From assembly GCA_963783375.1 (NCBI GenBank), contig CAWANH010000029.1:800001-864000 (forward strand): a stretch of DNA of 64,000 nt, in the 5' to 3' direction. The position numbers and the translations under genes were made by a program. Below are positions 1-64,000 of the stretch, in pieces (positions within the stretch are counted from its first letter, which is position 1; each line of letters starts with the position of its first letter). The notes beneath the pieces were generated by a model that ran no database searches, was not told the origin of the DNA, and saw nothing but the letters and a program-made list of their open reading frames with translations. This DNA is from Candidatus Eiseniibacteriota bacterium (GTDB lineage Bacteria; Eisenbacteria; RBG-16-71-46; JABDJR01).

Positions 1-3000
1 GTCGTTCGACAGATCGGCGGCCACGACTTCGTGGAGCTCAGAGGCGGGGCTCACGCCATGCCCCTGGGGGCTCCCGACCTCCCCCTGCTCCCCGTCCACA
101 TGGAGATTCCCGCGGGGTTCGACATCGCCTCGGTCCGGGTGGTCCCGCTGGCCACGGAGATGCTCCCCGGCCAGATCGACCCCGGAGCGGTCGGAACCGC
201 CCGAGCGGGTGAATGGACCCGGCCCGGAGACCTGGACGCCGCCATTCGAGGGTCGGATTCCTGGTATCCGAGCGAACCGGTGATGCAGTACCGGACCGGA
301 CGCCTGCGCGGCCGGAATCTCGCCGCGATCGCCGTGGCCCCGGTGACCTGGCTCCCCGCCACCGGGGGGCTCAAGCTCATGACGCGCTTCCGGGTGGAGG
401 TGTCCCTCAATCCCGCCGCCCCCGATCCGGGCGCCCTGGTCATCCGGCGGGAGAGCCCCGAGGGCCGCCGATCCTTCGACGAGACCCTTCAGCTCCTGAC
501 CGGGGTCAGGGCCTCCGGCGTTGCCGGCGCGGCCTCGGAGCTCCACCCCCTGGTCAACAGCGGGGGACCCTTCGAGCCCACGTTCCGCCCCAGCGTCGAC
601 GGTAGCCCGGTGGAGATGGTGATCATCACCACCACGGATCAGGCCCCCGTGTACCAGGACCTGGCCGACTACAAGACCAAGATCGGCCTCAGCACCGTGG
701 TCCGCACGGTGGACTGGATCAAGGCGAACTATCCCAACGGGGTGGACACCCAGGAGACCATCCGGAACTTCATCCGGGACGCGGTATCGAAGTGGGGCAC
801 CACGTGGGTCCTGCTGGGTGGGGACACCGATCACATCCCCGTCCGCTACGGCTACACCACGTTCTATACCAGCCAGGGCGAGGACATCCCCACCGATCTC
901 TATTACACCGACCTGGACGGAAACTGGAACGGCGACGGGGACGCGGTGTTCGGCGAGGCCTATTCCACGAGCGCTCCGCCCGGCGACGGTCTGGATCTCT
1001 ATCCCGACGTGTGGGTCGGGCGCATCACCTCCCAGGACTCGACCAGCGCGCGGAACATGGTGGACAAGACCCTGGGCTACCTCCGTAACCCGCCCATCGG
1101 GCACCAGAACGACATCCTCCTGGCCGGCGAGGTGCTCTTCCCGCCGAACTGGGAACCCGGGTACTCGATCCAGTACGACGGCGCCGTCCTCTGCGAGGAC
1201 GTCGTGGACAGTCTCAACGTTCAGAGCAATCCCATCCGCCTCTACGAGAACTACACCGCCTGGCCGGGGGCCTCGGCGGAGAACAAGGCGTCGGTGGTCG
1301 GCGCGCTGAACGGCGGGATCGGGGTCTTTCATCACGTCGGCCACGGCTACATCAACACCATGTCGGTAGGCCTCGGCGCCCAGATCCTCATCAACTCCGA
1401 CATCGACGCCCTCAGCAACGGCAACGAGACCTTCGTGGTCTACGCCATCAACTGCACCTCCGCGGCCATCGACTTCAATTGCATCGCCGAGCGGTTCCTC
1501 TCCAACACCCATGGCGGCGGCGTGGCGGTGGTGGGGTCCACCCGGCTCGACTTTCCCAGCACCGGCGTCTACTTCCAGAACGAGTTCTACGGCCTGATCT
1601 ACCGGCGTGGAGTGACCGAGATGGGGAAAGCGGTGGCCATGGCCAAGATCCCCGAGATTCCCTACTCCACCCAGGACAACACCTACCGTTGGACCCAGTT
1701 CACCCAGATCTATCTTGGCGACCCGAACCTTCAGGTCTGGACGGATACCCCATCGACCCTCACCGTGACCCACGCGTCGACCTTCACCCTGGGGCAGGGC
1801 ACCTACTCGGTCACCGTGATGCGCGGCGGTTCCCCGGTGGATTCGGCCCGGGTGGCTCTCTACAAGGACGGCGACGCCTATTCGGTGGGGCTCACCGATC
1901 CTTCCGGCCAGGTCGTGCTTCCGTTCCGCCCCGACCAGACCGGGGCCTTCTCGGTCGGCGTCCACTCCCACAACGATCTCCCCTATCTCGGCTCGGCCAC
2001 CGTGGTCGCTCCGGGCGGCGCTCCGTATCTCTTCGCCCTGAGCCAGGCTTTCGTGGACGACGGGTCCGGTTCCACCGACGGGAACGGCGACGGCCGGCTC
2101 GACTCCGGAGAGACCGTGGAACTCAACATCGCCCTCAAGAACAACGGGGGCGCCGGCGAGACCGGGATCACCGCCACCCTGACCAGCGGCGATCCCGAGT
2201 TGAACGTGATCGACAACTTCGCCCAGTACCCGGACATCGGCACCGGAGCCTCCTCGTCGGCCAACGACCCCTTCGTGCTCAGCGTGCCCCGAAGCGCTCT
2301 GGACCGGCTGGAGGCCCACTGCACCCTGAACATCTTCGGGAACTCCGGCGCCTATTCCCAGGAGATCATCGTGTACGGCCACGCTCCGGAGCTGGACTAC
2401 CAGCAGCAGTCGGTACGGGACACGGTGGGAAACGGCAACGGGAACGGGGTGATCGCGGCCAACGAGGATTTCGCCATCATTCCCACCGTCCATAATTCCG
2501 GGCTGGGCACCACCCGCGGTCTCGAGGCCCGGCTCCGGAGCAGCGACCCCGCGGTCACCATCACCGATTCAGTGAGCGTGCTCGGGGCTCTGATCACCGG
2601 GCAATCGGGGGTGAACCCCGCCGACGGATTGGCCGCGCGCCTCTCCGACGTGAGCACCGCCCATGAACTCACTCTGGTGCTGGTGGACGCCTACGGCGAG
2701 CTCTCCACCATCCCCCTCGATATCACCCCGCCGGACACCGTGATGAACGTGGTCTCCTACGGTCAGGCCACCTCCATCGCCCTGACCTGGACCCAATCCA
2801 CCAGCGCCGACCTGCGGGGCTACAACGTGTACCGGGCCACGTCGTCGTCCGGCCCGTTCACGCGCATCAACCCCACCTCGTTCGAGAGAACCTCCTACTA
2901 CAACGACGAGGGTCTCCCTTCCCTCACCCGCTACTACTACGAGGTGGCGCCGGTGGATTCGTCGGGAAACGAGGGCAGGAAATCGGTGGCCACGTCCGCC

Positions 3001-4646
3001 ACCACCAGCCTCCCCATCCACGACGGCTTTCCGGTCGAGGTGACGAGCGCCACCACCGCCGGAATCACCCTCGCCGACCTGAACCACGACGGTCAGCCCG
3101 AGATCCTCGGCGGGGGGGAGGAGATCTACGCGGTCCAGTCGAACGGGGACGAGTACTATGACGGCGACCAGGACGTCCGTACCCTGGGCCCGATCACCAA
3201 GACCGGCGGCATGCTCTTCTGGAACACCCCCGCGGTCGGGGACGTGGACCGGGACGGCGAGCCCGAGGTCGCGGGGGTGAGCTGGTCCGACGTCAACGTC
3301 CGGCTCCTCGACCGCTTCGGAATCGCGATGCCCGGCTGGCCCAAGGACGGCAATCCCCTGAACGAGATGGAGCCCAACCCTCTCGGGTCGGTGTGCCTGG
3401 CCGACGTGGACGCCGACGGCACCCTCGAGGTGCTGTGTTCGGTGGGCCGAGTGCTCTTCTGCTGGCACTACGACGGAACCGAGCTCCGGGATGGGGACAA
3501 CAATCCCGCCACCGACGGGATCCTGGCCGTCACCGGGGAGGCGTTCTCCTACTCGACGCCCACCGTGGCCAACATCGACGGCGACCCCTATCCCGAGATC
3601 ATCGCCGGCATGCACGACGGGAAGTTGTACGTGTTCCACCACGACGGGACGCCCTATGCCGGTTTCCCCTTCGCGACCGGGGGGAACATCACGTCGAGCC
3701 CGGCGGTGGCGGACATCAACCTGGACGGACAACCGGAAATCGTGTTCGGTTCCAGCGACAGCAAGCTCTACGCCATCCACTCCGATCTCACCTCGGCCCC
3801 GGGGTTCCCGGTGGGGATCCAGCTCGCCCAGGACGTGGATTCCTCCCCGGCCATCGGCGACATCACCGGGGACGGGATACCCGACGTGGCGATCGGCGCC
3901 TCGAACGGCGCGCTCTTCGTGTTCCGGGGCCAGAACGGTACGATCCCCGCCGGCTTCCCGATCCAGATCCGCGACAATCTGGGGGTCAAGGTGGCGGTTC
4001 GTTCCAGTCCGGTTCTGGCCGACGTGGACGGCGACGGGCAGATCGACATCGTGTTCGGAGACCAGAAGGGGCGTCTCCACTGCGTGGACCGGAACGGTCA
4101 ATACCTGCCCGGCTTCCCCATCCAGACCGGGAACCTGATCGAGAACGCCCCCGCGGTCTGGGATGTGGACGGGGACGGGCTCACCGAGATCCTGGCCGAG
4201 AGCTTCGACCAGAAGATCTACTGCTGGGACACCCCCTGGACCTTCAACCCGGCTCTCGCCGCGTGGCCCATGTTCAAGCACGATCAGCGGAACAGCGGGA
4301 TCGCCACCACCGACGTGTTCGAGCTCACCGGGGTCGGAGACGGAAACCAGCTCCCCGAGTCCCGGGGGGACTCCTTCAGAACTCCCCCAATCCGTTCACC
4401 GCCGCCACCACCCTGCGCTACCGGATCCCCGAGGGAACGGACTACCGCCGGGTGCGGGTTCGCGTCTTCGACATGAGCGGGCGGGTGGTGAAGACCCTCA
4501 TCGACGGTGAGCAGCCTCCGGGCCTCTACGAGATGTCCTGGGACGGCACCGATCGCGCCGGCCGGCGCGTTGCCGCGGGGATCTACCCCTATCGCCTGGA
4601 CGTGGCCGGAACCAGCTTCACCCGCAAGATGGTCCTCCTCCGATGA
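1..4646 (+). CDS. Secreted C25 (gingipain-family) cysteine peptidase with Ig-like, FN3 and FG-GAP/VCBS repeats and a FlgD/T9SS-like C-terminal domain; 5'-truncated by the window edge, apparent 1-nt frameshift near 4351-4369
   Basis: Frame open from base 1. C25 motifs LLGGD, PTDLYY, VGR, and His (HHVGHG) / Cys (INCTS) candidates for the catalytic pair; many DxDxDG repeats. The C-terminal domain QNSPNPF...WDGTD..GRRVAAGIY...RKMVLLR is in a different frame ending at 4646. Confidence 0.85.
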
Positions 4647-4728
4647 CCTCGGGGGGGGGCGGGACCCACGGCCCCGCCCCCTCCTCCCCTTGTGGCCCGG
4701 CCCGGCGGGATCTATTCTTGTCCCCCGC

Positions 4729-6648
4729 ATGAACGTCATTCGCCGCCTCGGCCCCTATTTCCGGCCCCTGTGGCGCACCATCGTCCTCGGCCTGGTGCTG
4801 ATGGCCCTGTACGCCCTGTTCAGCGGTTTCTCCATCGGCCTCATCCTGCCCATCGTGGACAAGGTGTTCCTGCGGACCGAGGCGCCCTCGGGCCAGGTGA
4901 TCCACGTGGACGAGGGGCTCCACCGGGCCTGGCACGAGGCGGGCCATGCCTTCCGGACCGCCGACGGGCTCGGTCACCGCTTCGACGCGGCCCGGAGCGC
5001 GGCGATGACCGGCCTCCAGCGGATCCAGAACCAGGCCCCCCCCCTGGAGATCCTGGCCTGGCTCTGCGTCATCACCCTGGTGGCCATCCTGCTCAAGAAC
5101 GCCTCGGATTACGGGCGGAAGGTCGCCTTCATCCGGGTGGAGCAGCGCGCGGCGGAGTCGCTCAGGACGGATCTCTTCCACCGGGTGGTACTTTTCCCCC
5201 TCTCCACGTTCAACCGCATCCCCAGCGGCCAGCTCCTCTCCCGACTGGTCACCGACGTGGAACTGGTGAAGCAGTTCACGGTCAACAGCGCGGCCAACTT
5301 CGTCCACAACCTCCTCCAGGTGTTCGTCTACCTGGGGATCTCGGTGTGGGCCAGCTACCGCCTGGCCCTGGTGAGCTTTCTCATCGTTCCTCCGGTGGCC
5401 TTCATCACCGGCAAGATCGCCTCGAAGCTCCGCCGCCACAGCGGGCGGGCCCAGGCGCGGATCGCCGAGGTCACATCCTCCCTCTCCGAGGTTCTGGGCG
5501 GGATCCGTATCGTGAAGGCCTTCGGAAGCGAGGTCCAGGAGCAGAACCGGTTCGCCCGGGCCATCGCCCGCTACCGGAGCTCGGTGATCAAGCTCATGGG
5601 CCTGGACGCCATGGCCGCTCCCCTCTCCGAGTTCTGGGGGGTGGCCATCGGAGTGAGCGTCCTCTATTACGGCGGACGCCTGGTCCTCGCCCCCGATTCG
5701 GGGATGACCGCGGGACGGTTCTTCGTCTTCTTCATCGCCCTGGTCTCCATGCTCCACCCCCTGAAGGAGCTGTCCAACGTGGTAACCCGCTTCCAACGGG
5801 GAGCGGCGGCCGCGGACCGTGTGTTCGAGGTTCTGGACCTTGCGGTGGAGGAGGATGCCCCCGATGCCGTCCCGGTGGCCGCGTTCGAGAAGGGAATCAC
5901 CTTCGAGGGGGTGACCTTCGCCTACGAGAAGGACCGCCCGGTGCTGCGCGAGGTGAGCTTCGAGGCCCCGGCGGGGACCACCACCGCCCTGGTGGGACCG
6001 AGCGGCGGCGGGAAATCGACCCTGGTGGACCTGATCCCCCGGTTCAACGACCCCACTTCCGGCCGGGTGCTCCTGGACGGAACGGACCTTCGCCGGGTGC
6101 GCCGACGGGACCTTCGGGCGCTGATCGGCATCGTCACCCAGGAGACCCTCCTCTTCGACGACACCGTGTTCAACAACATCGCCTACGGGATCGAGGCCCC
6201 GGACCGGGACCGCGTGATCGAGGCGGCCCGGGCGGCCAACGCCCACGAGTTCATCGAGACCATGCCCTCGGGGTACGACACCCCGATCGGAGAGCGCGGC
6301 GTGCTTCTCTCCGGGGGCCAGCGCCAGCGCCTGGCCATCGCCCGCGCGGTGCTTCGGAATCCGTCCATCCTCATCCTCGACGAGGCCACATCCTCCCTGG
6401 ACACCGAATCCGAAAACCTGGTCCAGGAGGCGCTGATCCGGCTTCTGTCCGGTCGAACCACCTTCGTCATCGCCCACCGCCTGAGCACGGTGATGCGGGC
6501 CGACCGGATCCTGGTGCTCGATCAGGGGCGAATCGCGCAGTCGGGGTCCCACACCGAGCTGGTGGCGGCCCCCGGGCTGTACCGGCGGCTCTACACCCTG
6601 CAGTTCCGGGACGAGGAGATCCCACGGCTCGATGCGGTGGAGTCCTGA
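4729..6648 (+). CDS. msbA: ABC transporter, fused permease/ATPase, MsbA-like lipid A flippase
   Basis: N-terminal TM helices, Walker [15 protein letters not shown] signature, [17 protein letters not shown]; lies next to LPS glycosyltransferases. ATG at 4729 chosen as start. Confidence 0.8.
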
Positions 6649-7642
6649 GCCGGGGCGCCCGCCCGGGAAGGTGCTGGTCATCCAGCTCCGGCGGATCGGG
6701 GATGCGGTGCTCCTGACCCCGGCCCTGGACGCGCTCGGGACCGAATGGCCCGAGGCCCGCGTGCATCTCCTGACTTCCGGGCCCATCCCCGATCTCTTCG
6801 CCGGGGATCCCCGGGTGGCGGTGACCTGGACGCGCCCCCCCCGGCTCCGCCTGCCGGGCCTGGCCGCCCGGCTCCGGGCCGAGCGCTTCGACGCGGTCTT
6901 CGACTTCCAGTCCCTGCCCTGGACCGCCATCCTCTGCCGCACCCTGGGGGCCTACGGCGTGGGCTTCGAGAAGCGCCGGCGGCGGCTAGGCTACCGGCGA
7001 ATCGTCCCCCTGTCCGAGCACCGCGGAAGCGATTATGCCGCCGATCACAAGCTCGACCTTCTCCGGGCCGCGGGGCTCACCGCCCCGTTGACCCTTCCCC
7101 GCCTCATCGCGCCCAACGCCCGATCGCCCCTCTGGGAGACCCTCCCCGCCGGGCCCCGGGTGGTCCTGGTCCCGGTGAGCCGGCGGGCCCACAAGCGCTG
7201 GGGCGCCGAGGCCTTCGCCCGCACCGCCCGCCTCCTCCACGAACGGACGGGAGCCGCTTTCGTGGTGGCCGGGGGGCCGGGGGAGGATGCCGCCCTGGAC
7301 GAGGTCGCGGCGGCCCTCGACGGCGTCCCCCACCGGCGCTCCACCCTGACCCGCCTCCGGGAGATGGCCGAGCTCACGGCCGGGGCGGATCTCTTCCTGG
7401 GGAACGACAACGGCCCGCGTCACATCGCCCTGGCCCTGGGGGTCCCGACCCTGGCCTGGTTCGGGACTCAGAACCCCACCCACTGGACTCCCCCGGGAAC
7501 CGCGCGGCACCGCGTGATCTGGGATCGCGGGCGGGCGATGGGTCGTCCGGTCCGCGACGACCTGGTGATCGTGCCCGAAACCCCCGAGGACGCGGCTCGG
7601 GCGGGGGCGGAGCTTCTGGCCGGAAGGAGCGCGTCTACGTGA
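6632..7642 (+). CDS. Glycosyltransferase family 9 (LPS heptosyltransferase-like)
   Basis: VLVIQLRRIGD start, HKRW, and GNDNGPRHIA motif typical of GT9. Confidence 0.85.
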   Translation: MRWSPEPGRPPGKVLVIQLRRIGDAVLLTPALDALGTEWPEARVHLLTSGPIPDLFAGDPRVAVTWTRPPRLRLPGLAARLRAERFDAVFDFQSLPWTAILCRTLGAYGVGFEKRRRRLGYRRIVPLSEHRGSDYAADHKLDLLRAAGLTAPLTLPRLIAPNARSPLWETLPAGPRVVLVPVSRRAHKRWGAEAFARTARLLHERTGAAFVVAGGPGEDAALDEVAAALDGVPHRRSTLTRLREMAELTAGADLFLGNDNGPRHIALALGVPTLAWFGTQNPTHWTPPGTARHRVIWDRGRAMGRPVRDDLVIVPETPEDAARAGAELLAGRSAST

Positions 7643-8733
7643 CCCGCGTCGCCTTCGTGAACGCCACCCATCGCTGGGGCGGGGTCAAGAGCTGGACCCT
7701 CCGGGCGGGGCAGGGCCTCTCCGAGCGGGGTCACGACGTCCGCCTGTTCGTCCGCGCCGGGGGGGACCACCGCCGGGCGTTCACCGAGGCCGGCCTCGAC
7801 GCCCGCGCGGTGACCTTCGGCATCGACTTCAATCCCCTGGCCGTCCGGGCCCTCACCCGCGGGTTCCGCGAGCACCGCACCGAAGTGGTGGTGACCAACG
7901 TGTCCAAGGACAACCGGACCGCGGGCCCCGCGGCCCGGCGCCTCGGCCTTCCGGTGCTCCAGCGGGTGGGGGGAAGCGGCGACATCACCGACGGCTGGCG
8001 GGTGCGGCTGGAGCAACGCCGCTACGTCGACCGTATCGTGGTCCCCGCCCGCTCCATCCGCGACCGTCTGGCCCGGTACCCGTGGATGCGGGCGGAGGAA
8101 CGGGTGGCCGTGATCCCCAACGGGGTGGACCTGGAGCGGTTTCGTCCCGGGGTCGGGAAAGGCGCCCTCCGCCGGGTGCTCTCGATCGGACCGGAGGTCC
8201 CCCTCCTGGTCACCACCGTCCAGCTTGCCGCGATCAAGGGCCTGGACGTTCTCCTGGCCGCCTTCGCCGCGATGAACCGCCCGGAGCCGGTGCTGGCCCT
8301 GATCGGGCGGGGGAAGGAAGAGGAGGGCCTCCGCCGGCGCGCCGCCTCCCTCGGCCTGGAAGCGCGGATTTGTTTTCTAGGATTTCGTGATGATCTACAT
8401 TTGCTATTGGAAGACGCCGATGTCGCCGTCCACCCCTCGATCGCGGCGGGGGAAGGGCTCCCCAACAGCGTCATCGAGTGTCTGGCCAAGGGGAAGGCCC
8501 TGGCCGCCACCGGGGTGGGAGGAGTTCCCGAAGCGGTGACCGACGGGGTGGAAGGGCTCCTGGTCCCCCCGGGAGACCCCGGCGCCCTGACCGGGGCCCT
8601 GGCCCGCCTCCTTGACGATTCCCCCCTCCGCGAACGGCTGGGCCGCGCGGCGCGACTCCGCGCCGAGCGGGAGTTCGACGAGAGCCTGATGGTGGACCGC
8701 CTGGACGCGCTCCTGCGGGAGATGGCCCGATGA
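7639..8733 (+). CDS. Glycosyltransferase family 4
   Basis: GTG overlaps upstream TGA. Motifs WGG, IPNGVD, KG, EGLPNSVIE (E-x7-E), GGVPEAVTDG. Confidence 0.85.
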   Translation: MTRVAFVNATHRWGGVKSWTLRAGQGLSERGHDVRLFVRAGGDHRRAFTEAGLDARAVTFGIDFNPLAVRALTRGFREHRTEVVVTNVSKDNRTAGPAARRLGLPVLQRVGGSGDITDGWRVRLEQRRYVDRIVVPARSIRDRLARYPWMRAEERVAVIPNGVDLERFRPGVGKGALRRVLSIGPEVPLLVTTVQLAAIKGLDVLLAAFAAMNRPEPVLALIGRGKEEEGLRRRAASLGLEARICFLGFRDDLHLLLEDADVAVHPSIAAGEGLPNSVIECLAKGKALAATGVGGVPEAVTDGVEGLLVPPGDPGALTGALARLLDDSPLRERLGRAARLRAEREFDESLMVDRLDALLREMAR

Positions 8734-9713
8734 GCGCGGCGCCCGTCCGCCTCCACGTCTGGACCATCGGCGACCGTCAGACCGCCAGCACGCGCCTCCG
8801 CGTCCACCAGTACCTTCCCCGCCTCGCCGCCGACGGCGTCGAGGCCCGGGTGCGGTGCATCCCCAAGGGCTTCATCCCCCGGCTCTGGCTGAAGGCGGCG
8901 CTCCGCCCCGGGGACCGGCTCCTGATCCAGAAGAAGCTCTTCGCCCCCTGGGAGCTGGAGCGCCTCCGGGATCGGGCGCGGAGGCTTCTCTTCGACGTGG
9001 ACGACGCCGTGTACCTGGACGGGCCGGGGAGCACCCGGAACGGCGATCGTTGGGAGGCGGTGACCCGGGCCGCCGACCGCGTCCTCGCCGGCAACCGCAC
9101 CCTGGCCGAGGCCTCGGCGCGGCCGGGACGCGCGGTGGTGATCCCCACCCCGGTGGACACCGAACACCACCGCCCGACCCCGGGCGAGTCGCGCCGGCGC
9201 GGGCTCATGGCGTGGATCGGCAGCCGCACCAACCTTCCGAACCTCGCCCCGGTTCTCGCGGTGTTTCCCCGGGTGGCCGCCCGCCGTCCCGGGGCGCGCC
9301 TGGTGATCTGCGCCGACCGGCCGCCGGACTCCCTTCCCGCCGGAGTCGAGTTCATCCCCTGGTCCCTGGACGCCGAGGCCGCGCTCCTCGGCGAGGCGGA
9401 GATCGGCCTCATGCCCCTGGACGATACCCCTTTCAACCGGGGAAAGTGCGGGTTCAAGATCCTCCTCTACCAGGCGGCGGGGCTCGCGGTGGTCGCGTCC
9501 CCGGTGGGGGTGAATCGGGAGCTGGTGACCCCCGGCGAGGACGGCTTCCTCCCCGCGGGCCCGGATGCATGGGAGGATGTCCTGGCCCGGCTGGCCGACG
9601 AGCCCGACGCCGCGCACCGGATGGGCGCGGCGGGACGGCGGCGGGTCGAGGCCGCCCATTCGGTGGCCGCGCTCTATCCTCGCTTTCGTGAAGCAGTCAT
9701 GGAGGGATCATGA
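8730..9713 (+). CDS. Glycosyltransferase family 4
   Basis: ASTRLRV, FDVDDA, IGLMPL..RGKCGFKILLYQAAG..ASPVG, typical of a GT4 subgroup. Confidence 0.8.
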   Translation: MSAAPVRLHVWTIGDRQTASTRLRVHQYLPRLAADGVEARVRCIPKGFIPRLWLKAALRPGDRLLIQKKLFAPWELERLRDRARRLLFDVDDAVYLDGPGSTRNGDRWEAVTRAADRVLAGNRTLAEASARPGRAVVIPTPVDTEHHRPTPGESRRRGLMAWIGSRTNLPNLAPVLAVFPRVAARRPGARLVICADRPPDSLPAGVEFIPWSLDAEAALLGEAEIGLMPLDDTPFNRGKCGFKILLYQAAGLAVVASPVGVNRELVTPGEDGFLPAGPDAWEDVLARLADEPDAAHRMGAAGRRRVEAAHSVAALYPRFREAVMEGS

Positions 9714-10810
9714 ACGAGCGGATGTGGACTGCGCTTCTCGGGAAGCCGGAACCCGTCTCCCCCGCCGAGGCGGGGACCCGGCTTCGCGCCGCGGGAAAAG
9801 TGCTCCTGGTCGGACCGCACCTGAGGCGGGGCGATCTCCTCGCCGCCACCCCGATCTTCCGCAACCTCCGCCGGGCCCTTCCCCGGGCCGAGCTGGTCCT
9901 GGTGGCCGGACGCCAGAACGTGGACGCGGCGATGGACAGCCCCGATCTCGACCGGGTGGAGGTGACCCGGCTTCGCGGGCTCACCCTGGGACCCCGGACC
10001 CTCGGATTCGTGCGCCGGCTGGAACGCGAGCGCTTCGACGCCGCCCTCGTCCTCCCTGCCCCCCATCCCCTCGCCTTCGCGGTGTACCTGGCCCGCGCCG
10101 CCCACCCGGGATTCACCGCCGGCCTGGACGACGCCCCCCTGGGCAGCGCCCTGGCCCGGCTCGGCTTCGACTGCGTGCTCCCCGCGCCCGGGGAGGAGCG
10201 GGTCCACCTGGTGGACATGGCGCTGGCCCTGGTGGAGGGGCTGGGCATCCCGGTGGAGGAGCGCGGCCACGTGCTCGGGGTGACCGCCGCGCAGCGTGCC
10301 TCGGCGGAGGCCGCGCTGGCCGAGGCGGGGATCGATCTCGCCCGGCCCATTCTCGGGATCCAGCCCGGGGGCACCGCCCGCCATCCCGGGACGCATTGGC
10401 CCCCCTCCCACTACGCCACCGTGCTCCAGCGGGCGGCGGCGGAGCTGGAATTCCAGCCCCTCCTCCTCGGAAAGGAAGGGGACGCCGACGCCATCCGCCA
10501 GGTGCGGGAGCTGGGGAAGCGCACCGTGGTGAGCCTGGTGGATCTCCCCTTCCCCCTCTACAAGGCGGTCCTCTCCCGGCTCGACTTCTTCCTCACCCAG
10601 GACGGCGAGCGGGTCCACGTGGCCGCGGGGGTGGGGGTGCCCTCCTACTTCATCTACCTCGGCTCCCCGCCGTGGCGCTCGGCCCCCTACGGCCCCCACG
10701 TGGCGGTGTGGGCCGAGGAACGGCGAGCCCCCGCTCCCAACGAGGTCTGGGAACGGGTGAAACCGCTCCTCGTCGCGGCCGGGGAGCGCCGGAGGGGCGC
10801 GACGGGGTGA
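9710..10810 (+). CDS. Glycosyltransferase family 9-like protein (divergent)
   Basis: RRGDLLAATP, IQPGG, HWP and HVAAGVG; the usual ND(S/T)G motif appears as QDGE. Confidence 0.7.
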   Translation: MNERMWTALLGKPEPVSPAEAGTRLRAAGKVLLVGPHLRRGDLLAATPIFRNLRRALPRAELVLVAGRQNVDAAMDSPDLDRVEVTRLRGLTLGPRTLGFVRRLERERFDAALVLPAPHPLAFAVYLARAAHPGFTAGLDDAPLGSALARLGFDCVLPAPGEERVHLVDMALALVEGLGIPVEERGHVLGVTAAQRASAEAALAEAGIDLARPILGIQPGGTARHPGTHWPPSHYATVLQRAAAELEFQPLLLGKEGDADAIRQVRELGKRTVVSLVDLPFPLYKAVLSRLDFFLTQDGERVHVAAGVGVPSYFIYLGSPPWRSAPYGPHVAVWAEERRAPAPNEVWERVKPLLVAAGERRRGATG

Positions 10811-11919
10811 GCCGCATCCTGGTCATGGCCAGCGTACGTTGGTTGAACGCCTCCGCCGCCTACGCGGTGGACGTGGCGGAGGGGCTCGCCCGCCGGGGCC
10901 ACGACGTCCGCCTCGTCGTCAAACCCGAATCCCCGGTGGAGGCCGAAGCCCGTCGCCGCGGGCTCGCGGTGGAGACCGCCTTCGATCTCACCGCCACCGG
11001 GCCGGGCCGGGTCTTCGCCGGACTCCGCGGACTTCGCGCCCTGGTGGCCTCGTTCCATCCCCAGCTGGTGAATGCCCACCGGAGCGAGGACCATCTCCTG
11101 GGTGCGATGGCGCTCCGCGGAGGCGGGGTACCGCTGGTGCGGACCCGGGGGGATGTTCGCCCCCCCCGGTCGCACCTGGCCAACCGCATCCTCTACCGGC
11201 GGGCCACCGCGCTCCAGATCGCCTGCGCGGACTTCATGCCCGACCGGTTCTACGCCCCCCTGGGGATCGAGCCGGCCGAGGTGGCGGTGATCCGCCCCGG
11301 GCTCGACGTCGAGGCCTACCGCCGCGACGCCCCGGAACGAGGCGCGGCCCGTCGGGAGCTGGCATTGGATGAGCGCGCCGATTGGATCGGGCTCATCGGT
11401 CGCTTCACCGCGGCCAAGGGGCACCGCCCGCTCATCCGCGCCTTCGCCCGGCTTCCGGGCGCGCCCCGGCTCCTGCTGTCGGGGACGGCCAACGAGATCT
11501 CCGCCGGGGACCTTCGCGCCGAGGCCGAGGCCGCGGGAGCGGGGCCCCGGGTCACGGTCACCGGCCGGGTGGAGGACGTCCGTGCCGCGCTCCGGGCCCT
11601 GGACGTCCTGGCCGTACCCTCGGTCGCGTCCGAAGCCATCGCCCGGATCGCCCTGGAGGCGCTGGCCCTGGGGGTGCCGGTGGTGGCCTCACGCCTCAAC
11701 TCCCTCCCCGAGATGGTGGGGGAAGCCGGAATCCTGGTCCCCCCCGGCGACGAGACGGCCCTGGCCGCCGCCCTCGCCCGGGCGCTTGACGACCCCGGGT
11801 TCCGCGCCCACGCGGCGGAAGCCGGACCCGATCGGGTGATCCGCCGCTACGACCGGCGCACCCAGATCGATCTCACCGAGGCCCGCTTCGGCGAACTCAC
11901 CGGCGGAGGATGGGGATGA
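10807..11919 (+). CDS. Glycosyltransferase family 4
   Basis: GTG overlaps upstream stop. GRF...KGH, SEAIARIALEA (E-x7-E). Confidence 0.85.
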   Translation: MSRILVMASVRWLNASAAYAVDVAEGLARRGHDVRLVVKPESPVEAEARRRGLAVETAFDLTATGPGRVFAGLRGLRALVASFHPQLVNAHRSEDHLLGAMALRGGGVPLVRTRGDVRPPRSHLANRILYRRATALQIACADFMPDRFYAPLGIEPAEVAVIRPGLDVEAYRRDAPERGAARRELALDERADWIGLIGRFTAAKGHRPLIRAFARLPGAPRLLLSGTANEISAGDLRAEAEAAGAGPRVTVTGRVEDVRAALRALDVLAVPSVASEAIARIALEALALGVPVVASRLNSLPEMVGEAGILVPPGDETALAAALARALDDPGFRAHAAEAGPDRVIRRYDRRTQIDLTEARFGELTGGGWG

Positions 11920-11953
11920 GCGGCGCCGACAGCCTCTTTTTCGGGGGCGGCGA

Positions 11954-13108
11954 GTGAGGGTATTCCTGCTCACCCAGGACTTCCCTCCCCGGCCGGGGGG
12001 AATGGCCCGGTACTATGCGGACTGGGCTCGAGGCCTCGACTCCGATTGCACGGTCGCGGTCGGATCCTGGGAGGGCCGCCCCCCCGAATCCCCGAGCGGT
12101 GCCCGCCTCCTCACTCTCCCGGTGGACGCCGGCCGGGCCCACCGGCCGGTGGGTCTCTGGCGGGCGATGCGCGCGGCGGAGGCCGCGATGGCCGCCGACC
12201 CTCCCGGAGTGCTCATCTCCGGCAACGTCCGCCCCTACGGTCCCCCCGCCCTCCGGATCGCCCGACGCGCCGGCATCCCCCTGGTGCTCGCCTATCACGG
12301 GAACGATCTCCTCCGCACCGCCCGCCGGTGGAGGACGCACCCCTGGAAGCGGCGGCGATGGGCGGCGCTGGTCGCCGGGGCGCGCCTTCACCTGGTGAAC
12401 AGCGCCTTCACCGCAGGGTTGGCCGAGGGGGCGGGGCTGCCGCCGGAGCGGATCGCGGTGGTTCCGCCGGAGGTGGACGACCGGCGCTTCCGCCCCAACG
12501 AGGGCCCCGGAGAGCGTGCCGCGCTCCGCGCCCGGTTCGGTTTCGGCGAGGACGAGATGGTCACCCTCTTCGTGGGACGGTTGGTGGAGCGCAAGGGCCT
12601 GGACGATCTCTTCGCCGCTCTCCCCGCCCTTCCCTCCCGGGTGCGCCTGGTGGTGGCCGGGCCGGGAGGGGTCGAACCCTGGCGGCGCCGGGCCGAGGCC
12701 GCGGGAACGGCGTCCCGGGTGCGCTTTCTGGGCCGGGTGACGGAATCGGAACTCCCCCTCCTCTACCGGGCCGCCGACCTCTTCGCCGCCCCCTCGCGCG
12801 ACCGCCGGGAGGAGGACGACGTCGAGGGGTTCGGGATCGTCTTCCTGGAGGCCGCAGCCTCGGGGCTGGGGTCGCTGGCTACCCGGACCGGCGGCATCCC
12901 CGAGGCGGTGGAGGACGGGGTGGGAGGGCTTCTGGTCCCCCCCTCCGACCGGTCCGCCCTCATCGAGGCGTGGAGGCGGCTGGCTTCCGATCCGGAGCTT
13001 CGGCGTCGTCTGGGGGAAGGGGGGCGTGCCGGGCGGGCCCGGAGCCACGGGTCCGGGAGTTCGGCTCGGGCCCTGATCGAGGTCCTGGAGCGGCGCCTGG
13101 ACGCCTGA
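11954..13108 (+). CDS. Glycosyltransferase family 4 (PimA/PimB-like); true start may be 11916 if a base is missing
   Basis: TQDFPPRPGG, VGRLVERKG, EGFGIVFLEAAA, GGIPEAV. Confidence 0.85.
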   Translation: MRVFLLTQDFPPRPGGMARYYADWARGLDSDCTVAVGSWEGRPPESPSGARLLTLPVDAGRAHRPVGLWRAMRAAEAAMAADPPGVLISGNVRPYGPPALRIARRAGIPLVLAYHGNDLLRTARRWRTHPWKRRRWAALVAGARLHLVNSAFTAGLAEGAGLPPERIAVVPPEVDDRRFRPNEGPGERAALRARFGFGEDEMVTLFVGRLVERKGLDDLFAALPALPSRVRLVVAGPGGVEPWRRRAEAAGTASRVRFLGRVTESELPLLYRAADLFAAPSRDRREEDDVEGFGIVFLEAAASGLGSLATRTGGIPEAVEDGVGGLLVPPSDRSALIEAWRRLASDPELRRRLGEGGRAGRARSHGSGSSARALIEVLERRLDA

Positions 13109-13164
13109 AGCCGGGGATGAAGGAAGAGAGGGGCCCCGCCCCGGGCCCGGTGTTCGATCCGCGG

Positions 13165-13980
13165 TCAGCGTAGGCTGTCGAGCTTGTCCTTGGCCAGGCG
13201 CGCCTCGGGGGAGTCGGGATACTCCCGCATCACCGTCTCGAAGTACTTCCGGGCGGTGGCCGAGTCTCCCTTCCGCAGGAAAGCGTAGCCCAGCTTCAGG
13301 GTGGCGGCGGGTCGCTTGTTTCCATCGGGGTAGAGATCGCGGACCTTCAGGTACTCCTGGATGGCCCGGTCGAGGTCCCCCAGGGCGAAGTAGCTCTCGC
13401 CGATGTAGAACTGGGCGTTGTCGGCGCGGTCGGACTGGGGGTAGTACTTCAGCAGGTCCTCGAAGCCGGCGACCGCGAGCTGGTAGTTTCCCCGGGACCA
13501 ATCCCGATAGGCGGCGTCGTAGAGCTCGGTGGCGGACGCCGGGGGGCGTTCCTCGCCGCCCATCCCCCCCATGCCGGTGGACTCCGCCGGGCTCCCCATC
13601 CCGGTGTCGGGAGGGGCGACGGTGGACGCGGGCGTCGGCGGTACCGGTGTTTCCTGGACCCGCCGCTGGAACTTCTCGAAGCGCACTCCCTGGTCCTCGA
13701 GCTGGGAGCGGAGCACCTCCAGCTTCTGCTCCAGATCACGGAGTTGGGCGTTGGTGTCCGCCCGCATGGCCGCAGTGGCCCCGGTCTGGGAGTCCATCTG
13801 GGTCTTCAGGTCGCGGACCAGGGCCAGGATCTCCGCCTGCTCCTTCCGCATCCCCTCCACCTCATCCCGGGTCACCTCCACGTTCACCGGTTGCCGGAAG
13901 AAAGCGCCCACACAGCCGCCCAGAAAGAGTGGGGCGGCCAGGATGACGAGGGTGGCGCGTGCACGCAGTTGTGGGTTCAT
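13165..13980 (-). CDS. cpoB: Tol-Pal system protein CpoB/YbgF
   Basis: Lipobox-like LGGC, coiled coil, C-terminal TPRs (ADNAQFYIGESY...YPDS); directly downstream of pal. Confidence 0.85.
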   Translation of the reverse strand: MNPQLRARATLVILAAPLFLGGCVGAFFRQPVNVEVTRDEVEGMRKEQAEILALVRDLKTQMDSQTGATAAMRADTNAQLRDLEQKLEVLRSQLEDQGVRFEKFQRRVQETPVPPTPASTVAPPDTGMGSPAESTGMGGMGGEERPPASATELYDAAYRDWSRGNYQLAVAGFEDLLKYYPQSDRADNAQFYIGESYFALGDLDRAIQEYLKVRDLYPDGNKRPAATLKLGYAFLRKGDSATARKYFETVMREYPDSPEARLAKDKLDSLR

Positions 13981-14063
13981 GCCTCGGTTCCGTTCCTGCC
14001 GCGGCCCTGTTCGCCGGGGCGCGTCCGAACGGACCGCGCGGCGCGCGGTCCGGGAAAAGGGGA

Positions 14064-14097
14064 GCGCCGGTCCCGCTCACGGGGGCGGGACCGGCGC
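14064..14097 (-). terminator. Hairpin after pal (intrinsic terminator or mRNA-stabilising stem)
   Basis: 13-bp stem GCGCCGGTCCCGC / GCGGGACCGGCGC followed on the - strand by a pyrimidine tract TCCCCTTTT. Confidence 0.55.
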
Positions 14098-14102
14098 CGG
14101 GA

Positions 14103-14624
14103 CTACTGGCTGATGTTGAAGTGAACCCGCCGGTTCTTGGCCCAGGCCTGCTCCGTGTCCCCCATGGCGAACGGCTTCTCCTCGCCGTAGGAGAGGGTGG
14201 AGAGCCGGGAGGCCGGTATTCCGAGGTCCGTCAGGTACTGCATCACCGCATCGGCCCGGCGCTGGCCCAGAGCCAGGTTGTATTCCTCGGTCCCCCGATT
14301 GTCGCAGTGGCCCTCGAGAACGACCTTGGCGTCGGGATGGTCCTTGAGATACTGCGCGTCGGTCTGGAGGACCATCCGCGCGTCGGACCTGAGCTCCGCC
14401 ATGTCGAAGTCGAAGAACACGTCCTGGACCTTCTCCATCCAGGCCCTCGGGTTCTCGGTGACTTCCGGGGGCTCGGCGGGGGGCTTCTCGGGAGTCTTCT
14501 CCGGCGGGGTCTGGTTCACCTCGGTCGTGGGCGGTGGCGGCTTCTTGGGGCACGCGGTCAGAAACGTGAACCCCACCGCCAGGACGGCGATTCCTATGAA
14601 GATCTTCATGGTATGTCGATTCAT
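14103..14624 (-). CDS. pal: Peptidoglycan-associated lipoprotein Pal
   Basis: Lipobox LTAC; FFDFD, EGHCDNRGTEEYNLALGQRRA, SYGEEKP, NRR of the OmpA-like domain. Confidence 0.95.
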   Translation of the reverse strand: MNRHTMKIFIGIAVLAVGFTFLTACPKKPPPPTTEVNQTPPEKTPEKPPAEPPEVTENPRAWMEKVQDVFFDFDMAELRSDARMVLQTDAQYLKDHPDAKVVLEGHCDNRGTEEYNLALGQRRADAVMQYLTDLGIPASRLSTLSYGEEKPFAMGDTEQAWAKNRRVHFNISQ

Positions 14625-14775
14625 TGTGATTGGTACCCTCCCCATTGGTTCCGGCTATTCCGGTTCGCTTCCACTCTAACCGGGCCCCTCCCGGTCCGCA
14701 AGGTGCGGCGGAGAAAGAACCCCGTCCACCTTTCCCGGTTCCAGGATCCCCGCCGGCCTCGGGCCGGCTTCCGGG

Positions 14776-16113
14776 TCACCTCGGGGGCACCCCCGACCAG
14801 TCCGGAGCATAGTTGTCGGTCCCCCTCCCGGTGACCAGCGCCCGCACCGTCCCCGAGTCCACGTCGAGCACGTAGATCCCCTTCTCCCCTCCCCGGGTGG
14901 AGGTGAACACCACGTGCCGGCCGTCCGGAGCCCAACGGGGATGCTCGTCGCTCCCCGGACCCCGGGTGATCTGCTTCTCCTCCCCCAGGCCGCTGGCGTC
15001 CATCACCATGATCCGGAAGAGCCCGCCGCGCATGGAGGCGAAGGCGATCCGGTCCCCCTGGGGGGACCAGTCGGCCTGGTCGTTCCACTTGCCGGCGAAG
15101 GTGAGCCGGCGCGCCCCGGTTCCGTCGGCGTCCATCATGTAGAGCTGGGGGCTGCCCGCCCGGTCCGAGGTGAACACGATTCGCCTTCCGTCCGGGGACC
15201 ACGAGGGTGACGTATTGATGCCGGCGGCCCGGGCCACCGCGTGGGGGTCTCCGCCGTCCGCGGTGACCTCCATGATCTCGCTGGATCGTCCCTCGGTCTG
15301 GCTGTAGGCGATCAGGGAGCCGTCCGGAGAATAGGCGGGGGCGCTCTGGACTCCCCGCCCCCCCACCAGGGGGCGCTCCTTGCCCCCGGCCACGTCCGCC
15401 TGCCACAGGTCGGCGTCCCCCTTCTGGTAGGACGTGAACACCACGGCGGCCCCGTCCGGCCGGAAAGACGGGGAGAGGTTGATGGAGCCGTTCCGCGTCA
15501 GCTGGCGCAGGCCGAAGCCGTCGTAGTCGACCAGAAAAATCTCTTTTCCCCCCGCGCGGCTGGAGACGAAGACGATCCGGGTCCGGGCGATTCCCTGTCT
15601 CCCGGTGAGGTAGAGCACGATGTCGTCGGCGAACCGGTGGGCCGCTTCCCGGTACCACTCGGGCTTGGTCCGATAGTCCCGGGAGAAGATCAGGGTGCGG
15701 CCGGGCAGGGACTCGAGGGTCCCCCGAAGCACGATGTCCCCGCCGGAAACCAGGAGTTCCCCCCGAACCAGGGCCTGGGCCCGGCCGGCGTAGAGGGTGT
15801 CCCCGGGGGTGAGCCGGGGAATCTCCGTCACCGCGAACACGTCGGAGTACTGGAGGTCCTTCCCGGCCACGTCATGGACCGCCTTGGTGTCCTCGCCGGT
15901 GGCCCCGGCGCCGGGGAGGAAGTCCTCGAGTAGAAGCCGGATCTTGGGAACGGATCCGGTCTGGGTGATGACGATGTGCTTCTCATTCGAGGTGGTGCTG
16001 TCGACCTGGGCGCGCGCGGGACGCCCCGCGCCGGCCAGCATCGCCGCGACGACGAGTACCGCGCTTCCGGCGGCGCCGACGCGGGTGCGGTCGATTCGAA
16101 AGGCCTGATGCAA
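14776..16113 (-). CDS. tolB: Tol-Pal beta-propeller protein TolB
   Basis: AHRFADDI..LTG..GIARTRI, PD40 repeats (SPSWSPDG, FTSDR); TTG start with GGAGGA RBS. Confidence 0.92.
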   Translation of the reverse strand: MHQAFRIDRTRVGAAGSAVLVVAAMLAGAGRPARAQVDSTTSNEKHIVITQTGSVPKIRLLLEDFLPGAGATGEDTKAVHDVAGKDLQYSDVFAVTEIPRLTPGDTLYAGRAQALVRGELLVSGGDIVLRGTLESLPGRTLIFSRDYRTKPEWYREAAHRFADDIVLYLTGRQGIARTRIVFVSSRAGGKEIFLVDYDGFGLRQLTRNGSINLSPSFRPDGAAVVFTSYQKGDADLWQADVAGGKERPLVGGRGVQSAPAYSPDGSLIAYSQTEGRSSEIMEVTADGGDPHAVARAAGINTSPSWSPDGRRIVFTSDRAGSPQLYMMDADGTGARRLTFAGKWNDQADWSPQGDRIAFASMRGGLFRIMVMDASGLGEEKQITRGPGSDEHPRWAPDGRHVVFTSTRGGEKGIYVLDVDSGTVRALVTGRGTDNYAPDWSGVPPR

Positions 16114-16158
16114 CTTGATCCTCCTCCGTGGGCCGGGGGTATGGCGGAGTCCGCCCGG

Positions 16159-16893
16159 CTAGTCGGGCGAGACGCCGGTCTTCCGGAACGTCACGGAAAG
16201 TCCGAGATGGTCGCCGGAGTACGCCTCGGGGATCGGCGGGAGGCGCTTGGTGTCGAGCACCACTCCCATCGCCTGCCGGTCGTAGAGCGACGACCCCGAG
16301 GGCTCCAGGATGAAGGGCTGGACGATCGTCCCGTCCTTCTCGATGATGAAGTGGACGGTGGTCCGAAGCTCCTCGCTCCCCTCCTGCTTTTCCCAGTGCG
16401 CGGCAAGCATCTGCCGGACCCGGGCCAGGTAGCTGTCGTCCCTGAAGTCCCTCTGGTCCACCATCCCCAGGGACACCGGCTCCTCCGGAGTGTCGGGGAT
16501 CTTCACCTCCTTCTCCGGAGGCGTCGTCTCCCGGGGCTTGGTCTCCGGAGCCTTGGTGGGCTCGGGTTTGCTCTCGGGCTTCTTCTCCGGCTCCTTCTTC
16601 TCCGGCTTCGGCTTGGGCTTCTCCGGCACCTTGACCACGTCCGTTTCCTTGGCCGGCGGCTCCTTGGGCTTGGGCTCCTCGACGGGTTTGGGCTTGGGAG
16701 GCTCCTCGGTATGGGTGGGCACCGGGGGCTTGAAGTTGGGGACCGGCCAATTCACGAGCGCGACCTGGTACATGGGCTCGGCATAGATCGGCCGGGGGGA
16801 TCGGGAAAAGGGTATGGAGAGGAGGATCAGGGCGACCAGATGAACCCCGAGACTCAACCCCACGAATCGGGGTATGCCCCAGGTTCGGGTCAC
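16159..16893 (-). CDS. TolA/TonB-family energy transducer
   Basis: N-terminal TM with S-x3-H (SLGVH), Pro/Lys/Glu-rich linker, TonB_C-like domain (F.I..DG...PSG...YD); upstream of tolB. GTG start with AAGGAGG. Confidence 0.8.
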   Translation of the reverse strand: MTRTWGIPRFVGLSLGVHLVALILLSIPFSRSPRPIYAEPMYQVALVNWPVPNFKPPVPTHTEEPPKPKPVEEPKPKEPPAKETDVVKVPEKPKPKPEKKEPEKKPESKPEPTKAPETKPRETTPPEKEVKIPDTPEEPVSLGMVDQRDFRDDSYLARVRQMLAAHWEKQEGSEELRTTVHFIIEKDGTIVQPFILEPSGSSLYDRQAMGVVLDTKRLPPIPEAYSGDHLGLSVTFRKTGVSPD

Positions 16894-17035
16894 CGGCTGG
16901 CGTGCCTCCTTACGCCGGGTCGGCGACGAGAAGAGCTTCATGATTCAGTCTGCGCTCACGTCGTGGGTCCCGTGGGCCCCGGCAGGGTGGCGACCGGTCA
17001 CCCGTTTCGCGGCGGCCTCCGGCGAGACGGCCCGA

Positions 17036-17323
17036 TCACGAGATCACGTATCCACGCCGTGCGGCGATCTCCTCCTTGTGCTTCTCCACGAGCAGCATCC
17101 ACTCCGTGCTGCCCGGGCTCAGATTCCGCGAGTAGGTCCCCAGACGGTCGACCGCTTCATGAGTGATCTCGTCCTCGATTCGCAGATCCGCGATCAGAAA
17201 ACGGGCGATATCCCGCTCCAGGGCTCCACGACGGCCCTCGAATCGCACCAGGTCGGTCCGGCTTTCCAGCAACCCCGCCAACCGGGCGGCTATCCGCTGG
17301 ACCTTCTCTTCGCTCAGCCTCAC
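17036..17323 (-). CDS. DUF507 family protein
   Basis: MRLSEEK...EDEI...K..IAARRGYVI pattern recalled as DUF507; paralog of the adjacent gene. Confidence 0.7.
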   Translation of the reverse strand: MRLSEEKVQRIAARLAGLLESRTDLVRFEGRRGALERDIARFLIADLRIEDEITHEAVDRLGTYSRNLSPGSTEWMLLVEKHKEEIAARRGYVIS

Positions 17324-17345
17324 CGGTTTCCTCTCTCGTGCCCGC

Positions 17346-17627
17346 TCAGATCACAATACCCCGTTCCCGGGCCAGTTGTTTCTTGATTTTGTCCCGCAAT
17401 AGGGCGATGTCCATGCTCTGGGCGTCGATTCGCGAGCGATACTGGGCCAGCACCCTCTCGACGTCCCGATCCAGATCGTCCTCCAGGGCCAGTTCGTCCC
17501 GGATGGCCGTGGCGAGCAGAAGGGTCACGGCGTCCTGGCTCTTCAGAAACTCGGTATCCTCCCGGGCGTCGATCCACACGGTCAGTTTCCCGGCCAAGTC
17601 CCGTATCTTTCTGGGGGACAACCGCAT
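17346..17627 (-). CDS. DUF507 family protein
   Basis: MRLS...EDDLDRDV...IKKQLARERGIVI; GGGAGGGAG RBS. Confidence 0.75.
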   Translation of the reverse strand: MRLSPRKIRDLAGKLTVWIDAREDTEFLKSQDAVTLLLATAIRDELALEDDLDRDVERVLAQYRSRIDAQSMDIALLRDKIKKQLARERGIVI

Positions 17628-17667
17628 AGAAATCTCCCTCCCCGCCCGGCGGTCCTGCGCTTGGTGT

Positions 17668-17697
17668 ATTCTCACGAGCGACCGGATTCCTTGTCAA
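17668..17697 (-). promoter_or_regulatory. Putative sigma70 promoter for the DUF507-tol-pal genes
   Basis: TTGACA-18 nt-GAGAAT on the - strand. Confidence 0.55.
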
Positions 17698-18031
17698 GCA
17701 GACGGCGCGCCTCGGGTCGAGGGTCCGTCCGCCCCCGACAGACGAATTCGAGCCGCCGGAAACGCTTTTTGCCACGAGTCGTTTGCGAATGAAGGGACCT
17801 CTCAACGTGGCCCGGCTCGAACCGATTCCCGCCTACTCCTCGAGTCGGTACCTGCAACTTTCTTTTAGTTCCATTCTCGACCGGCCGCCGTAACCCTGGG
17901 CGGCCTCAGAGAGAAGCCCTCGTTACTGTAAAGAAATTTGTCAATGAAATGGTTCCGAAATAATCAGGACCGTTTGCCCGGATTTTTCTGCAATGCCGTC
18001 GGCATACACCGTATTTTTTCCACGTACCGGA

Positions 18032-18060
18032 TTGTGACCGTGCGGTATGGATGCTAGGAT
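18032..18060 (+). promoter_or_regulatory. Putative sigma70 promoter (extended -10) for the winged-helix gene
   Basis: TTGTGA-17 nt-TAGGAT with TGn immediately before the -10, inside an AT-richer intergenic region. Confidence 0.45.
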
Positions 18061-18158
18061 TGACCCATGTGCAATAGATTCCCCCGTATTGTACAGCTAC
18101 GGGTAGAATCTCCTTCTCCATACCAGCATCTTGCGCGAGACGCGAAGAGGGAGGAAAC

Positions 18159-18590
18159 ATGGCTCGTTCCAAGAAGGGCTTGAGCCGCAGAGGCCGGCGC
18201 CCCAGTCTGAAGGTCGCCGCCCGGAGGGCGGGCAAGCTCCAAAATGACGTCAAGAGTCTCTTAGCGGATCTGGAGGATCTGGAACGAAGACTCGTCCGAC
18301 TGGATACCCTCCTCGAGGCGAGCAGGAAAGCCGATCGAGAGAAGCTCAAGAAGAAGCGGTCCAGCCGCAGCCAGGGGATCCGTGGAAAGGGACCCAACGT
18401 CCGCGATCTCGCCTATCAGTTCCTGGCTCGCCGGAAGAAGCCGATGGGCATCCAGGAAATCAGCCAGCACGTGCTGAAGGGAAAGAAGGGGCAGGCAGGC
18501 GAAAATTTCACGCAAAATCTCGGAGCCGCCCTGGCGCGCGACTCGAGGTTCCTGCGCGCCGGTCGCGGCGTCTACACGGTCAAGAAATAG
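18159..18590 (+). CDS. Basic coiled-coil plus winged-helix (HARE-HTH/Rok-like) putative DNA-binding protein
   Basis: GGAGG RBS. Lys/Arg-rich N-tail, heptad coiled coil, basic linker, C-terminal VRDLAYQFL...PMGIQEI...LARDSRFLRAGRGVY. Confidence 0.7.
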   Translation: MARSKKGLSRRGRRPSLKVAARRAGKLQNDVKSLLADLEDLERRLVRLDTLLEASRKADREKLKKKRSSRSQGIRGKGPNVRDLAYQFLARRKKPMGIQEISQHVLKGKKGQAGENFTQNLGAALARDSRFLRAGRGVYTVKK

Positions 18591-18616
18591 TCCCTATCGC
18601 CTGGACGTCACACCAT

Positions 18617-18652
18617 GCGGGGCGAAGCGGTACACCGTTTCGCCCCGCTTTG
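18617..18652 (+). terminator. Intrinsic terminator
   Basis: GCGGGGCGAAGCGG-TACA-CCGTTTCGCCCCGC followed by TTT. Confidence 0.75.
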
Positions 18653-18754
18653 CCTGGATATCCGGATGTATCCCCGGTTCCCCCATGGACGGGTAGACTG
18701 GACGTATCGTGGATCTCCGGTCGGGTTTCCGTCCGCTACGGGTGAAATCGATCC

Positions 18755-18783
18755 TTGACGCCCCCACCCCGGGGCGGGAGAAT
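18755..18783 (+). promoter_or_regulatory. Putative sigma70 promoter with no convincing downstream CDS
   Basis: TTGACG-17 nt-GAGAAT. Confidence 0.6.
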
Positions 18784-18789
18784 CCGTGG

Positions 18790-18920
18790 TCAGCGAAGCG
18801 GATTTCCTGTGCTGCGCGTCATCGTTTGGGCACCGCAATGACCATATCAGCGAAGCGAAGCAGGTACTGTTTGCGGGCACCGGAACGGACGGGGTGATCG
18901 GGATTCCGCTTCCTTTATAT
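18790..18920 (+). ncRNA. Candidate ~125-nt rod-shaped small RNA, family unassigned
   Basis: Own promoter. End pairing GAAGCGGA (18795) / TCCGCTTC (18905-18912), inner stem CCGCAA/TTGCGG, then a CTTTATAT tail. Confidence 0.5.
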
Positions 18921-18998
18921 CCCGTCAATCCCCCGGGGCGGCCGCGGTCGGCCCACCCGATGTCTCCCCCCCTACCGTGACCGGTCCCGACGATCCCC

Positions 18999-20582
18999 CT
19001 ACCGGCGCCGCCGGAACACCGTGTAGGTCTTCTGGGTGGCCGGGGGCGCATCCCGAGCCACGGTATAGAGTTCCCGGAAGCGGGGACGGGCCAGGAGCGC
19101 CCGGCGGAAGTCCAGACGATCGGGATTTCCCTCATAGTCCTTGAGCGCCCGCAGGCGATGCTCGTTCAGCTTGATTCCGTAGTCCCATACGATCCATCTC
19201 GGCTGCAGATCGAGCAGACGATCGAGGTCGTAGCGATGGTGGCCGGGGGCCCAGGCCCCGCCGTGGCGGGGGCGCCAGGCGCGGACGTCGGGATCGTTGA
19301 TTCCCAGCACGTCCAGGGTGGGGAGGCCCGAGAAGTACGGAATGGCTCCCGCGGCGGTCACCGCCACCGTGTCCCCCGGAGCAGCAACCTTGTCGAGCCA
19401 CCGGGCGAGTTCTTCACCGATCAACGGATAATCGGCGATCCGGTCCCGGGTGGACCAGCCCAGGGCCAGTTGAGCGGCCAGGACCCCGCCGACCACCAGG
19501 GCGTGGACGCGGGGGCGGCCGATTCCCCCCTCCGCCCGCCGCCAACCCTCGGCGAGCAGCAGATAGAATGCGGGTAACACCGGGGCCAGGTAGCGAGTCT
19601 TCCCCATCCAGTCTCCCCCCGCCGCCAGCACGAAGAGGCCCTGGAAGACCAGCCAACCCATCGGGAGGAGCGGCCACCACCGGGCCCCGTCCCGGGGCGC
19701 GGTCGTCCGCCGGCCTACCAGGAGCAATGTCCCGATCAAGACCGCCAGGGCGAGCCAGCCGGCGTGGGCCAGCGCCCACCCTCCCAGGTCGGCGGCTCCA
19801 TGCACCCACGGCGCGGCCCCGGTTTCCATCTTGGCGTAGAAGGTGTTCGGCACGACGCGGTGGTAGAGGCGCCAGCGCAGAAGCAGATACGCCGCCGCCG
19901 GGATCATGCCCAGAAGCCAGCCCGCGAGGAGGCGCCGCCGGGACCAGGCCCCCCAGACGAGCCACGTGAGGCCCCAAAGCGCCCAGGCTGGGCCCTCGGG
20001 TCTGGACAGGGTCAGAAGCGCCCCCAGTCCCCCCAGGGCGAGCCCTCGGGGGAAGCCGGCGCCCCCCTTGGGGGACGCCCCGGCCGCGACCCCCATCCAC
20101 CCCGCGATGAGGAGAGCCGCCGACACCGTCTCGAGCCCGGATCCCGCCCATACCGCCAGCCCTACATCGGTCGTCGTCCCAGCGACCAGGATGGCGGTGG
20201 CGGTCCCTCCCAGATTCCTCCGACGGGCCAGGGCGAACAGAACGGGCGTGAGCAGGAGGTAGGCCCCGAGTCCCAGCCAGGGAGCGGCGCGGTGGGGTGG
20301 GACGCCGAGGCGGGCACCCCCGGCCAGGACGAGGGTCCACAGAGGATTGGAGAATCCCTCGACCGCGGTCCCGCCGTTGAAGGTGAGGCCTTTCCCGGCG
20401 GCGAACCGGGCGGCGTAGCGAAAGGAGATGTACGCGTCGTCGACCATGGCCCCCCCGTGGGCCCGGAAGAGGACGGCGAAGAGCAGAACCTGAACAACCA
20501 GGAGGAGACCCACCAGGACCGCGGGCGAGCGAAGCAGGGATCGGGTTGGGGGGGCCGGAAGTGACTCTTCCGAAGTCCTCAT
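18999..20582 (-). CDS. Polytopic membrane protein, GT-C-type glycosyltransferase-like (AftB-like)
   Basis: DDAYISFRYA, VEGFSNPLW, SGLET, RPEG, PNTFYAK, GGDWM..RY, AGAIPY motifs; many TM segments. Confidence 0.65.
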   Translation of the reverse strand: MRTSEESLPAPPTRSLLRSPAVLVGLLLVVQVLLFAVLFRAHGGAMVDDAYISFRYAARFAAGKGLTFNGGTAVEGFSNPLWTLVLAGGARLGVPPHRAAPWLGLGAYLLLTPVLFALARRRNLGGTATAILVAGTTTDVGLAVWAGSGLETVSAALLIAGWMGVAAGASPKGGAGFPRGLALGGLGALLTLSRPEGPAWALWGLTWLVWGAWSRRRLLAGWLLGMIPAAAYLLLRWRLYHRVVPNTFYAKMETGAAPWVHGAADLGGWALAHAGWLALAVLIGTLLLVGRRTTAPRDGARWWPLLPMGWLVFQGLFVLAAGGDWMGKTRYLAPVLPAFYLLLAEGWRRAEGGIGRPRVHALVVGGVLAAQLALGWSTRDRIADYPLIGEELARWLDKVAAPGDTVAVTAAGAIPYFSGLPTLDVLGINDPDVRAWRPRHGGAWAPGHHRYDLDRLLDLQPRWIVWDYGIKLNEHRLRALKDYEGNPDRLDFRRALLARPRFRELYTVARDAPPATQKTYTVFRRRR

Positions 20583-20686
20583 CCAAGGTCTCCAGACCCG
20601 GTCCTACCCGATGGAGCCGGGCGTCCGCGACCGGCCACGGAGGGCCGGCCAAACCGGCCCGACCCTGAATTCGGGGGACCGTCGCG

Positions 20687-20720
20687 CGGACGGCCCGGAG
20701 CCGAAGCTCCGGGCCGTCCG
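20687..20720 (-). terminator. Strong hairpin downstream of the tRNA
   Basis: 15-bp stem CGGACGGCCCGGAGC / GCTCCGGGCCGTCCG with a UUCG loop on the - strand; no clear U tract. Confidence 0.55.
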
Positions 20721-20735
20721 TCGGTCGCTCAAGAA

Positions 20736-20822
20736 TGGTGCGGAAGAGGGGACTTGAACCCCTACAGGATTGCTCCTACAAGGCCCTCAACCTTGCGCGT
20801 CTGCCAATTCCGCCACTTCCGC
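20736..20822 (-). tRNA. tRNA-Leu(GAG)
   Basis: Reverse complement reads GCGGAAGTGGCGGAATTGGCAGACGCG-CAAGG-TTGAGGG-CCTTG, a long variable arm, GTTCAAGTC, and ends TTCCGCACCA; usual position after secG. Confidence 0.97.
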
Positions 20823-20839
20823 TCGAAGGTCCACGAGGC

Positions 20840-21334
20840 TCAATTTCCGCCGGGGGCGTCGCTCTTCGGCTGCGCGCCCTGATCCCCCTGGGCCGGCTGC
20901 TGCGCGGGTGCAGGCTGGCCGGCGGCCGGAGCCCCACCCCCCGGCTGGGCGCCAGCCGCGGGCGCTTCCATGTCCCCGCCCACCGGAGGCAACCCCTCCG
21001 CTCCCCCGCCGGGCATCTGGAGCGGCTGGGACGACGGAGGAGGCTGGGTGGCAGGGTTCACCTGCCCCTCCCGAATGACGCTGCGGGGAGCGTTATGGCT
21101 ACCCGACATGAGAGCCAGGACCAGGGAGGTGGTCATGAAGGCGATCCCCAGGACGGTGGTGGCCTTGCTCAGGAACGTGGCCGCGCCTCGACCGCCGAAC
21201 AGGCTCTGCCCCGCCCCCCCCATACCGCCGAAGGCGCCGGCCAGACCACCCCCCTTCCCGGACTGCAGAAGCACGACCAGGATGAGGGTCACACAGATGA
21301 TGAGATGCATACCCAGTAGGAACCCGTAGATCAC
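20840..21334 (-). CDS. secG: Preprotein translocase subunit SecG with a long Pro/Gly/Gln-rich tail
   Basis: VLLQSGKGGGLAGAFGG...FLSKAT; GTG start with AAGGAG; tpiA-secG-tRNA-Leu order. Confidence 0.93.
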   Translation of the reverse strand: MIYGFLLGMHLIICVTLILVVLLQSGKGGGLAGAFGGMGGAGQSLFGGRGAATFLSKATTVLGIAFMTTSLVLALMSGSHNAPRSVIREGQVNPATQPPPSSQPLQMPGGGAEGLPPVGGDMEAPAAGAQPGGGAPAAGQPAPAQQPAQGDQGAQPKSDAPGGN

Positions 21335-21405
21335 GCGCGTCTCCTTGACTGCAAGACGGGGCCGCTTCGCCCCGGGCAAAGCCGCACCCGTTCAAAGGAC
21401 GGGCA

Positions 21406-21434
21406 AGTGTAGCAAGCCCGCCGGGGAGCGTCAA
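21406..21434 (-). promoter_or_regulatory. Putative sigma70 promoter for secG-tRNA
   Basis: TTGACG-17 nt-TACACT with TGn extension; overlaps the tpiA stop codon. Confidence 0.6.
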
Positions 21435-22210
21435 CCGCGGGGAGGGGGGGACAACGGAGCCGAGGCCTCCACGATCGGAAGGAAGGTCTCCGCCTTGAGG
21501 CAGGCCCCCCCGACCAGGGCGCCGTCGATGTCCGCCCGCTCCAGAAGCGTCCGGGCGTTGTCCGGTTTCACGCTCCCCCCATAGAGGATGCGGATGCCCG
21601 ACGCGGCCTCGGCGCCCAGGACCCGCCCCAGCTCGCGACGCAGATGCGCGTGGGCGTCCTGGGCCTGCTCGGGGCTCGCGGTGTTGCCGGTCCCGATCGC
21701 CCAGACCGGCTCGTAGGCCACGACCAGGCTCGCGGGACTCCTCAGGGCCACTCCCCCCAGCGATCCCACCACCTGCCGGGAAAGGACCACTTCGGTCGCG
21801 CCCGCCTTGCGTTCCTCCTCGGTCTCCCCCACGCAGACGATGGGGGTGAGACCCGCCTCCAGCGCCGCCACGGCCTTCCGCCGCACCCGGGCGTCGGTCT
21901 CACCGAACAGGGTCCGACGCTCGGAGTGTCCGAGAATGACCCACCGGCATCCCGCCTCCAGGATCATGGGTGCCGAGACCTCGCCGGTAAAGGCCCCCGA
22001 GGATTCCCAGTGCATTTCCTGGGCCCCGAGCCCGACCGGCGACCCGGCCAGGACCTCCGCGGCCTGCGGGAGGAGAGTGAACGGCGGGCAGTAGACCACC
22101 TCGCAGGGGGGGGACGGGCCCACCCCCCGTCTCACCTGTTCCAGGAGCGCAACCAGGCCCGCCCGGTCCAGGTTCATCTTCACGTTGCCGGCAATGATGG
22201 GTTTTCGCAC
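21431..22210 (-). CDS. tpiA: Triosephosphate isomerase
   Basis: GNxKMN, GHSERR, AYEPVWAIGTG, YGGSVKP, DGALVGGA. Confidence 0.97.
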   Translation of the reverse strand: MRKPIIAGNVKMNLDRAGLVALLEQVRRGVGPSPPCEVVYCPPFTLLPQAAEVLAGSPVGLGAQEMHWESSGAFTGEVSAPMILEAGCRWVILGHSERRTLFGETDARVRRKAVAALEAGLTPIVCVGETEEERKAGATEVVLSRQVVGSLGGVALRSPASLVVAYEPVWAIGTGNTASPEQAQDAHAHLRRELGRVLGAEAASGIRILYGGSVKPDNARTLLERADIDGALVGGACLKAETFLPIVEASAPLSPPPRG

Positions 22211-22213
22211 CGG

Positions 22214-23413
22214 TCAGCTCCGATCCGTCAGGGCGACCACGCCGGGCAGGTCCTTCCCCTCCAGGAACTCCAGGAAGGCGCCTCCACCGGTGGAAACATG
22301 GGTATACGCGTTCTTGTCCAACCCCAGGCGGGCGATGGCCGCCACGGAGTCGCCCCCCCCCACCACCACCGTTCCCCCTCGCTCGTGGACCTTGGCCAGG
22401 GCGCGGGCAACGGCCCGGGTCCCTTCGGCGAAGGCCGGCACCTCGAAGATTCCCAGCGGTCCGTTCCACACCACGGTCTGGGCGTCGGCGAGCTTCTCCT
22501 CGAACAGGGCTACGGTCCGGGGCCCGATGTCCACCCCCATGACCCCGGGGGGAATGTCCGGCCCCTCCGATTCCTGCTTGGGCTCGGATCCGTCCGCGGC
22601 CGACGAAACGATGGAATCCACGGGGAGCAGCAGCTCCACGCCGGCCTTCCGGGCTTCGGTGAGAACGGACCCCGCCAGCGCCACCCGATCCGACTCCACC
22701 AGCGAATCCCCGATCTCGTGTCCCTGGGCCTTGTAGAAGGTGTAGGTCATCCCGCCTCCGATCATGATGCGGTCGACCTTGTCGAGGAGATTGTTGAGGA
22801 CGTCGATCTTTCCCGAGATCTTGGCTCCCCCCAGAATGGCCACGAAAGGCCGCCGTGGATCCTGGAGGGCCTCTCCGAGATAGCGGAGCTCCTGCTCCAA
22901 CAGAAGACCGGCCGCCGCCTGCTTGAAGCGGTGGGCCACCGCCTCGGTGGAGGCGTGCGCGCGATGGGCGGCCCCGAAGGCGTCGTTCACATAGACGTCG
23001 CCGAGCTGAGCCAGTTGTTGCGCAAATCCGGAATCGTTGGCTTCTTCCTCGGGATGAAAGCGGAGATTCTCCAGGAGCAGAACCTGGCCGTCCTCCAGCT
23101 TTTCGCTGGCCTCGAGGGCAGCGCTTCCGACGCAGTCGTCGACGAACCGGATCTCCCGTCCCAGGAGCTTGGCCAGGCGCTTGGCCACCGGCTCCAGCGA
23201 GTACTTGGGATCGGCGGTTCCTTTCGGCCGGCCCAAATGGGACATGAGGACCACCCGGGCCCCACGTTCGACCAGGTTTCGAACGGTCGGTAGTGAAGCG
23301 ACGATGCGCGTGTCGTCGGTGATCTCACCGTCCTTGAGGGGAACGTTGTAGTCCACGCGGACAAGCACGCGCTTCCCCGCAACGTCCAGATCCTCCAGGC
23401 TGAGCTTGGCCAT
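22214..23413 (-). CDS. pgk: Phosphoglycerate kinase
   Basis: RVDYNVP, SHLGRP, LLENLRF, NDAFG..HRAHAS, GGGDS, STGGGAFLEFLEG. Confidence 0.98.
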   Translation of the reverse strand: MAKLSLEDLDVAGKRVLVRVDYNVPLKDGEITDDTRIVASLPTVRNLVERGARVVLMSHLGRPKGTADPKYSLEPVAKRLAKLLGREIRFVDDCVGSAALEASEKLEDGQVLLLENLRFHPEEEANDSGFAQQLAQLGDVYVNDAFGAAHRAHASTEAVAHRFKQAAAGLLLEQELRYLGEALQDPRRPFVAILGGAKISGKIDVLNNLLDKVDRIMIGGGMTYTFYKAQGHEIGDSLVESDRVALAGSVLTEARKAGVELLLPVDSIVSSAADGSEPKQESEGPDIPPGVMGVDIGPRTVALFEEKLADAQTVVWNGPLGIFEVPAFAEGTRAVARALAKVHERGGTVVVGGGDSVAAIARLGLDKNAYTHVSTGGGAFLEFLEGKDLPGVVALTDRS

Positions 23414-23416
23414 GGC

Positions 23417-24415
23417 CTATCCCCGGCTGCGGATCAGATCCAGAAGATCCAGAACCCGCATGGAGAAGCCCCACTCATTGTCGTACCAGGACAGGACCTT
23501 GACCAGGTTTCCCTCCATGACCGAGCTCATCTTGGAGTCGTAGATGCTCGAGTGCGGGTCGTGTACGACGTCGGACGAGACCAGATCATCCTCGCTGTAC
23601 CTGAGCACGCCCTTCATGGGCCCCGCCGCAGCCTGCTTCATCGCGGCGTGCATCTCCTCCTTCGTGGTGTTCTTCTCCAGCTCGGCCACGAGGTCCACCA
23701 GCGATCCGGTGGTCACCGGGACACGCACCGCGATACCGTCCAGCTTTCCCTTGAGATCCGGAATCACCAGCCCGATGGCTCGAGCCGCTCCGGTGGTGGT
23801 CGGGATCTGGTTGACCGCCGCCGCCCGGGCTCGACGCAGATCCTTGTGGGGCAGGTCGAGGAGCCGCTGATCGTTGGTGTAGGCATGAATGGTCGTCATC
23901 CACCCGCGCTTGATCTTCCAGTTGTCGTGAAGCACCTTGGCCACCGGAGCCAGACAGTTGGTGGTGCAGGAAGCGTTGGACATCACGAAGTGTTTGGAGG
24001 GGTCGTAGTCCTCGGTGTTCACGCCCAGAACCATGGTCAGATCCGCGCCCTTGGACGGCGCGCTCACAATGACTCTCCGGGCCCCGGCCTCCAGATGGAC
24101 CGCCGCCTTCTCCCGGTCGGTGAATCTCCCGGTGGCCTCGAGCACCACGTCCACGCCCATCTCCTTCCACGGGAGCTTCCGGGGATCGGTTTCGCAAAGC
24201 ACCTTTACCCGAACGTCCCCGCACCGGATGACGTCACCGTCGAGGACCACCTCTTCCTGCAGATTTCCCTGGACCGAGTCGTGCTTGAAGAGATGCGCAA
24301 GGGTCTTTGCATCGGTGATGTCGTTTACCGCCACAAACTCGAGGTCGGGACGGCTCAACGCGCCCCGCAACACCTGCCGTCCGATTCGCCCGAATCCGTT
24401 GATCGCTACTTTCAT
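23417..24415 (-). CDS. gap: Glyceraldehyde-3-phosphate dehydrogenase, type I
   Basis: [28 protein letters not shown]. Confidence 0.98.
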
Positions 24416-24600
24416 GCCTGACTTCCTTTTCTGTACCCTCCCCGGGAGCCGGGTGCGGTCCGGAGGGCTTTTCCGGGGACGGCGGGGAACGACGATTTAC
24501 GGAATGTGGGGCCCGGCGGAGTTCCGTCCCAATCCCCGCCCTTCACGCTCCCGGGCCCACAAAAGCAAGAATGCCGGTCTCTTTCGAGATCGACAATTCG

Positions 24601-24629
24601 ATGGTATGCGCGGCGTTAGACCCTGTCAA
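24601..24629 (-). promoter_or_regulatory. Putative sigma70 promoter of gap-pgk-tpiA
   Basis: TTGACA-17 nt-TACCAT, implying a ~180-nt 5' UTR. Confidence 0.65.
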
Positions 24630-24715
24630 GCCGCACCTGACCCGTCCGATGGCGCCGCCTCCCCCACCCCGCAAGACCGCGGGGATGATCCCGGGACCCC
24701 TCCCGTCCGGCGGCG

Positions 24716-26218
24716 TCAATAGCCGATGAAATCGGATGAATAACGTAGGATATACCGGCCGGTTCCGGACTCGTCCACGAACACGAACTTGAGTCCGGTG
24801 ACGCTGGTCGTTCGTTCTCGATCCGGGAAGAGCGGGCTTCCCTGACGAGTGTAGGTCCAGATTTCGTAGGGTCGCGTGTCGACTTCGTCGTTGGTGGCCA
24901 GAGTGCGCCCCGCGGCATTCTGCTCGGACAATCCGGCCACCAGCTGATCGAGTTGATTGTCCTGGGTGGGGAGGAGTTCCCGCTCGATCTCGTCCGGTTC
25001 GCCGAATCGAATGTACATCCGGCCCCGATCGCTGAGCATGCCCTTCCCGTCCGACCCGAAATGTCGGGTGGCGTACGCCACCCGGCGCAGAAACTCCTGC
25101 CGCAGCGGGTTGCCGGCGCTGGTGGGATCGGGATCCGCATCCGCCCAGAACTTCTCCACGTACTGTTCCCGGTCGCCGGTGGACATGCTCCGGAACCGAT
25201 CGTACTCCTTCTCGGTAAAGAGAACGCGAGCTTCGTTCAGGATCTCCTGTTCGGTTCGATCCCATGAACCGGTCTTCCACAAAAGGTTGAAGCTCCGGGA
25301 GGAATTCGCCTCGCCGCCGTCGGCCGAGTCCCGCACCGAGACGGCCAGGGTGTACTCCCCGCTCGGCAGAGCGCTCACATCGAAGGTCATCACCTTGACC
25401 CACTCCCGGCTGCCCGACCGCACCGTGTCCGGCACGATCCTGACCGTCTCTCCGGACGGATCCTGAAGCAGGTGATCTATATAGTAGGTCTTCGCCACGC
25501 CCAGGGAATCGCGCAGGTCGTAGACCTCGTAATAAGCGCTCACTCTGGACAGGAAGAGGCCGTAGCCCCGGGAAGGATTCGGCACGACGTCGAGATCGTT
25601 CTTCTCGAAGGGGCTGTCGGGGGAACCCTCATGGACCTCCCAGGCGAATTGGATATCGCTCACCCCGAACCGCTTCCCCACGAACGGAGGCGGGATGAGG
25701 GCGCCTTCGGCCTTCCCGTTCTTGCGCTTCCCGGTGAACAGGTAGAGGATTCCGCGTTTCCTCGCGTTCAGATCCTCGACCTGGACCTCCACCGAGGCGG
25801 CGCGGGGATCGAGGGGCTCCCGGAGGAGAAGAATCTGCGCGTGATCCGGCGAAACCGCCACATCGCCGTCGGCCACCTGAAACTGATAACGGTGACCCGC
25901 CTTCCCCAGCTCGTTGTCATCCGCATCCTTGAAGGTGAGCTGGACATAGACCTTGCCCGTATAGACCGAGTCCGCGTCGGGCTCGAACGTGAGCTGGTTG
26001 TTGGAGATCTTGAAGTAGTACTCCTCCTGCACCCCTCCGTTGCTCCCGCGGAACCCGGCATAGTCGGCCTGAAACCAGATATCCCCCGTCGACGCCAGGG
26101 GAAAGTCCGGCGCCGCCGTCGCTGGAGTGGCCGAAATCAAGGCGAAGAGCAGTGGAGCCACGGCGACTGGGACCGCTCCTCTCAGGAAAGACATAACGGC
26201 GTGGGTTTTTGGCGTCAT
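24716..26218 (-). CDS. GWxTD domain-containing exported protein
   Basis: Signal peptide; FW...DPDP...N....EFLRRVAYA...F...GMLSDRGRMYIRFGEPD, YEIWTY, FVFVD. Confidence 0.85.
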   Translation of the reverse strand: MTPKTHAVMSFLRGAVPVAVAPLLFALISATPATAAPDFPLASTGDIWFQADYAGFRGSNGGVQEEYYFKISNNQLTFEPDADSVYTGKVYVQLTFKDADDNELGKAGHRYQFQVADGDVAVSPDHAQILLLREPLDPRAASVEVQVEDLNARKRGILYLFTGKRKNGKAEGALIPPPFVGKRFGVSDIQFAWEVHEGSPDSPFEKNDLDVVPNPSRGYGLFLSRVSAYYEVYDLRDSLGVAKTYYIDHLLQDPSGETVRIVPDTVRSGSREWVKVMTFDVSALPSGEYTLAVSVRDSADGGEANSSRSFNLLWKTGSWDRTEQEILNEARVLFTEKEYDRFRSMSTGDREQYVEKFWADADPDPTSAGNPLRQEFLRRVAYATRHFGSDGKGMLSDRGRMYIRFGEPDEIERELLPTQDNQLDQLVAGLSEQNAAGRTLATNDEVDTRPYEIWTYTRQGSPLFPDRERTTSVTGLKFVFVDESGTGRYILRYSSDFIGY

Positions 26219-26282
26219 GATCACCTTCCGACCCGGCCGGGGCCCGGGTAGGATCGGAGCCGGACGGCCCGGCCCCAGAAGT

Positions 26283-26325
26283 AAAGCAAAACGGGCAGTA
26301 CGGTCCGGTCTCACCGTACTGCCCG
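26283..26325 (-). terminator. Intrinsic terminator after the PorV-family gene
   Basis: 13-bp stem CGGGCAGTACGGT / ACCGTACTGCCCG followed on the - strand by TTTTGCTTT. Confidence 0.8.
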
Positions 26326-26396
26326 CCCGACTGCGGTGAACCGGTTGCCCGCGGCTTCGGCGGGCCCGGCTTCTTTGTCTCGTTCCCGGCGACCCG

Positions 26397-27353
26397 CTAG
26401 AAGTTGATCTCCAGGGAGAACCGATGGGCCCCGGACAGGTCCGCGAGATCCGTGTACGAGTAGTCGAAACGCGTTGCCGAGGAGAGCGACGTGGGGAATT
26501 TCACCCCCAACCCGGCGCTGTAGCTCTCGGCGTCGTACCCGAAGTTGTAACCGCCCCGAAGGAAGAAGAAGTCCTTGTAGGCGTACTCGGCGCCCCAGTT
26601 CAGCCGCTCGTTGTTGTCCGGAGGGTGGCTGAATTCCGCGGTGGTCAGGACCTGATGGTCCAGAGCCTGGAACACGTTCATGGCCGCCCCGACCCGGAAA
26701 AGGATCGGGAGTTTGGCCGACTTTGCGTTGTCGATGTACGACAACTGCGAACCCATGTTCTGGATTTCCATCCCGATCTTCAACGAACGGTAACCCGTGT
26801 CGTACAGCGTGCCCACATCGAAGGACAGGGCGTTGGAACTGAGGTTGTCCAATCCCGCGTGGACCAGGCTGGCGGTCACACCGACCGAAAACTTGTCCGT
26901 GAGGGACCGGGCATAGGTCAACCCGAAGGCCGAATATCCGGCATCGAAGTACGTGCCGTCTCCGTCCGGCTTGTACACGGTGGTCCGGGCCATCTGGTCC
27001 ATGTACAGGGACCGGGCGTGAACGGCCAGCATCCCGGGAAGGAAACTCAAGCTGAAGACATACGCACCCTGGGTGAGGTTGGTGTCCGACACCCAGTTCA
27101 GGTGGTTGACGGAGACGACGTTGCCCTGGAGGCGGGCGATTCCGGCCGGATTCCAGTACACCGCCGAGGCATCATCGGCCACCGCCACGAAAGCTCCTCC
27201 CATGGCGGTCGCTCTGGCCCCGATCGGGATCTTCAGGAACTGGCCGTCATAGGTTCCCACCTTCTCGAAGAATTTCGCCGCCTCTGCCTTCGACGGCGGA
27301 AACCCCGCCGCGGCAAGGCCCAGAAGCGTGAGCGCCACGACCGTTCTTTTCAC
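26397..27353 (-). CDS. PorV/PorQ-family outer-membrane beta-barrel
   Basis: Signal peptide, FLKIPIGARATAMGGAF..ADDASAVYWNPAG, LRGGY, C-terminal HRFSLEINF; GTG start with AAGGAGG. Confidence 0.85.
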   Translation of the reverse strand: MKRTVVALTLLGLAAAGFPPSKAEAAKFFEKVGTYDGQFLKIPIGARATAMGGAFVAVADDASAVYWNPAGIARLQGNVVSVNHLNWVSDTNLTQGAYVFSLSFLPGMLAVHARSLYMDQMARTTVYKPDGDGTYFDAGYSAFGLTYARSLTDKFSVGVTASLVHAGLDNLSSNALSFDVGTLYDTGYRSLKIGMEIQNMGSQLSYIDNAKSAKLPILFRVGAAMNVFQALDHQVLTTAEFSHPPDNNERLNWGAEYAYKDFFFLRGGYNFGYDAESYSAGLGVKFPTSLSSATRFDYSYTDLADLSGAHRFSLEINF

Positions 27354-27394
27354 CGCAGTACCTCCTTGTGCCCTCATCCGCCGGCTGGAACCCG

Positions 27395-29848
27395 TCATCG
27401 GATGATCACGAAGCGACCCCGGCAAATGCCGCCGGAGTATTCCACCGAGTACAGGTAGATGCCGCTCGTTATGTTTTGACCGTTCCGCGAGATCAGATTC
27501 CAGAAGTAGGTGCCGTCTCCATTGCTCCCGTCGTGAGTCTCTTCCTTCACCAAGTCTCCGGCCAGGGTGTAGATCCGGATCGTCGATTTCTCGGGCGGGA
27601 GATTCCTGAACGCGATCTTGGTTCCGGTGGGATCCCGGTCGCTGGGAACGAGGTCCCAGTCGGCGCTCCCCCGGTACGGGTTTGGCACCACGGTAACGTC
27701 GTTGCAGCCGCCGGTGGTGTTCCAACGCGGGATCACCGACTCCGCCTCCACCGCGGAAGGAAGGCCGCCGAGAACCTGGATCTCATCCTTCCCGGTGGTC
27801 GAATTCTTGACCGTGGTCAAGCCGAACGCGGTCACCGAGTAGAAGTACAGCTTCCCGTCGATGAGACCGCGGGTATCCTCGTACTGGTAGTAGCCGACCG
27901 GATAGATGTCCTTGCCGTCGTCTGTCTTCCCGATCGATTTGACACCCGTCTGCTTCACCTCGCGCAGGTTCCTGGCGTCCTCGGTGAGCGGCGCAGCATC
28001 GGGAGACTTCCGGAACTCGGCGATCTTCATCCACTCCTCGGGAGCGGGGCCGATCGCACCCTCCGGCCTCTGCCAGTTGTCCACCCGCCAGACCCGGTAC
28101 CCCTCGAACAACTCCTGCTGGGTGATGGGATCCTTTCTCAGCTCCGATGAGTTGTCCCACTGGATGGTCACCCGGTGGTGACCGGCCGGAGGCACGTAGA
28201 GCGCGAGGTTCGGATCCTGGATCGGGTCGAGGGTGGGGTCGGTGTTGCTGGTCGGCGGAGGCGGAGCGGTCGTTCCCACCCAGTGGATCTGGGTTTCCTT
28301 GCCGTCCACCCCGGTGCAGGGGTTGCAGTCCGCGTCGACCCAGGTGCAGGTGAGCGCCTTGATGGTCCGTGTCGTGCCGAGAGTGTCGCAGGGATCGTCC
28401 CAATTGATGACATCGCCCTGTTGCAGCACCTTCAGGCACCGCTCCTTGCCGTCCACGCCGGTACTCGGCAGATGGTCGGCGTCGACGTAGGTCCCGTTGA
28501 AGACCCGCTGGGCGTTGACCGCGTTGGCCCAATAGCCGCACTTGAGAAGGTTGTCCTGCTGGGAGTTCAAATAGCTGTCTTCGCCCGGGCACTTGGTGGC
28601 GATCACGTACGCGGTCTGGAAAACCAGGGACTCACCGGGATTCAGCTGGGCGAATGGACCGGCGCCGACCACGTACCGGTAGTCATCCGGCTTGACCCCC
28701 CACTTCTGGGGCTTCTGGTGCGAGTTGAGGAGCGTGTAGCGTTCGTCGTCGTTCTGGGGATCCGAATTCTGCCCCGACGAGCTGAACCAGACCACCGTGC
28801 TCAATCCCACGTTCTGGGGAGCGCGAATTCCGGTGTCGTCGGTGGTGTGCCCCAGGAAGAGGGTGCCGAACACCCCGGGGACATCGCCGCCGGAAACGGT
28901 GGTGCCGTTATCCGGAGCGTCCCACATGAATGCGCTGTCCATGGACATGTCGAACTTGGCGCACGCCCCGCCCAGGGACTGATCCACGATGGTGGTATCG
29001 ACATGAGCCCACCCCACGCGATCATCGGTCCAGAACGACTCGTGGGTCTTGGGCCCGATGTCGGAATCCGAGAAGAAACCGAGGTAGAGCTGCTTCAGGC
29101 GCTGGTCCCCGGTGTTGATGATCTCGAACTCGAATCCGACGAACTCGTTGATGCCGGTCGTGGACCATTCGAAGGACCGCTGGTGCACCAGCACGTTGAG
29201 CGGCACGTGGTCCGGATTCTGGGCCACCGCTTCCGGCGTATCGTCCTTGTACTGGCACGAGAACATCTGCTGGCCGACGGCCGCATAGTCCTCGTCGATC
29301 TTGCCGTCCCCGTCGTCGTCCAATCCGTTCTGGAAATCCTCGTTGACCTTGGCGGGATCCACGACGTTGTTGTCCACGCAGCCCGCGTCTCCATCGTCGT
29401 CGGCCAGACAGGTTCCGCCCTCGCCGAGACGGTTTCCACCCTTGACCCCCTCGTACGACTCGTAGACCGTCCATACCGGGCTCAGCTCCGGTCGGAGTTC
29501 AGTGGGAGCCGCGGTGGAGACATGGGACTCGGAATCGGATCCGATGGCCCCGATCCAGAGCCCGGAATAATAGAGGTACTCCCCCCCCCGCCATCCGGCG
29601 GAGAAGTCGTTGATATACGGGTTGCCGATCAGTCCCACGTTGGTGATCTGCAGGGTGAGCAGACCCACGTTGTGGGTGAAGATGTTCGGTTCGCGAGTCG
29701 CGTACACCTCGTCCGGCACCCTGCCGTAAGCCATGGGGAGATCGATGTTGGAACGAGCCAGCGCCGATCCGGCGGTCGCCCCCAAGAAAGCGCCGATGAG
29801 GAGCAGGCCGACCACCTTGGATCCGGGTGCCCGTCTTCCTGGGTTCAT
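27395..29848 (-). CDS. Secreted hypothetical protein with acidic DxDxDG-type repeat and T9SS/FlgD-like C-terminal domain
   Basis: Signal peptide; GLDDDGDGKIDED; FEGYRVWR; C-terminus VVPNPY...FRNLP...IRIYTLAGDLV...WNLISRNGQ..SGIYLY...GRFVIIR. Confidence 0.75.
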   Translation of the reverse strand: MNPGRRAPGSKVVGLLLIGAFLGATAGSALARSNIDLPMAYGRVPDEVYATREPNIFTHNVGLLTLQITNVGLIGNPYINDFSAGWRGGEYLYYSGLWIGAIGSDSESHVSTAAPTELRPELSPVWTVYESYEGVKGGNRLGEGGTCLADDDGDAGCVDNNVVDPAKVNEDFQNGLDDDGDGKIDEDYAAVGQQMFSCQYKDDTPEAVAQNPDHVPLNVLVHQRSFEWSTTGINEFVGFEFEIINTGDQRLKQLYLGFFSDSDIGPKTHESFWTDDRVGWAHVDTTIVDQSLGGACAKFDMSMDSAFMWDAPDNGTTVSGGDVPGVFGTLFLGHTTDDTGIRAPQNVGLSTVVWFSSSGQNSDPQNDDERYTLLNSHQKPQKWGVKPDDYRYVVGAGPFAQLNPGESLVFQTAYVIATKCPGEDSYLNSQQDNLLKCGYWANAVNAQRVFNGTYVDADHLPSTGVDGKERCLKVLQQGDVINWDDPCDTLGTTRTIKALTCTWVDADCNPCTGVDGKETQIHWVGTTAPPPPTSNTDPTLDPIQDPNLALYVPPAGHHRVTIQWDNSSELRKDPITQQELFEGYRVWRVDNWQRPEGAIGPAPEEWMKIAEFRKSPDAAPLTEDARNLREVKQTGVKSIGKTDDGKDIYPVGYYQYEDTRGLIDGKLYFYSVTAFGLTTVKNSTTGKDEIQVLGGLPSAVEAESVIPRWNTTGGCNDVTVVPNPYRGSADWDLVPSDRDPTGTKIAFRNLPPEKSTIRIYTLAGDLVKEETHDGSNGDGTYFWNLISRNGQNITSGIYLYSVEYSGGICRGRFVIIR

Positions 29849-29915
29849 GTGCTCCCCCCTCCTTGTACCTTCAAGCCCTCTGCGAGAGTAGTCCATCATG
29901 TGCATGTTCCCGCCG

Positions 29916-32603
29916 TCAGAAGTTGATCCCGATCCCGACCCGGATGTTCCGGCCTTCGGAGAACACTCGGGGATCGTTGAGGGGGATCCAGTCCTGAATC
30001 CCGTCCTCGTTCAAGTCGTCACCGAGATACGCCCCGCCCGCCCGTCCGGTCTCGGTATAGAAGACCTGGTAGTCGAGCGTACCCGCCTGGGGGGGATTGG
30101 GAAAATTGACCGGGGAAAGCTGCCGGATGTTCTTGGCGTCCAGCACATTGTTGCCCCGCAGGAACAGCTTCACCTTCTGTCCCCAGATCTTGTAGTACTT
30201 CTCGGCCTGGATGGTCAGGTTGGATGTGCTGGGCAGCCGCCGTGAGTTGGTCTTCGAGGGATCGACCTTGCGCTCGCTCCGGTCATGCGGGGTCCAGGGG
30301 AACCCGGTACCGAAGGTCCAGACGAGGTTGGCTGACCAGCTCCCCGGCTCCGCAATGGTGGCGGTGGCGGAGAGGGTGTGGCGTTGATCCCAATCCAGCG
30401 CCTGCTCGGAGATCGGCAGGTACAGGAACGTGACCTGCTGCTGCTGGTTGGGGTCCGAGGCCACGCCGGTGGCCACTCCGTAGGTGTACGAGAGGTCGCC
30501 GGCGAAGTTCCGGGTGAACCGCCGGGTGAGGCTGAGCTCGAACCCGCGGGAGGACGCATAGTCCTTGTTCACGTACTGGGTGACCAGGGCGGGACTGTCT
30601 CCAGCGGCCACTTCCTGGATGGTGAGGAGCCCGAAGATGTCCTTGAAGTAGACCGTGAACTGGCCGAAGACATCCTCGGTGAACATGTGCTGGAGCGCGG
30701 CCTGATAGGAGACCGTGGTCTCGTTCTCGAGGTTCGGGTTTCCCCGCGTCCGGACCGCGGCGCCGCGATTTTCGAAAATGTACTGGCGGTCCGGGACCTG
30801 GCTGAACCGACCGTAGTGGAAGGAGAATACGTCGCGATCGGAAATCGGGTAGGCAATGCCGACCCGCGGACTCCATTGGGTGCGGGTCCGGTTCTCGACC
30901 TCCGAGGCGTCGAGCTGGTTCCCCACCGAGAACAGGTCGTACCGAAGTCCGGCATTGACCACCATCCCCTCGTGTTCCCACCGGTCCTGCAGATAATAGG
31001 AACCCTCAGGGTTGTAGTAGTGGTACTGGCTCCGATAGAGGCCGATGAGCCCTTCCGCGTTGACCCGGTTGGGGAAGTCCACCGCGAGGAGCTGGAGATC
31101 GTTGTACGTCAGCTCCACTCCGCTCTTCACCTTGTGGGGACCGATTTCGCTGGTCCAGTCCGTCTTCACCGTCCAGACCTTCGTGGTGCGGTCGGTATAG
31201 GTGGGAACGTCTCCGTTGGTGGCGAAGAACGGGTGGGTGGAATAGTGGATCCGGTCCCGCCACTGGTCCGGGTACCGGGCCTGGTATTCCCAGGGCTGCT
31301 CCCCCAACACGTCGGAGGTGTAGTCGTACTGGTTCCGGCTGACCTTGAGAGTGTAGAAGGTCCCTTCGCTGAGGGTATGGTTCCACACCACTTTGTACTG
31401 GCGGAAATCGTTGGTGATGTTCGGGGTATGTTCAGGGGCGTTGTAGTAGACCCAGTTGGGTCCCTCCTGTCGCTCGCTGAAACCTCCGTAGCGGGTGACG
31501 ATCTCGCCGGTGTCGGGAATCGTGTCCAACCGGGTCTCCACGAAACCCGACCGGCTGAAGGTGTGGTAGTAGGTATCGAACTTGTGGTGGTTGTCCAACA
31601 CCTCGAAGGTCATCTTGTAGTTGGGACCCGGCGTCCAGGCCAGCTTGGACTGAAGGTTGATCTCGTTGTCCTGGCGGGGGCCCACCCGGATGAAGTCGAG
31701 AACCTGGCTGCGCGTGCGCTGCTCGCTGGTCTTCAGGTAGGTATCGGTCCAGGTGCCCTGGATCGACACGAAGTAGGTGAGTCTGCGGATCGGAGTGGGG
31801 CCGCCCATGCCCAGGGAAACCCGGTCGTAGTTGTCGTAGGTCTTGTCCGGGGCCCCGTAGTCATCGGTCATGTAGGTGACGTTCCCGGAGAAGGCAGCCC
31901 CGCCCTCCTGGGTGACGATGTTCACGATGCCGGATTGGGCGTTTCCGTACTCGGCGTCGAAGCCACCGAGAAGGACGTCGGAATTCGAAACGGAAACCGT
32001 GGCCACGTTGACGCCCCCTCCCACCAGAGGGTCGTTCACGGGCATACCGTCGATCTGGTACTGAACCTCCCCTGCCCGACCGCCCCGGAAATGAAGCTGG
32101 CCGGCCTGGGAGACGACGCCGGACTTGAGCGCCACCGCTTCCTGAAACGTATCGACGGGGAGACGATCGAGCTCCTCCTCGCCCACATTGTGCATGGTGG
32201 TGGAACTCTTCTGGTCGATGAGCTTCTTCTGGGCCTCGATCACCACCGGCTTCATGGTGGCGACGACGGTTTCCTTGAGGTCGAAGTTGAGATTGACGCT
32301 CTGTCCCGCGTTGATCTGGAGGCTCCGCTCCTGGGGCTCATAACCGAGGAAGGATACGCGGACGTTGTAGGTGCCGACCGGAATGTTCTTGACCGTGTAC
32401 TTACCCTCGCTGTTGGTCATCGCGCCCAGTTTCGTTCCCAGCACGACAACGTTGGCGTAGGGCAGGGGTTCACTCTTCTCGCCGGCACTCTTCACGGTTC
32501 CCGTCAGCGTGCCGGTTCCCTGAGCGAAAGCGGAGGTGCTGGCCGCCAGGCTCAAACCGGCGACCAATAGCATGGCTAGCAAGCTCTTGGGGCGGACGTC
32601 CAT
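29916..32603 (-). CDS. TonB-dependent receptor with N-terminal carboxypeptidase-regulatory-like domain
   Basis: GTLTGTV...PLPYANV, plug motifs HFRGGR..E..YQIDG and GGFDAEYGNAQSGIVN, SPRVGIAYP, terminal F. Confidence 0.92.
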   Translation of the reverse strand: MDVRPKSLLAMLLVAGLSLAASTSAFAQGTGTLTGTVKSAGEKSEPLPYANVVVLGTKLGAMTNSEGKYTVKNIPVGTYNVRVSFLGYEPQERSLQINAGQSVNLNFDLKETVVATMKPVVIEAQKKLIDQKSSTTMHNVGEEELDRLPVDTFQEAVALKSGVVSQAGQLHFRGGRAGEVQYQIDGMPVNDPLVGGGVNVATVSVSNSDVLLGGFDAEYGNAQSGIVNIVTQEGGAAFSGNVTYMTDDYGAPDKTYDNYDRVSLGMGGPTPIRRLTYFVSIQGTWTDTYLKTSEQRTRSQVLDFIRVGPRQDNEINLQSKLAWTPGPNYKMTFEVLDNHHKFDTYYHTFSRSGFVETRLDTIPDTGEIVTRYGGFSERQEGPNWVYYNAPEHTPNITNDFRQYKVVWNHTLSEGTFYTLKVSRNQYDYTSDVLGEQPWEYQARYPDQWRDRIHYSTHPFFATNGDVPTYTDRTTKVWTVKTDWTSEIGPHKVKSGVELTYNDLQLLAVDFPNRVNAEGLIGLYRSQYHYYNPEGSYYLQDRWEHEGMVVNAGLRYDLFSVGNQLDASEVENRTRTQWSPRVGIAYPISDRDVFSFHYGRFSQVPDRQYIFENRGAAVRTRGNPNLENETTVSYQAALQHMFTEDVFGQFTVYFKDIFGLLTIQEVAAGDSPALVTQYVNKDYASSRGFELSLTRRFTRNFAGDLSYTYGVATGVASDPNQQQQVTFLYLPISEQALDWDQRHTLSATATIAEPGSWSANLVWTFGTGFPWTPHDRSERKVDPSKTNSRRLPSTSNLTIQAEKYYKIWGQKVKLFLRGNNVLDAKNIRQLSPVNFPNPPQAGTLDYQVFYTETGRAGGAYLGDDLNEDGIQDWIPLNDPRVFSEGRNIRVGIGINF

Positions 32604-32667
32604 TACCGTGTCGGCTCCTTTCCGCGGGGCGAAATGCCCGTAGCCCTGGCTCTCTACGACAGGCGCA

Positions 32668-32696
32668 ACTATAAGCGCGAGGGACGGTTGAGTCAA
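32668..32696 (-). promoter_or_regulatory. Proximal sigma70 promoter of the TBDR cassette
   Basis: TTGACT-17 nt-TATAGT. Confidence 0.7.
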
Positions 32697-32861
32697 CTGA
32701 GGCCGACTCAGACGCCCGGGCGTCCCTTCGAGTCCACCACCAAGGGGACCGAACGGGCACCATACGAGGGCCGATGAAGGAGCGAGACGTCTCGTGAGGC
32801 AGGACCGCCGGCACCAAACGGCGGCACGAGGGTGAGGACCCTAAGGTCTTCTTGCTCCATC

Positions 32862-32890
32862 AATCTAGCCAGCCCAAATGCCTTTGTCAA
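32862..32890 (-). promoter_or_regulatory. Distal sigma70 promoter driving a structured leader or sRNA
   Basis: TTGACA-17 nt-TAGATT. Confidence 0.65.
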
Positions 32891-32905
32891 GCCCGATTCT
32901 CCGGG

Positions 32906-34390
32906 TCAGAAGAGGTATTTGACGTAGGCGGAGAATCGGGATCGATCGATGTTGAGATCCGACTGAACGTCCACGTCGTAGGCGAAGTCGAACTGCCAGA
33001 TGCCGCCGGCCGGCACCACCCCGATCCCCGTCGCCACGGTGGTCGTGTTGAACGAGCCGTTCCGGTCCGGAAGGGCTTCATAGTCCTGCTTGATTCGTGA
33101 CCGGATGAGCCCAGCCCGTCCCACCAGGGTCTCCCCCAGGAGGTACTCCCCCCCCACACGGAAGCTCTTGTCGTCCAAGGAGTTCTTGGTATCGATCCCC
33201 TCGTTCCGGCTGGTCACGTCGCTGCTGGCGACCTTGGCTTCGGCGGCCAGGAGCAACCGGGATTCGACCCCCACCCAGGAGACGCCCCCCACCAGGGCGG
33301 AGTTCTTGGCGCTCACGTCCTGGCGGACCTGGGATCCGATAGCGTTGGGGTTGACCAGGACGGCGAAATCCTGGCTCCCGCTCAGCACCGCGGCCCCGGC
33401 GATGAGCCGGCCCGGTATGACGTCCAGCCTGGCCCGCCCCCGGAACTGCTTGTTCACCCTGTCCTCGGTGAAGGTGTCGCGGTTCATGGACACGTTCTCG
33501 TTGGTGGGGTTATAGGTAAACCGTTGGGACCAACTGATATGGACCGACTCATCCCCCTGGAGCTTCTGCCGGCTGAAGTCCGCCCCGGCATGCAAGCGCC
33601 CCCGGTTGACGAAGCCATGGACGGACCAGGTGCCGCCGGGACGGCGCCAGTCGAAGGTGTCGGTGTGGAAGGGTCCCCGGCTCTCCCCGTCCAACTTGGT
33701 GGTGAACACCTCACCCCGCGCCCCCACGACCACCCCCTCGGCCACCTGGTAGCCGGCCCCCAGGCCGGCCCGGGTCACGATACCGTTGTGGGAGATGTTG
33801 TAGATGGAGGGTGAGAAGGTGTTTTCATCCTCGCTGCTCCGGGACAGATTCAGCCCCAGGGTCAGTCGGTCGGTGAAGTAGCGGCTCCCGGTCAGGGCCA
33901 GCCCGGTCACGGTGAAGTCGTTTCGCTCGTCGACCAGGTCCAGGGTCTGAACCTTGGCATAGTCGATCCGTCCGCCAACCCCCATGACCCCGGGGTGGTG
34001 ATATCCGATCAGAAGCGACCCGTCGTTGATCTTGATGTCGTCCCCGGTCGACCGGACGTCCCGCTCGGCCAGCTCCTTGTGGGAGTAGCGGGAATCGATG
34101 GACCAGGAGTCCCGATCGTCGCCGAACCCCGCCGGGTTTCGACTGAAATCGTAGAGATCGATCTCGTAGTTCCCGTCCGGGACCGCGGCCTCGAATCCGC
34201 CCATCCCATCCAGTCGGACCGTCCCCGTCCCCAGGTCCACCTGGGCCGGAAGGAGGTAGAGACGCTCGTAGATGAGTTCCTGGGCCCCGGCGCCGGAGGA
34301 CGCGGCTACCGCGGCCGCGGTGACGGTGAGAACGATCACCGCCACCCGCTTCACAACTGGGATCACCTTCACGCTCCTTAACCTTGGCAT
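32906..34390 (-). CDS. Putative outer-membrane beta-barrel protein
   Basis: Signal peptide (AGA-Q), N-terminal RLDGMGG...NPAG reminiscent of FadL/PorV-like barrels, amphipathic strands, C-terminal YVKYLF. Confidence 0.65.
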   Translation of the reverse strand: MPRLRSVKVIPVVKRVAVIVLTVTAAAVAASSGAGAQELIYERLYLLPAQVDLGTGTVRLDGMGGFEAAVPDGNYEIDLYDFSRNPAGFGDDRDSWSIDSRYSHKELAERDVRSTGDDIKINDGSLLIGYHHPGVMGVGGRIDYAKVQTLDLVDERNDFTVTGLALTGSRYFTDRLTLGLNLSRSSEDENTFSPSIYNISHNGIVTRAGLGAGYQVAEGVVVGARGEVFTTKLDGESRGPFHTDTFDWRRPGGTWSVHGFVNRGRLHAGADFSRQKLQGDESVHISWSQRFTYNPTNENVSMNRDTFTEDRVNKQFRGRARLDVIPGRLIAGAAVLSGSQDFAVLVNPNAIGSQVRQDVSAKNSALVGGVSWVGVESRLLLAAEAKVASSDVTSRNEGIDTKNSLDDKSFRVGGEYLLGETLVGRAGLIRSRIKQDYEALPDRNGSFNTTTVATGIGVVPAGGIWQFDFAYDVDVQSDLNIDRSRFSAYVKYLF

Positions 34391-35805
34391 CGGTTCTCCA
34401 CCGTGCTCGTCGCGGGCGTCCGCTTCTCGAACTGGAGGCGAATCTCCGTCGATCCGCTGCCGACGTGACTCGAGTTGTTGAAGACCCCGACGGCTATCCG
34501 GTATATGCCGGGTTGGTTGGGGTCGGGGGTGATGGACAGGTCGTCGGAGTTGCCGGTGTCCAGGTCGCGCATGATCTCGATCGTACGGACCGGGAACCCC
34601 TTGTCCTGCCCGATCGAGTAGGCGCCCCGGGCCCTCACGTCGCGCGCGCTCCCCGAGGGAATGGTCAGACCCCAACCCTGGACATAGTCGTACTCCCCCG
34701 GAACCAGGCGGTTGCTCCACAGCTGGGGGAGCCCGATGCGGGAGCACGCCAGGGTGCTCGTGCACTTGAAGACGGTCGTGTAGGGAAGCCAGAGACCGAG
34801 ATTCACGGGGACGCCGCCGTTCAGGTCGGCCAGGATCTGGTTGCTGTCCTTCTTGGTATCGATGCACTCGGTCAACTTCGAGGGGACATTGGTGCCGGTG
34901 ACCCAGTTCTTCGCGTACGGGAGCGTGCCCGAGTCCTGGGCCAGGCGCCGTGAGCCGTCGATCCAGAGATCCTCGCAGAAACCGGCCGGGCTGACAAAGG
35001 TGCTGAAGAGCCAGTGCGGACGCAGGTCCCTGGGAGCCGACTCGAAGCGTGTCCAGTCTGCATATTGATAGATGGGGCTCAGGTTGGTTCGTCCCGCCCG
35101 CCAGACCCAGACGTCGGTGTTCTCCACCCCGGCAACCGTGGTCGGGGTCAGGACGCCTCCGGGACCGAGCGTCGGGAAGAGACGCCGCTCGGTCGCCACC
35201 AGATCCGTTGACGCGTGCGCGTTCGCGGCCCGCGTCAGGAGCAACATCACCTGATCTTCCTGGCCGCCGGCGTTCCGTCGCAACCAGTTCGAAGGGTTGA
35301 TGATGGTGGAGTCGCAGACCGAGGGCGTCGAATCCGCGACCGGGCTCGGGCAGAACTTCCCGTCGATCTCGTTCTCGCAGATCTCGCCCGGCGCCTTGGG
35401 ACGGAGGTAGGCGAGCTGATCCGGATAGATGTCCTGGGTCGCATCGGCGTAGCGGATCAGGAAGTAGATGCGATCCTTGTGACTCGGCTCCACCCGGGAC
35501 TCGTCGGTCCAGACCGCCCGGACCTCGAGGTAGAAGTCCGCGCCGCCGGACCCGTTCGCCCCGGTCATCCGGACGAACATGGGTTCGGCCGAACCCCACT
35601 CCACCGGCTGGGCCACACCGTCCAGCACCGGGAGCGCGTCGTCGCACGGGTCGCCGCTCACCCCGGGGTCGGTGTAATGCACGGTGAGGGTGGAGAAGTC
35701 CTCGAGTTGCGGTTCGCTGATCTGGTCCACTCCGGAGCACCCCCCTGCGATCCAGAGAAGGAGACCCGCCAGGACGCCGACGGTCAGCATGCGCGTAGCG
35801 TTCAT
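34378..35805 (-). CDS. Cys-rich lipoprotein with a DOMON/CBM9-like (ethylbenzene-dehydrogenase gamma-like) domain
   Basis: Lipobox AGGC; PVLDG...EW, RAVW, IYFLIRYAD, ED, DVWVWRAGRTN, EIMRDL.TG..DD. Confidence 0.6.
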   Translation of the reverse strand: MNATRMLTVGVLAGLLLWIAGGCSGVDQISEPQLEDFSTLTVHYTDPGVSGDPCDDALPVLDGVAQPVEWGSAEPMFVRMTGANGSGGADFYLEVRAVWTDESRVEPSHKDRIYFLIRYADATQDIYPDQLAYLRPKAPGEICENEIDGKFCPSPVADSTPSVCDSTIINPSNWLRRNAGGQEDQVMLLLTRAANAHASTDLVATERRLFPTLGPGGVLTPTTVAGVENTDVWVWRAGRTNLSPIYQYADWTRFESAPRDLRPHWLFSTFVSPAGFCEDLWIDGSRRLAQDSGTLPYAKNWVTGTNVPSKLTECIDTKKDSNQILADLNGGVPVNLGLWLPYTTVFKCTSTLACSRIGLPQLWSNRLVPGEYDYVQGWGLTIPSGSARDVRARGAYSIGQDKGFPVRTIEIMRDLDTGNSDDLSITPDPNQPGIYRIAVGVFNNSSHVGSGSTEIRLQFEKRTPATSTVENRCQG

Positions 35806-35901
35806 GAAATCGTGTCCTCTATCGGGGTTCCAGCCGCTCGGTTCCGGCCGTTTTTCGTCGTCGTAGGGGGGGATCGGCATGGCCTTTCCTGAGGCGCATT
35901 A

Positions 35902-35931
35902 ACGCTAGCCTCCCCCCCACCGGACTGTCAA
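35902..35931 (-). promoter_or_regulatory. Putative sigma70 promoter of the lipoprotein-barrel pair
   Basis: TTGACA-18 nt-TAGCGT. Confidence 0.45.
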
Positions 35932-36614
35932 GTTCTCTTGCCCTCCACGCCGCGACGACGCGGCCCCGGGGGCGCGCCGGGTCGCGCCCGGCTCACGAAG
36001 GGATCGCCCTCCGCCCAGAATCGCCAGGCCCGGTCGCGCCCCAGGCGAATCCCCACCCGGGGCCCGCTCTCGATCCGCCCCGGACGACGCCCGTCGTCCC
36101 GCACCGTGAGCTCCGGACCGGCCAGGGAGAGGGTATTGTGGGCCAGGTCGATGCCGAAGGCCTGGCAGAGCCGGGAGGGACCGGAGGTGAGCTCGACGGG
36201 GTTCTCCCGGCCCCGGCGGGCCCGCATCCGCTCCACTCCGGCCTCGGGACGGACGGCTCGGACCAGGACCGCGGCGGGAAACCCCTCACGCTCGGTCACG
36301 AAATTGAGGAGGAAATGCATTCCGTACGTGAAATACACGTAGGCCCGGCCCGGCGGCCCGTACAGAACCCGGGTCCTCGCGGTGAGCCCGGCCGCGGCAT
36401 GGCAGGCGGGGTCCTCCTCGCCCACGTAGGCCTCCGTTTCCACGATGCGGCCCACCGTCCAGGTGCCGTCGTCCTCCCGGCGGTGAAGCAGGCAGCCCAG
36501 CACCTCCCGGGCCACGGTCAGGCAATCCCGGTCGTAGTAGGCGACCGGGAGCAACCTCCCGCGAGGCCGGCGGGCCGGTTTCATTCCGGAGGGAGCTACC
36601 GGCCCGGCGCTCAT
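35928..36614 (-). CDS. mpg: DNA-3-methyladenine glycosylase (MPG/AAG family)
   Basis: GRIVETEAY, DPACH, AYVYFTYGMH, AVLVRA, GPSRLCQA, RVGI. Confidence 0.93.
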   Translation of the reverse strand: MSAGPVAPSGMKPARRPRGRLLPVAYYDRDCLTVAREVLGCLLHRREDDGTWTVGRIVETEAYVGEEDPACHAAAGLTARTRVLYGPPGRAYVYFTYGMHFLLNFVTEREGFPAAVLVRAVRPEAGVERMRARRGRENPVELTSGPSRLCQAFGIDLAHNTLSLAGPELTVRDDGRRPGRIESGPRVGIRLGRDRAWRFWAEGDPFVSRARPGAPPGPRRRGVEGKRT

Positions 36615-37975
36615 TTCGGCCCGGCGCCCTCCACGCCCGCATCGACCAGCGCCTTCCGGAGTTCCCGCTCGATCGCGTCCCGGGCGGCGGGGCTCGTCCC
36701 CTCGGCCCGGAGCACCAGCACGGGCTGGGTGTTCGAGGCGCGCACCAGTCCCCATCCCCCGTCGAAGGTCACCCGCGCGCCGTCCACCTCCACCACCTCG
36801 TGGGTGGGCCGATAGAGGTCCCGCACGCGCTCCACGACCTCGAACTTCCGCTCGTCCGCACAGTCGATCCGGATTTCGGGGGTGGCGTGATACCGGGGGA
36901 TCTCGGCCAGGAGCGCGGAGAGAGGCCGGTCCGAGGCGGCCAGAAGCCGCACCAGCCGCCCCGAGGCGTAGATCGCGTCGTCGAAGCCGTACCACTCATC
37001 GGCGAAGAACATGTGCCCGGACATCTCGCCGGCCAGAGGCGACCCGGTCTCCGCCATGGCCTTCTTGATGAGGGAATGACCGGTCCGGGTCATGACCGGC
37101 TTCCCGCCGTGGGCCTCGATGTCCTCCACCAGGGCCCGCGAGCACTTGACCTCGAAGAGGATCGGGGCCCCGGGACGGCGGGCCAGCACTTCCCGGGCGA
37201 AGAGCGCGAGGAGCCGATCCCCCCACACCACCTCCCCCCGCTCGTCGAGGGCGCCGAGGCGGTCCGCATCGCCGTCGTAGGCCAGGCCCAGGTCGGCCCC
37301 GGTGGCCAGCACCCGCTCCCGGAGGGTGATCAGGGTCTCGGGGAGGGTGGGGTCGGGAATGTGGTTGGGAAAGCGCCCGTCGGGCTCGCAGAACAGGCAC
37401 TCCACCTCGGCCCCCAACCGCCGGAAGAGGGCGGGCGCGAGCTCGCCCGCGCATCCGTTCCCGGCATCCAGTACCAGCTTGAGAGGCCGGGCCGGAGCCA
37501 GTCGCGAAACCATCGCGTCGAGGTAGGCTTCGCGGAGATCGATCTCCTCCACCTTCCCCCGCCCGATCCGGAACTCCCCCGCCTCGATCCGGCGTCGCAG
37601 ATCCCGGATGCCGTCGCCGTACAGACTCGCCTTCCCCAGCATCATCTTGAACCCGTTGAACTCGATCGGGTTATGGCTCCCGGTGATCTGCACCGCTCCG
37701 TCGAGGTCCAGGTGGTGGACCGAGAAGTAGACGGTGGGGGTGGGAACCACCCCCAGGCGCACCACGTCGACCCCGGCCCGGGTGATGCCCTCGATGAGGG
37801 CGACGGCCAGGCGCGGGGAGCTCTCGCGCACGTCCATGCCCACCGCTACCCGGCTCCCGCCCGCCTCGGCCACCCGCGAGGCGTAGGCCCGGCCGATGGC
37901 CCGCACCACGCCGTCGGTGAGCTCGGTGGCCACGATTCCCCGGATGTCGTACTCGCGAAAGATGTGTGGCGTCAC
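36611..37975 (-). CDS. Phosphomannomutase/phosphoglucomutase (AlgC-like)
   Basis: FREYDIRG, TGSHNP, DGDADR, GEMSGH, RASNTQP. Confidence 0.93.
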   Translation of the reverse strand: MTPHIFREYDIRGIVATELTDGVVRAIGRAYASRVAEAGGSRVAVGMDVRESSPRLAVALIEGITRAGVDVVRLGVVPTPTVYFSVHHLDLDGAVQITGSHNPIEFNGFKMMLGKASLYGDGIRDLRRRIEAGEFRIGRGKVEEIDLREAYLDAMVSRLAPARPLKLVLDAGNGCAGELAPALFRRLGAEVECLFCEPDGRFPNHIPDPTLPETLITLRERVLATGADLGLAYDGDADRLGALDERGEVVWGDRLLALFAREVLARRPGAPILFEVKCSRALVEDIEAHGGKPVMTRTGHSLIKKAMAETGSPLAGEMSGHMFFADEWYGFDDAIYASGRLVRLLAASDRPLSALLAEIPRYHATPEIRIDCADERKFEVVERVRDLYRPTHEVVEVDGARVTFDGGWGLVRASNTQPVLVLRAEGTSPAARDAIERELRKALVDAGVEGAGPK

Positions 37976-39124
37976 GAGACCGTCTCTCCCGGCTTCTTCC
38001 CCGCCTTCGCCGCGGCGGCGTCCTTGGCCAGACCCGAACGGAGATAGGCGTCGATGAACCCGTCGAGGTCCCCGTCCATCACCCGCTGGACGTCCCCCAT
38101 CTCGTGGTTGGTGCGGTGGTCCTTGACCAGGGTGTAGGGCTGGAAGACGTAGGAGCGGATCTGGCTCCCCCAGGCGATTTCCTTCTGCTGGTCGTAGAGG
38201 GCGTCGAGCTGCTTCCGCTCCTCCTCCAGCTTCCGGGCGTAGAGCCGGGCGCGGAGGATCTTGTAGGCGCTCTCCCGGTTCCGGTGCTGGCTCCGCTCGT
38301 TCTGGCTCGACACCACGATGCCGCTGGGGATGTGGGTGAGACGGACGGCGGAGTCGGTCTTGTTGACGTGCTGGCCCCCCGCGCCCGAGGCCCGGAAGGT
38401 GTCGACGCGGACGTCGGCCTCGTTGATCTCGATTTCCACGTCCTCCTCCACCTGGGGAAAGACGAACACCGAGGCGAAGGAGGTATGGCGCCGGCCGCTC
38501 GCGTCGAACGGGGAGATCCGCACCAGGCGGTGCACTCCGGACTCGGCCTTCAGGTAGCCGAAGGCGTAGGGGCCGTTCACCTCGAAGGTGGCGTCCTTCA
38601 GGCCCGCCTCGTCCCCGGCCTGGTAGTCGAGCATTTCGGTGGCGAAGCCGCTCCGCTCCGCCCAGCGAAGGTACATGCGGAGCAGCATCTCCGCCCAGTC
38701 CTGGCTTTCGGTCCCCCCCGCCCCCGGGTGGATGGAGACCACCGCCCCCGACCGGTCGGCAGGGTCGGAGAGGAAGGATTTGAGCTCGAGCCGGTCCACC
38801 TCGCGCTGAAGGGGATCGATCTGCTTCTCGATCTCGGTCCGGGTGGCCGCGTCCTCCTCCTCCAGGGCCATGTCGAAGAGATCCGAGGCGTCGGCCGCCT
38901 CGCGCTCGATCTTGGCGAACTCGTCCACCACGCCCTTGGCCGCTTTCAGCTCCTGGACCACCGTTCGCGCCCGATCGGGATCGTCCCAGAACCCGGGCCG
39001 GGTCATGATCAGGTTCAGCTCGTCGATTCGTTTCCGCTTGCCGTCGACGTCAAAGATACCCCCTCAGAACGGCGAGCCGTTCCCGCATCGCGTCGAGGGA
39101 GCGTCGGATGTCCTGGGTCTCCAA
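37972..39124 (-). CDS. prfB: Peptide chain release factor 2, with programmed +1 frameshift
   Basis: GGTESQDW, SPF, GAGGQHVN. The upstream TTG-started frame ends in AGGGGG-TAT-CTT-TGA-C. Confidence 0.96.
39049..39064 (-). promoter_or_regulatory. RF2 autoregulatory +1 frameshift site
   Basis: AGGGGGTATCTTTGAC on the - strand: internal SD plus CUU UGA C, the canonical signal. Confidence 0.95.
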
Positions 39125-39161
39125 AACCGTGTGTCCTTTCCTTGGGTCCGCGCCTCCGGAC

Positions 39162-39770
39162 TCAGGGGTGGTCTCCGGCCCGTTGCCGGAGGGTCCGCGC
39201 CAGGGTCTCGATGTCGCCCTGGAGCGCGTTCAGGTCGCCGTCGTTCCGGATGAGCAGCTCGGCCCGCCGGACGAGTTCCGCCTCGTCCACCTGGAGGTCC
39301 AGTCGCCTCGCCGCGGCCTCGGAGGAGAGCCCCGCGGCCACCAGCCGCCGGCGGCGCTCCTCCCGCGGCGCCACGACCCCGACCACCAGGTCCACGAATT
39401 CAGGCGGGCCCCATCTTAGCAAGAGAGCCGCCTCCACGACCGCCACCGTCTCGCCCCGCTCGCGGAGCGCGCCCAGCCGCGCCTCGAGCGCGGCCAACAG
39501 CGGCGGGTGGACCAGGGCGTCCAGCTCGGCCCGCTTCCGGGGATCGGCGAACACGATCCGTCCGAGGACGGCGCGATCGATCCCGCCGTCGCGGGCCAGC
39601 ACCCCGTCGCCGAACCGCCGGGCGAGACGCCGGACCAGGTCGCTCCCCGGAGCGTAGAGGGCGTGGGCCTCCTTGTCCGCGTCGAGCACGACGAAGCCTC
39701 GGGCGGCGAGCCCCGCCGCCACCGTGCTCTTCCCGGATCCCGCCGCCCCGGTGAGCCCCGCCACCAGCAT
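39162..39770 (-). CDS. coaE: Dephospho-CoA kinase
   Basis: GLTG..GSGKST, DAD, IDR..LG..VF, LVHP; follows polA. Confidence 0.92.
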   Translation of the reverse strand: MLVAGLTGAAGSGKSTVAAGLAARGFVVLDADKEAHALYAPGSDLVRRLARRFGDGVLARDGGIDRAVLGRIVFADPRKRAELDALVHPPLLAALEARLGALRERGETVAVVEAALLLRWGPPEFVDLVVGVVAPREERRRRLVAAGLSSEAAARRLDLQVDEAELVRRAELLIRNDGDLNALQGDIETLARTLRQRAGDHP

Positions 39771-39771
39771 G

Positions 39772-42477
39772 TCAGTGGATCTCCGCCCAGTTCGCCCCCA
39801 CCCCCACGTTGACCACCACCGGGACGTCCAGGTCCAGCGCCCCTTCCATGGTCTCGCGCACCGCCCGCCCGAGCGCCTCCGCCTCCGCCTTCGGGCACTC
39901 CAGGACCAGCTCGTCGTGAACCTGGAGAAGGAGGTTGGCCCGGAGCTTCTCCGCAGCGAGCCGCCGGTCGAGATGGATCATGGCCACCTTGATGAGATCG
40001 GCGGCCGAACCCTGGACCGGGGTGTTGATGGCCAGCCGCTCCCCCGCCGCCCGCGCCGCCGCGCTCTTCAGCCGGAGCGCCGGGATGTAGCGCCGGCGGC
40101 CCAGCAGGGTGGTGACATACCCGGTGCGCCGCGCCTCCTCCAGCACCCCGTCCAGATAGGCGATGACCCCGGCGTACTGGGTCTTGTAGTTCCGGATGAA
40201 GGCGGCCGCCTCGTCGGTGGGGATGCCCAGCGTCCGGGCCAGGCCGTAGGGGCCCTGGCCGTAGAGAACGCCGAAATTCACCGTCTTGGCCTGGCCGCGC
40301 TGAAGCTCGGTGACCTCCCCCGGTGCCACCCCGAAAATGCGGGCCGCGGTATCCCGGTGGACGTCCTCCCCGTCGCGGAAGGCCTGGACCAGGGCGGGGT
40401 CCCCGCTCAGGTGGGCCATGATCCGGAGCTCGATCTGGGAGTAGTCGGCGGAGAGGAGCACCCATCCCTTCTCCCCGGGCACGAAGGCGCGGCGCACCTC
40501 CTTCCCCAGGGGCGTGCGGATGGGAATGTTCTGGAGGTTGGGATCCGAAGAGGAGAGCCGGCCGGTGGCGGCCACGGTCTGGTTGAACGAGGCATGGACC
40601 CGCCCGGTCTCGGGATGGATCATCGCGGGGAGGGTGTCCACGTAGGTCGACTTGAGCTTGGCCACCTGGCGGTAGTCGAGGACCGCTCGCGGGAGCTCAT
40701 GGTAGGGACTGAGGCTCTCCAGGACCTCGATGTCGGTGGACCAGCCGGTCTTGGTGCGCTTCCCATGGGGGAGCGCCAGCCTGACGAAGAGCACGTCGGC
40801 GAGCTGCTTCGGCGAGTTCACGTTGAACTCGACCTCGGCCAGTTCCTGGCACCTGGTCTCCAGCCGCCGGAGTTCCCCCTCCAGCCGCCCGCTCATCTCG
40901 CGGAGGAAGGGCACGTCCAGGGCCATGCCGGTTCGCTCCATCTTCATGAGCACGTGCATGAGCGGCATCTCCACGTCCCGGAAGAGCGGGGTCAGCTCGG
41001 CCTGATCCAGCTTGGGGGCGAGAGCCGCGCGAAGCCGGAGGGTCATATCCGCGTCCTCGGCGGCGTAGGTGGCCGCGGTCCCCGCGTCCACCTGGGCCAT
41101 GGAGATCTGCTTGGCGCCCTTCCCGATGAGATCGGTGATCGGGATCATGGCGTGGTCGAGCTTCTCCCGGGCCAGGTCGTCGAGCTTGTGGGAGCCGTCG
41201 GGGTCCAGAAGATACGAGGCGATCATGGTGTCGAAGGCGGCCCCGCCCACCTCGAAGCCCGCGCGCTCGAGAACCAGGAGATCGTACTTGGCGTGATGGA
41301 GGACCTTGGGGACGTCCGGGTCGGCCAGGACCGGTCCCAGCACCCGTTTCACCTCGGCCGGATCCAGGGGCGCGGCGCCCTCGGTGTGGCCCACGTTCAC
41401 GTACCAGGCCTCCCCGGGGCCGGCGGCCAGGGCGATCCCCACCAGCTCCGCCCGCATCGGGTCCACCGAGGTCGTCTCGGTGTCCACCGCGATCCCCTCG
41501 CGATTCCCCCGGAGCCGGTCGGCCAGCGCGGACAGCGCGCCCGGGTCGCTGACCAGATCATAGGCGTTGGCCTTGCCGAACAGGTCCGGGGCGCGTTCGT
41601 CCCCCAAACCCAGCTCCCGGCGGAGCCGGGAAAACCCGAGGCCATCCAGGAGGTCGGCGAGCCTTCGGCCTCCGGGGCGCCGGGCGGCCAGGGCGTCGAG
41701 ACCCAGGGGCAGCTCGAGATCGGTCCGGATGGTCACCAGGTTCCGGGCCTGCATCGCGGTTTCGCGGTGCTCCTCGAGCTTCCGGCGCTGGTTGGCGGAG
41801 AGCTGATCGAGGTTCGCGTACAGGCCTTCCAGGTTCCCGAACCGGGTGATCAGCTTCCCGGCGGTCTTGGGCCCGATCCCCGGCACTCCGGGCACGTTGT
41901 CGCTGGTGTCCCCGGTCAGCGCGAGCACGTCCACCACCTGTCCGGGCTCGGTCACCCCGAACTTCTCGGGAATGTCGTCGGGGCCGAGCACCCGGGCCTC
42001 CACCGCCGAGGAGCCGCCCCGTCCCGGATTCAGGATCCGCACGTGCTGCCCCAGGATCTGGTAGAAGTCCTTGTCCCCGGTCACCGCCAGCACCTCGAGA
42101 TCGGGACCGGCGAGCTGAACGGCGTAGGATCCGATCACGTCGTCCGCCTCCACCCCGCCCTCGATCACCAGGGCGCAGGGCCAGGCTTCCACCAGCTCCT
42201 TGACGCGGGGAATCTGCGCCCGCAGATCCTCCGGCATCTCGGCCCGGTTCGCCTTGTACTCGGGGTAGATCTCGTTCCGGAACGTCGGGCCGGGGGGATC
42301 CAGCACCACCGCCAGGTAGTCCGGCTTCTCCTGCTGCACCAGAAACTGCAGGGTGTTGGCGAAGCCGAACACCGCCCCCACCGGCTCCCCTGAGGGATCG
42401 GTTAGCCCGGTCTTCAGCAGGCCGAAAAACGCGCGATAGAGGAGCGCGGTGCCGTCGAGGAGATAGAGTTTCTTCAT
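39772..42477 (-). CDS. polA: DNA polymerase I
   Basis: 5'-3' exonuclease (EADD, GDKD, GD.SDNVPG), 3'-5' exonuclease DTETT, polymerase motifs TGRLSS, DYSQIELR, QVHDEL. Confidence 0.98.
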   Translation of the reverse strand: MKKLYLLDGTALLYRAFFGLLKTGLTDPSGEPVGAVFGFANTLQFLVQQEKPDYLAVVLDPPGPTFRNEIYPEYKANRAEMPEDLRAQIPRVKELVEAWPCALVIEGGVEADDVIGSYAVQLAGPDLEVLAVTGDKDFYQILGQHVRILNPGRGGSSAVEARVLGPDDIPEKFGVTEPGQVVDVLALTGDTSDNVPGVPGIGPKTAGKLITRFGNLEGLYANLDQLSANQRRKLEEHRETAMQARNLVTIRTDLELPLGLDALAARRPGGRRLADLLDGLGFSRLRRELGLGDERAPDLFGKANAYDLVSDPGALSALADRLRGNREGIAVDTETTSVDPMRAELVGIALAAGPGEAWYVNVGHTEGAAPLDPAEVKRVLGPVLADPDVPKVLHHAKYDLLVLERAGFEVGGAAFDTMIASYLLDPDGSHKLDDLAREKLDHAMIPITDLIGKGAKQISMAQVDAGTAATYAAEDADMTLRLRAALAPKLDQAELTPLFRDVEMPLMHVLMKMERTGMALDVPFLREMSGRLEGELRRLETRCQELAEVEFNVNSPKQLADVLFVRLALPHGKRTKTGWSTDIEVLESLSPYHELPRAVLDYRQVAKLKSTYVDTLPAMIHPETGRVHASFNQTVAATGRLSSSDPNLQNIPIRTPLGKEVRRAFVPGEKGWVLLSADYSQIELRIMAHLSGDPALVQAFRDGEDVHRDTAARIFGVAPGEVTELQRGQAKTVNFGVLYGQGPYGLARTLGIPTDEAAAFIRNYKTQYAGVIAYLDGVLEEARRTGYVTTLLGRRRYIPALRLKSAAARAAGERLAINTPVQGSAADLIKVAMIHLDRRLAAEKLRANLLLQVHDELVLECPKAEAEALGRAVRETMEGALDLDVPVVVNVGVGANWAEIH

Positions 42478-42537
42478 GGGCCGCCGATGGAAACGGGGGC
42501 CGGAGGGCGGCGGGTCCCGCCCGATTCAGCCCCCGGA

Positions 42538-43131
42538 CTACGTCTTCCGGTAGAGTCCGTGATTCGAGATATACACCGCCACCGGCCCCGGGACCAGATG
42601 CCGGATATCGAGCCCGGTCGCCACCCGCCGCCTCACCTCCGAGGAGGAAATGGCGAAGGGGTTTCCCTCCACCATCCGGCACCGGGCGGCGAGGGCCGGG
42701 TCCACCCCTCCCCGGTCGAGCCCGGGCCGATTGACCGCGATCAATCGGTTCTCTCCGAGGATCCGCTCCGGTTCACGCCAGGTGGGAAGGTCGCGGAGGC
42801 TGTCGAGACCCAGGATGAAGTGGATCTCCGCCTGGGGCCGCTCCGCCCGGATCCGGCTCAGGGTGTCCACGGTATAGCGGGGGCCCCCCACCTCCAGCTC
42901 GAGGGTGGAGATCGCGGTTCGGGGCTCGGCGGCCAGCGCCTCCCCCAGCATGGCCAGACGGCGCTCCCCGGAGCTCAGGACCCGGTCCGGCTTGTGGGGC
43001 GGGCGCGCGGCGGGGACGAAGAGAACCTCGTCCAGGTCAGCGGCCTCCCGGGCGAGGAGCGCCACGTGGAGGTGGCCCCAGTGAACGGGATCGAAGCTCC
43101 CCCCGTAGACTCCCAACCGGCCCGAACTCAC
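42538..43131 (-). CDS. nadD: Nicotinate-nucleotide adenylyltransferase
   Basis: GGSFDPVHWGHL, PPHK, YTVDTL, ISSSEVR. Confidence 0.95.
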   Translation of the reverse strand: MSSGRLGVYGGSFDPVHWGHLHVALLAREAADLDEVLFVPAARPPHKPDRVLSSGERRLAMLGEALAAEPRTAISTLELEVGGPRYTVDTLSRIRAERPQAEIHFILGLDSLRDLPTWREPERILGENRLIAVNRPGLDRGGVDPALAARCRMVEGNPFAISSSEVRRRVATGLDIRHLVPGPVAVYISNHGLYRKT

Positions 43132-43991
43132 GGTCGGGCCGTGGCGGACCTCGATGAATCCGCGGGGGCCCCCTCCGACGGCGCCCCTCCGTGATCGCGG
43201 GCGTCGGCGAGGAGGTCCTCGGCGGAGCCCACGTCGTCTCCGGCGGGATACTGGTCCAGATATTTCCGGGCCCACGTGGCAACCCCCGCCCAGTCCTTGG
43301 ATTTCTTGTAGCTCTCCGCCATGCCGAGCACCGCCCGCGGTCCCCAGGGCGTGTCCGCGTATTCGGCCAGCACCTTCTGCTCGAAGTAGAACCGGGCCGC
43401 CCGCTGGTCGCCGAGCTTCCGGTACAGGGCGCCGTTCCGATAGGCCTTCTCCGCCAGCCGGGTGCGGATGTCGAAGATGTGCCCCCGGGCGCGGTCGGCC
43501 AGTTCGTTGTCGCGGCAGCGGCTCAAGAAGCTCCGGAACTGCACCAGGGCGGACTCGGTCTCGGTCTGATCGAGCTGGGCGGGCCGGGCCTGGGAAAGGA
43601 GGGCCAGGCCGAGGTGATAGGAGGCGTCGCAGGCGAAGGGGCTGTCCGGATACTCCCGGATGACCCGCCGGAAGCGATCCTCGGCTTCAAGGTATTCGCC
43701 TTCCTCGTAGTAGCACCGGGCGGCGAGGAAGATGGCCTCGTCGGCGTACCGGCTCCCGGGGCGATCGGCCAGGAGCTGCTTCAACACCAGAAGGGCCTGG
43801 GGATAATCCTCGTTCTGGACCGCGTTGCGCGCTTCCTCGATCCGCGAAGTTTCTCCGGCGGGGATCTTGGGCACGCTCGCGCACCCCGCGGCGGACAACG
43901 CCGCGACCACCAGCGCGAAGGCGAGTAGGTTGGTGGACCGGCGGCCGCGCACGGCCGGCCCGATCCTCTGCGCGATCTGCATGGAACTCAA
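43128..43991 (-). CDS. bamD: Outer-membrane assembly lipoprotein BamD
   Basis: Lipobox AAGC, TPR repeats, DQTET, LAEK..Y..G..Y; bamD-nadD order. Confidence 0.85.
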   Translation of the reverse strand: MSSMQIAQRIGPAVRGRRSTNLLAFALVVAALSAAGCASVPKIPAGETSRIEEARNAVQNEDYPQALLVLKQLLADRPGSRYADEAIFLAARCYYEEGEYLEAEDRFRRVIREYPDSPFACDASYHLGLALLSQARPAQLDQTETESALVQFRSFLSRCRDNELADRARGHIFDIRTRLAEKAYRNGALYRKLGDQRAARFYFEQKVLAEYADTPWGPRAVLGMAESYKKSKDWAGVATWARKYLDQYPAGDDVGSAEDLLADARDHGGAPSEGAPADSSRSATARP

Positions 43992-44866
43992 TTCTGGTTG
44001 GTGTAGAAGAGGTAGATTAGCCCGGCCACGATGCCGGTGACCAGCGCCGGCTCCACCAGGCTCCCCAGCCCGTGGGTCTCCAGGGTGGGCTTGGTGAACG
44101 GAAAGTCCCTCCCCTCGAGGAGCGGCAGCTTCCCCGCCGGAACCACGTCGATCCGCTCGGTGTCCCCGTTTCCCACCCAGATCACGTCTTCCCGTTTTCC
44201 CTTGAGGAGGTTGGCATAGAGGCTCACCGCGGCCAGGCGCTGGACCTTTCGGGATCCGAGGGGACTGCGTTTGTGCGATTCGGGATAAAGAATGCTGAAT
44301 TCGGCGACCCGGTAGCGGAAGACCAGGTCGTCCGGGCCGACCGGCGTGCTCGCTACGGCGATTTCCGGCTCGGGCTCCATCGTCTTCTTCCGCTCCGCCA
44401 CCGCGGCTTTGGCCCCCCGGGCGGCGGCGGCCAGCGCCGACGACGAGTTCGGTGGAGTGGTGGAGGTCGGAGCAGCCTCGGAGGTCCCGGCGGTGTCGGC
44501 GGGCCCGGTCGATCCCGGAGCCGGCTCCGGAAACTCCGGTCCCACCACCGGTGCCGCCTTCAGGTAGGCTGAGTAGCCGGCCTGGGTGAGCCGGGAGAGG
44601 AGCAGGTTCTCCACGAACCAGTTCGCCTCGTGGGCGGACGCGGGCTCCACCAGCAGGGTGGCCCCGGGAGGGGCGTTGAATCCCATGAGGAGCCTGGTCA
44701 CCGCGGCGTTGGCCGCCTCCGAGAGCATGGCGAGGTTGGTGGGGTAGGACTGCGTCACCGCCGTTTCCAGATCCTGGGCGAAGGCGCTCCGCCCCGCTCC
44801 CAGCGCAAGGAGGGCCGGGAGGGCGATCGCGGAGATCACGTGCCGTCGAAGGGAAAATCTCGTCAT
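43988..44866 (-). CDS. Exported hypothetical protein with a C-terminal membrane anchor
   Basis: Signal peptide AFA-Q, low-complexity linker, C-terminal EPALVTGIVAGLIYLFY; overlaps both neighbours by 4 nt. Confidence 0.7.
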   Translation of the reverse strand: MTRFSLRRHVISAIALPALLALGAGRSAFAQDLETAVTQSYPTNLAMLSEAANAAVTRLLMGFNAPPGATLLVEPASAHEANWFVENLLLSRLTQAGYSAYLKAAPVVGPEFPEPAPGSTGPADTAGTSEAAPTSTTPPNSSSALAAAARGAKAAVAERKKTMEPEPEIAVASTPVGPDDLVFRYRVAEFSILYPESHKRSPLGSRKVQRLAAVSLYANLLKGKREDVIWVGNGDTERIDVVPAGKLPLLEGRDFPFTKPTLETHGLGSLVEPALVTGIVAGLIYLFYTNQN

Positions 44867-46239
44867 TCGATCGTCTCCACCGCGGCCGGCGCGACCACGG
44901 GATGCGGTTCGAGGCTCACTCCCACCAGATCGTAGGCGTCGGCGCCGGTGATCTTCACCGGGTAGAACTCCCCGGCCAGGAGGCCGGTTCCCGCCACCCG
45001 CACGCACCCGTCCACTTCCGGGGCTTCGCGGACGCTCCGGCCCCGGGCCGGGCGCCCCCCCTCCCCCGGCTCCTCGATCAACACCTCGAGGGTCTTTCCC
45101 ACCTGGGACCGGTTCACCGCCAGGCTCGTCAGCCCCTGGCGGGCGAGGAGCCGGTGGGTGCGCTCCTCGATCACCTCGGGGGGCACCGGGTCCGGCAAGC
45201 GCGAGGCGGCCGCGGTGTCCTCGGAGGAAAAGGGGAAAGCCACCAGCTTGTCGAATCGCGCCCACTCCAGGAACTCCAGGAGCTCCTCGAAATCGCCGTC
45301 GGTCTCACCCGGAAACCCCACGATCACGTTGGTCCGGAGCGCGATGCCCGGCACCCGCTCCCTGAGCGTCCGGACCAGGTCCACGACGGTCTCTTTCCCG
45401 GTGTGGCGCCCCATGCGCTTGAGCATGGAATCCGCGATGTGCTGGATCGGCATGTCGGCGTAGGGGACGATCTTCTCCGCCGTGGCCACGGCGTCGATCA
45501 ACTCCCGCGTCCAATAGAAGGGGTTGGCGTACATCAGGCGGATCCATCGGACCCCCTCCACCCCGTCAAGCTCCCGGAGGAGCGGCGCGAGCTCGGGTCG
45601 TCCGGACCGGTCGATCCCGTAGGCGGTCAGATCCTGGGCGATCAGCACCAGCTCCCTGGCGCCGTTTTCGGCCAGCACGCGGGCCTCGGCCACGATGTTG
45701 CCGATGGAGCGGGAGCGTTGTCCGCCCCGGAGCTGGGGGATGATGCAGAAGGTGCACTTGGCGTCGCACCCTTCGGAGAGCTTCAGGAAGGGCGAGACCG
45801 GCCCGGTGGAGAGCACCCGGGAGGCGGGATCGCCGTATACCAGGTCCACGTCGTCCGCGGTCGCGGTGTACCCCTTCCTGCCCGGGGCCAGGAGACCGTT
45901 CACCACCTCCACCACCCGTCCCACCTCGCCGGTCCCCATGATCGCGTCCACCTCGGGGATCTCGGCCAAAAGCTGGTCCCGGTACCGGTCGGACAGGCAG
46001 CCCGCCACGACGAGCTTCTTGAGACGTCCATCGGTCTTCATGCGGGCCACCTCGAGGATGGTCTCGATGGACTCCTCGACCGCGCTCTGGAGGAAGGCGC
46101 AGGTGTTGACCACCGCGGCGTCCGCCTCGGCCAGATCGGCGGTGCTGACGAAACCCGCCCGGTCGAGCCGGCCGAGCATGACCTCGGAGTCCACCTGGTT
46201 CTTGGGGCAGCCGAGGGTGACAAAAGCGATTCGGGTCAT
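44863..46239 (-). CDS. rimO: Ribosomal protein S12 methylthiotransferase RimO
   Basis: TLGCPKNQVDSE, NTCAF, radical-SAM CDAKCTFC, APEVDG before the TRAM domain. Confidence 0.95.
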   Translation of the reverse strand: MTRIAFVTLGCPKNQVDSEVMLGRLDRAGFVSTADLAEADAAVVNTCAFLQSAVEESIETILEVARMKTDGRLKKLVVAGCLSDRYRDQLLAEIPEVDAIMGTGEVGRVVEVVNGLLAPGRKGYTATADDVDLVYGDPASRVLSTGPVSPFLKLSEGCDAKCTFCIIPQLRGGQRSRSIGNIVAEARVLAENGARELVLIAQDLTAYGIDRSGRPELAPLLRELDGVEGVRWIRLMYANPFYWTRELIDAVATAEKIVPYADMPIQHIADSMLKRMGRHTGKETVVDLVRTLRERVPGIALRTNVIVGFPGETDGDFEELLEFLEWARFDKLVAFPFSSEDTAAASRLPDPVPPEVIEERTHRLLARQGLTSLAVNRSQVGKTLEVLIEEPGEGGRPARGRSVREAPEVDGCVRVAGTGLLAGEFYPVKITGADAYDLVGVSLEPHPVVAPAAVETIE

Positions 46240-46285
46240 GAAAGTCCATTCAGGGCAAGAGATGGGGGGGGCGGTGGGATCGGCC

Positions 46286-48832
46286 TCACTCGTCGCGGCC
46301 GGCCAGGACGTGCTCCAGGCGCACCTCGTCCACCAGCACCTCGCGGGCCTTGCTCCCATCCTGGGGAGCCACCACCCCGGCCCCTTCGAGCATGTCCACG
46401 ATTCGGGCCGCACGAGCATAGCCTACTTTGAGCCGGCGTTGAAGCAGGGAGGCGGAGGCCTGGCCTGCCGCCACCACCAGCCGCGCCGCATCCTCGAACA
46501 GGGGGTCGTCCCCCAGGCCCCCGGTTCCCGACTCCGGATCGGCCATCGCCGCCTCCAGCTCGGGATGGGCCTCGGGCTTCCCCTGGTCCCGCCAGGCCTC
46601 GGCCAGGCGCTGGGTCTCGGACTCCGACACGAACGCTCCGTGGACCCGGACCGGGGCGGCCTGGCCGGGGGGGAGGAAGAGCATGTCCCCCTTTCCCAGC
46701 AGGGACTCCGCCCCGTTCTGGTCGAGGATGGTGCGGCTGTCGGTGCGCGAGGCCACCTGGAAGGCGATCCGGGCGGGGAAGTTGGCCTTGATCACCCCGG
46801 TGATCACGTCCACCGAGGGCCGCTGGGTGGCCACGATCAGGTGGATCCCCACCGCGCGCGCGGTCTGGGCCAGGCGGGCGATCGGCTCCTCCACTTCCTT
46901 GCCGCTGGTGATCATGAGGTCGGCCAGCTCGTCGATCAGGACCACGATGTAGGGGAGCTTCTCCTCCCCCTCGCTCACCGGCCCTTCCTTGTCCATCTTG
47001 ATGTTGTAGCTCCCGATGTTCCGGCAACCCCGGGCGGAGAGCACCCGGTAGCGGCGCTCCATCTCCAGGAGGAGCCACTTGAGGCTCCGAGCGGCCAGAC
47101 GGGGATCGGTCACCACCTCGGTGAGGAGATGGGGGATCCCGTTGTACATGGGAAGCTCCAGCATCTTGGGATCGACCATGAGGAGCCGTAGCTCGTCGGG
47201 GCTCCGCTTGAGGAGCAGGCTCGTGATGAGGGCGTTCATGCACACGCTCTTCCCCGAGCCGGTGGTCCCGGCGATGAGCAGGTGCGGCATGCGCGAGAGC
47301 TCCGTGATGAGCGGCGCGCCGCCGATGTCCTTCCCCAGCGCGAGGGGAAGCGGTCCCGAGGCCTCGCGAAACGCGTGGGTCTCCAGGAGCCGCCGGAGGA
47401 AGATGGGCGCGGGGTTCCGGTTCGGCACCTCGATCCCCACCGCCGCCTTGCCGGGGATGGGAGCGATGATCCGGATCCGGCTGGCCCGAAGCTTCAAAGC
47501 CAGGTCGTCCTGGCGGTTCAGGATCTGGTTCACCCGCACCCCCGGCCCCGGGGCGTACTCGTAGCGGGTGATGACCGGCCCGGGATGGACCTCCCCCACC
47601 CGTCCCGCCACCCCGAACTCACTGAGGGTGTCGGTGAGGATGCGGGAGTTCTCCAGGAGCTCGGACTCGGCCACCGGCGGGCCGACTTCGGGGACGTCGT
47701 CCAGGATCCCCGTGGTGGGAAGCACCATCTTTCCCCGGACCGAGGCGAGGACGCCGGCCGTGGTCTTCCGCCCCTCCCGGGCATGGCGGCGGGCCTCGAG
47801 CACCGCGTCTTCCACGTCCTTGGACTGGACGTCCACCGGGCCGCGGGCCCGAAGGAAAGCCGCCGCCTCACCGGACGTCGTCGCGGAGGCGGTGACGGGG
47901 GTCGGCGGTCGAGCCGCCGCCGGTTGCCGGGGCGGAGCCTCCTCGCGGTCCGGATCCACGATCCGGGGGGAAAACGCCGGCTCCTCCGAGGCGGCGGCGC
48001 GGGACGGCGCCGGACGGGCGGGCTCCTCGTCCGCCTCCCCCTCCATCGCCCCGGACTCCCAGGGGCGATCCTTGATCCAGCGCGCCAGCGCGATCGTTCC
48101 GTGGACCAGTCCCCGGGCGGCGGCGCGCAGCCCCCGCCAGGCCAGGACGCTCCCCCGCTGAAGCCCCCACGCGCCCCACACTCCGAGGAACCGCCCCGTC
48201 CGCCCCAGACCCACCAGGAACGCCCGGGTGAAGGTTCCCCAGCGTCCGTCCCAGGCCTCGGCTTCGAGAAGAAAGAACCCCACCGCGGCCACCCCCAGGA
48301 CCAGGATGCCCCCCACCGGACCCACCAGCCCGTGAACCCCGTTCCAGATCCCCGTCCCCAGGGCGCCTCCCCAGGTGTGCCCCCCGCCGGCGGCGGCGGC
48401 CACGGCGGCCACGGTGAGGATCAGGGGCAGCGCGACCAGGCTCCGCAGGATGGGCCGGCGCACCGGCAACACCCCGAGCCGGTTCCACCCCCACCCCAGG
48501 AGCAGGGCCGGCGCCGACCAGGCCGCGCCCCAACCCAGGATCTTCAGGGCGGCGGTCGCGCACCACACGCCGAGCCCGCCGCCGGCGTTGTGATAAAGAC
48601 CGGACAGAAGGCCGGTGGGCGCGCCGGCGGGGAAGTTCGCGAAGGCGGAGATGCGGCCGGCCAGGAAGGGGAGGAAGACCTCGCGGCGCTCGAAGGCGGT
48701 CCGGTAGGCCGCGGCGTCGAAGGACAGGAGCGCGGCGGTGAGGAAAAGGCCGAGGGCGAAGAGCCCCAGCCCCGTCCACCGCGACAGCCGGTGTTTGCGG
48801 GCGGTTCCCGAGCCCCGTCGCTTCTGCGCCAT
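46286..48832 (-). CDS. ftsK: DNA translocase FtsK
   Basis: N-terminal TMs, PHLLIAGTTGSGKS, DELADLM, ATQRPSVDVITG, gamma domain LQRRLKVGYARAARI. Confidence 0.97.
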   Translation of the reverse strand: MAQKRRGSGTARKHRLSRWTGLGLFALGLFLTAALLSFDAAAYRTAFERREVFLPFLAGRISAFANFPAGAPTGLLSGLYHNAGGGLGVWCATAALKILGWGAAWSAPALLLGWGWNRLGVLPVRRPILRSLVALPLILTVAAVAAAAGGGHTWGGALGTGIWNGVHGLVGPVGGILVLGVAAVGFFLLEAEAWDGRWGTFTRAFLVGLGRTGRFLGVWGAWGLQRGSVLAWRGLRAAARGLVHGTIALARWIKDRPWESGAMEGEADEEPARPAPSRAAASEEPAFSPRIVDPDREEAPPRQPAAARPPTPVTASATTSGEAAAFLRARGPVDVQSKDVEDAVLEARRHAREGRKTTAGVLASVRGKMVLPTTGILDDVPEVGPPVAESELLENSRILTDTLSEFGVAGRVGEVHPGPVITRYEYAPGPGVRVNQILNRQDDLALKLRASRIRIIAPIPGKAAVGIEVPNRNPAPIFLRRLLETHAFREASGPLPLALGKDIGGAPLITELSRMPHLLIAGTTGSGKSVCMNALITSLLLKRSPDELRLLMVDPKMLELPMYNGIPHLLTEVVTDPRLAARSLKWLLLEMERRYRVLSARGCRNIGSYNIKMDKEGPVSEGEEKLPYIVVLIDELADLMITSGKEVEEPIARLAQTARAVGIHLIVATQRPSVDVITGVIKANFPARIAFQVASRTDSRTILDQNGAESLLGKGDMLFLPPGQAAPVRVHGAFVSESETQRLAEAWRDQGKPEAHPELEAAMADPESGTGGLGDDPLFEDAARLVVAAGQASASLLQRRLKVGYARAARIVDMLEGAGVVAPQDGSKAREVLVDEVRLEHVLAGRDE

Positions 48833-48998
48833 AGTGCCCTCCGGGGCGGCCCGGGAAGGCCCCGGCGCCGCCTTCAGCAGAAGCCGGCCGCGCTCCGGCA
48901 GGATGTCCGCGCCGGGTCCGGGGAGATCACCCACCCCGCTCCCCGCGCCGGCCCGAAACGCGTTCGTTCCGGGCCCCGGCCCCCGCTTCGCGGCGGCC

Positions 48999-50150
48999 TC
49001 ACACGAGTTTCTTGATCTCCTCCACCCGGTTCGTGTCTTCCCAGGTGAAACCGGGCTCCTTCCGGCCGAAGTGGCCGTAGGCCGCGGTGCGGGCGAAGAT
49101 CGGCCGGCGCAGATCGAGGGCCTCGATGATGGCCTTGGGGCGCAGGTCGAATACCTTGCGTACGACCTCGGTGAACCGCTCGTCCGGGATCTTCCCGGTT
49201 CCGAAGGTATTTACCATGACCGAAACCGGGTCGGCCACCCCGATCGCGTAGGCCAGCTGGACTTCCGCCCGCTCGGCCAGCCCCGCGGCCACCAGGTTCT
49301 TGGCCACCCAGCGGGCGGCGTAGGAGGCGGAGCGGTCCACCTTCGAGGGGTCCTTGCCGCTGAACGCGCCGCCCCCATGGCTCCCCACACCGCCGTAGGT
49401 ATCCACGATGATCTTCCGTCCGGTGAGACCGGTATCCGCCTTGGGGCCACCGTAGACGAAGCGACCGGTGGGGTTGATGTGGAAGGTGATCGGGTGCTTG
49501 GGGTCGATCATGTCCTTGGGGATCACGGGCAGGATCACCTCTTCACGGATGGCATCGCGCATCCGGGTCATCCCCGCCTCGTCCATGTCCCGGTGCTGGG
49601 TCGAGACCACCACGGTGTCGATCCGGACCGGGCGGAGCCCCTCGTACTCCACCGTGACCTGGCTCTTGCCGTCGGGCCGGAGAAAGTCCAGGACGTTGTT
49701 CTTCCGGAGGTCGGCCAGGCGGTGACAGAGCTGGTGGGCCAGGGTGATGGGAAGGGGCATCAGCTCCGGGGTCTCGTTGGAAGCGTATCCGAACATGAGC
49801 CCCTGGTCCCCGGCCCCGCCGGGATCCACTCCCATCGCGATGTCCCCGGACTGGTGGTCGATGGAGGTCATCACCGCGCAGGTCTCGTAGTCGAAGCCGT
49901 AGGAGGCGTCGTCGTAGCCGATCCGCTTGATGGTGGCCCGGACGATTTCGGGGATCTCGACGTAGGCGTCGGTCGAGATCTCGGCGGAGATGAAGGCCAG
50001 TCCGGTGGTGACCAGCGTCTCGCACGCCACGCGGCACATGGGATCCTCGGCGATGATCGCGTCGAGGATGCTGTCGGAAATCTGGTCCGAAATCTTGTCG
50101 GGATGACCTTCGGTCACCGACTCGGACGTGAACAGGTGGCGGTCCGCCAT
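48999..50150 (-). CDS. metK: S-adenosylmethionine synthetase
   Basis: [28 protein letters not shown]. Confidence 0.98.
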
Positions 50151-50233
50151 GGTTCTATGCTCCTTGAAATCAGCGGGTTGGATAAGCAGGGCGGAAAGAC
50201 TTTACCAGCAATACCGGGCTCCCACAAGCCGCC

Positions 50234-51220
50234 TCAGGTGAGATGCACCTCGCTCGAGTCTCCCACGTTCAGCCGTTTGAACGCGCCCTCGACCACCGCC
50301 TCTTCCCCGATCAGCGAGGCGTCGAGAAGCATGTGCCGGACATGCGCCCCCTCGTTCACGATGGAGTTCCTGAGGACCGACCCCTCCACCACCGCCCGGG
50401 CGGCCACGGTGGCGTACGGCCCGATGATGCTGTTCTTGACCGTCGCCTCGGGGTCCACCGCCACCGGGGGGATGATCACCGAGCCCTCGATCACCGGGGC
50501 CACCGCCCCCATGTCCAGGAGATCCCGGTTGGTGGCCAGGAGGGTTTCCGCCTTCCCGCAGTCGTACCAGCCCTCCACCGGGAACACCTCCATGGGCACC
50601 CCGTCCTTGAGCATGATCTGGAGCGCGTCGGTGAGCTGGTACTCTCCCCGGGTGGTGCGGTTCTCGCGGATGAGATCGTCGAGGGCGGCGAACAGCTTCG
50701 GGGTCTCGGTGACGTAGTAGATCCCCACGATGGCCAGGTTGGAGGGCGGGTGCTCCGGCTTCTCCACGAAGCGCTTCACCCGTTCCCCGTCCATCTCGGC
50801 GATGCCGAACCGGCGCGGATCCTCGACCGCCTTCACCCCGATCTGGGTCACCGGCTTCTTCAGGACCCCGCTGAAATCCACCCGGAAGATCGTGTCGCCG
50901 AGGACGATCAGGGCGTCCCGGTCCCCCACCACGTCCCGGGTGAGGTGGATCGCATGGCCGAGGCCCCGGCGCTCGGGTTGCTGCACGTAGTGGACGGTGA
51001 GCCCGGGGTAGTGACGGCCCACGTACTCCCGCACCCGGTCGCCCATGTAGCCCACCACCAGCACGTATTCCTGGACCCCCAGGGCCAGGAGCTCGTCCAG
51101 GATGTGGGCCACCATGGCCTTTCCGGCCACGTTGATCAGGGCCTTGGGAACGGTATGGGTGTGCGGGCGGAGGCGGCTTCCCACCCCCGCCACCGGAATC
51201 ACGGCCACGGGCAGCTTCAT
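50234..51220 (-). CDS. Sugar-phosphate nucleotidyltransferase with a C-terminal hexapeptide-repeat domain
   Basis: AGVGSRLRPHT...PK, GLGHAI, EKP, YQLTDAL, WYDCG. Confidence 0.85.
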   Translation of the reverse strand: MKLPVAVIPVAGVGSRLRPHTHTVPKALINVAGKAMVAHILDELLALGVQEYVLVVGYMGDRVREYVGRHYPGLTVHYVQQPERRGLGHAIHLTRDVVGDRDALIVLGDTIFRVDFSGVLKKPVTQIGVKAVEDPRRFGIAEMDGERVKRFVEKPEHPPSNLAIVGIYYVTETPKLFAALDDLIRENRTTRGEYQLTDALQIMLKDGVPMEVFPVEGWYDCGKAETLLATNRDLLDMGAVAPVIEGSVIIPPVAVDPEATVKNSIIGPYATVAARAVVEGSVLRNSIVNEGAHVRHMLLDASLIGEEAVVEGAFKRLNVGDSSEVHLT

Positions 51221-51224
51221 GGTT

Positions 51225-52226
51225 CTACAAGTCCTTCGCGTTGGGTTCGATCTCCGCGGAGAGGAGCCGCTTCAGATCGTTCATGAGGGAGAGGCTGGAG
51301 GCGTCCGCCCCCAGGACGTCGGCCAGGGCCACGCTCACCCAGTCCCCGGCGTAGGCGAGCCCGAGGGCCTCGATCCACGGGTCGGGGTGCGGTTCGTGGG
51401 CCGCGCTCACCCGGGCGCCGTGCCCGGCCAGCACCTGGAGAGTAGCATCCCACCGCCTCAGGGCGGCGGCTGCCCGGGGACGGCCGAGGGCCACCGGAAC
51501 CAGGGGAACCGGAGGACGGGCCTCGGCGGCCAAAGTCATCACCGCATTGTGCGCGGCTTCGGGAAGCCCCCACACCACCGACGGGGCCTTGGCGTTCTCG
51601 GCCAGGTCGGCGGCCCAGCGCCGGGCGGCGGCCAGGCCCGGCGGCTCCGCGGCCAGGAGCACCGGGAGCCCCTCCCGAAAGAGCGCGGCCAGCCCGCGGG
51701 CCGGCCCCCCTTCCGCGGCGCCCCACCGATCCCGAATCCCGGCCAGGTGGCGCGAGGCCTCGGACCAGTCGGGCGCGGTCCGTGGGGCGGCCAGGGCCGC
51801 GGCCCCCCGGATCAGGTGGCCGAGGGCGCCCCGGGGCGAAAAGCCCTCGGGGATGACCGCGAAACCCGCCCCCTCGGCCCGGGCCCGCTCCAGAAGCGGC
51901 CCGCCCGAGGCCACCGCGGCCCGGGACAGACCGGCCTTCGCCGCCCCGTCCCACAGGGCCAGGGTTTCCCGGGTGCGGCCGGAATAGGAGAGGCAGAGCA
52001 GGGCGTCGGCGTCGGCGGCCCATGCGGGGAGGGCATCCTCGCGGAGAACCGCGGTCTCCCGGCCGGGATCCTGCAGCAGGGCCGCGAACTCTCCGGCCAG
52101 AGCCGAGCCTCCAAGACCGGCCACCAACAGCCGCCCCCCCCCGGGGAGCGGTGCGCCGCGGGTCTCCGGTCCAAGCCCGATCTGCTCGGGGATGCTCGCG
52201 ACCTCGTCCCGAAAGCTGCGGCTCAT
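51225..52226 (-). CDS. Bifunctional phosphoglucose/phosphomannose isomerase-like SIS protein (divergent)
   Basis: GLGGS, SYSG.T.ET, SGG, PR, ENAK, PEAAHN. Confidence 0.75.
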   Translation of the reverse strand: MSRSFRDEVASIPEQIGLGPETRGAPLPGGGRLLVAGLGGSALAGEFAALLQDPGRETAVLREDALPAWAADADALLCLSYSGRTRETLALWDGAAKAGLSRAAVASGGPLLERARAEGAGFAVIPEGFSPRGALGHLIRGAAALAAPRTAPDWSEASRHLAGIRDRWGAAEGGPARGLAALFREGLPVLLAAEPPGLAAARRWAADLAENAKAPSVVWGLPEAAHNAVMTLAAEARPPVPLVPVALGRPRAAAALRRWDATLQVLAGHGARVSAAHEPHPDPWIEALGLAYAGDWVSVALADVLGADASSLSLMNDLKRLLSAEIEPNAKDL

Positions 52227-54091
52227 GGCGTTTGCTTTCCCCGCTTGGCCGGCGGCCGGCGGGAGCGGGCGGGGGCCTTCCGCGCCCCGCCTCCGCGTCC
52301 GTTGGTTTCGCGGGTGAGGGTGAGCAGGTCGGAGAAGCGCGAACCGAGCCGTTCGTCGATGAGCGCGTTCACTTCCGCCGCCTCCCGGCAGGCGAGCGCG
52401 TCCTCGGCCAGCCGGCGGCACTCGGCGTAGTTGAGGGACCGGACGGTCTGCTTGACCTCGGGAACCAGGTACGGACTCACGCTCAGGCGGTCGAACCCCA
52501 GGCCGATGAGGAGCGGAACCGAGAGCATGTCCCCGGCCATCTCCCCGCAGATGGACACCCATTTTCCGTGGCGATGCGTGGCCTCCACCGTGTCCCGGAG
52601 CGCCCGGAGAACGGCGGGGTGATTGGGCTGATAGAGATGGACCAGCGCCTCGTTGTCCCGATCGATGGCCAGCAGATACTGGATCAGGTCGTTGGAGCCC
52701 ACCGAGAGGAAGTCGGCCTCGGCGGCCAGTTCGTCGGCCATCATCACCGCCGACGGGACCTCGACCATCACCCCCAACTCGGGATCGGAGTCGAAGGGGA
52801 CGTTTCGCCGGCGGAGGGAGGCCATGGCCGACCGGGTCAGGTCGCGGGCGTAGTGAAATTCCTGGAGCGAGCTGACCATGGGAAAGAGGATACGGGCCCG
52901 CCGACCCGCCGCGGCGCGGAGGATGGCCCGGAGCTGGATCCGGAAGAGAACCGGGTGGGCGACCAGATAGCGGATCCCCCGCATGCCGAGGAAGGGGTTC
53001 CGTTCCCGGATGACCCCCATGTAGGAGGCGATCTTGTCCCCCCCCACGTCGAGGGCCCGGATCACCACCGTCTCCGGCTCCACCGCCTCCATCACCTCCC
53101 GGTACACGCGGACCTGCTCGTCCTCGCTGGGAGCGCGCCGCTGCCACATGAAGAAGAACTCGGTGCGGAAGAGGCCGATCCCCTCGGCCCCGCGTTTACG
53201 GATGTAGGGAAGCTCCGCCGGCATCTCCATGTTGGCCGAAAGGGTGATGCGGTGGCCGTCCACGGTTTCGGCGGGAAGTCCGGCCAGGGACTCGTGCTGT
53301 TCCTGCAGGTTCTCGAAGGCACGCTTTCGATCGCTGAACCGGGCCAGGGCCGCCGGAGTGGGGTTCAGCTCCACCAGGCCCCCGAAGCCGTCCAGGGCCA
53401 CGGTGTCCCCGTCCCGCACCGCCTCGCTGATACCCTTCACTCCCACCACGGCGGGGATCCCGCGGGCCCGGGCCATGATGGCGGCATGGCCGGTGGTGCC
53501 TCCGGCGTCGGTCACGAACCCCAGCACCTTCTCGGGATCCAGGAGCACCGCCTCGGAGGGGGCGATCTCCCGGCCCACCAGCACGCCCCGCCGTTCGGGA
53601 ACGGCGATCCCGCCCTCGTCCCCGGAGAGATGGCGGAGCACCCGGCGCTTCACGTCGAGGAGATCCACCGCCCGCTCGCTGAAGTACGAGTCGGATAGCT
53701 TCTGCAGGCCCTCGGTCATCTCCATGACGTGGCGGCGGAAGAGATACTCCGCGTTCTTCCGCTCGGACCGGATGGCGGCGATGGTACGGTCCACGGCCAG
53801 GGGATCCTTGAGCACCATGAGCTGGACGTCGAAGATCTTCGCCTGATCCTCCCCGAGATCGAGGAGGGTGGCCTCGCGAAGATCGGTCAGCTCGGCCTGG
53901 GCCCGATCCAGGGCCGCGGAGAACCGGTCCACTTCCGCCTGGACCTCTCCGGCGGCCAGGCTCCGCTCCTCCACCGCCCGCTCCGGGTCTTCCAGACGCA
54001 GGGCGGGACCCACGGCGACGCCGGGCGCGGCGGCCATGCCGCGAAAGCTACGGGGCGGACGCTTGGGTTTCCGGTCAGGCTTCTTCGCCAA
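52223..54091 (-). CDS. ptsI: PTS enzyme I (PEP-protein phosphotransferase)
   Basis: GG.TGHAAIMAR, GIGLFRTEF, ERNPFLGMRGIR, SVGSNDL, ICGE. Confidence 0.95.
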   Translation of the reverse strand: MAKKPDRKPKRPPRSFRGMAAAPGVAVGPALRLEDPERAVEERSLAAGEVQAEVDRFSAALDRAQAELTDLREATLLDLGEDQAKIFDVQLMVLKDPLAVDRTIAAIRSERKNAEYLFRRHVMEMTEGLQKLSDSYFSERAVDLLDVKRRVLRHLSGDEGGIAVPERRGVLVGREIAPSEAVLLDPEKVLGFVTDAGGTTGHAAIMARARGIPAVVGVKGISEAVRDGDTVALDGFGGLVELNPTPAALARFSDRKRAFENLQEQHESLAGLPAETVDGHRITLSANMEMPAELPYIRKRGAEGIGLFRTEFFFMWQRRAPSEDEQVRVYREVMEAVEPETVVIRALDVGGDKIASYMGVIRERNPFLGMRGIRYLVAHPVLFRIQLRAILRAAAGRRARILFPMVSSLQEFHYARDLTRSAMASLRRRNVPFDSDPELGVMVEVPSAVMMADELAAEADFLSVGSNDLIQYLLAIDRDNEALVHLYQPNHPAVLRALRDTVEATHRHGKWVSICGEMAGDMLSVPLLIGLGFDRLSVSPYLVPEVKQTVRSLNYAECRRLAEDALACREAAEVNALIDERLGSRFSDLLTLTRETNGRGGGARKAPARSRRPPAKRGKQTP

Positions 54092-54353
54092 ACTTGTTCT
54101 CCACCAGGGCCTCGAGGGCGTCCAACGCGGTCCCCGCGTCCTCCCCCACCGCTCGGACTCGGATCGTGCTTCCGCAATAGGCGGCCAGCATCAGCACGCC
54201 CATGATGCTCTTGCCGTTCACCTCGGTGCCCTCCCGGGCCACGAAGATCGCGGACTTGAACTTTGCGGCCAGCCGGGTGAACTCGGCGGCGGCCCGCGCG
54301 TGCATTCCCTTCTCGTTGACGATGACGAAATCTCTGGGGGAGGTGTCGCTCAC
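54075..54353 (-). CDS. ptsH: Phosphocarrier protein HPr
   Basis: GMHARAA (His15 site), NGKSIMGVLML (Ser46 site). Confidence 0.95.
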   Translation of the reverse strand: MSDTSPRDFVIVNEKGMHARAAAEFTRLAAKFKSAIFVAREGTEVNGKSIMGVLMLAAYCGSTIRVRAVGEDAGTALDALEALVENKFGEEA

Positions 54354-55117
54354 GGTGTCTGGTTCCTCAGGATGAATGCCGCGGTCAAGCCGATGATCAT
54401 AGCGCCGACGGCGAGAAGGGTGCCACGCGTGAACCCCCGCCGTCCCAGGAACCAGCCCGAGGCCATGGTCGCTCCCCCGAGGAGGGCGGGGCCCGCGCTC
54501 CCCCCCAGAGGCCCCAGAAGCACCGCCCCCAGGAGCCCGGCCCCCGCCAGCACCACCGTGGGGACCGCGGCCACCGCGGTCCGGAACCGGGGAGAGACCA
54601 GGAGCCGGTGGACATCCTCCCCCCGGCGGTAGCCCCAGAACACGCCGCCCAGCCGAAGCCCCAGGTGGGCGGCGTTATAGAGGATGAGGAACGCCACCGC
54701 TCCCCACCCTCCGGCCAGGAGCGCGATCGCGCTCCCCAGATGTCCGGCCGCGGGCCGGGTCCCGCTCCACAGGACGGCGTCTCCCGCCGCGGCAAAGGGC
54801 CCCTCCAGGGCCCGCTTGAGCCGGGGCACCCGGGCCAGGGCCTTCGCGTCCCCTGACGCCGCGCGCTCCTCCAGACGGACCACCGCCCCCAGAATCGGAC
54901 CGGCCATGGCCGGGTTGGTATTGAAGTTCTCCAGGTGGCGCCGGTAGAAGGCCCTTCGCTCCTCTTCCCCCGACCAGAACCGGGCCGCCGGCGACAGGGC
55001 CGCCGCCACCCCCAGCCCCTGGCGGCGCTGGACGTTGAACGAGGCCTGGAGGCACAGGACCCCGGCGGCCACCCGGGCCAGGAGGCCCCGGGGCGCGGCG
55101 ACCGGCTCGGCGCTCAT
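54350..55117 (-). CDS. PTS mannose-family IID component
   Basis: LQASFN..R.QGLG, RHLENFNTNP, GPFAAAGD..LW, LYN. Confidence 0.85.
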   Translation of the reverse strand: MSAEPVAAPRGLLARVAAGVLCLQASFNVQRRQGLGVAAALSPAARFWSGEEERRAFYRRHLENFNTNPAMAGPILGAVVRLEERAASGDAKALARVPRLKRALEGPFAAAGDAVLWSGTRPAAGHLGSAIALLAGGWGAVAFLILYNAAHLGLRLGGVFWGYRRGEDVHRLLVSPRFRTAVAAVPTVVLAGAGLLGAVLLGPLGGSAGPALLGGATMASGWFLGRRGFTRGTLLAVGAMIIGLTAAFILRNQTP

Positions 55118-55824
55118 GCGAAGAACCATCCTGCCGCGGCCAGAGCCATCGAGGCCGCGAGCCAGGTCCAACCCTTTCCCCTCCGGCCCACCCGGCTGGC
55201 CGAGTACCCCAGCCCGGCGGCCAGGACCGGGATCGCCACCCAGCGCCCGTCGGCGGCGGGGAGGAGTTCGGCCAACCGAAGCCCTCCCCAACCCACCGCA
55301 AGCCCGAGCGCGGTGATCGCCGCGCCGAGGAGCGCGCTCTCCGCCACCCCCCGGAGATTGATCCGGATCAGGGCGTTCCCCCGGCCCGCTTCGGCGGCCG
55401 CCAGGGCGCGCCGGACGAGTCCTCCCCGGTGCCGGCGCATGACCATGATCAGGGGCCGCCCGGTCTCCGCCACCAGGAAGGCGGCGCCGAGGCAAGCGGC
55501 CAGGGAGGCGGCCTCGGGGACGGCCAGGGCCCCCAGGCGGGTTGAAGGTCCCAGGCTCCATCCGGCCAGGGCGCCCCCCACCACCGCCGCCGGGCCGACC
55601 AGGGGGAAGGACGCCCCCCCCAGGGCGAAGGCGCGTCCCCACACCGCCTGCAGCACCGCTCCCAGGGCCAAGCCCGCCACCGGCTCCCCCACCACCATCC
55701 CGGCCAGCCATCCGGCCACGAGGGGCTGTGAGACCATGAGCTGGGCCAGCGCGGTGGTGTCCGCAGCCACCCACCCTCCAAGAAGGACGAGGCCCAGGCC
55801 CTCGACAACCCCGGGCGCGCTCAG
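55114..55824 (-). CDS. PTS mannose-family IIC component (start uncertain)
   Basis: AD...AQLMVSQPLVAG...G.VVG.P..GL.LGA.LQ, GGA..P. No ATG/GTG at the expected start; a CTG overlaps the upstream stop. Confidence 0.75.
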   Translation of the reverse strand: MSAPGVVEGLGLVLLGGWVAADTTALAQLMVSQPLVAGWLAGMVVGEPVAGLALGAVLQAVWGRAFALGGASFPLVGPAAVVGGALAGWSLGPSTRLGALAVPEAASLAACLGAAFLVAETGRPLIMVMRRHRGGLVRRALAAAEAGRGNALIRINLRGVAESALLGAAITALGLAVGWGGLRLAELLPAADGRWVAIPVLAAGLGYSASRVGRRGKGWTWLAASMALAAAGWFFA

Positions 55825-57956
55825 AGCCGTTCCACCTCGAGCCGGAAGCTCACGCTCCAGCGTTCGCGGGGGCCGAGACGAACCCGCCAGTTCGGAAGCA
55901 GGGCGGCGGATTGGAAGATGCGCTCGAACCCGCCCTCGGAGAGGGACACCGTCTCCACCGGGGCCCGCCACAGGGTCGCCGGCTCGGAGAAACCCAGCCG
56001 CGCCTCGAAGCCCCGGTGACGATCGACGAGACCCACGAATTCAGACACCTCGGTAGCTCCCACCGAGCGGAAGGCGGACTCCGCCGGGGGGACCCCGGGG
56101 ATTCGATAGAAGTGATCGGGGGAGTCCCCCGCCATCATGGCCAGGTTCCACTCCACCCCGAACCACAGGTCGGCGGCGGTTTCCCCGGCGTTTTCGAGGA
56201 CGTAGTCCACGTCGAGGAGCGCGCCGCCGGATCCCAGCCGGAGCCGCTTCTCCACCGCCACCCGGTGCGCCTCCCCGTCCTTCCACACCGTGCCGGTGCG
56301 GCGCAGGGAGACCAGGTGGAACCCGTTCTGTTCGGCGGCGGCAACCTCGTAGGGCGAGGAAACGAAGTCCCCCTGCTCCCCGAATTCCCCGGTGTGGAAG
56401 CTCTCCACCGTGCTGTCCGAACGCAGGAAATGGTCCACCAGGGAGCAGCGGCGGTACCGGTCGTAGTGAAGGTGTTGCTCCAGACCCGCCTCCTTGGCCA
56501 GAACCAGGTCGTGGATGCTCTTGGTTCCGTCCCCGGAGACGGCCCCCGGGGCCACCGCCCCCGCCACCCGGTCGTGATAGGCCTCGGGCCGGCGGGTGAG
56601 ACCGTTTCCCAGCGATACCCGGAGCGGCTTGACCCCGATCTCCTGCAGCGCCCCCCCCTCCCCCGGCGCCACCACCAGGGTGAGATCGGGGTTCCGGAGG
56701 AACACCTCACGGTCCCCGTCGCAGTCGTAGTCCACCCGCTCCATCCCGGCCCAGCCCCCTTCGCCGTGCCGGGCCGTGTCCACCAGGGCTTCCGCGGCGA
56801 GGATACGTTCGTAGAGCGCCTCGCGCAGGTGCGGGAGGTACAGGCCCCCGAAAACGCCGTGCCAGTAGGCGCAGTTGCACTGGGAGGCCCAGAGGAGATC
56901 CATGGCCTCTTCGCGGACCTTGCGCTGGCGGCCGTCGAGTTTCCCGGCCTCGGCGCGGACCTGGAGCATGCGCTTGTTGATGTGGTCGCTCTCGGGGTAG
57001 CGGGCGAAGAAGTTCCGCCAGAACCCCCCCCGCACGAAGCGCGCGTTGTCGTGGTTCTCCTCCTCCACCCGATGATGGAACCGGTGGAAGTGCCGCTGCG
57101 CGTCGGGGGGCATGGCCCACTCCATCATCTCCTCGTAGGCGGCGGTGGGGAGGTAGACCTTGCCTTCGGGCGGAACCTCGCTCACCACCTCGCCGGGGAA
57201 GCGGAGCCGGATCCACTCCTGGTTCTCCTCGAGGAGGGTGAAGAACCGGTCCAGCCAACCGTCCTCGTACACCAGCTTGTGGGTGTTGGGCCAGACCCCG
57301 AACTTCTCGCCGTCGTCCCCCAGGAGCGCCGTCCGCCCCGGGTGGTCCTCGGCCAACCCCCGGAGGAAGTCGATGGTCTCCTCCGGCGGGTGGAACGGAA
57401 TGAGATAGCGCAGGTCCTTGGAGATCGGAAAGACGTGGAGGGGAACCCCCTGATCCTCGGTCACGTAGTGGCCCCAGAGCCGGTCGCGCTCCAGCCCGGC
57501 GGCGATGAAATGGGAGTCGTCCACCATGGTGTAGCGCACCCCGGCCCGGGCCAGGGCTCCGACCATCGAGGGCTCCCACACCCGTTCGGTGAGCCATACC
57601 CCGGTGGGGCGCCGGCCGAAGCGGCGGGAGAGCCAATCCGAGAGCTTCCTCACCTGGCCCTCGCGGTCCGCGTCGGGAATCGAGGACAGGATCGGCTCGT
57701 AGTAGCCGCCGCTCAACAGTTCGACCTGGCCCCGCTCCACCAGCGCGCCCAGGCGGTCCAGGTAGTCGGGGCGGTGGGCCACGAACCAGTCGATGAGGCA
57801 GCCCGAATTGTGGAGTCCCACCCGGATCGGGGGATGGCGTTCGAGGACTTCGAGGAAGGGGAGGTAGGCGGTCCGGTAGGCGTCCTCGATCACGAAATCG
57901 AAGTTACCCACCGGTTGGTGATTATGGATCGCGAGCAGGAAGTTGATCGTATTCAA
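55821..57956 (-). CDS. GH57 alpha-amylase / 4-alpha-glucanotransferase
   Basis: HNHQPVGNF, GGYYEPIL, WLTERVWE (nucleophile Glu), DDGEKFG (acid/base Asp), YWHGVFGGLYLPHLR. Confidence 0.92.
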   Translation of the reverse strand: MNTINFLLAIHNHQPVGNFDFVIEDAYRTAYLPFLEVLERHPPIRVGLHNSGCLIDWFVAHRPDYLDRLGALVERGQVELLSGGYYEPILSSIPDADREGQVRKLSDWLSRRFGRRPTGVWLTERVWEPSMVGALARAGVRYTMVDDSHFIAAGLERDRLWGHYVTEDQGVPLHVFPISKDLRYLIPFHPPEETIDFLRGLAEDHPGRTALLGDDGEKFGVWPNTHKLVYEDGWLDRFFTLLEENQEWIRLRFPGEVVSEVPPEGKVYLPTAAYEEMMEWAMPPDAQRHFHRFHHRVEEENHDNARFVRGGFWRNFFARYPESDHINKRMLQVRAEAGKLDGRQRKVREEAMDLLWASQCNCAYWHGVFGGLYLPHLREALYERILAAEALVDTARHGEGGWAGMERVDYDCDGDREVFLRNPDLTLVVAPGEGGALQEIGVKPLRVSLGNGLTRRPEAYHDRVAGAVAPGAVSGDGTKSIHDLVLAKEAGLEQHLHYDRYRRCSLVDHFLRSDSTVESFHTGEFGEQGDFVSSPYEVAAAEQNGFHLVSLRRTGTVWKDGEAHRVAVEKRLRLGSGGALLDVDYVLENAGETAADLWFGVEWNLAMMAGDSPDHFYRIPGVPPAESAFRSVGATEVSEFVGLVDRHRGFEARLGFSEPATLWRAPVETVSLSEGGFERIFQSAALLPNWRVRLGPRERWSVSFRLEVERL

Positions 57957-58434
57957 GTCGTCCCTCCGCCAAGGCGGAATTCAGCTCGATCGGCGGGTTC
58001 CCCGGGAGGTCCTGGGCGACCAGCCGCACCCCGGCCGCCGCCAGCTCCGCCAGGGCGGCCAGATCGTCCGGCGTGAAGTAGAGATAGTCGGTGAAACGTC
58101 GCGCCCCCTGCCGGTAGTGAAGCCCCCCGACGTTGATCTCGTCCAGGGCGGCGCCCGCGCGGACCAGGGCCAGCATGAAAGCGGGTGAGCGTACCAGGAG
58201 GAACGCGCGGCCCGGAACCCCTTCCGCGAGCCGGCGGGCGGTTTCCGGGATCCCCAACACCTCCGTCTCCACCCCCGGGGGGGCGGCGGAACGTTGAACG
58301 TCCCGCTCCCAGGCGTCGGCGGCCACCTCGTCGTCGGCCACCAGGATGCGGTCGGGATCCAGGGCGGAGGCCCACCCCACCGAGACCTGGCCGTGGATCA
58401 GGCGCTCGTCGATCCGGGCCAGCACCAGGCTCAC
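57922..58434 (-). CDS. PTS mannose-family IIB component
   Basis: RIDERLIHGQV (phospho-His), INVGG. Confidence 0.92.
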   Translation of the reverse strand: MSLVLARIDERLIHGQVSVGWASALDPDRILVADDEVAADAWERDVQRSAAPPGVETEVLGIPETARRLAEGVPGRAFLLVRSPAFMLALVRAGAALDEINVGGLHYRQGARRFTDYLYFTPDDLAALAELAAAGVRLVAQDLPGNPPIELNSALAEGRLEYDQLPARDP

Positions 58435-58835
58435 GCCGGGTTTCCCCCCCGGTACACCTCCACGCTCTCCTGCCCGCGGCGGGCGAGATGCCGGAGGAAG
58501 TCGGCCATGGACTCGTGTTCCCGGGAGCGGAAAGCGGCCAACAGGAGCGGCAGGTTCAACCCGGCCACGATGCCCACCTCGTCCTGGTCCCGGGTTACCC
58601 GGCGGGCGGCCACGCAGCAGGAGCCGAAGCCGATGTCGGTGAGGATCAGGGCCGGACCGGGGTGGTCGTCCAGCCACCGGTGGATGCGCGCCTCCAGCTC
58701 CGGGTTGGACAACCCCTCATTGGAGAAGGAGTCGATCGGGGGAAGCTGGCCGAGTATGGCCGCCGCCGCTTCGAGGAGCCCCTCGCCGAAGCCTCGATGG
58801 GAGATGAGAAGGACGGGAACCGGTCCCAGGCTCAT
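58431..58835 (-). CDS. PTS mannose-family IIA component
   Basis: LISH (phospho-His), ILTD..FGS, AGLNLPLL. Confidence 0.88.
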   Translation of the reverse strand: MSLGPVPVLLISHRGFGEGLLEAAAAILGQLPPIDSFSNEGLSNPELEARIHRWLDDHPGPALILTDIGFGSCCVAARRVTRDQDEVGIVAGLNLPLLLAAFRSREHESMADFLRHLARRGQESVEVYRGGNPA

Positions 58836-59800
58836 TCAAGGTCGTCCCGGGCCAGCATCTTGAGCCTCGCGTTCTGCGCCATGATTTCCGAGAGCTTCTT
58901 GTCGAACTCCTGGGCCGCGTCCACCCCGTAGGACTTGACCAGGTAGTTGAGCGCGATGGTCTCCGCGATCACCGTGATGTTCTTCCCGGGGTAGATGGGA
59001 ACCGTCACCAGGGGGATCTGCACCCCGAGGATGGTGGTGAGGTGGTCCTCGAGCCCGGTCCGCTCGTAGTCCATCCCGTCCTCCCAGTCCTGGAGGTGCA
59101 CCTCGACCTCGATCCGCTTCTGGAACCGGATGGCCCGGATCCCGAACACCTTCTGGAGGTCGATGATGCCCACTCCCCGGATCTCCAGATGATGGCCCAG
59201 GACCTTGTTGGCCGAGCCGATGAGCACGTTCTCGTGGCGGCGCTTGACGGTCACCACGTCGTCGGCCACCAGACGGTGGCCCCGTTCCACCAGATCCAGC
59301 GCGCATTCCGATTTCCCGATCCCGCTCCGGCCGGTGAACAGGAGACCCACCCCGTACACGTCCACCAGGGAACCGTGAGTGGTGGTGGTGGGAGCGAAGA
59401 TGTCGTCCAGGTAGGCGGTGAGCTCGTGGATGAACGGGGTGGTGGACATCGGCGTCCCCAGCACGGGGATCCCCCTCTCCTCCGCCCGCCGGAGGAACAT
59501 CGCGGGGACGCTCAGGTCCTTGGTGGTCACGATGAGCGGAACCTGGAACTGGAACAGCCGGTCCATGGCCACCGCGCACTGCTCCTCGGTGAAGGAAGAG
59601 AGGAGCCCGATTTCCGTTTCCCCCACCACCTGGATGCGCTCGGAGAGGAAGTTCTCGATGTAGCCGGCCATGGCCAGACCCGGCCGGTTGATGTCGCTCA
59701 CCGTGATCGGGACGTCGGTATCCGTGCCCGAGGTCAACACTTCGAGCTCGAACGCGTCCTTCCGGTCCTCGTAGAGCCGGGTCACCGTGATCTGGTTCAT
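58832..59800 (-). CDS. hprK: HPr kinase/phosphorylase
   Basis: NRPGL, HGSLVDVYGVG, GRSGIGKSECAL, LVADD, LEIRGVGII. Confidence 0.97.
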   Translation of the reverse strand: MNQITVTRLYEDRKDAFELEVLTSGTDTDVPITVSDINRPGLAMAGYIENFLSERIQVVGETEIGLLSSFTEEQCAVAMDRLFQFQVPLIVTTKDLSVPAMFLRRAEERGIPVLGTPMSTTPFIHELTAYLDDIFAPTTTTHGSLVDVYGVGLLFTGRSGIGKSECALDLVERGHRLVADDVVTVKRRHENVLIGSANKVLGHHLEIRGVGIIDLQKVFGIRAIRFQKRIEVEVHLQDWEDGMDYERTGLEDHLTTILGVQIPLVTVPIYPGKNITVIAETIALNYLVKSYGVDAAQEFDKKLSEIMAQNARLKMLARDDLE

Positions 59801-59807
59801 GAAACTC

Positions 59808-60374
59808 CTAGTCCAGGTGGATGTCGAGGACGCCGACGTTGCCGTCCCGGCGCTTGAACACCACCGTGGGCCGTCCGGTCGTCTCGTTGGTGAAACCCAG
59901 GGCGTCGCGGCGGGATGCCCGGAGCTGGGCGGCGGCCATGACCACCGACATGGACACCGAGAGGTCCCCCAGGTCCTCGCTCACCAGGCCGTCGTAGTCG
60001 GACTCGTCGAAGCCGACCGGCAACTCTTCCTCTTCCGGAAGCGTTTCGATCTCCGCGGGGGGCGCCTCGGAGGGGGCGCCGCGGCGCTTGCCGCGGGTGA
60101 GCCGGTCCTTGTGGCGGCGCACCTGGACCTCGATCTTGTCCAGTACGTGCTCCAGGGCCACCTTGTCGCTCTCGCCCACCGCGTGGCTGATGAGGGGGGT
60201 TCCGTTGGCGACCAGGGTCGCCTCCGCGTTGTAACGGTTCTTTTCGAAGCTCACCACGATCCGCGTTTCCAGGATCCGGTCGAAGTAGCGCTGAAGCCTG
60301 GCGACCCTCTCCTCCGCGCGCTGCTTGAGGCTGTCGCTCAGGTCGAAGTGCCGGGTGCTGATTTCAATCTTCAT
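59808..60374 (-). CDS. hpf: Ribosome hibernation promoting factor, long form
   Basis: IEISTRH, RLQRYF, C-terminal domain F.N......VVFKRRDGNVG; follows rpoN. Confidence 0.85.
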   Translation of the reverse strand: MKIEISTRHFDLSDSLKQRAEERVARLQRYFDRILETRIVVSFEKNRYNAEATLVANGTPLISHAVGESDKVALEHVLDKIEVQVRRHKDRLTRGKRRGAPSEAPPAEIETLPEEEELPVGFDESDYDGLVSEDLGDLSVSMSVVMAAAQLRASRRDALGFTNETTGRPTVVFKRRDGNVGVLDIHLD

Positions 60375-60442
60375 CTCGATCCTCCCTTGTTCCCATCGGC
60401 GGGCCCATCCGTGGCCACGCCGGGTCGCCGGCCCCCGCCGGG

Positions 60443-61849
60443 CTAATGACGCTTTCTCATGCGCGCGCTGGAGATGCCGAGCTGCTCCCGGTACTTGGCC
60501 ACCGTGCGCCGGGCGATGTCCACCCCCTCCGCCTTCAGGGTATCCGCGATCTTCTGGTCGGAGAGGGGGCGGTGCTTTTCCTCTCCTTCGATCAGCCGGG
60601 TGATCTTCTCCCGGGCCGCCTTGGACGAGATGTCGTCTCCGTCCGAGGTTCCGAGGCCGCTGGAGAAGAAGAACTTGAGTTCAAACACTCCGCGTGGGGT
60701 CTGCACGTACTTGCCGCTGGTCACCCGGCTCACCGTGGATTCGTGCATCTCGATCTCCCGGGCCACGTCCTGGAGGGTCAGGGGTCTCAACTGCAACACG
60801 CCGTGATCGAAGAAGCCCTGCTGCTTCTCGACGATCTTCGTCATGACCTTGACCATGGTGCGCCGCCGTTGTTCGATGGTCTGGACGATCCAGCGGGCGG
60901 ACTTGAGCTTGGACTTCACGAATTCCTTGGTCTTCTGGTCTCCCCCGCTCTGATCGAGCAGCACGCGCTCATAGGCCCGGTTGATGCGGAGCCGGGGGAC
61001 GTTACGGTCGTTGAGGAAGACCACGTACTCCTCGCCCACCCGCTCCACCACCAGATCGGGGTACACGTAGCGCGCGTCCTCGCCGGCCATCTGGGAACCC
61101 GGGTTGGGGTTCAGGGTGGCGATCTCGTCGAGGGCGGCCTGCACCTCCTTGACCGAAACCTTCGAGGAGCGGGCGATGTCGGTGAGACGCCGGTTGGTGA
61201 GCGATTCCCAGTGATCCTCCACGATCCGATAGGCCAGGGAATCCGCCTCCCCGCGGCCGCGAAGCTGGACCAGGAGCGACTCCCGGAGGTCCCGGGCCCC
61301 CACCCCCAGCGGCTCGCACTCCTGGAGCATCCGCACCAGGCGCTCCACCCGCTCGGGCTCGGTCCCGGTGTGCTCGACGATCTCCTCGGTGGACAGGGTG
61401 AGGTACCCGCGCTCATCGAGGGAGCCGAGGATGAAGTCCATGATGACCTCGTCCTCCGGTCCCATCGGCCGGGTCAGGATCTGCGAGCGGAGGTTCTCCT
61501 CCATGGTCACGGCGGAGACGTTGACCCGCTCGTACTGCTCTTCCTTGCGCTCGGACGAGAAGCTGGTGCCGGTATCGCTGGCGTCCTGGAGATAGGCCTC
61601 CCAGTCCACTTCGTCGTCCTTGCCGCCCTCCTCGGTCTCCCCCTCGGTCCGCTCCCCGTCCGCGCTCACCTCCGGGGTTTCGGTGATCTCGTCCACTTCC
61701 TCCAGGAGGGGATTGGTCTGAAGCTCGGTCCGTAGCTCCTCCCGGAGCTCCAATGTAGGCAGGGTCAGAAGCTTCAACGCCTGTCGAAGCTTCATGGTCA
61801 TGATCAGCGTCTGCTTCTGCGTCTGGCGAAGCTGGTGTTTCATTTCCAT
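60443..61849 (-). CDS. rpoN: RNA polymerase sigma-54 factor
   Basis: Gln/Leu-rich region I, NPLLE, GVGARDLRE, MHESTVSR, RpoN box ARRTVAKYRE. Confidence 0.98.
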   Translation of the reverse strand: MEMKHQLRQTQKQTLIMTMKLRQALKLLTLPTLELREELRTELQTNPLLEEVDEITETPEVSADGERTEGETEEGGKDDEVDWEAYLQDASDTGTSFSSERKEEQYERVNVSAVTMEENLRSQILTRPMGPEDEVIMDFILGSLDERGYLTLSTEEIVEHTGTEPERVERLVRMLQECEPLGVGARDLRESLLVQLRGRGEADSLAYRIVEDHWESLTNRRLTDIARSSKVSVKEVQAALDEIATLNPNPGSQMAGEDARYVYPDLVVERVGEEYVVFLNDRNVPRLRINRAYERVLLDQSGGDQKTKEFVKSKLKSARWIVQTIEQRRRTMVKVMTKIVEKQQGFFDHGVLQLRPLTLQDVAREIEMHESTVSRVTSGKYVQTPRGVFELKFFFSSGLGTSDGDDISSKAAREKITRLIEGEEKHRPLSDQKIADTLKAEGVDIARRTVAKYREQLGISSARMRKRH

Positions 61850-61867
61850 GACTTCGTCACGACCTTT

Positions 61868-62653
61868 CTAGAGAACGAACTGCTCGCCGAGATAGATTCG
61901 GCGGGCCATGGGGTCCCGGGCCAGTTCGTCCGAGGTTCCGGAAAGGAGGATCTTCCCCTCGTACAGGATGTAGGCACGATCGGTGGTGCGCAGGGTCTCG
62001 CGCACGCTGTGGTCGGTGATCAGGATGCCGAGCCCCCGGCGGCGGAGCCGGTTGATGATCTCCTGGATCTCCCCCACCGCGATGGGGTCGATGCCCACGA
62101 ACGGCTCGTCCAGGAGAAGGTAGCGGGGCTCGGTGACCAGGGCCCGGGTGATCTCCACCCGGCGGCGCTCCCCGCCGGACAGGTTGTAGCCCCTGCGGTC
62201 GGCGAGCTTGGCGATATCCAGCTCGTTCAGCAGCTCCTCCAGGCGCTTGTCGCGTTCCCGGCGATCCAGGCCCAGGGTCTCGAGAATGGCCAGGATGTTC
62301 TCCCGCACCGTGAGCTTCCGGAAGACCGAGGCCTCCTGGGGGAGATACCCGATCCCCAACCGCGCCCTCCGGTACATGGGAAGCCGGGTGATATCCCGGT
62401 CCCCGAGGAGGATCTTCCCGCGGTCCGCCTTCAGGAACCCCACGATCATGTAGAAGGTGGTGGTCTTCCCCGCCCCGTTGGGTCCGAGAAGTCCCACGAC
62501 CTCGCCGGGGCACACGTCCAGCGATACCCCGTCCACGACCTTGACCTTGCCGTAACGGCGCTCCAGGTTCTCGGCCGAGAGCCGGAGCGCGGTCCCGGCC
62601 TCAGGGCCCGGTCGAGAGGCTTCGTTCACGGTCGATGATGGTGACGTGGACAT
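61868..62653 (-). CDS. lptB: LPS export ABC ATPase LptB (start may be GTG at 62628)
   Basis: [38 protein letters not shown]; upstream of rpoN. Confidence 0.95.
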
Positions 62654-63200
62654 CCTGTTTCACCTGGTATTCGGACAGGTCGGGTTTGGCTTCGAAACCG
62701 ACGCCGGTGAGCACGCGATCCGGTTTTCGGATCCGGACCAGGCCGGGGCCGGTTATCCTATCCTCGTCCTTCGCATAGTTCATTTCCGAGGTCTCCAGGG
62801 TGTCGCCGTCGGTGGTGACGAGTAGCACCGCGTCCTCGGCGGTCATGTTCCCCGACTTTTCGTCCACCGTCCCACGCCGGGCGGTCATGACCGAAGTCAC
62901 CTTTCCCTGGTCGTCGTAGAACTCGAGCTTCGGGTCCTCGAGCTTGACTTCATCGAAGTTGGAGAACCGCCAGGCGGTCTTGGCGTGAAGCACCCAGGCT
63001 CGAAGGCCGTCGTGAGTCTCGGTCAGTTCGAACCCGCGGATTTCCCGATCCGCCCCGCTCGTCTCCTCCGAGGCCCCGATGGGGGCCTCCTTACCTCCGC
63101 AGGCGCCCAGGGCCAGGCTCGCGGCGAGCGCGGCCGCCACCGGGATCGCCGGACCCCGGAACCATCGACTGATATGCCCGGGGCCTAACCGGAAACGCAC
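62601..63200 (-). CDS. lptC: LPS export periplasmic protein LptC, with a lipobox-like signal
   Basis: LALGAC signal; beta-jellyroll-like pattern ending L.T..M.Y....I....V.I......G.GF...DL; adjacent to lptB. Confidence 0.75.
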
Positions 63201-64000
63201 GTCGGCCCCCCCTCCCCGGGTCGTTCGCCCAGCCAGCTCCGGGTGGGGGCTTCCGCGGCCCTCGGCGCCGGTCCTTTCCAGCGGGGGTGGATCCAGATCC
63301 ACTGCTCCGGGGTGCGAAGGATAAGGCCCTCGAGGGCCCGGGCGACGTCCTGGGTGAGCGCCTCGGCGTCGCCGCCGGAGGCGGAGCGGATGGCGGGGAG
63401 CACGGTCACCCGGTGGGTGTGGTCGGGACGCCGGTGGATGCCCAGCGGGATGAGGGGCGCGCCGGACGCCATGGCAAGCCGCGCCGGGCCCTCGGTCATG
63501 CGCGTCCGCTGTCCCAGAAAATCCACCGTCACTCCTCCCCGCTTGATGCGCTGGTCGGCCAGGATCCCCAGAAATCCGCCCCCCCGCAGGTGCCGGAGGG
63601 CCTGGAGCGGGAGGGCCTCGCTCGAGAGCGTGCGCACCCCCATCTTCAACCGATGCTCGCGAAGGGCCCGGTCGAGACGGGCCTCGCGAAGCGGCCGGGC
63701 CAGGGCGACGAGCGGATAGCCCGCCTCCACCAGGGCCGCGGCCAGAATCTCCCAGTTGCCAAGGTGGCCGGTCACGATGACCGCCCCCCGGCCTTCCCCG
63801 AGCGCCGTGTCGAGGTGCTCCCGTCCCTCGAATCCGACCAGCCCGCGTCGCGTCTCCGGTCTCAGGGCCGGGTATCTCAGAAAGTCGTAGGCGGTGCGCC
63901 CGATCTCCTCGAACACCCGGCGCGCCTCCCGCTCGACCCGGTCCCGCGGCCATCCGGGGTAGACCCGGGCCAGGTTCTCCCGGGCCAGCCGGCGGTCCCG
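63185..64000 (-). CDS. Lipid A biosynthesis acyltransferase family (LpxL/HtrB-like), 5'-truncated
   Basis: ARENL, HLGNWE (H-x4-E), LADQ, VDFLG, PEQWIWIHPRWK; frame open to the window edge. Confidence 0.88.
   Translation of the reverse strand, partial: RDRRLARENLARVYPGWPRDRVEREARRVFEEIGRTAYDFLRYPALRPETRRGLVGFEGREHLDTALGEGRGAVIVTGHLGNWEILAAALVEAGYPLVALARPLREARLDRALREHRLKMGVRTLSSEALPLQALRHLRGGGFLGILADQRIKRGGVTVDFLGQRTRMTEGPARLAMASGAPLIPLGIHRRPDHTHRVTVLPAIRSASGGDAEALTQDVARALEGLILRTPEQWIWIHPRWKGPAPRAAEAPTRSWLGERPGEGGPTCVSG

Follow-up and report, generated by a model that had tools for sequence, protein, structure and literature searches.

The 64,000-nt stretch of Candidatus Eiseniibacteriota DNA analyzed here (the window; contig CAWANH010000029.1, positions 800,001 to 864,000, numbered below from its first letter) contains, on the forward strand, a gene for a 143-aa HARE-HTH protein at 18159-18590 (Pfam PF05066, E 1.3e-5, 26 bits at a cut-off of 25.9), which is the candidate partner of the RNA described in this study. 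Behind it lie, on the same strand, a GC-rich hairpin followed by TTT (18617-18651) that is likely the terminator of that gene, a sigma70-type promoter (18755-18783) and a small RNA of ~122-125 nt (18792-18916), and downstream of these a convergent gene on the reverse strand encodes a 527-aa multi-pass membrane protein without a Pfam match (18999-20582). Two adjacent short genes at 17036-17675 each match one half of DUF507. The surrounding block (tolB-pal, DUF507, secG, tRNA-Leu) is largely syntenic. In the following, the source genome is G000, the other genomes are G001 and so on, and L-numbers denote loci.

The near-consensus promoter named in the original prediction, TTGACG-17-GAGAAT, is present at 18755-18783 and was the sole promoter-like site that the promoter scan found within 18000-19800 (1 versus 0.2 ± 0.4 in shuffles). 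For comparison, 13 copies of the element (12 distinct, mean column identity 69%) were collected in alignment A3, from which the near-duplicate loci L092, L094, L096 and L098 were excluded. The -35 box reads TTGACA in nine of the 13 aligned copies and is one mismatch off in the other four, and the -10 box follows NANAAT in 12 at a spacing of 17-18, the exception being G001 with GAAGCT at 19; the boxes are conserved, while the spacer sequences between them are not. The -10 box ends 6-8 nt before the AGC of the 5' end in 13/13 copies. From this spacing, transcription would start at ~18792, either on the A of AGC or 1-2 nt ahead of it, giving a predicted product of ~122-125 nt. The first base of the -10 box is never T in the 13 copies, and TTGACA-17/18-NANAAT occurs eight times in the whole of G000 (first base G in four, T in three and A in one) versus ~0.2 expected, which together suggest that the first -10 position may be relaxed in housekeeping promoters of this lineage.

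Upstream of the promoter, the terminator of the original prediction stood in part: the hairpin at 18617-18651 is strong and GC-rich (-30.3 kcal/mol for 18616-18660), but only three T follow it and the terminator scan did not call it. Its 5' arm holds GCGAAGCGG, the same word as the RNA 5' end. The locus L085 has GCGGAGCGG at the matching hairpin position and the other homologues are without such a word, so the shared word is possibly an old local duplication or chance.

The predicted fold of the RNA is a rod that spans 18792-18912. The long irregular hairpin that had been traced by eye, consisting of 18795-18809 with 18899-18912, GTC/GAC, CGTT..GG/CC..AACG and CCGCAA/TTGCGG, is contained in the MFE fold with all of its parts. 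The folding significance varies with the chosen ends, with a z of -2.96 for 18790-18915 (1/200 shuffles) and of -1.66 for the wider ends 18785-18925 (10/200 shuffles). At the 5' end is the first copy of the motif AGCGAAGCG (18792-18800), of which the AGC is found in 12/12 sequences with an unpaired probability of 0.54-1.0 and the remainder opens the terminal stem. This stem, P1, is seen both in the alignment and in the ensembles, and it pairs GAAGCGGA (18795-18802) with 18905-18912. On the same two grounds P2 pairs CCTG (18806-18809) with CGGG (18899-18902). Further inward, segment A (18817-18826) pairs in the rod with ~18884-18893, and the alignment places the inner stem P5 at CCGCAA (18833-18838) with TTGCGG (18871-18876). 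The single long arm is capped by an apical region of 30-34 nt with a short variable hairpin, in which the second copy of AGCGAAGCG lies (18849-18857; AGCGWAGCG in the aligned homologues). The 3' strand of P1, TCCGCTTC, and a pyrimidine/T tail occupy 18905-18920, with CCGCTTC invariant in 13/13 copies. The T-rich tail that had been described is weak in G000 itself (CCTTTATAT) and is well developed, with 7-8 T, in G001, G004, G007 and L093.

The 32-pair rod that was tested for covariation was named from the alignment itself; 88.1% of its 379 cells are paired, versus 30-50% in slid registers. Double changes were found in 32 cells versus 13.9 ± 3.1 in shuffles (0/500 as high) and in 10 of the 32 pairs versus 7.0 (18/500 as high), counts that overstate the independent events because the sequences are related and mostly form two clades. 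They affect five of the 12 pairs of rod helix 3, to which segment A belongs, and five of the eight pairs of P5, where CG/UA, UA/CG and AU/GC exchanges occur and the pairing probability is at least 0.84 in 11 of 13 single-sequence ensembles. In P1, 96.9% of cells are paired, the pairing probability is 0.96-1.0 in 13/13 single-sequence ensembles, six of the eight pairs never vary and there are zero double changes. The sequence of P1 (GAAGCGGA/YCCGCUUC) hardly varies, whereas the inner helices vary and compensate: the inner helices covary and the terminal stem is conserved by sequence instead. The positions conserved as unpaired are the 5' AGC, the AC after P5 and the loop motif, in which A61, A66, G67, C68, G69 and A71 (numbering of A3) are conserved in 10-12 of 12 sequences with unpaired probabilities of 0.6-0.8. 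The loop motif is eroded in L093 (4/9 identical) and partly in L087 and G001.

No credible coding sequence had been expected here, and the ORF at 18786-18980 is without a Pfam match and in 10 of 12 homologues a stop codon interrupts the translated part of its frame. Judged from these alignments, the ORF is unconserved and the element non-coding. The element thus has its own promoter, a conserved covarying structure and no conserved ORF, which places it in the broad kind of stand-alone structured bacterial sRNAs. The original prediction of an independently promoted, non-coding rod-shaped small RNA was borne out, no Rfam family describes the candidate, and we regard the locus as a real structured sRNA with high confidence.

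The 11-mer TCAGCGAAGCG occurs twice as predicted, at 18790 and 18847. An 11-mer repeat within 131 nt was met in 529 of 20,000 random genomic windows and in 26 of 20,000 shuffles, and given the former count the repeat alone is only moderately unusual; among homologues it is kept, with 7-9 of 9 positions identical in 11 of 12. The two copies had been proposed to compete for the 3' CGCUUC, an idea that was not supported, as the pairing probability of the loop copy with the 3' end is 0.0 in 13/13 full-length ensembles. Segment A (18817-18826) is the better alternative for the 5' copy, which pairs with it at a probability of at least 0.74 in nine of 12 prefixes of 45 columns. In this register 91.5% of cells are paired with zero double changes, the rod beats the 5' hairpin form by 4-20 kcal/mol in 12/12 sequences, and in none of the sequences does the 5' hairpin surpass shuffles in stability (21-229 of 300 were as low). 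The pairing of the 5' copy with segment A is at most a folding intermediate. Pairing of the loop copy with segment A (80.9% of cells paired) showed no excess over shuffles, and for the second motif copy a conserved single-stranded site is the better reading.

Two metatranscriptome runs (X9 and X11) hold a relative that is ~91% identical. In X11 an unstranded contig with a depth of 3.6 lies over 18807-18916 and extends 42 nt past the tail, and this run is without a contig over 18582-18806, where the DNA run X7 has cover from 18656. The upstream 143-aa gene is covered in both RNA runs, in X9 without cover of the RNA. Over 20 kb, the RNA runs fill 21 and 19 of 30 bins and the DNA runs 29 and 30 of 30, with contigs that show neither strand, ends nor level. 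The single weak, unstranded X11 contig of the relative fits transcription of the RNA.

BLAST with the RNA covered 61 genomes and returned two full-length relatives near E 0.001, in G004 and G007. When the upstream protein was used as an anchor, it was found in nine of the 61 genomes (the weak ninth locus, L040, was left out of the RNA tally); the RNA lies behind the anchor gene in G000, G001, G004 and G007 and is absent there in G003, G006, G008 and G009, where the membrane gene comes almost immediately after the anchor. In the fragmented genomes G002 and G005, neither gene nor RNA was found. Among 22 metagenome loci of the protein, 13 have the RNA (39-116 bits under a four-sequence model), five are without it and four end too early; the adjacency of these copies is by design, since the protein served as bait. 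Column identity among the homologues is ~70%, and covariance model matches of 69.6-122.9 bits were obtained in 14 syntenic loci. The 13-sequence model R2, run on whole genomes, gave strong matches in four of ten genomes of the order, every one of which adjoins the HARE-HTH gene on its downstream side, and across 151 genomes of the phylum it gave three matches, all in family f1. No true copy was found by R2 in 2.0 Mb of G003 DNA. The RNA is present once in G000 (BLAST) and once per genome (model), a copy number that rules out a MITE or REP-type repeat.

Pattern searches reached further. A GTDB-wide exact pattern yielded two true copies (L117 and L122) among the 80 scored of 106 matches, with the rest at or below 21.6 bits; L117, a family member, scores 102.7 bits. 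This exact pattern sets no bound on the range, because copies of the L089 and L093 types would be missed. A looser pattern in five genomes recovered the G004 copy and otherwise unrelated-looking sequences, and one exact pattern on viral contigs gave 19 matches (best 14.4 bits under model R1) that were read as chance. Among weak model matches of 15-23 bits in G002, G003, G009 and G027, L253 overlaps a called gene on the opposite strand and L216 and L217 look coding-like. As far as these searches go, the RNA appears to be restricted to one family of uncultured bacteria.

The protein encoded upstream has a basic N-terminus, a long helix (predicted coiled coil at residues 17-72) and a C-terminal HARE-HTH winged helix, with the conserved motifs RRGRxPS and GIRGKGPNVRD. 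Its structure model (pLDDT 87.9) predicts a helix of 55 residues and a winged helix, and the best fold matches are a chain of an S. aureus RNAP complex (8x6g_E), the Rok DNA-binding domain, the N-terminal domain of B. subtilis delta and Zalpha domains, all of them weak (E 0.003-0.03, ~20% identity). The match to PF23159 WH_Rok has an E of 0.069, and a language-model search led to unnamed HARE-HTH clusters, which are commonest in Planctomycetota. With Rok and RNAP delta (RpoE) the protein thus shares a predicted long N-terminal helix and a HARE-HTH/WH domain; it differs from them in that its family is order-restricted within the phylum and the fold matches are weak. The protein is likely nucleoid- or RNAP-associated. 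A search of the literature on HARE-HTH proteins and RNA binding, by title and the start of abstracts, found no RNA partner.

The distribution of gene and RNA bears on whether the two are linked, as the original prediction had suggested. The 143-aa gene is strong in eight of 206 genomes of the phylum, all of them in the order, so the range of the RNA is nested in that of the protein. The RNA without the gene was met in none of the genomes searched, while the gene without the RNA is found in four of the eight (G003, G006, G008 and G009) and in five of the 18 informative metagenome loci. On the protein tree, which is poorly resolved, the presence of the RNA needs four changes, and by eye no residue of the protein alignment separates RNA-positive from RNA-negative proteins. 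Other neighbours are held less tightly. The membrane gene is conserved beside the locus in most relatives and is not a fixed partner, because it is missing beside the RNA in G004 and G007; the DUF507 pair was not found at the locus in G004, G006, G007 and L087, is partial in G003, and its presence does not follow that of the RNA. The 143-aa gene and the RNA are still together in G004 and G007, where these flanking genes were not found. A link between the RNA and the adjacent DNA-binding protein would therefore fit the distribution, and the adjacency may also be inheritance alone because the whole block is largely syntenic.

Among known RNA families, Rfam searches at gathering thresholds and at E up to 10, over the window region and 11 further loci, placed no family on the RNA; the sole match in the window was the tRNA-Leu at 20739-20822 on the minus strand, with chance-level matches only in the RNA region. 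Our search of the literature found no description of the RNA, which supplements and motif collections outside Rfam could hold. A match to the hairpin ribozyme RF00173 (15.8 bits versus 65, E 2.5) covers the AGCGAAGCG word only and was unseen in homologues, and where the P1 core GCGGA/UCCGC resembles the acceptor stem of the nearby tRNA-Leu, the resemblance amounts to just five GC-rich pairs with no conserved CCA-like end; both were rejected. The RNA belongs to no family tested and represents a new, lineage-restricted structured sRNA family of a known kind, the stand-alone structured bacterial sRNAs.

The suggestion of a divergent housekeeping RNA had to be dropped, because a canonical SRP RNA and two 6S RNAs are encoded elsewhere in G000 and the lineage 6S profiles miss the candidate. 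The small SRP RNA is at C29:1084073-1084172 (73.1 bits), the sole RF00169 match in G000. The canonical 6S RNA is at C29:533224-533404 (L348), is 91% identical to that of G003 and scores 142.8 bits on R3, a 6S model built from 15 lineage 6S RNAs that finds both genuine 6S RNAs of G000. The second one, at G000:C17:21819-21973 on the minus strand (L349:1501-1655), is 155 nt long, has a shortened upstream arm and is followed by a T run; it scores 49.6 bits on RF00013 versus a cut-off of 46.4, and 61 bits on R3. A blank RF00013 search of G000 was a false negative, since BLAST and R3 found these two RNAs, and the RF00013 blanks in G000, G001 and G002 may be filter losses. Overall, 6S is above the cut-off in 51 of 61 genomes, with two full-length RF00013 matches each in G005 and G012 and two above the cut-off in G059, and G004 and G007 have both a canonical 6S RNA and the new RNA. 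A tmRNA with the tag ATDNTQFALAA was located at G000:C3:189336-189690.

Several of these classes resemble the new RNA in part. With 6S RNA (RF00013) it shares the stand-alone rod, the paired 5' and 3' ends, the irregular helices, a similar length of the closing arm and patchy paralogues (G000 having two 6S RNAs), and it differs in its size (~122 versus 155-189 nt), in being without a second arm or a closed central bubble, and in the absence of the lineage-invariant 6S words and of model matches in either direction. With bacterial small SRP RNA (RF00169) it has in common the rod shape, the approximate size and an asymmetric loop close to the tip; it is without the tetraloop-capped helix 8, its SRP-like motif is unconserved and it is not universal. 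The Y RNAs, partners of Ro60, are ~100-130 nt long, and their paired ends form a sequence-conserved stem that is read by the protein; in bacteria they are patchy and encoded near the partner gene. The size, the conserved end stem, the patchiness and the place near a candidate partner gene recur in the new RNA, in contrast to which no TROVE/Ro60 protein was found in five genomes and there is no Rfam match. CsrB/RsmZ-type RNAs share a repeated short motif in a stand-alone RNA and the decoy mode proposed below, and they differ in that many GGA loops stand against two copies of AGCGWAGCG and the conserved GGA of the new RNA lies in a stem.

The RNA probably works through protein binding, since the sequence-invariant P1 and the loop motif, conserved as unpaired, point to protein recognition. 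Three familiar partners were searched for in G000, G001, G004, G003 and G006: Hfq was found in 0/5 genomes (control rings 5/14), CsrA in 0/5, and TROVE/Ro60 in 0/5, three of these genomes being RNA-positive (control rings 2/14). The mode of action can thus not be borrowed from the usual sRNA machinery, because Hfq, CsrA and Ro60 were not found. Pairing of the RNA with the neighbour's 5' UTR did not go beyond shuffles (z -0.96 to 1.61 in 11 cognate pairs).

Of the single partners considered, the adjacent winged-helix protein is the most likely, ahead of each rival, although this assignment is tentative. The fixed position of the RNA behind the 143-aa gene, its nested range and the retention of the pair in G004 and G007 would speak for the neighbour; the gene without RNA in four of eight genomes, the four changes on the protein tree, the neighbour's fold matches to domains that bind DNA or sit on RNAP, and the fact that kin are not independent would speak against a strict partnership. 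With more reserve still, we propose that the RNA may be a dedicated decoy for a Rok/RNAP-delta-like winged-helix protein, encoded behind the gene of its target, carrying two AGCG(W)AGCG sites and tuning global transcription or silencing. As a stand-alone gene it would be transcribed from its own sigma70-type promoter with a start at ~18792, and its 5' and 3' ends would pair into P1, which would double as a terminator together with the T tail. Recognition would fall to this invariant stem and to both AGCG(W)AGCG elements, one at the 5' end and one in the apical loop, and RNA binding would titrate the winged-helix protein off DNA or RNA polymerase.

Somewhat less likely than the neighbour as partner is another protein of the family's genomes, bound by the same kind of structured sRNA at a position that is merely inherited. 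The same structural evidence applies to such a partner, and the neighbour persists where the RNA is missing. Against it, 97 genes of G000 are candidates for loss in the RNA-less G003 according to a synteny-bounded search covering 2.4 of 4.6 Mb of G003, and by eye there is no obvious RNA-binding protein among them; one of the 97 reads like an RNA pseudouridine synthase.

It seems rather unlikely that the RNA is a 6S-like decoy of RNA polymerase, either an analogue of 6S or a shortened paralogue that has diverged far from it, in which the arm would mimic the downstream duplex and the 30-nt apical loop would mimic the bubble. The arm does meet the loop at ~nt 48, near the start of the unpaired stretch in lineage 6S RNAs, and G000 already keeps a shortened 6S RNA of 155 nt. 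Size would be compatible with this function, as PMC8876501 describes truncated B. subtilis 6S-1 RNAs of 78-82 nt that still bind RNAP and template pRNA. In these truncated RNAs two arms still close a bubble, a feature that the new RNA is without; having no second arm, it can form no closed central bubble. Furthermore, arm alignments with the 15 lineage 6S RNAs were not above shuffles (190/200 and 127/200 as high), the words TTTTGAG, GGTTCAAA and CCCACCT, each in 15/15 lineage 6S RNAs, are in 0/13 copies of the new RNA, nhmmer gave no match, R3 on 10 loci gave a best overlap of 6.4 bits on the wrong strand, and R2 gave none on the 15 6S loci.

An equally doubtful reading is an Hfq-independent base-pairing sRNA that would use the loop motif or a three-hairpin form on mRNAs. 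An alternative fold does exist, with the 5' motif and segment A paired in nascent transcripts; the rod is favoured over it, the 5' hairpin is not above shuffles and the alternative fold is without double changes. Complements of the motif near gene starts, searched for in G000 only, were not enriched (0 for the 9-mer; 56.7 versus 80.3 per Mb for the 8-mer).

We consider it improbable that the element is the leader of an attenuator or riboswitch that has been orphaned, or a palindrome, vestigial or functioning at the DNA level, with no role as RNA. The promoter, the structured RNA and the T tail are leader-like and the element has been lost several times, but the loci that reach far enough show a convergent membrane gene or a tRNA-Leu behind the RNA and no same-strand gene, and a riboswitch or attenuator leader was rejected on the ground that no same-strand gene lies directly downstream. 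The covariation and the conservation of the promoter at ~70% identity, together with the single copy per genome, also stand against this reading. That the element is another SRP-like RNA, with helix 8 shortened and Ffh as partner, can be dismissed as very improbable, since the ACCA-UAU-CAG loop of G000 and L085, followed by a purine-rich stretch, which we take to recall SRP domain IV, and the UCAG...AAGCAG likeness to helix 8 that had first been noticed are set against the loss of the motif in most homologues, the lack of a tetraloop-capped stem, the canonical SRP RNA elsewhere in G000, and an SRP search of G000 and nine homologous loci that stayed empty up to an E of 10.

The significance of the RNA is bounded by its narrow range, one family, and by a function read from its features, and within these bounds an uncultured lineage gains a structured RNA family with good support. 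With an RNA this short and a soluble candidate partner of 143 aa, the main hypothesis, a decoy for the adjacent winged-helix protein, is testable in vitro without need of the organism. If it is RNA polymerase that binds the RNA, the latter would be a naturally occurring minimal analogue of 6S that lacks the 6S sequence. Binding by the neighbour would bring Rok/delta-type winged-helix proteins under RNA control, and the decoy, if true, would join 6S and CsrB as a new class of RNAs that sequester proteins.
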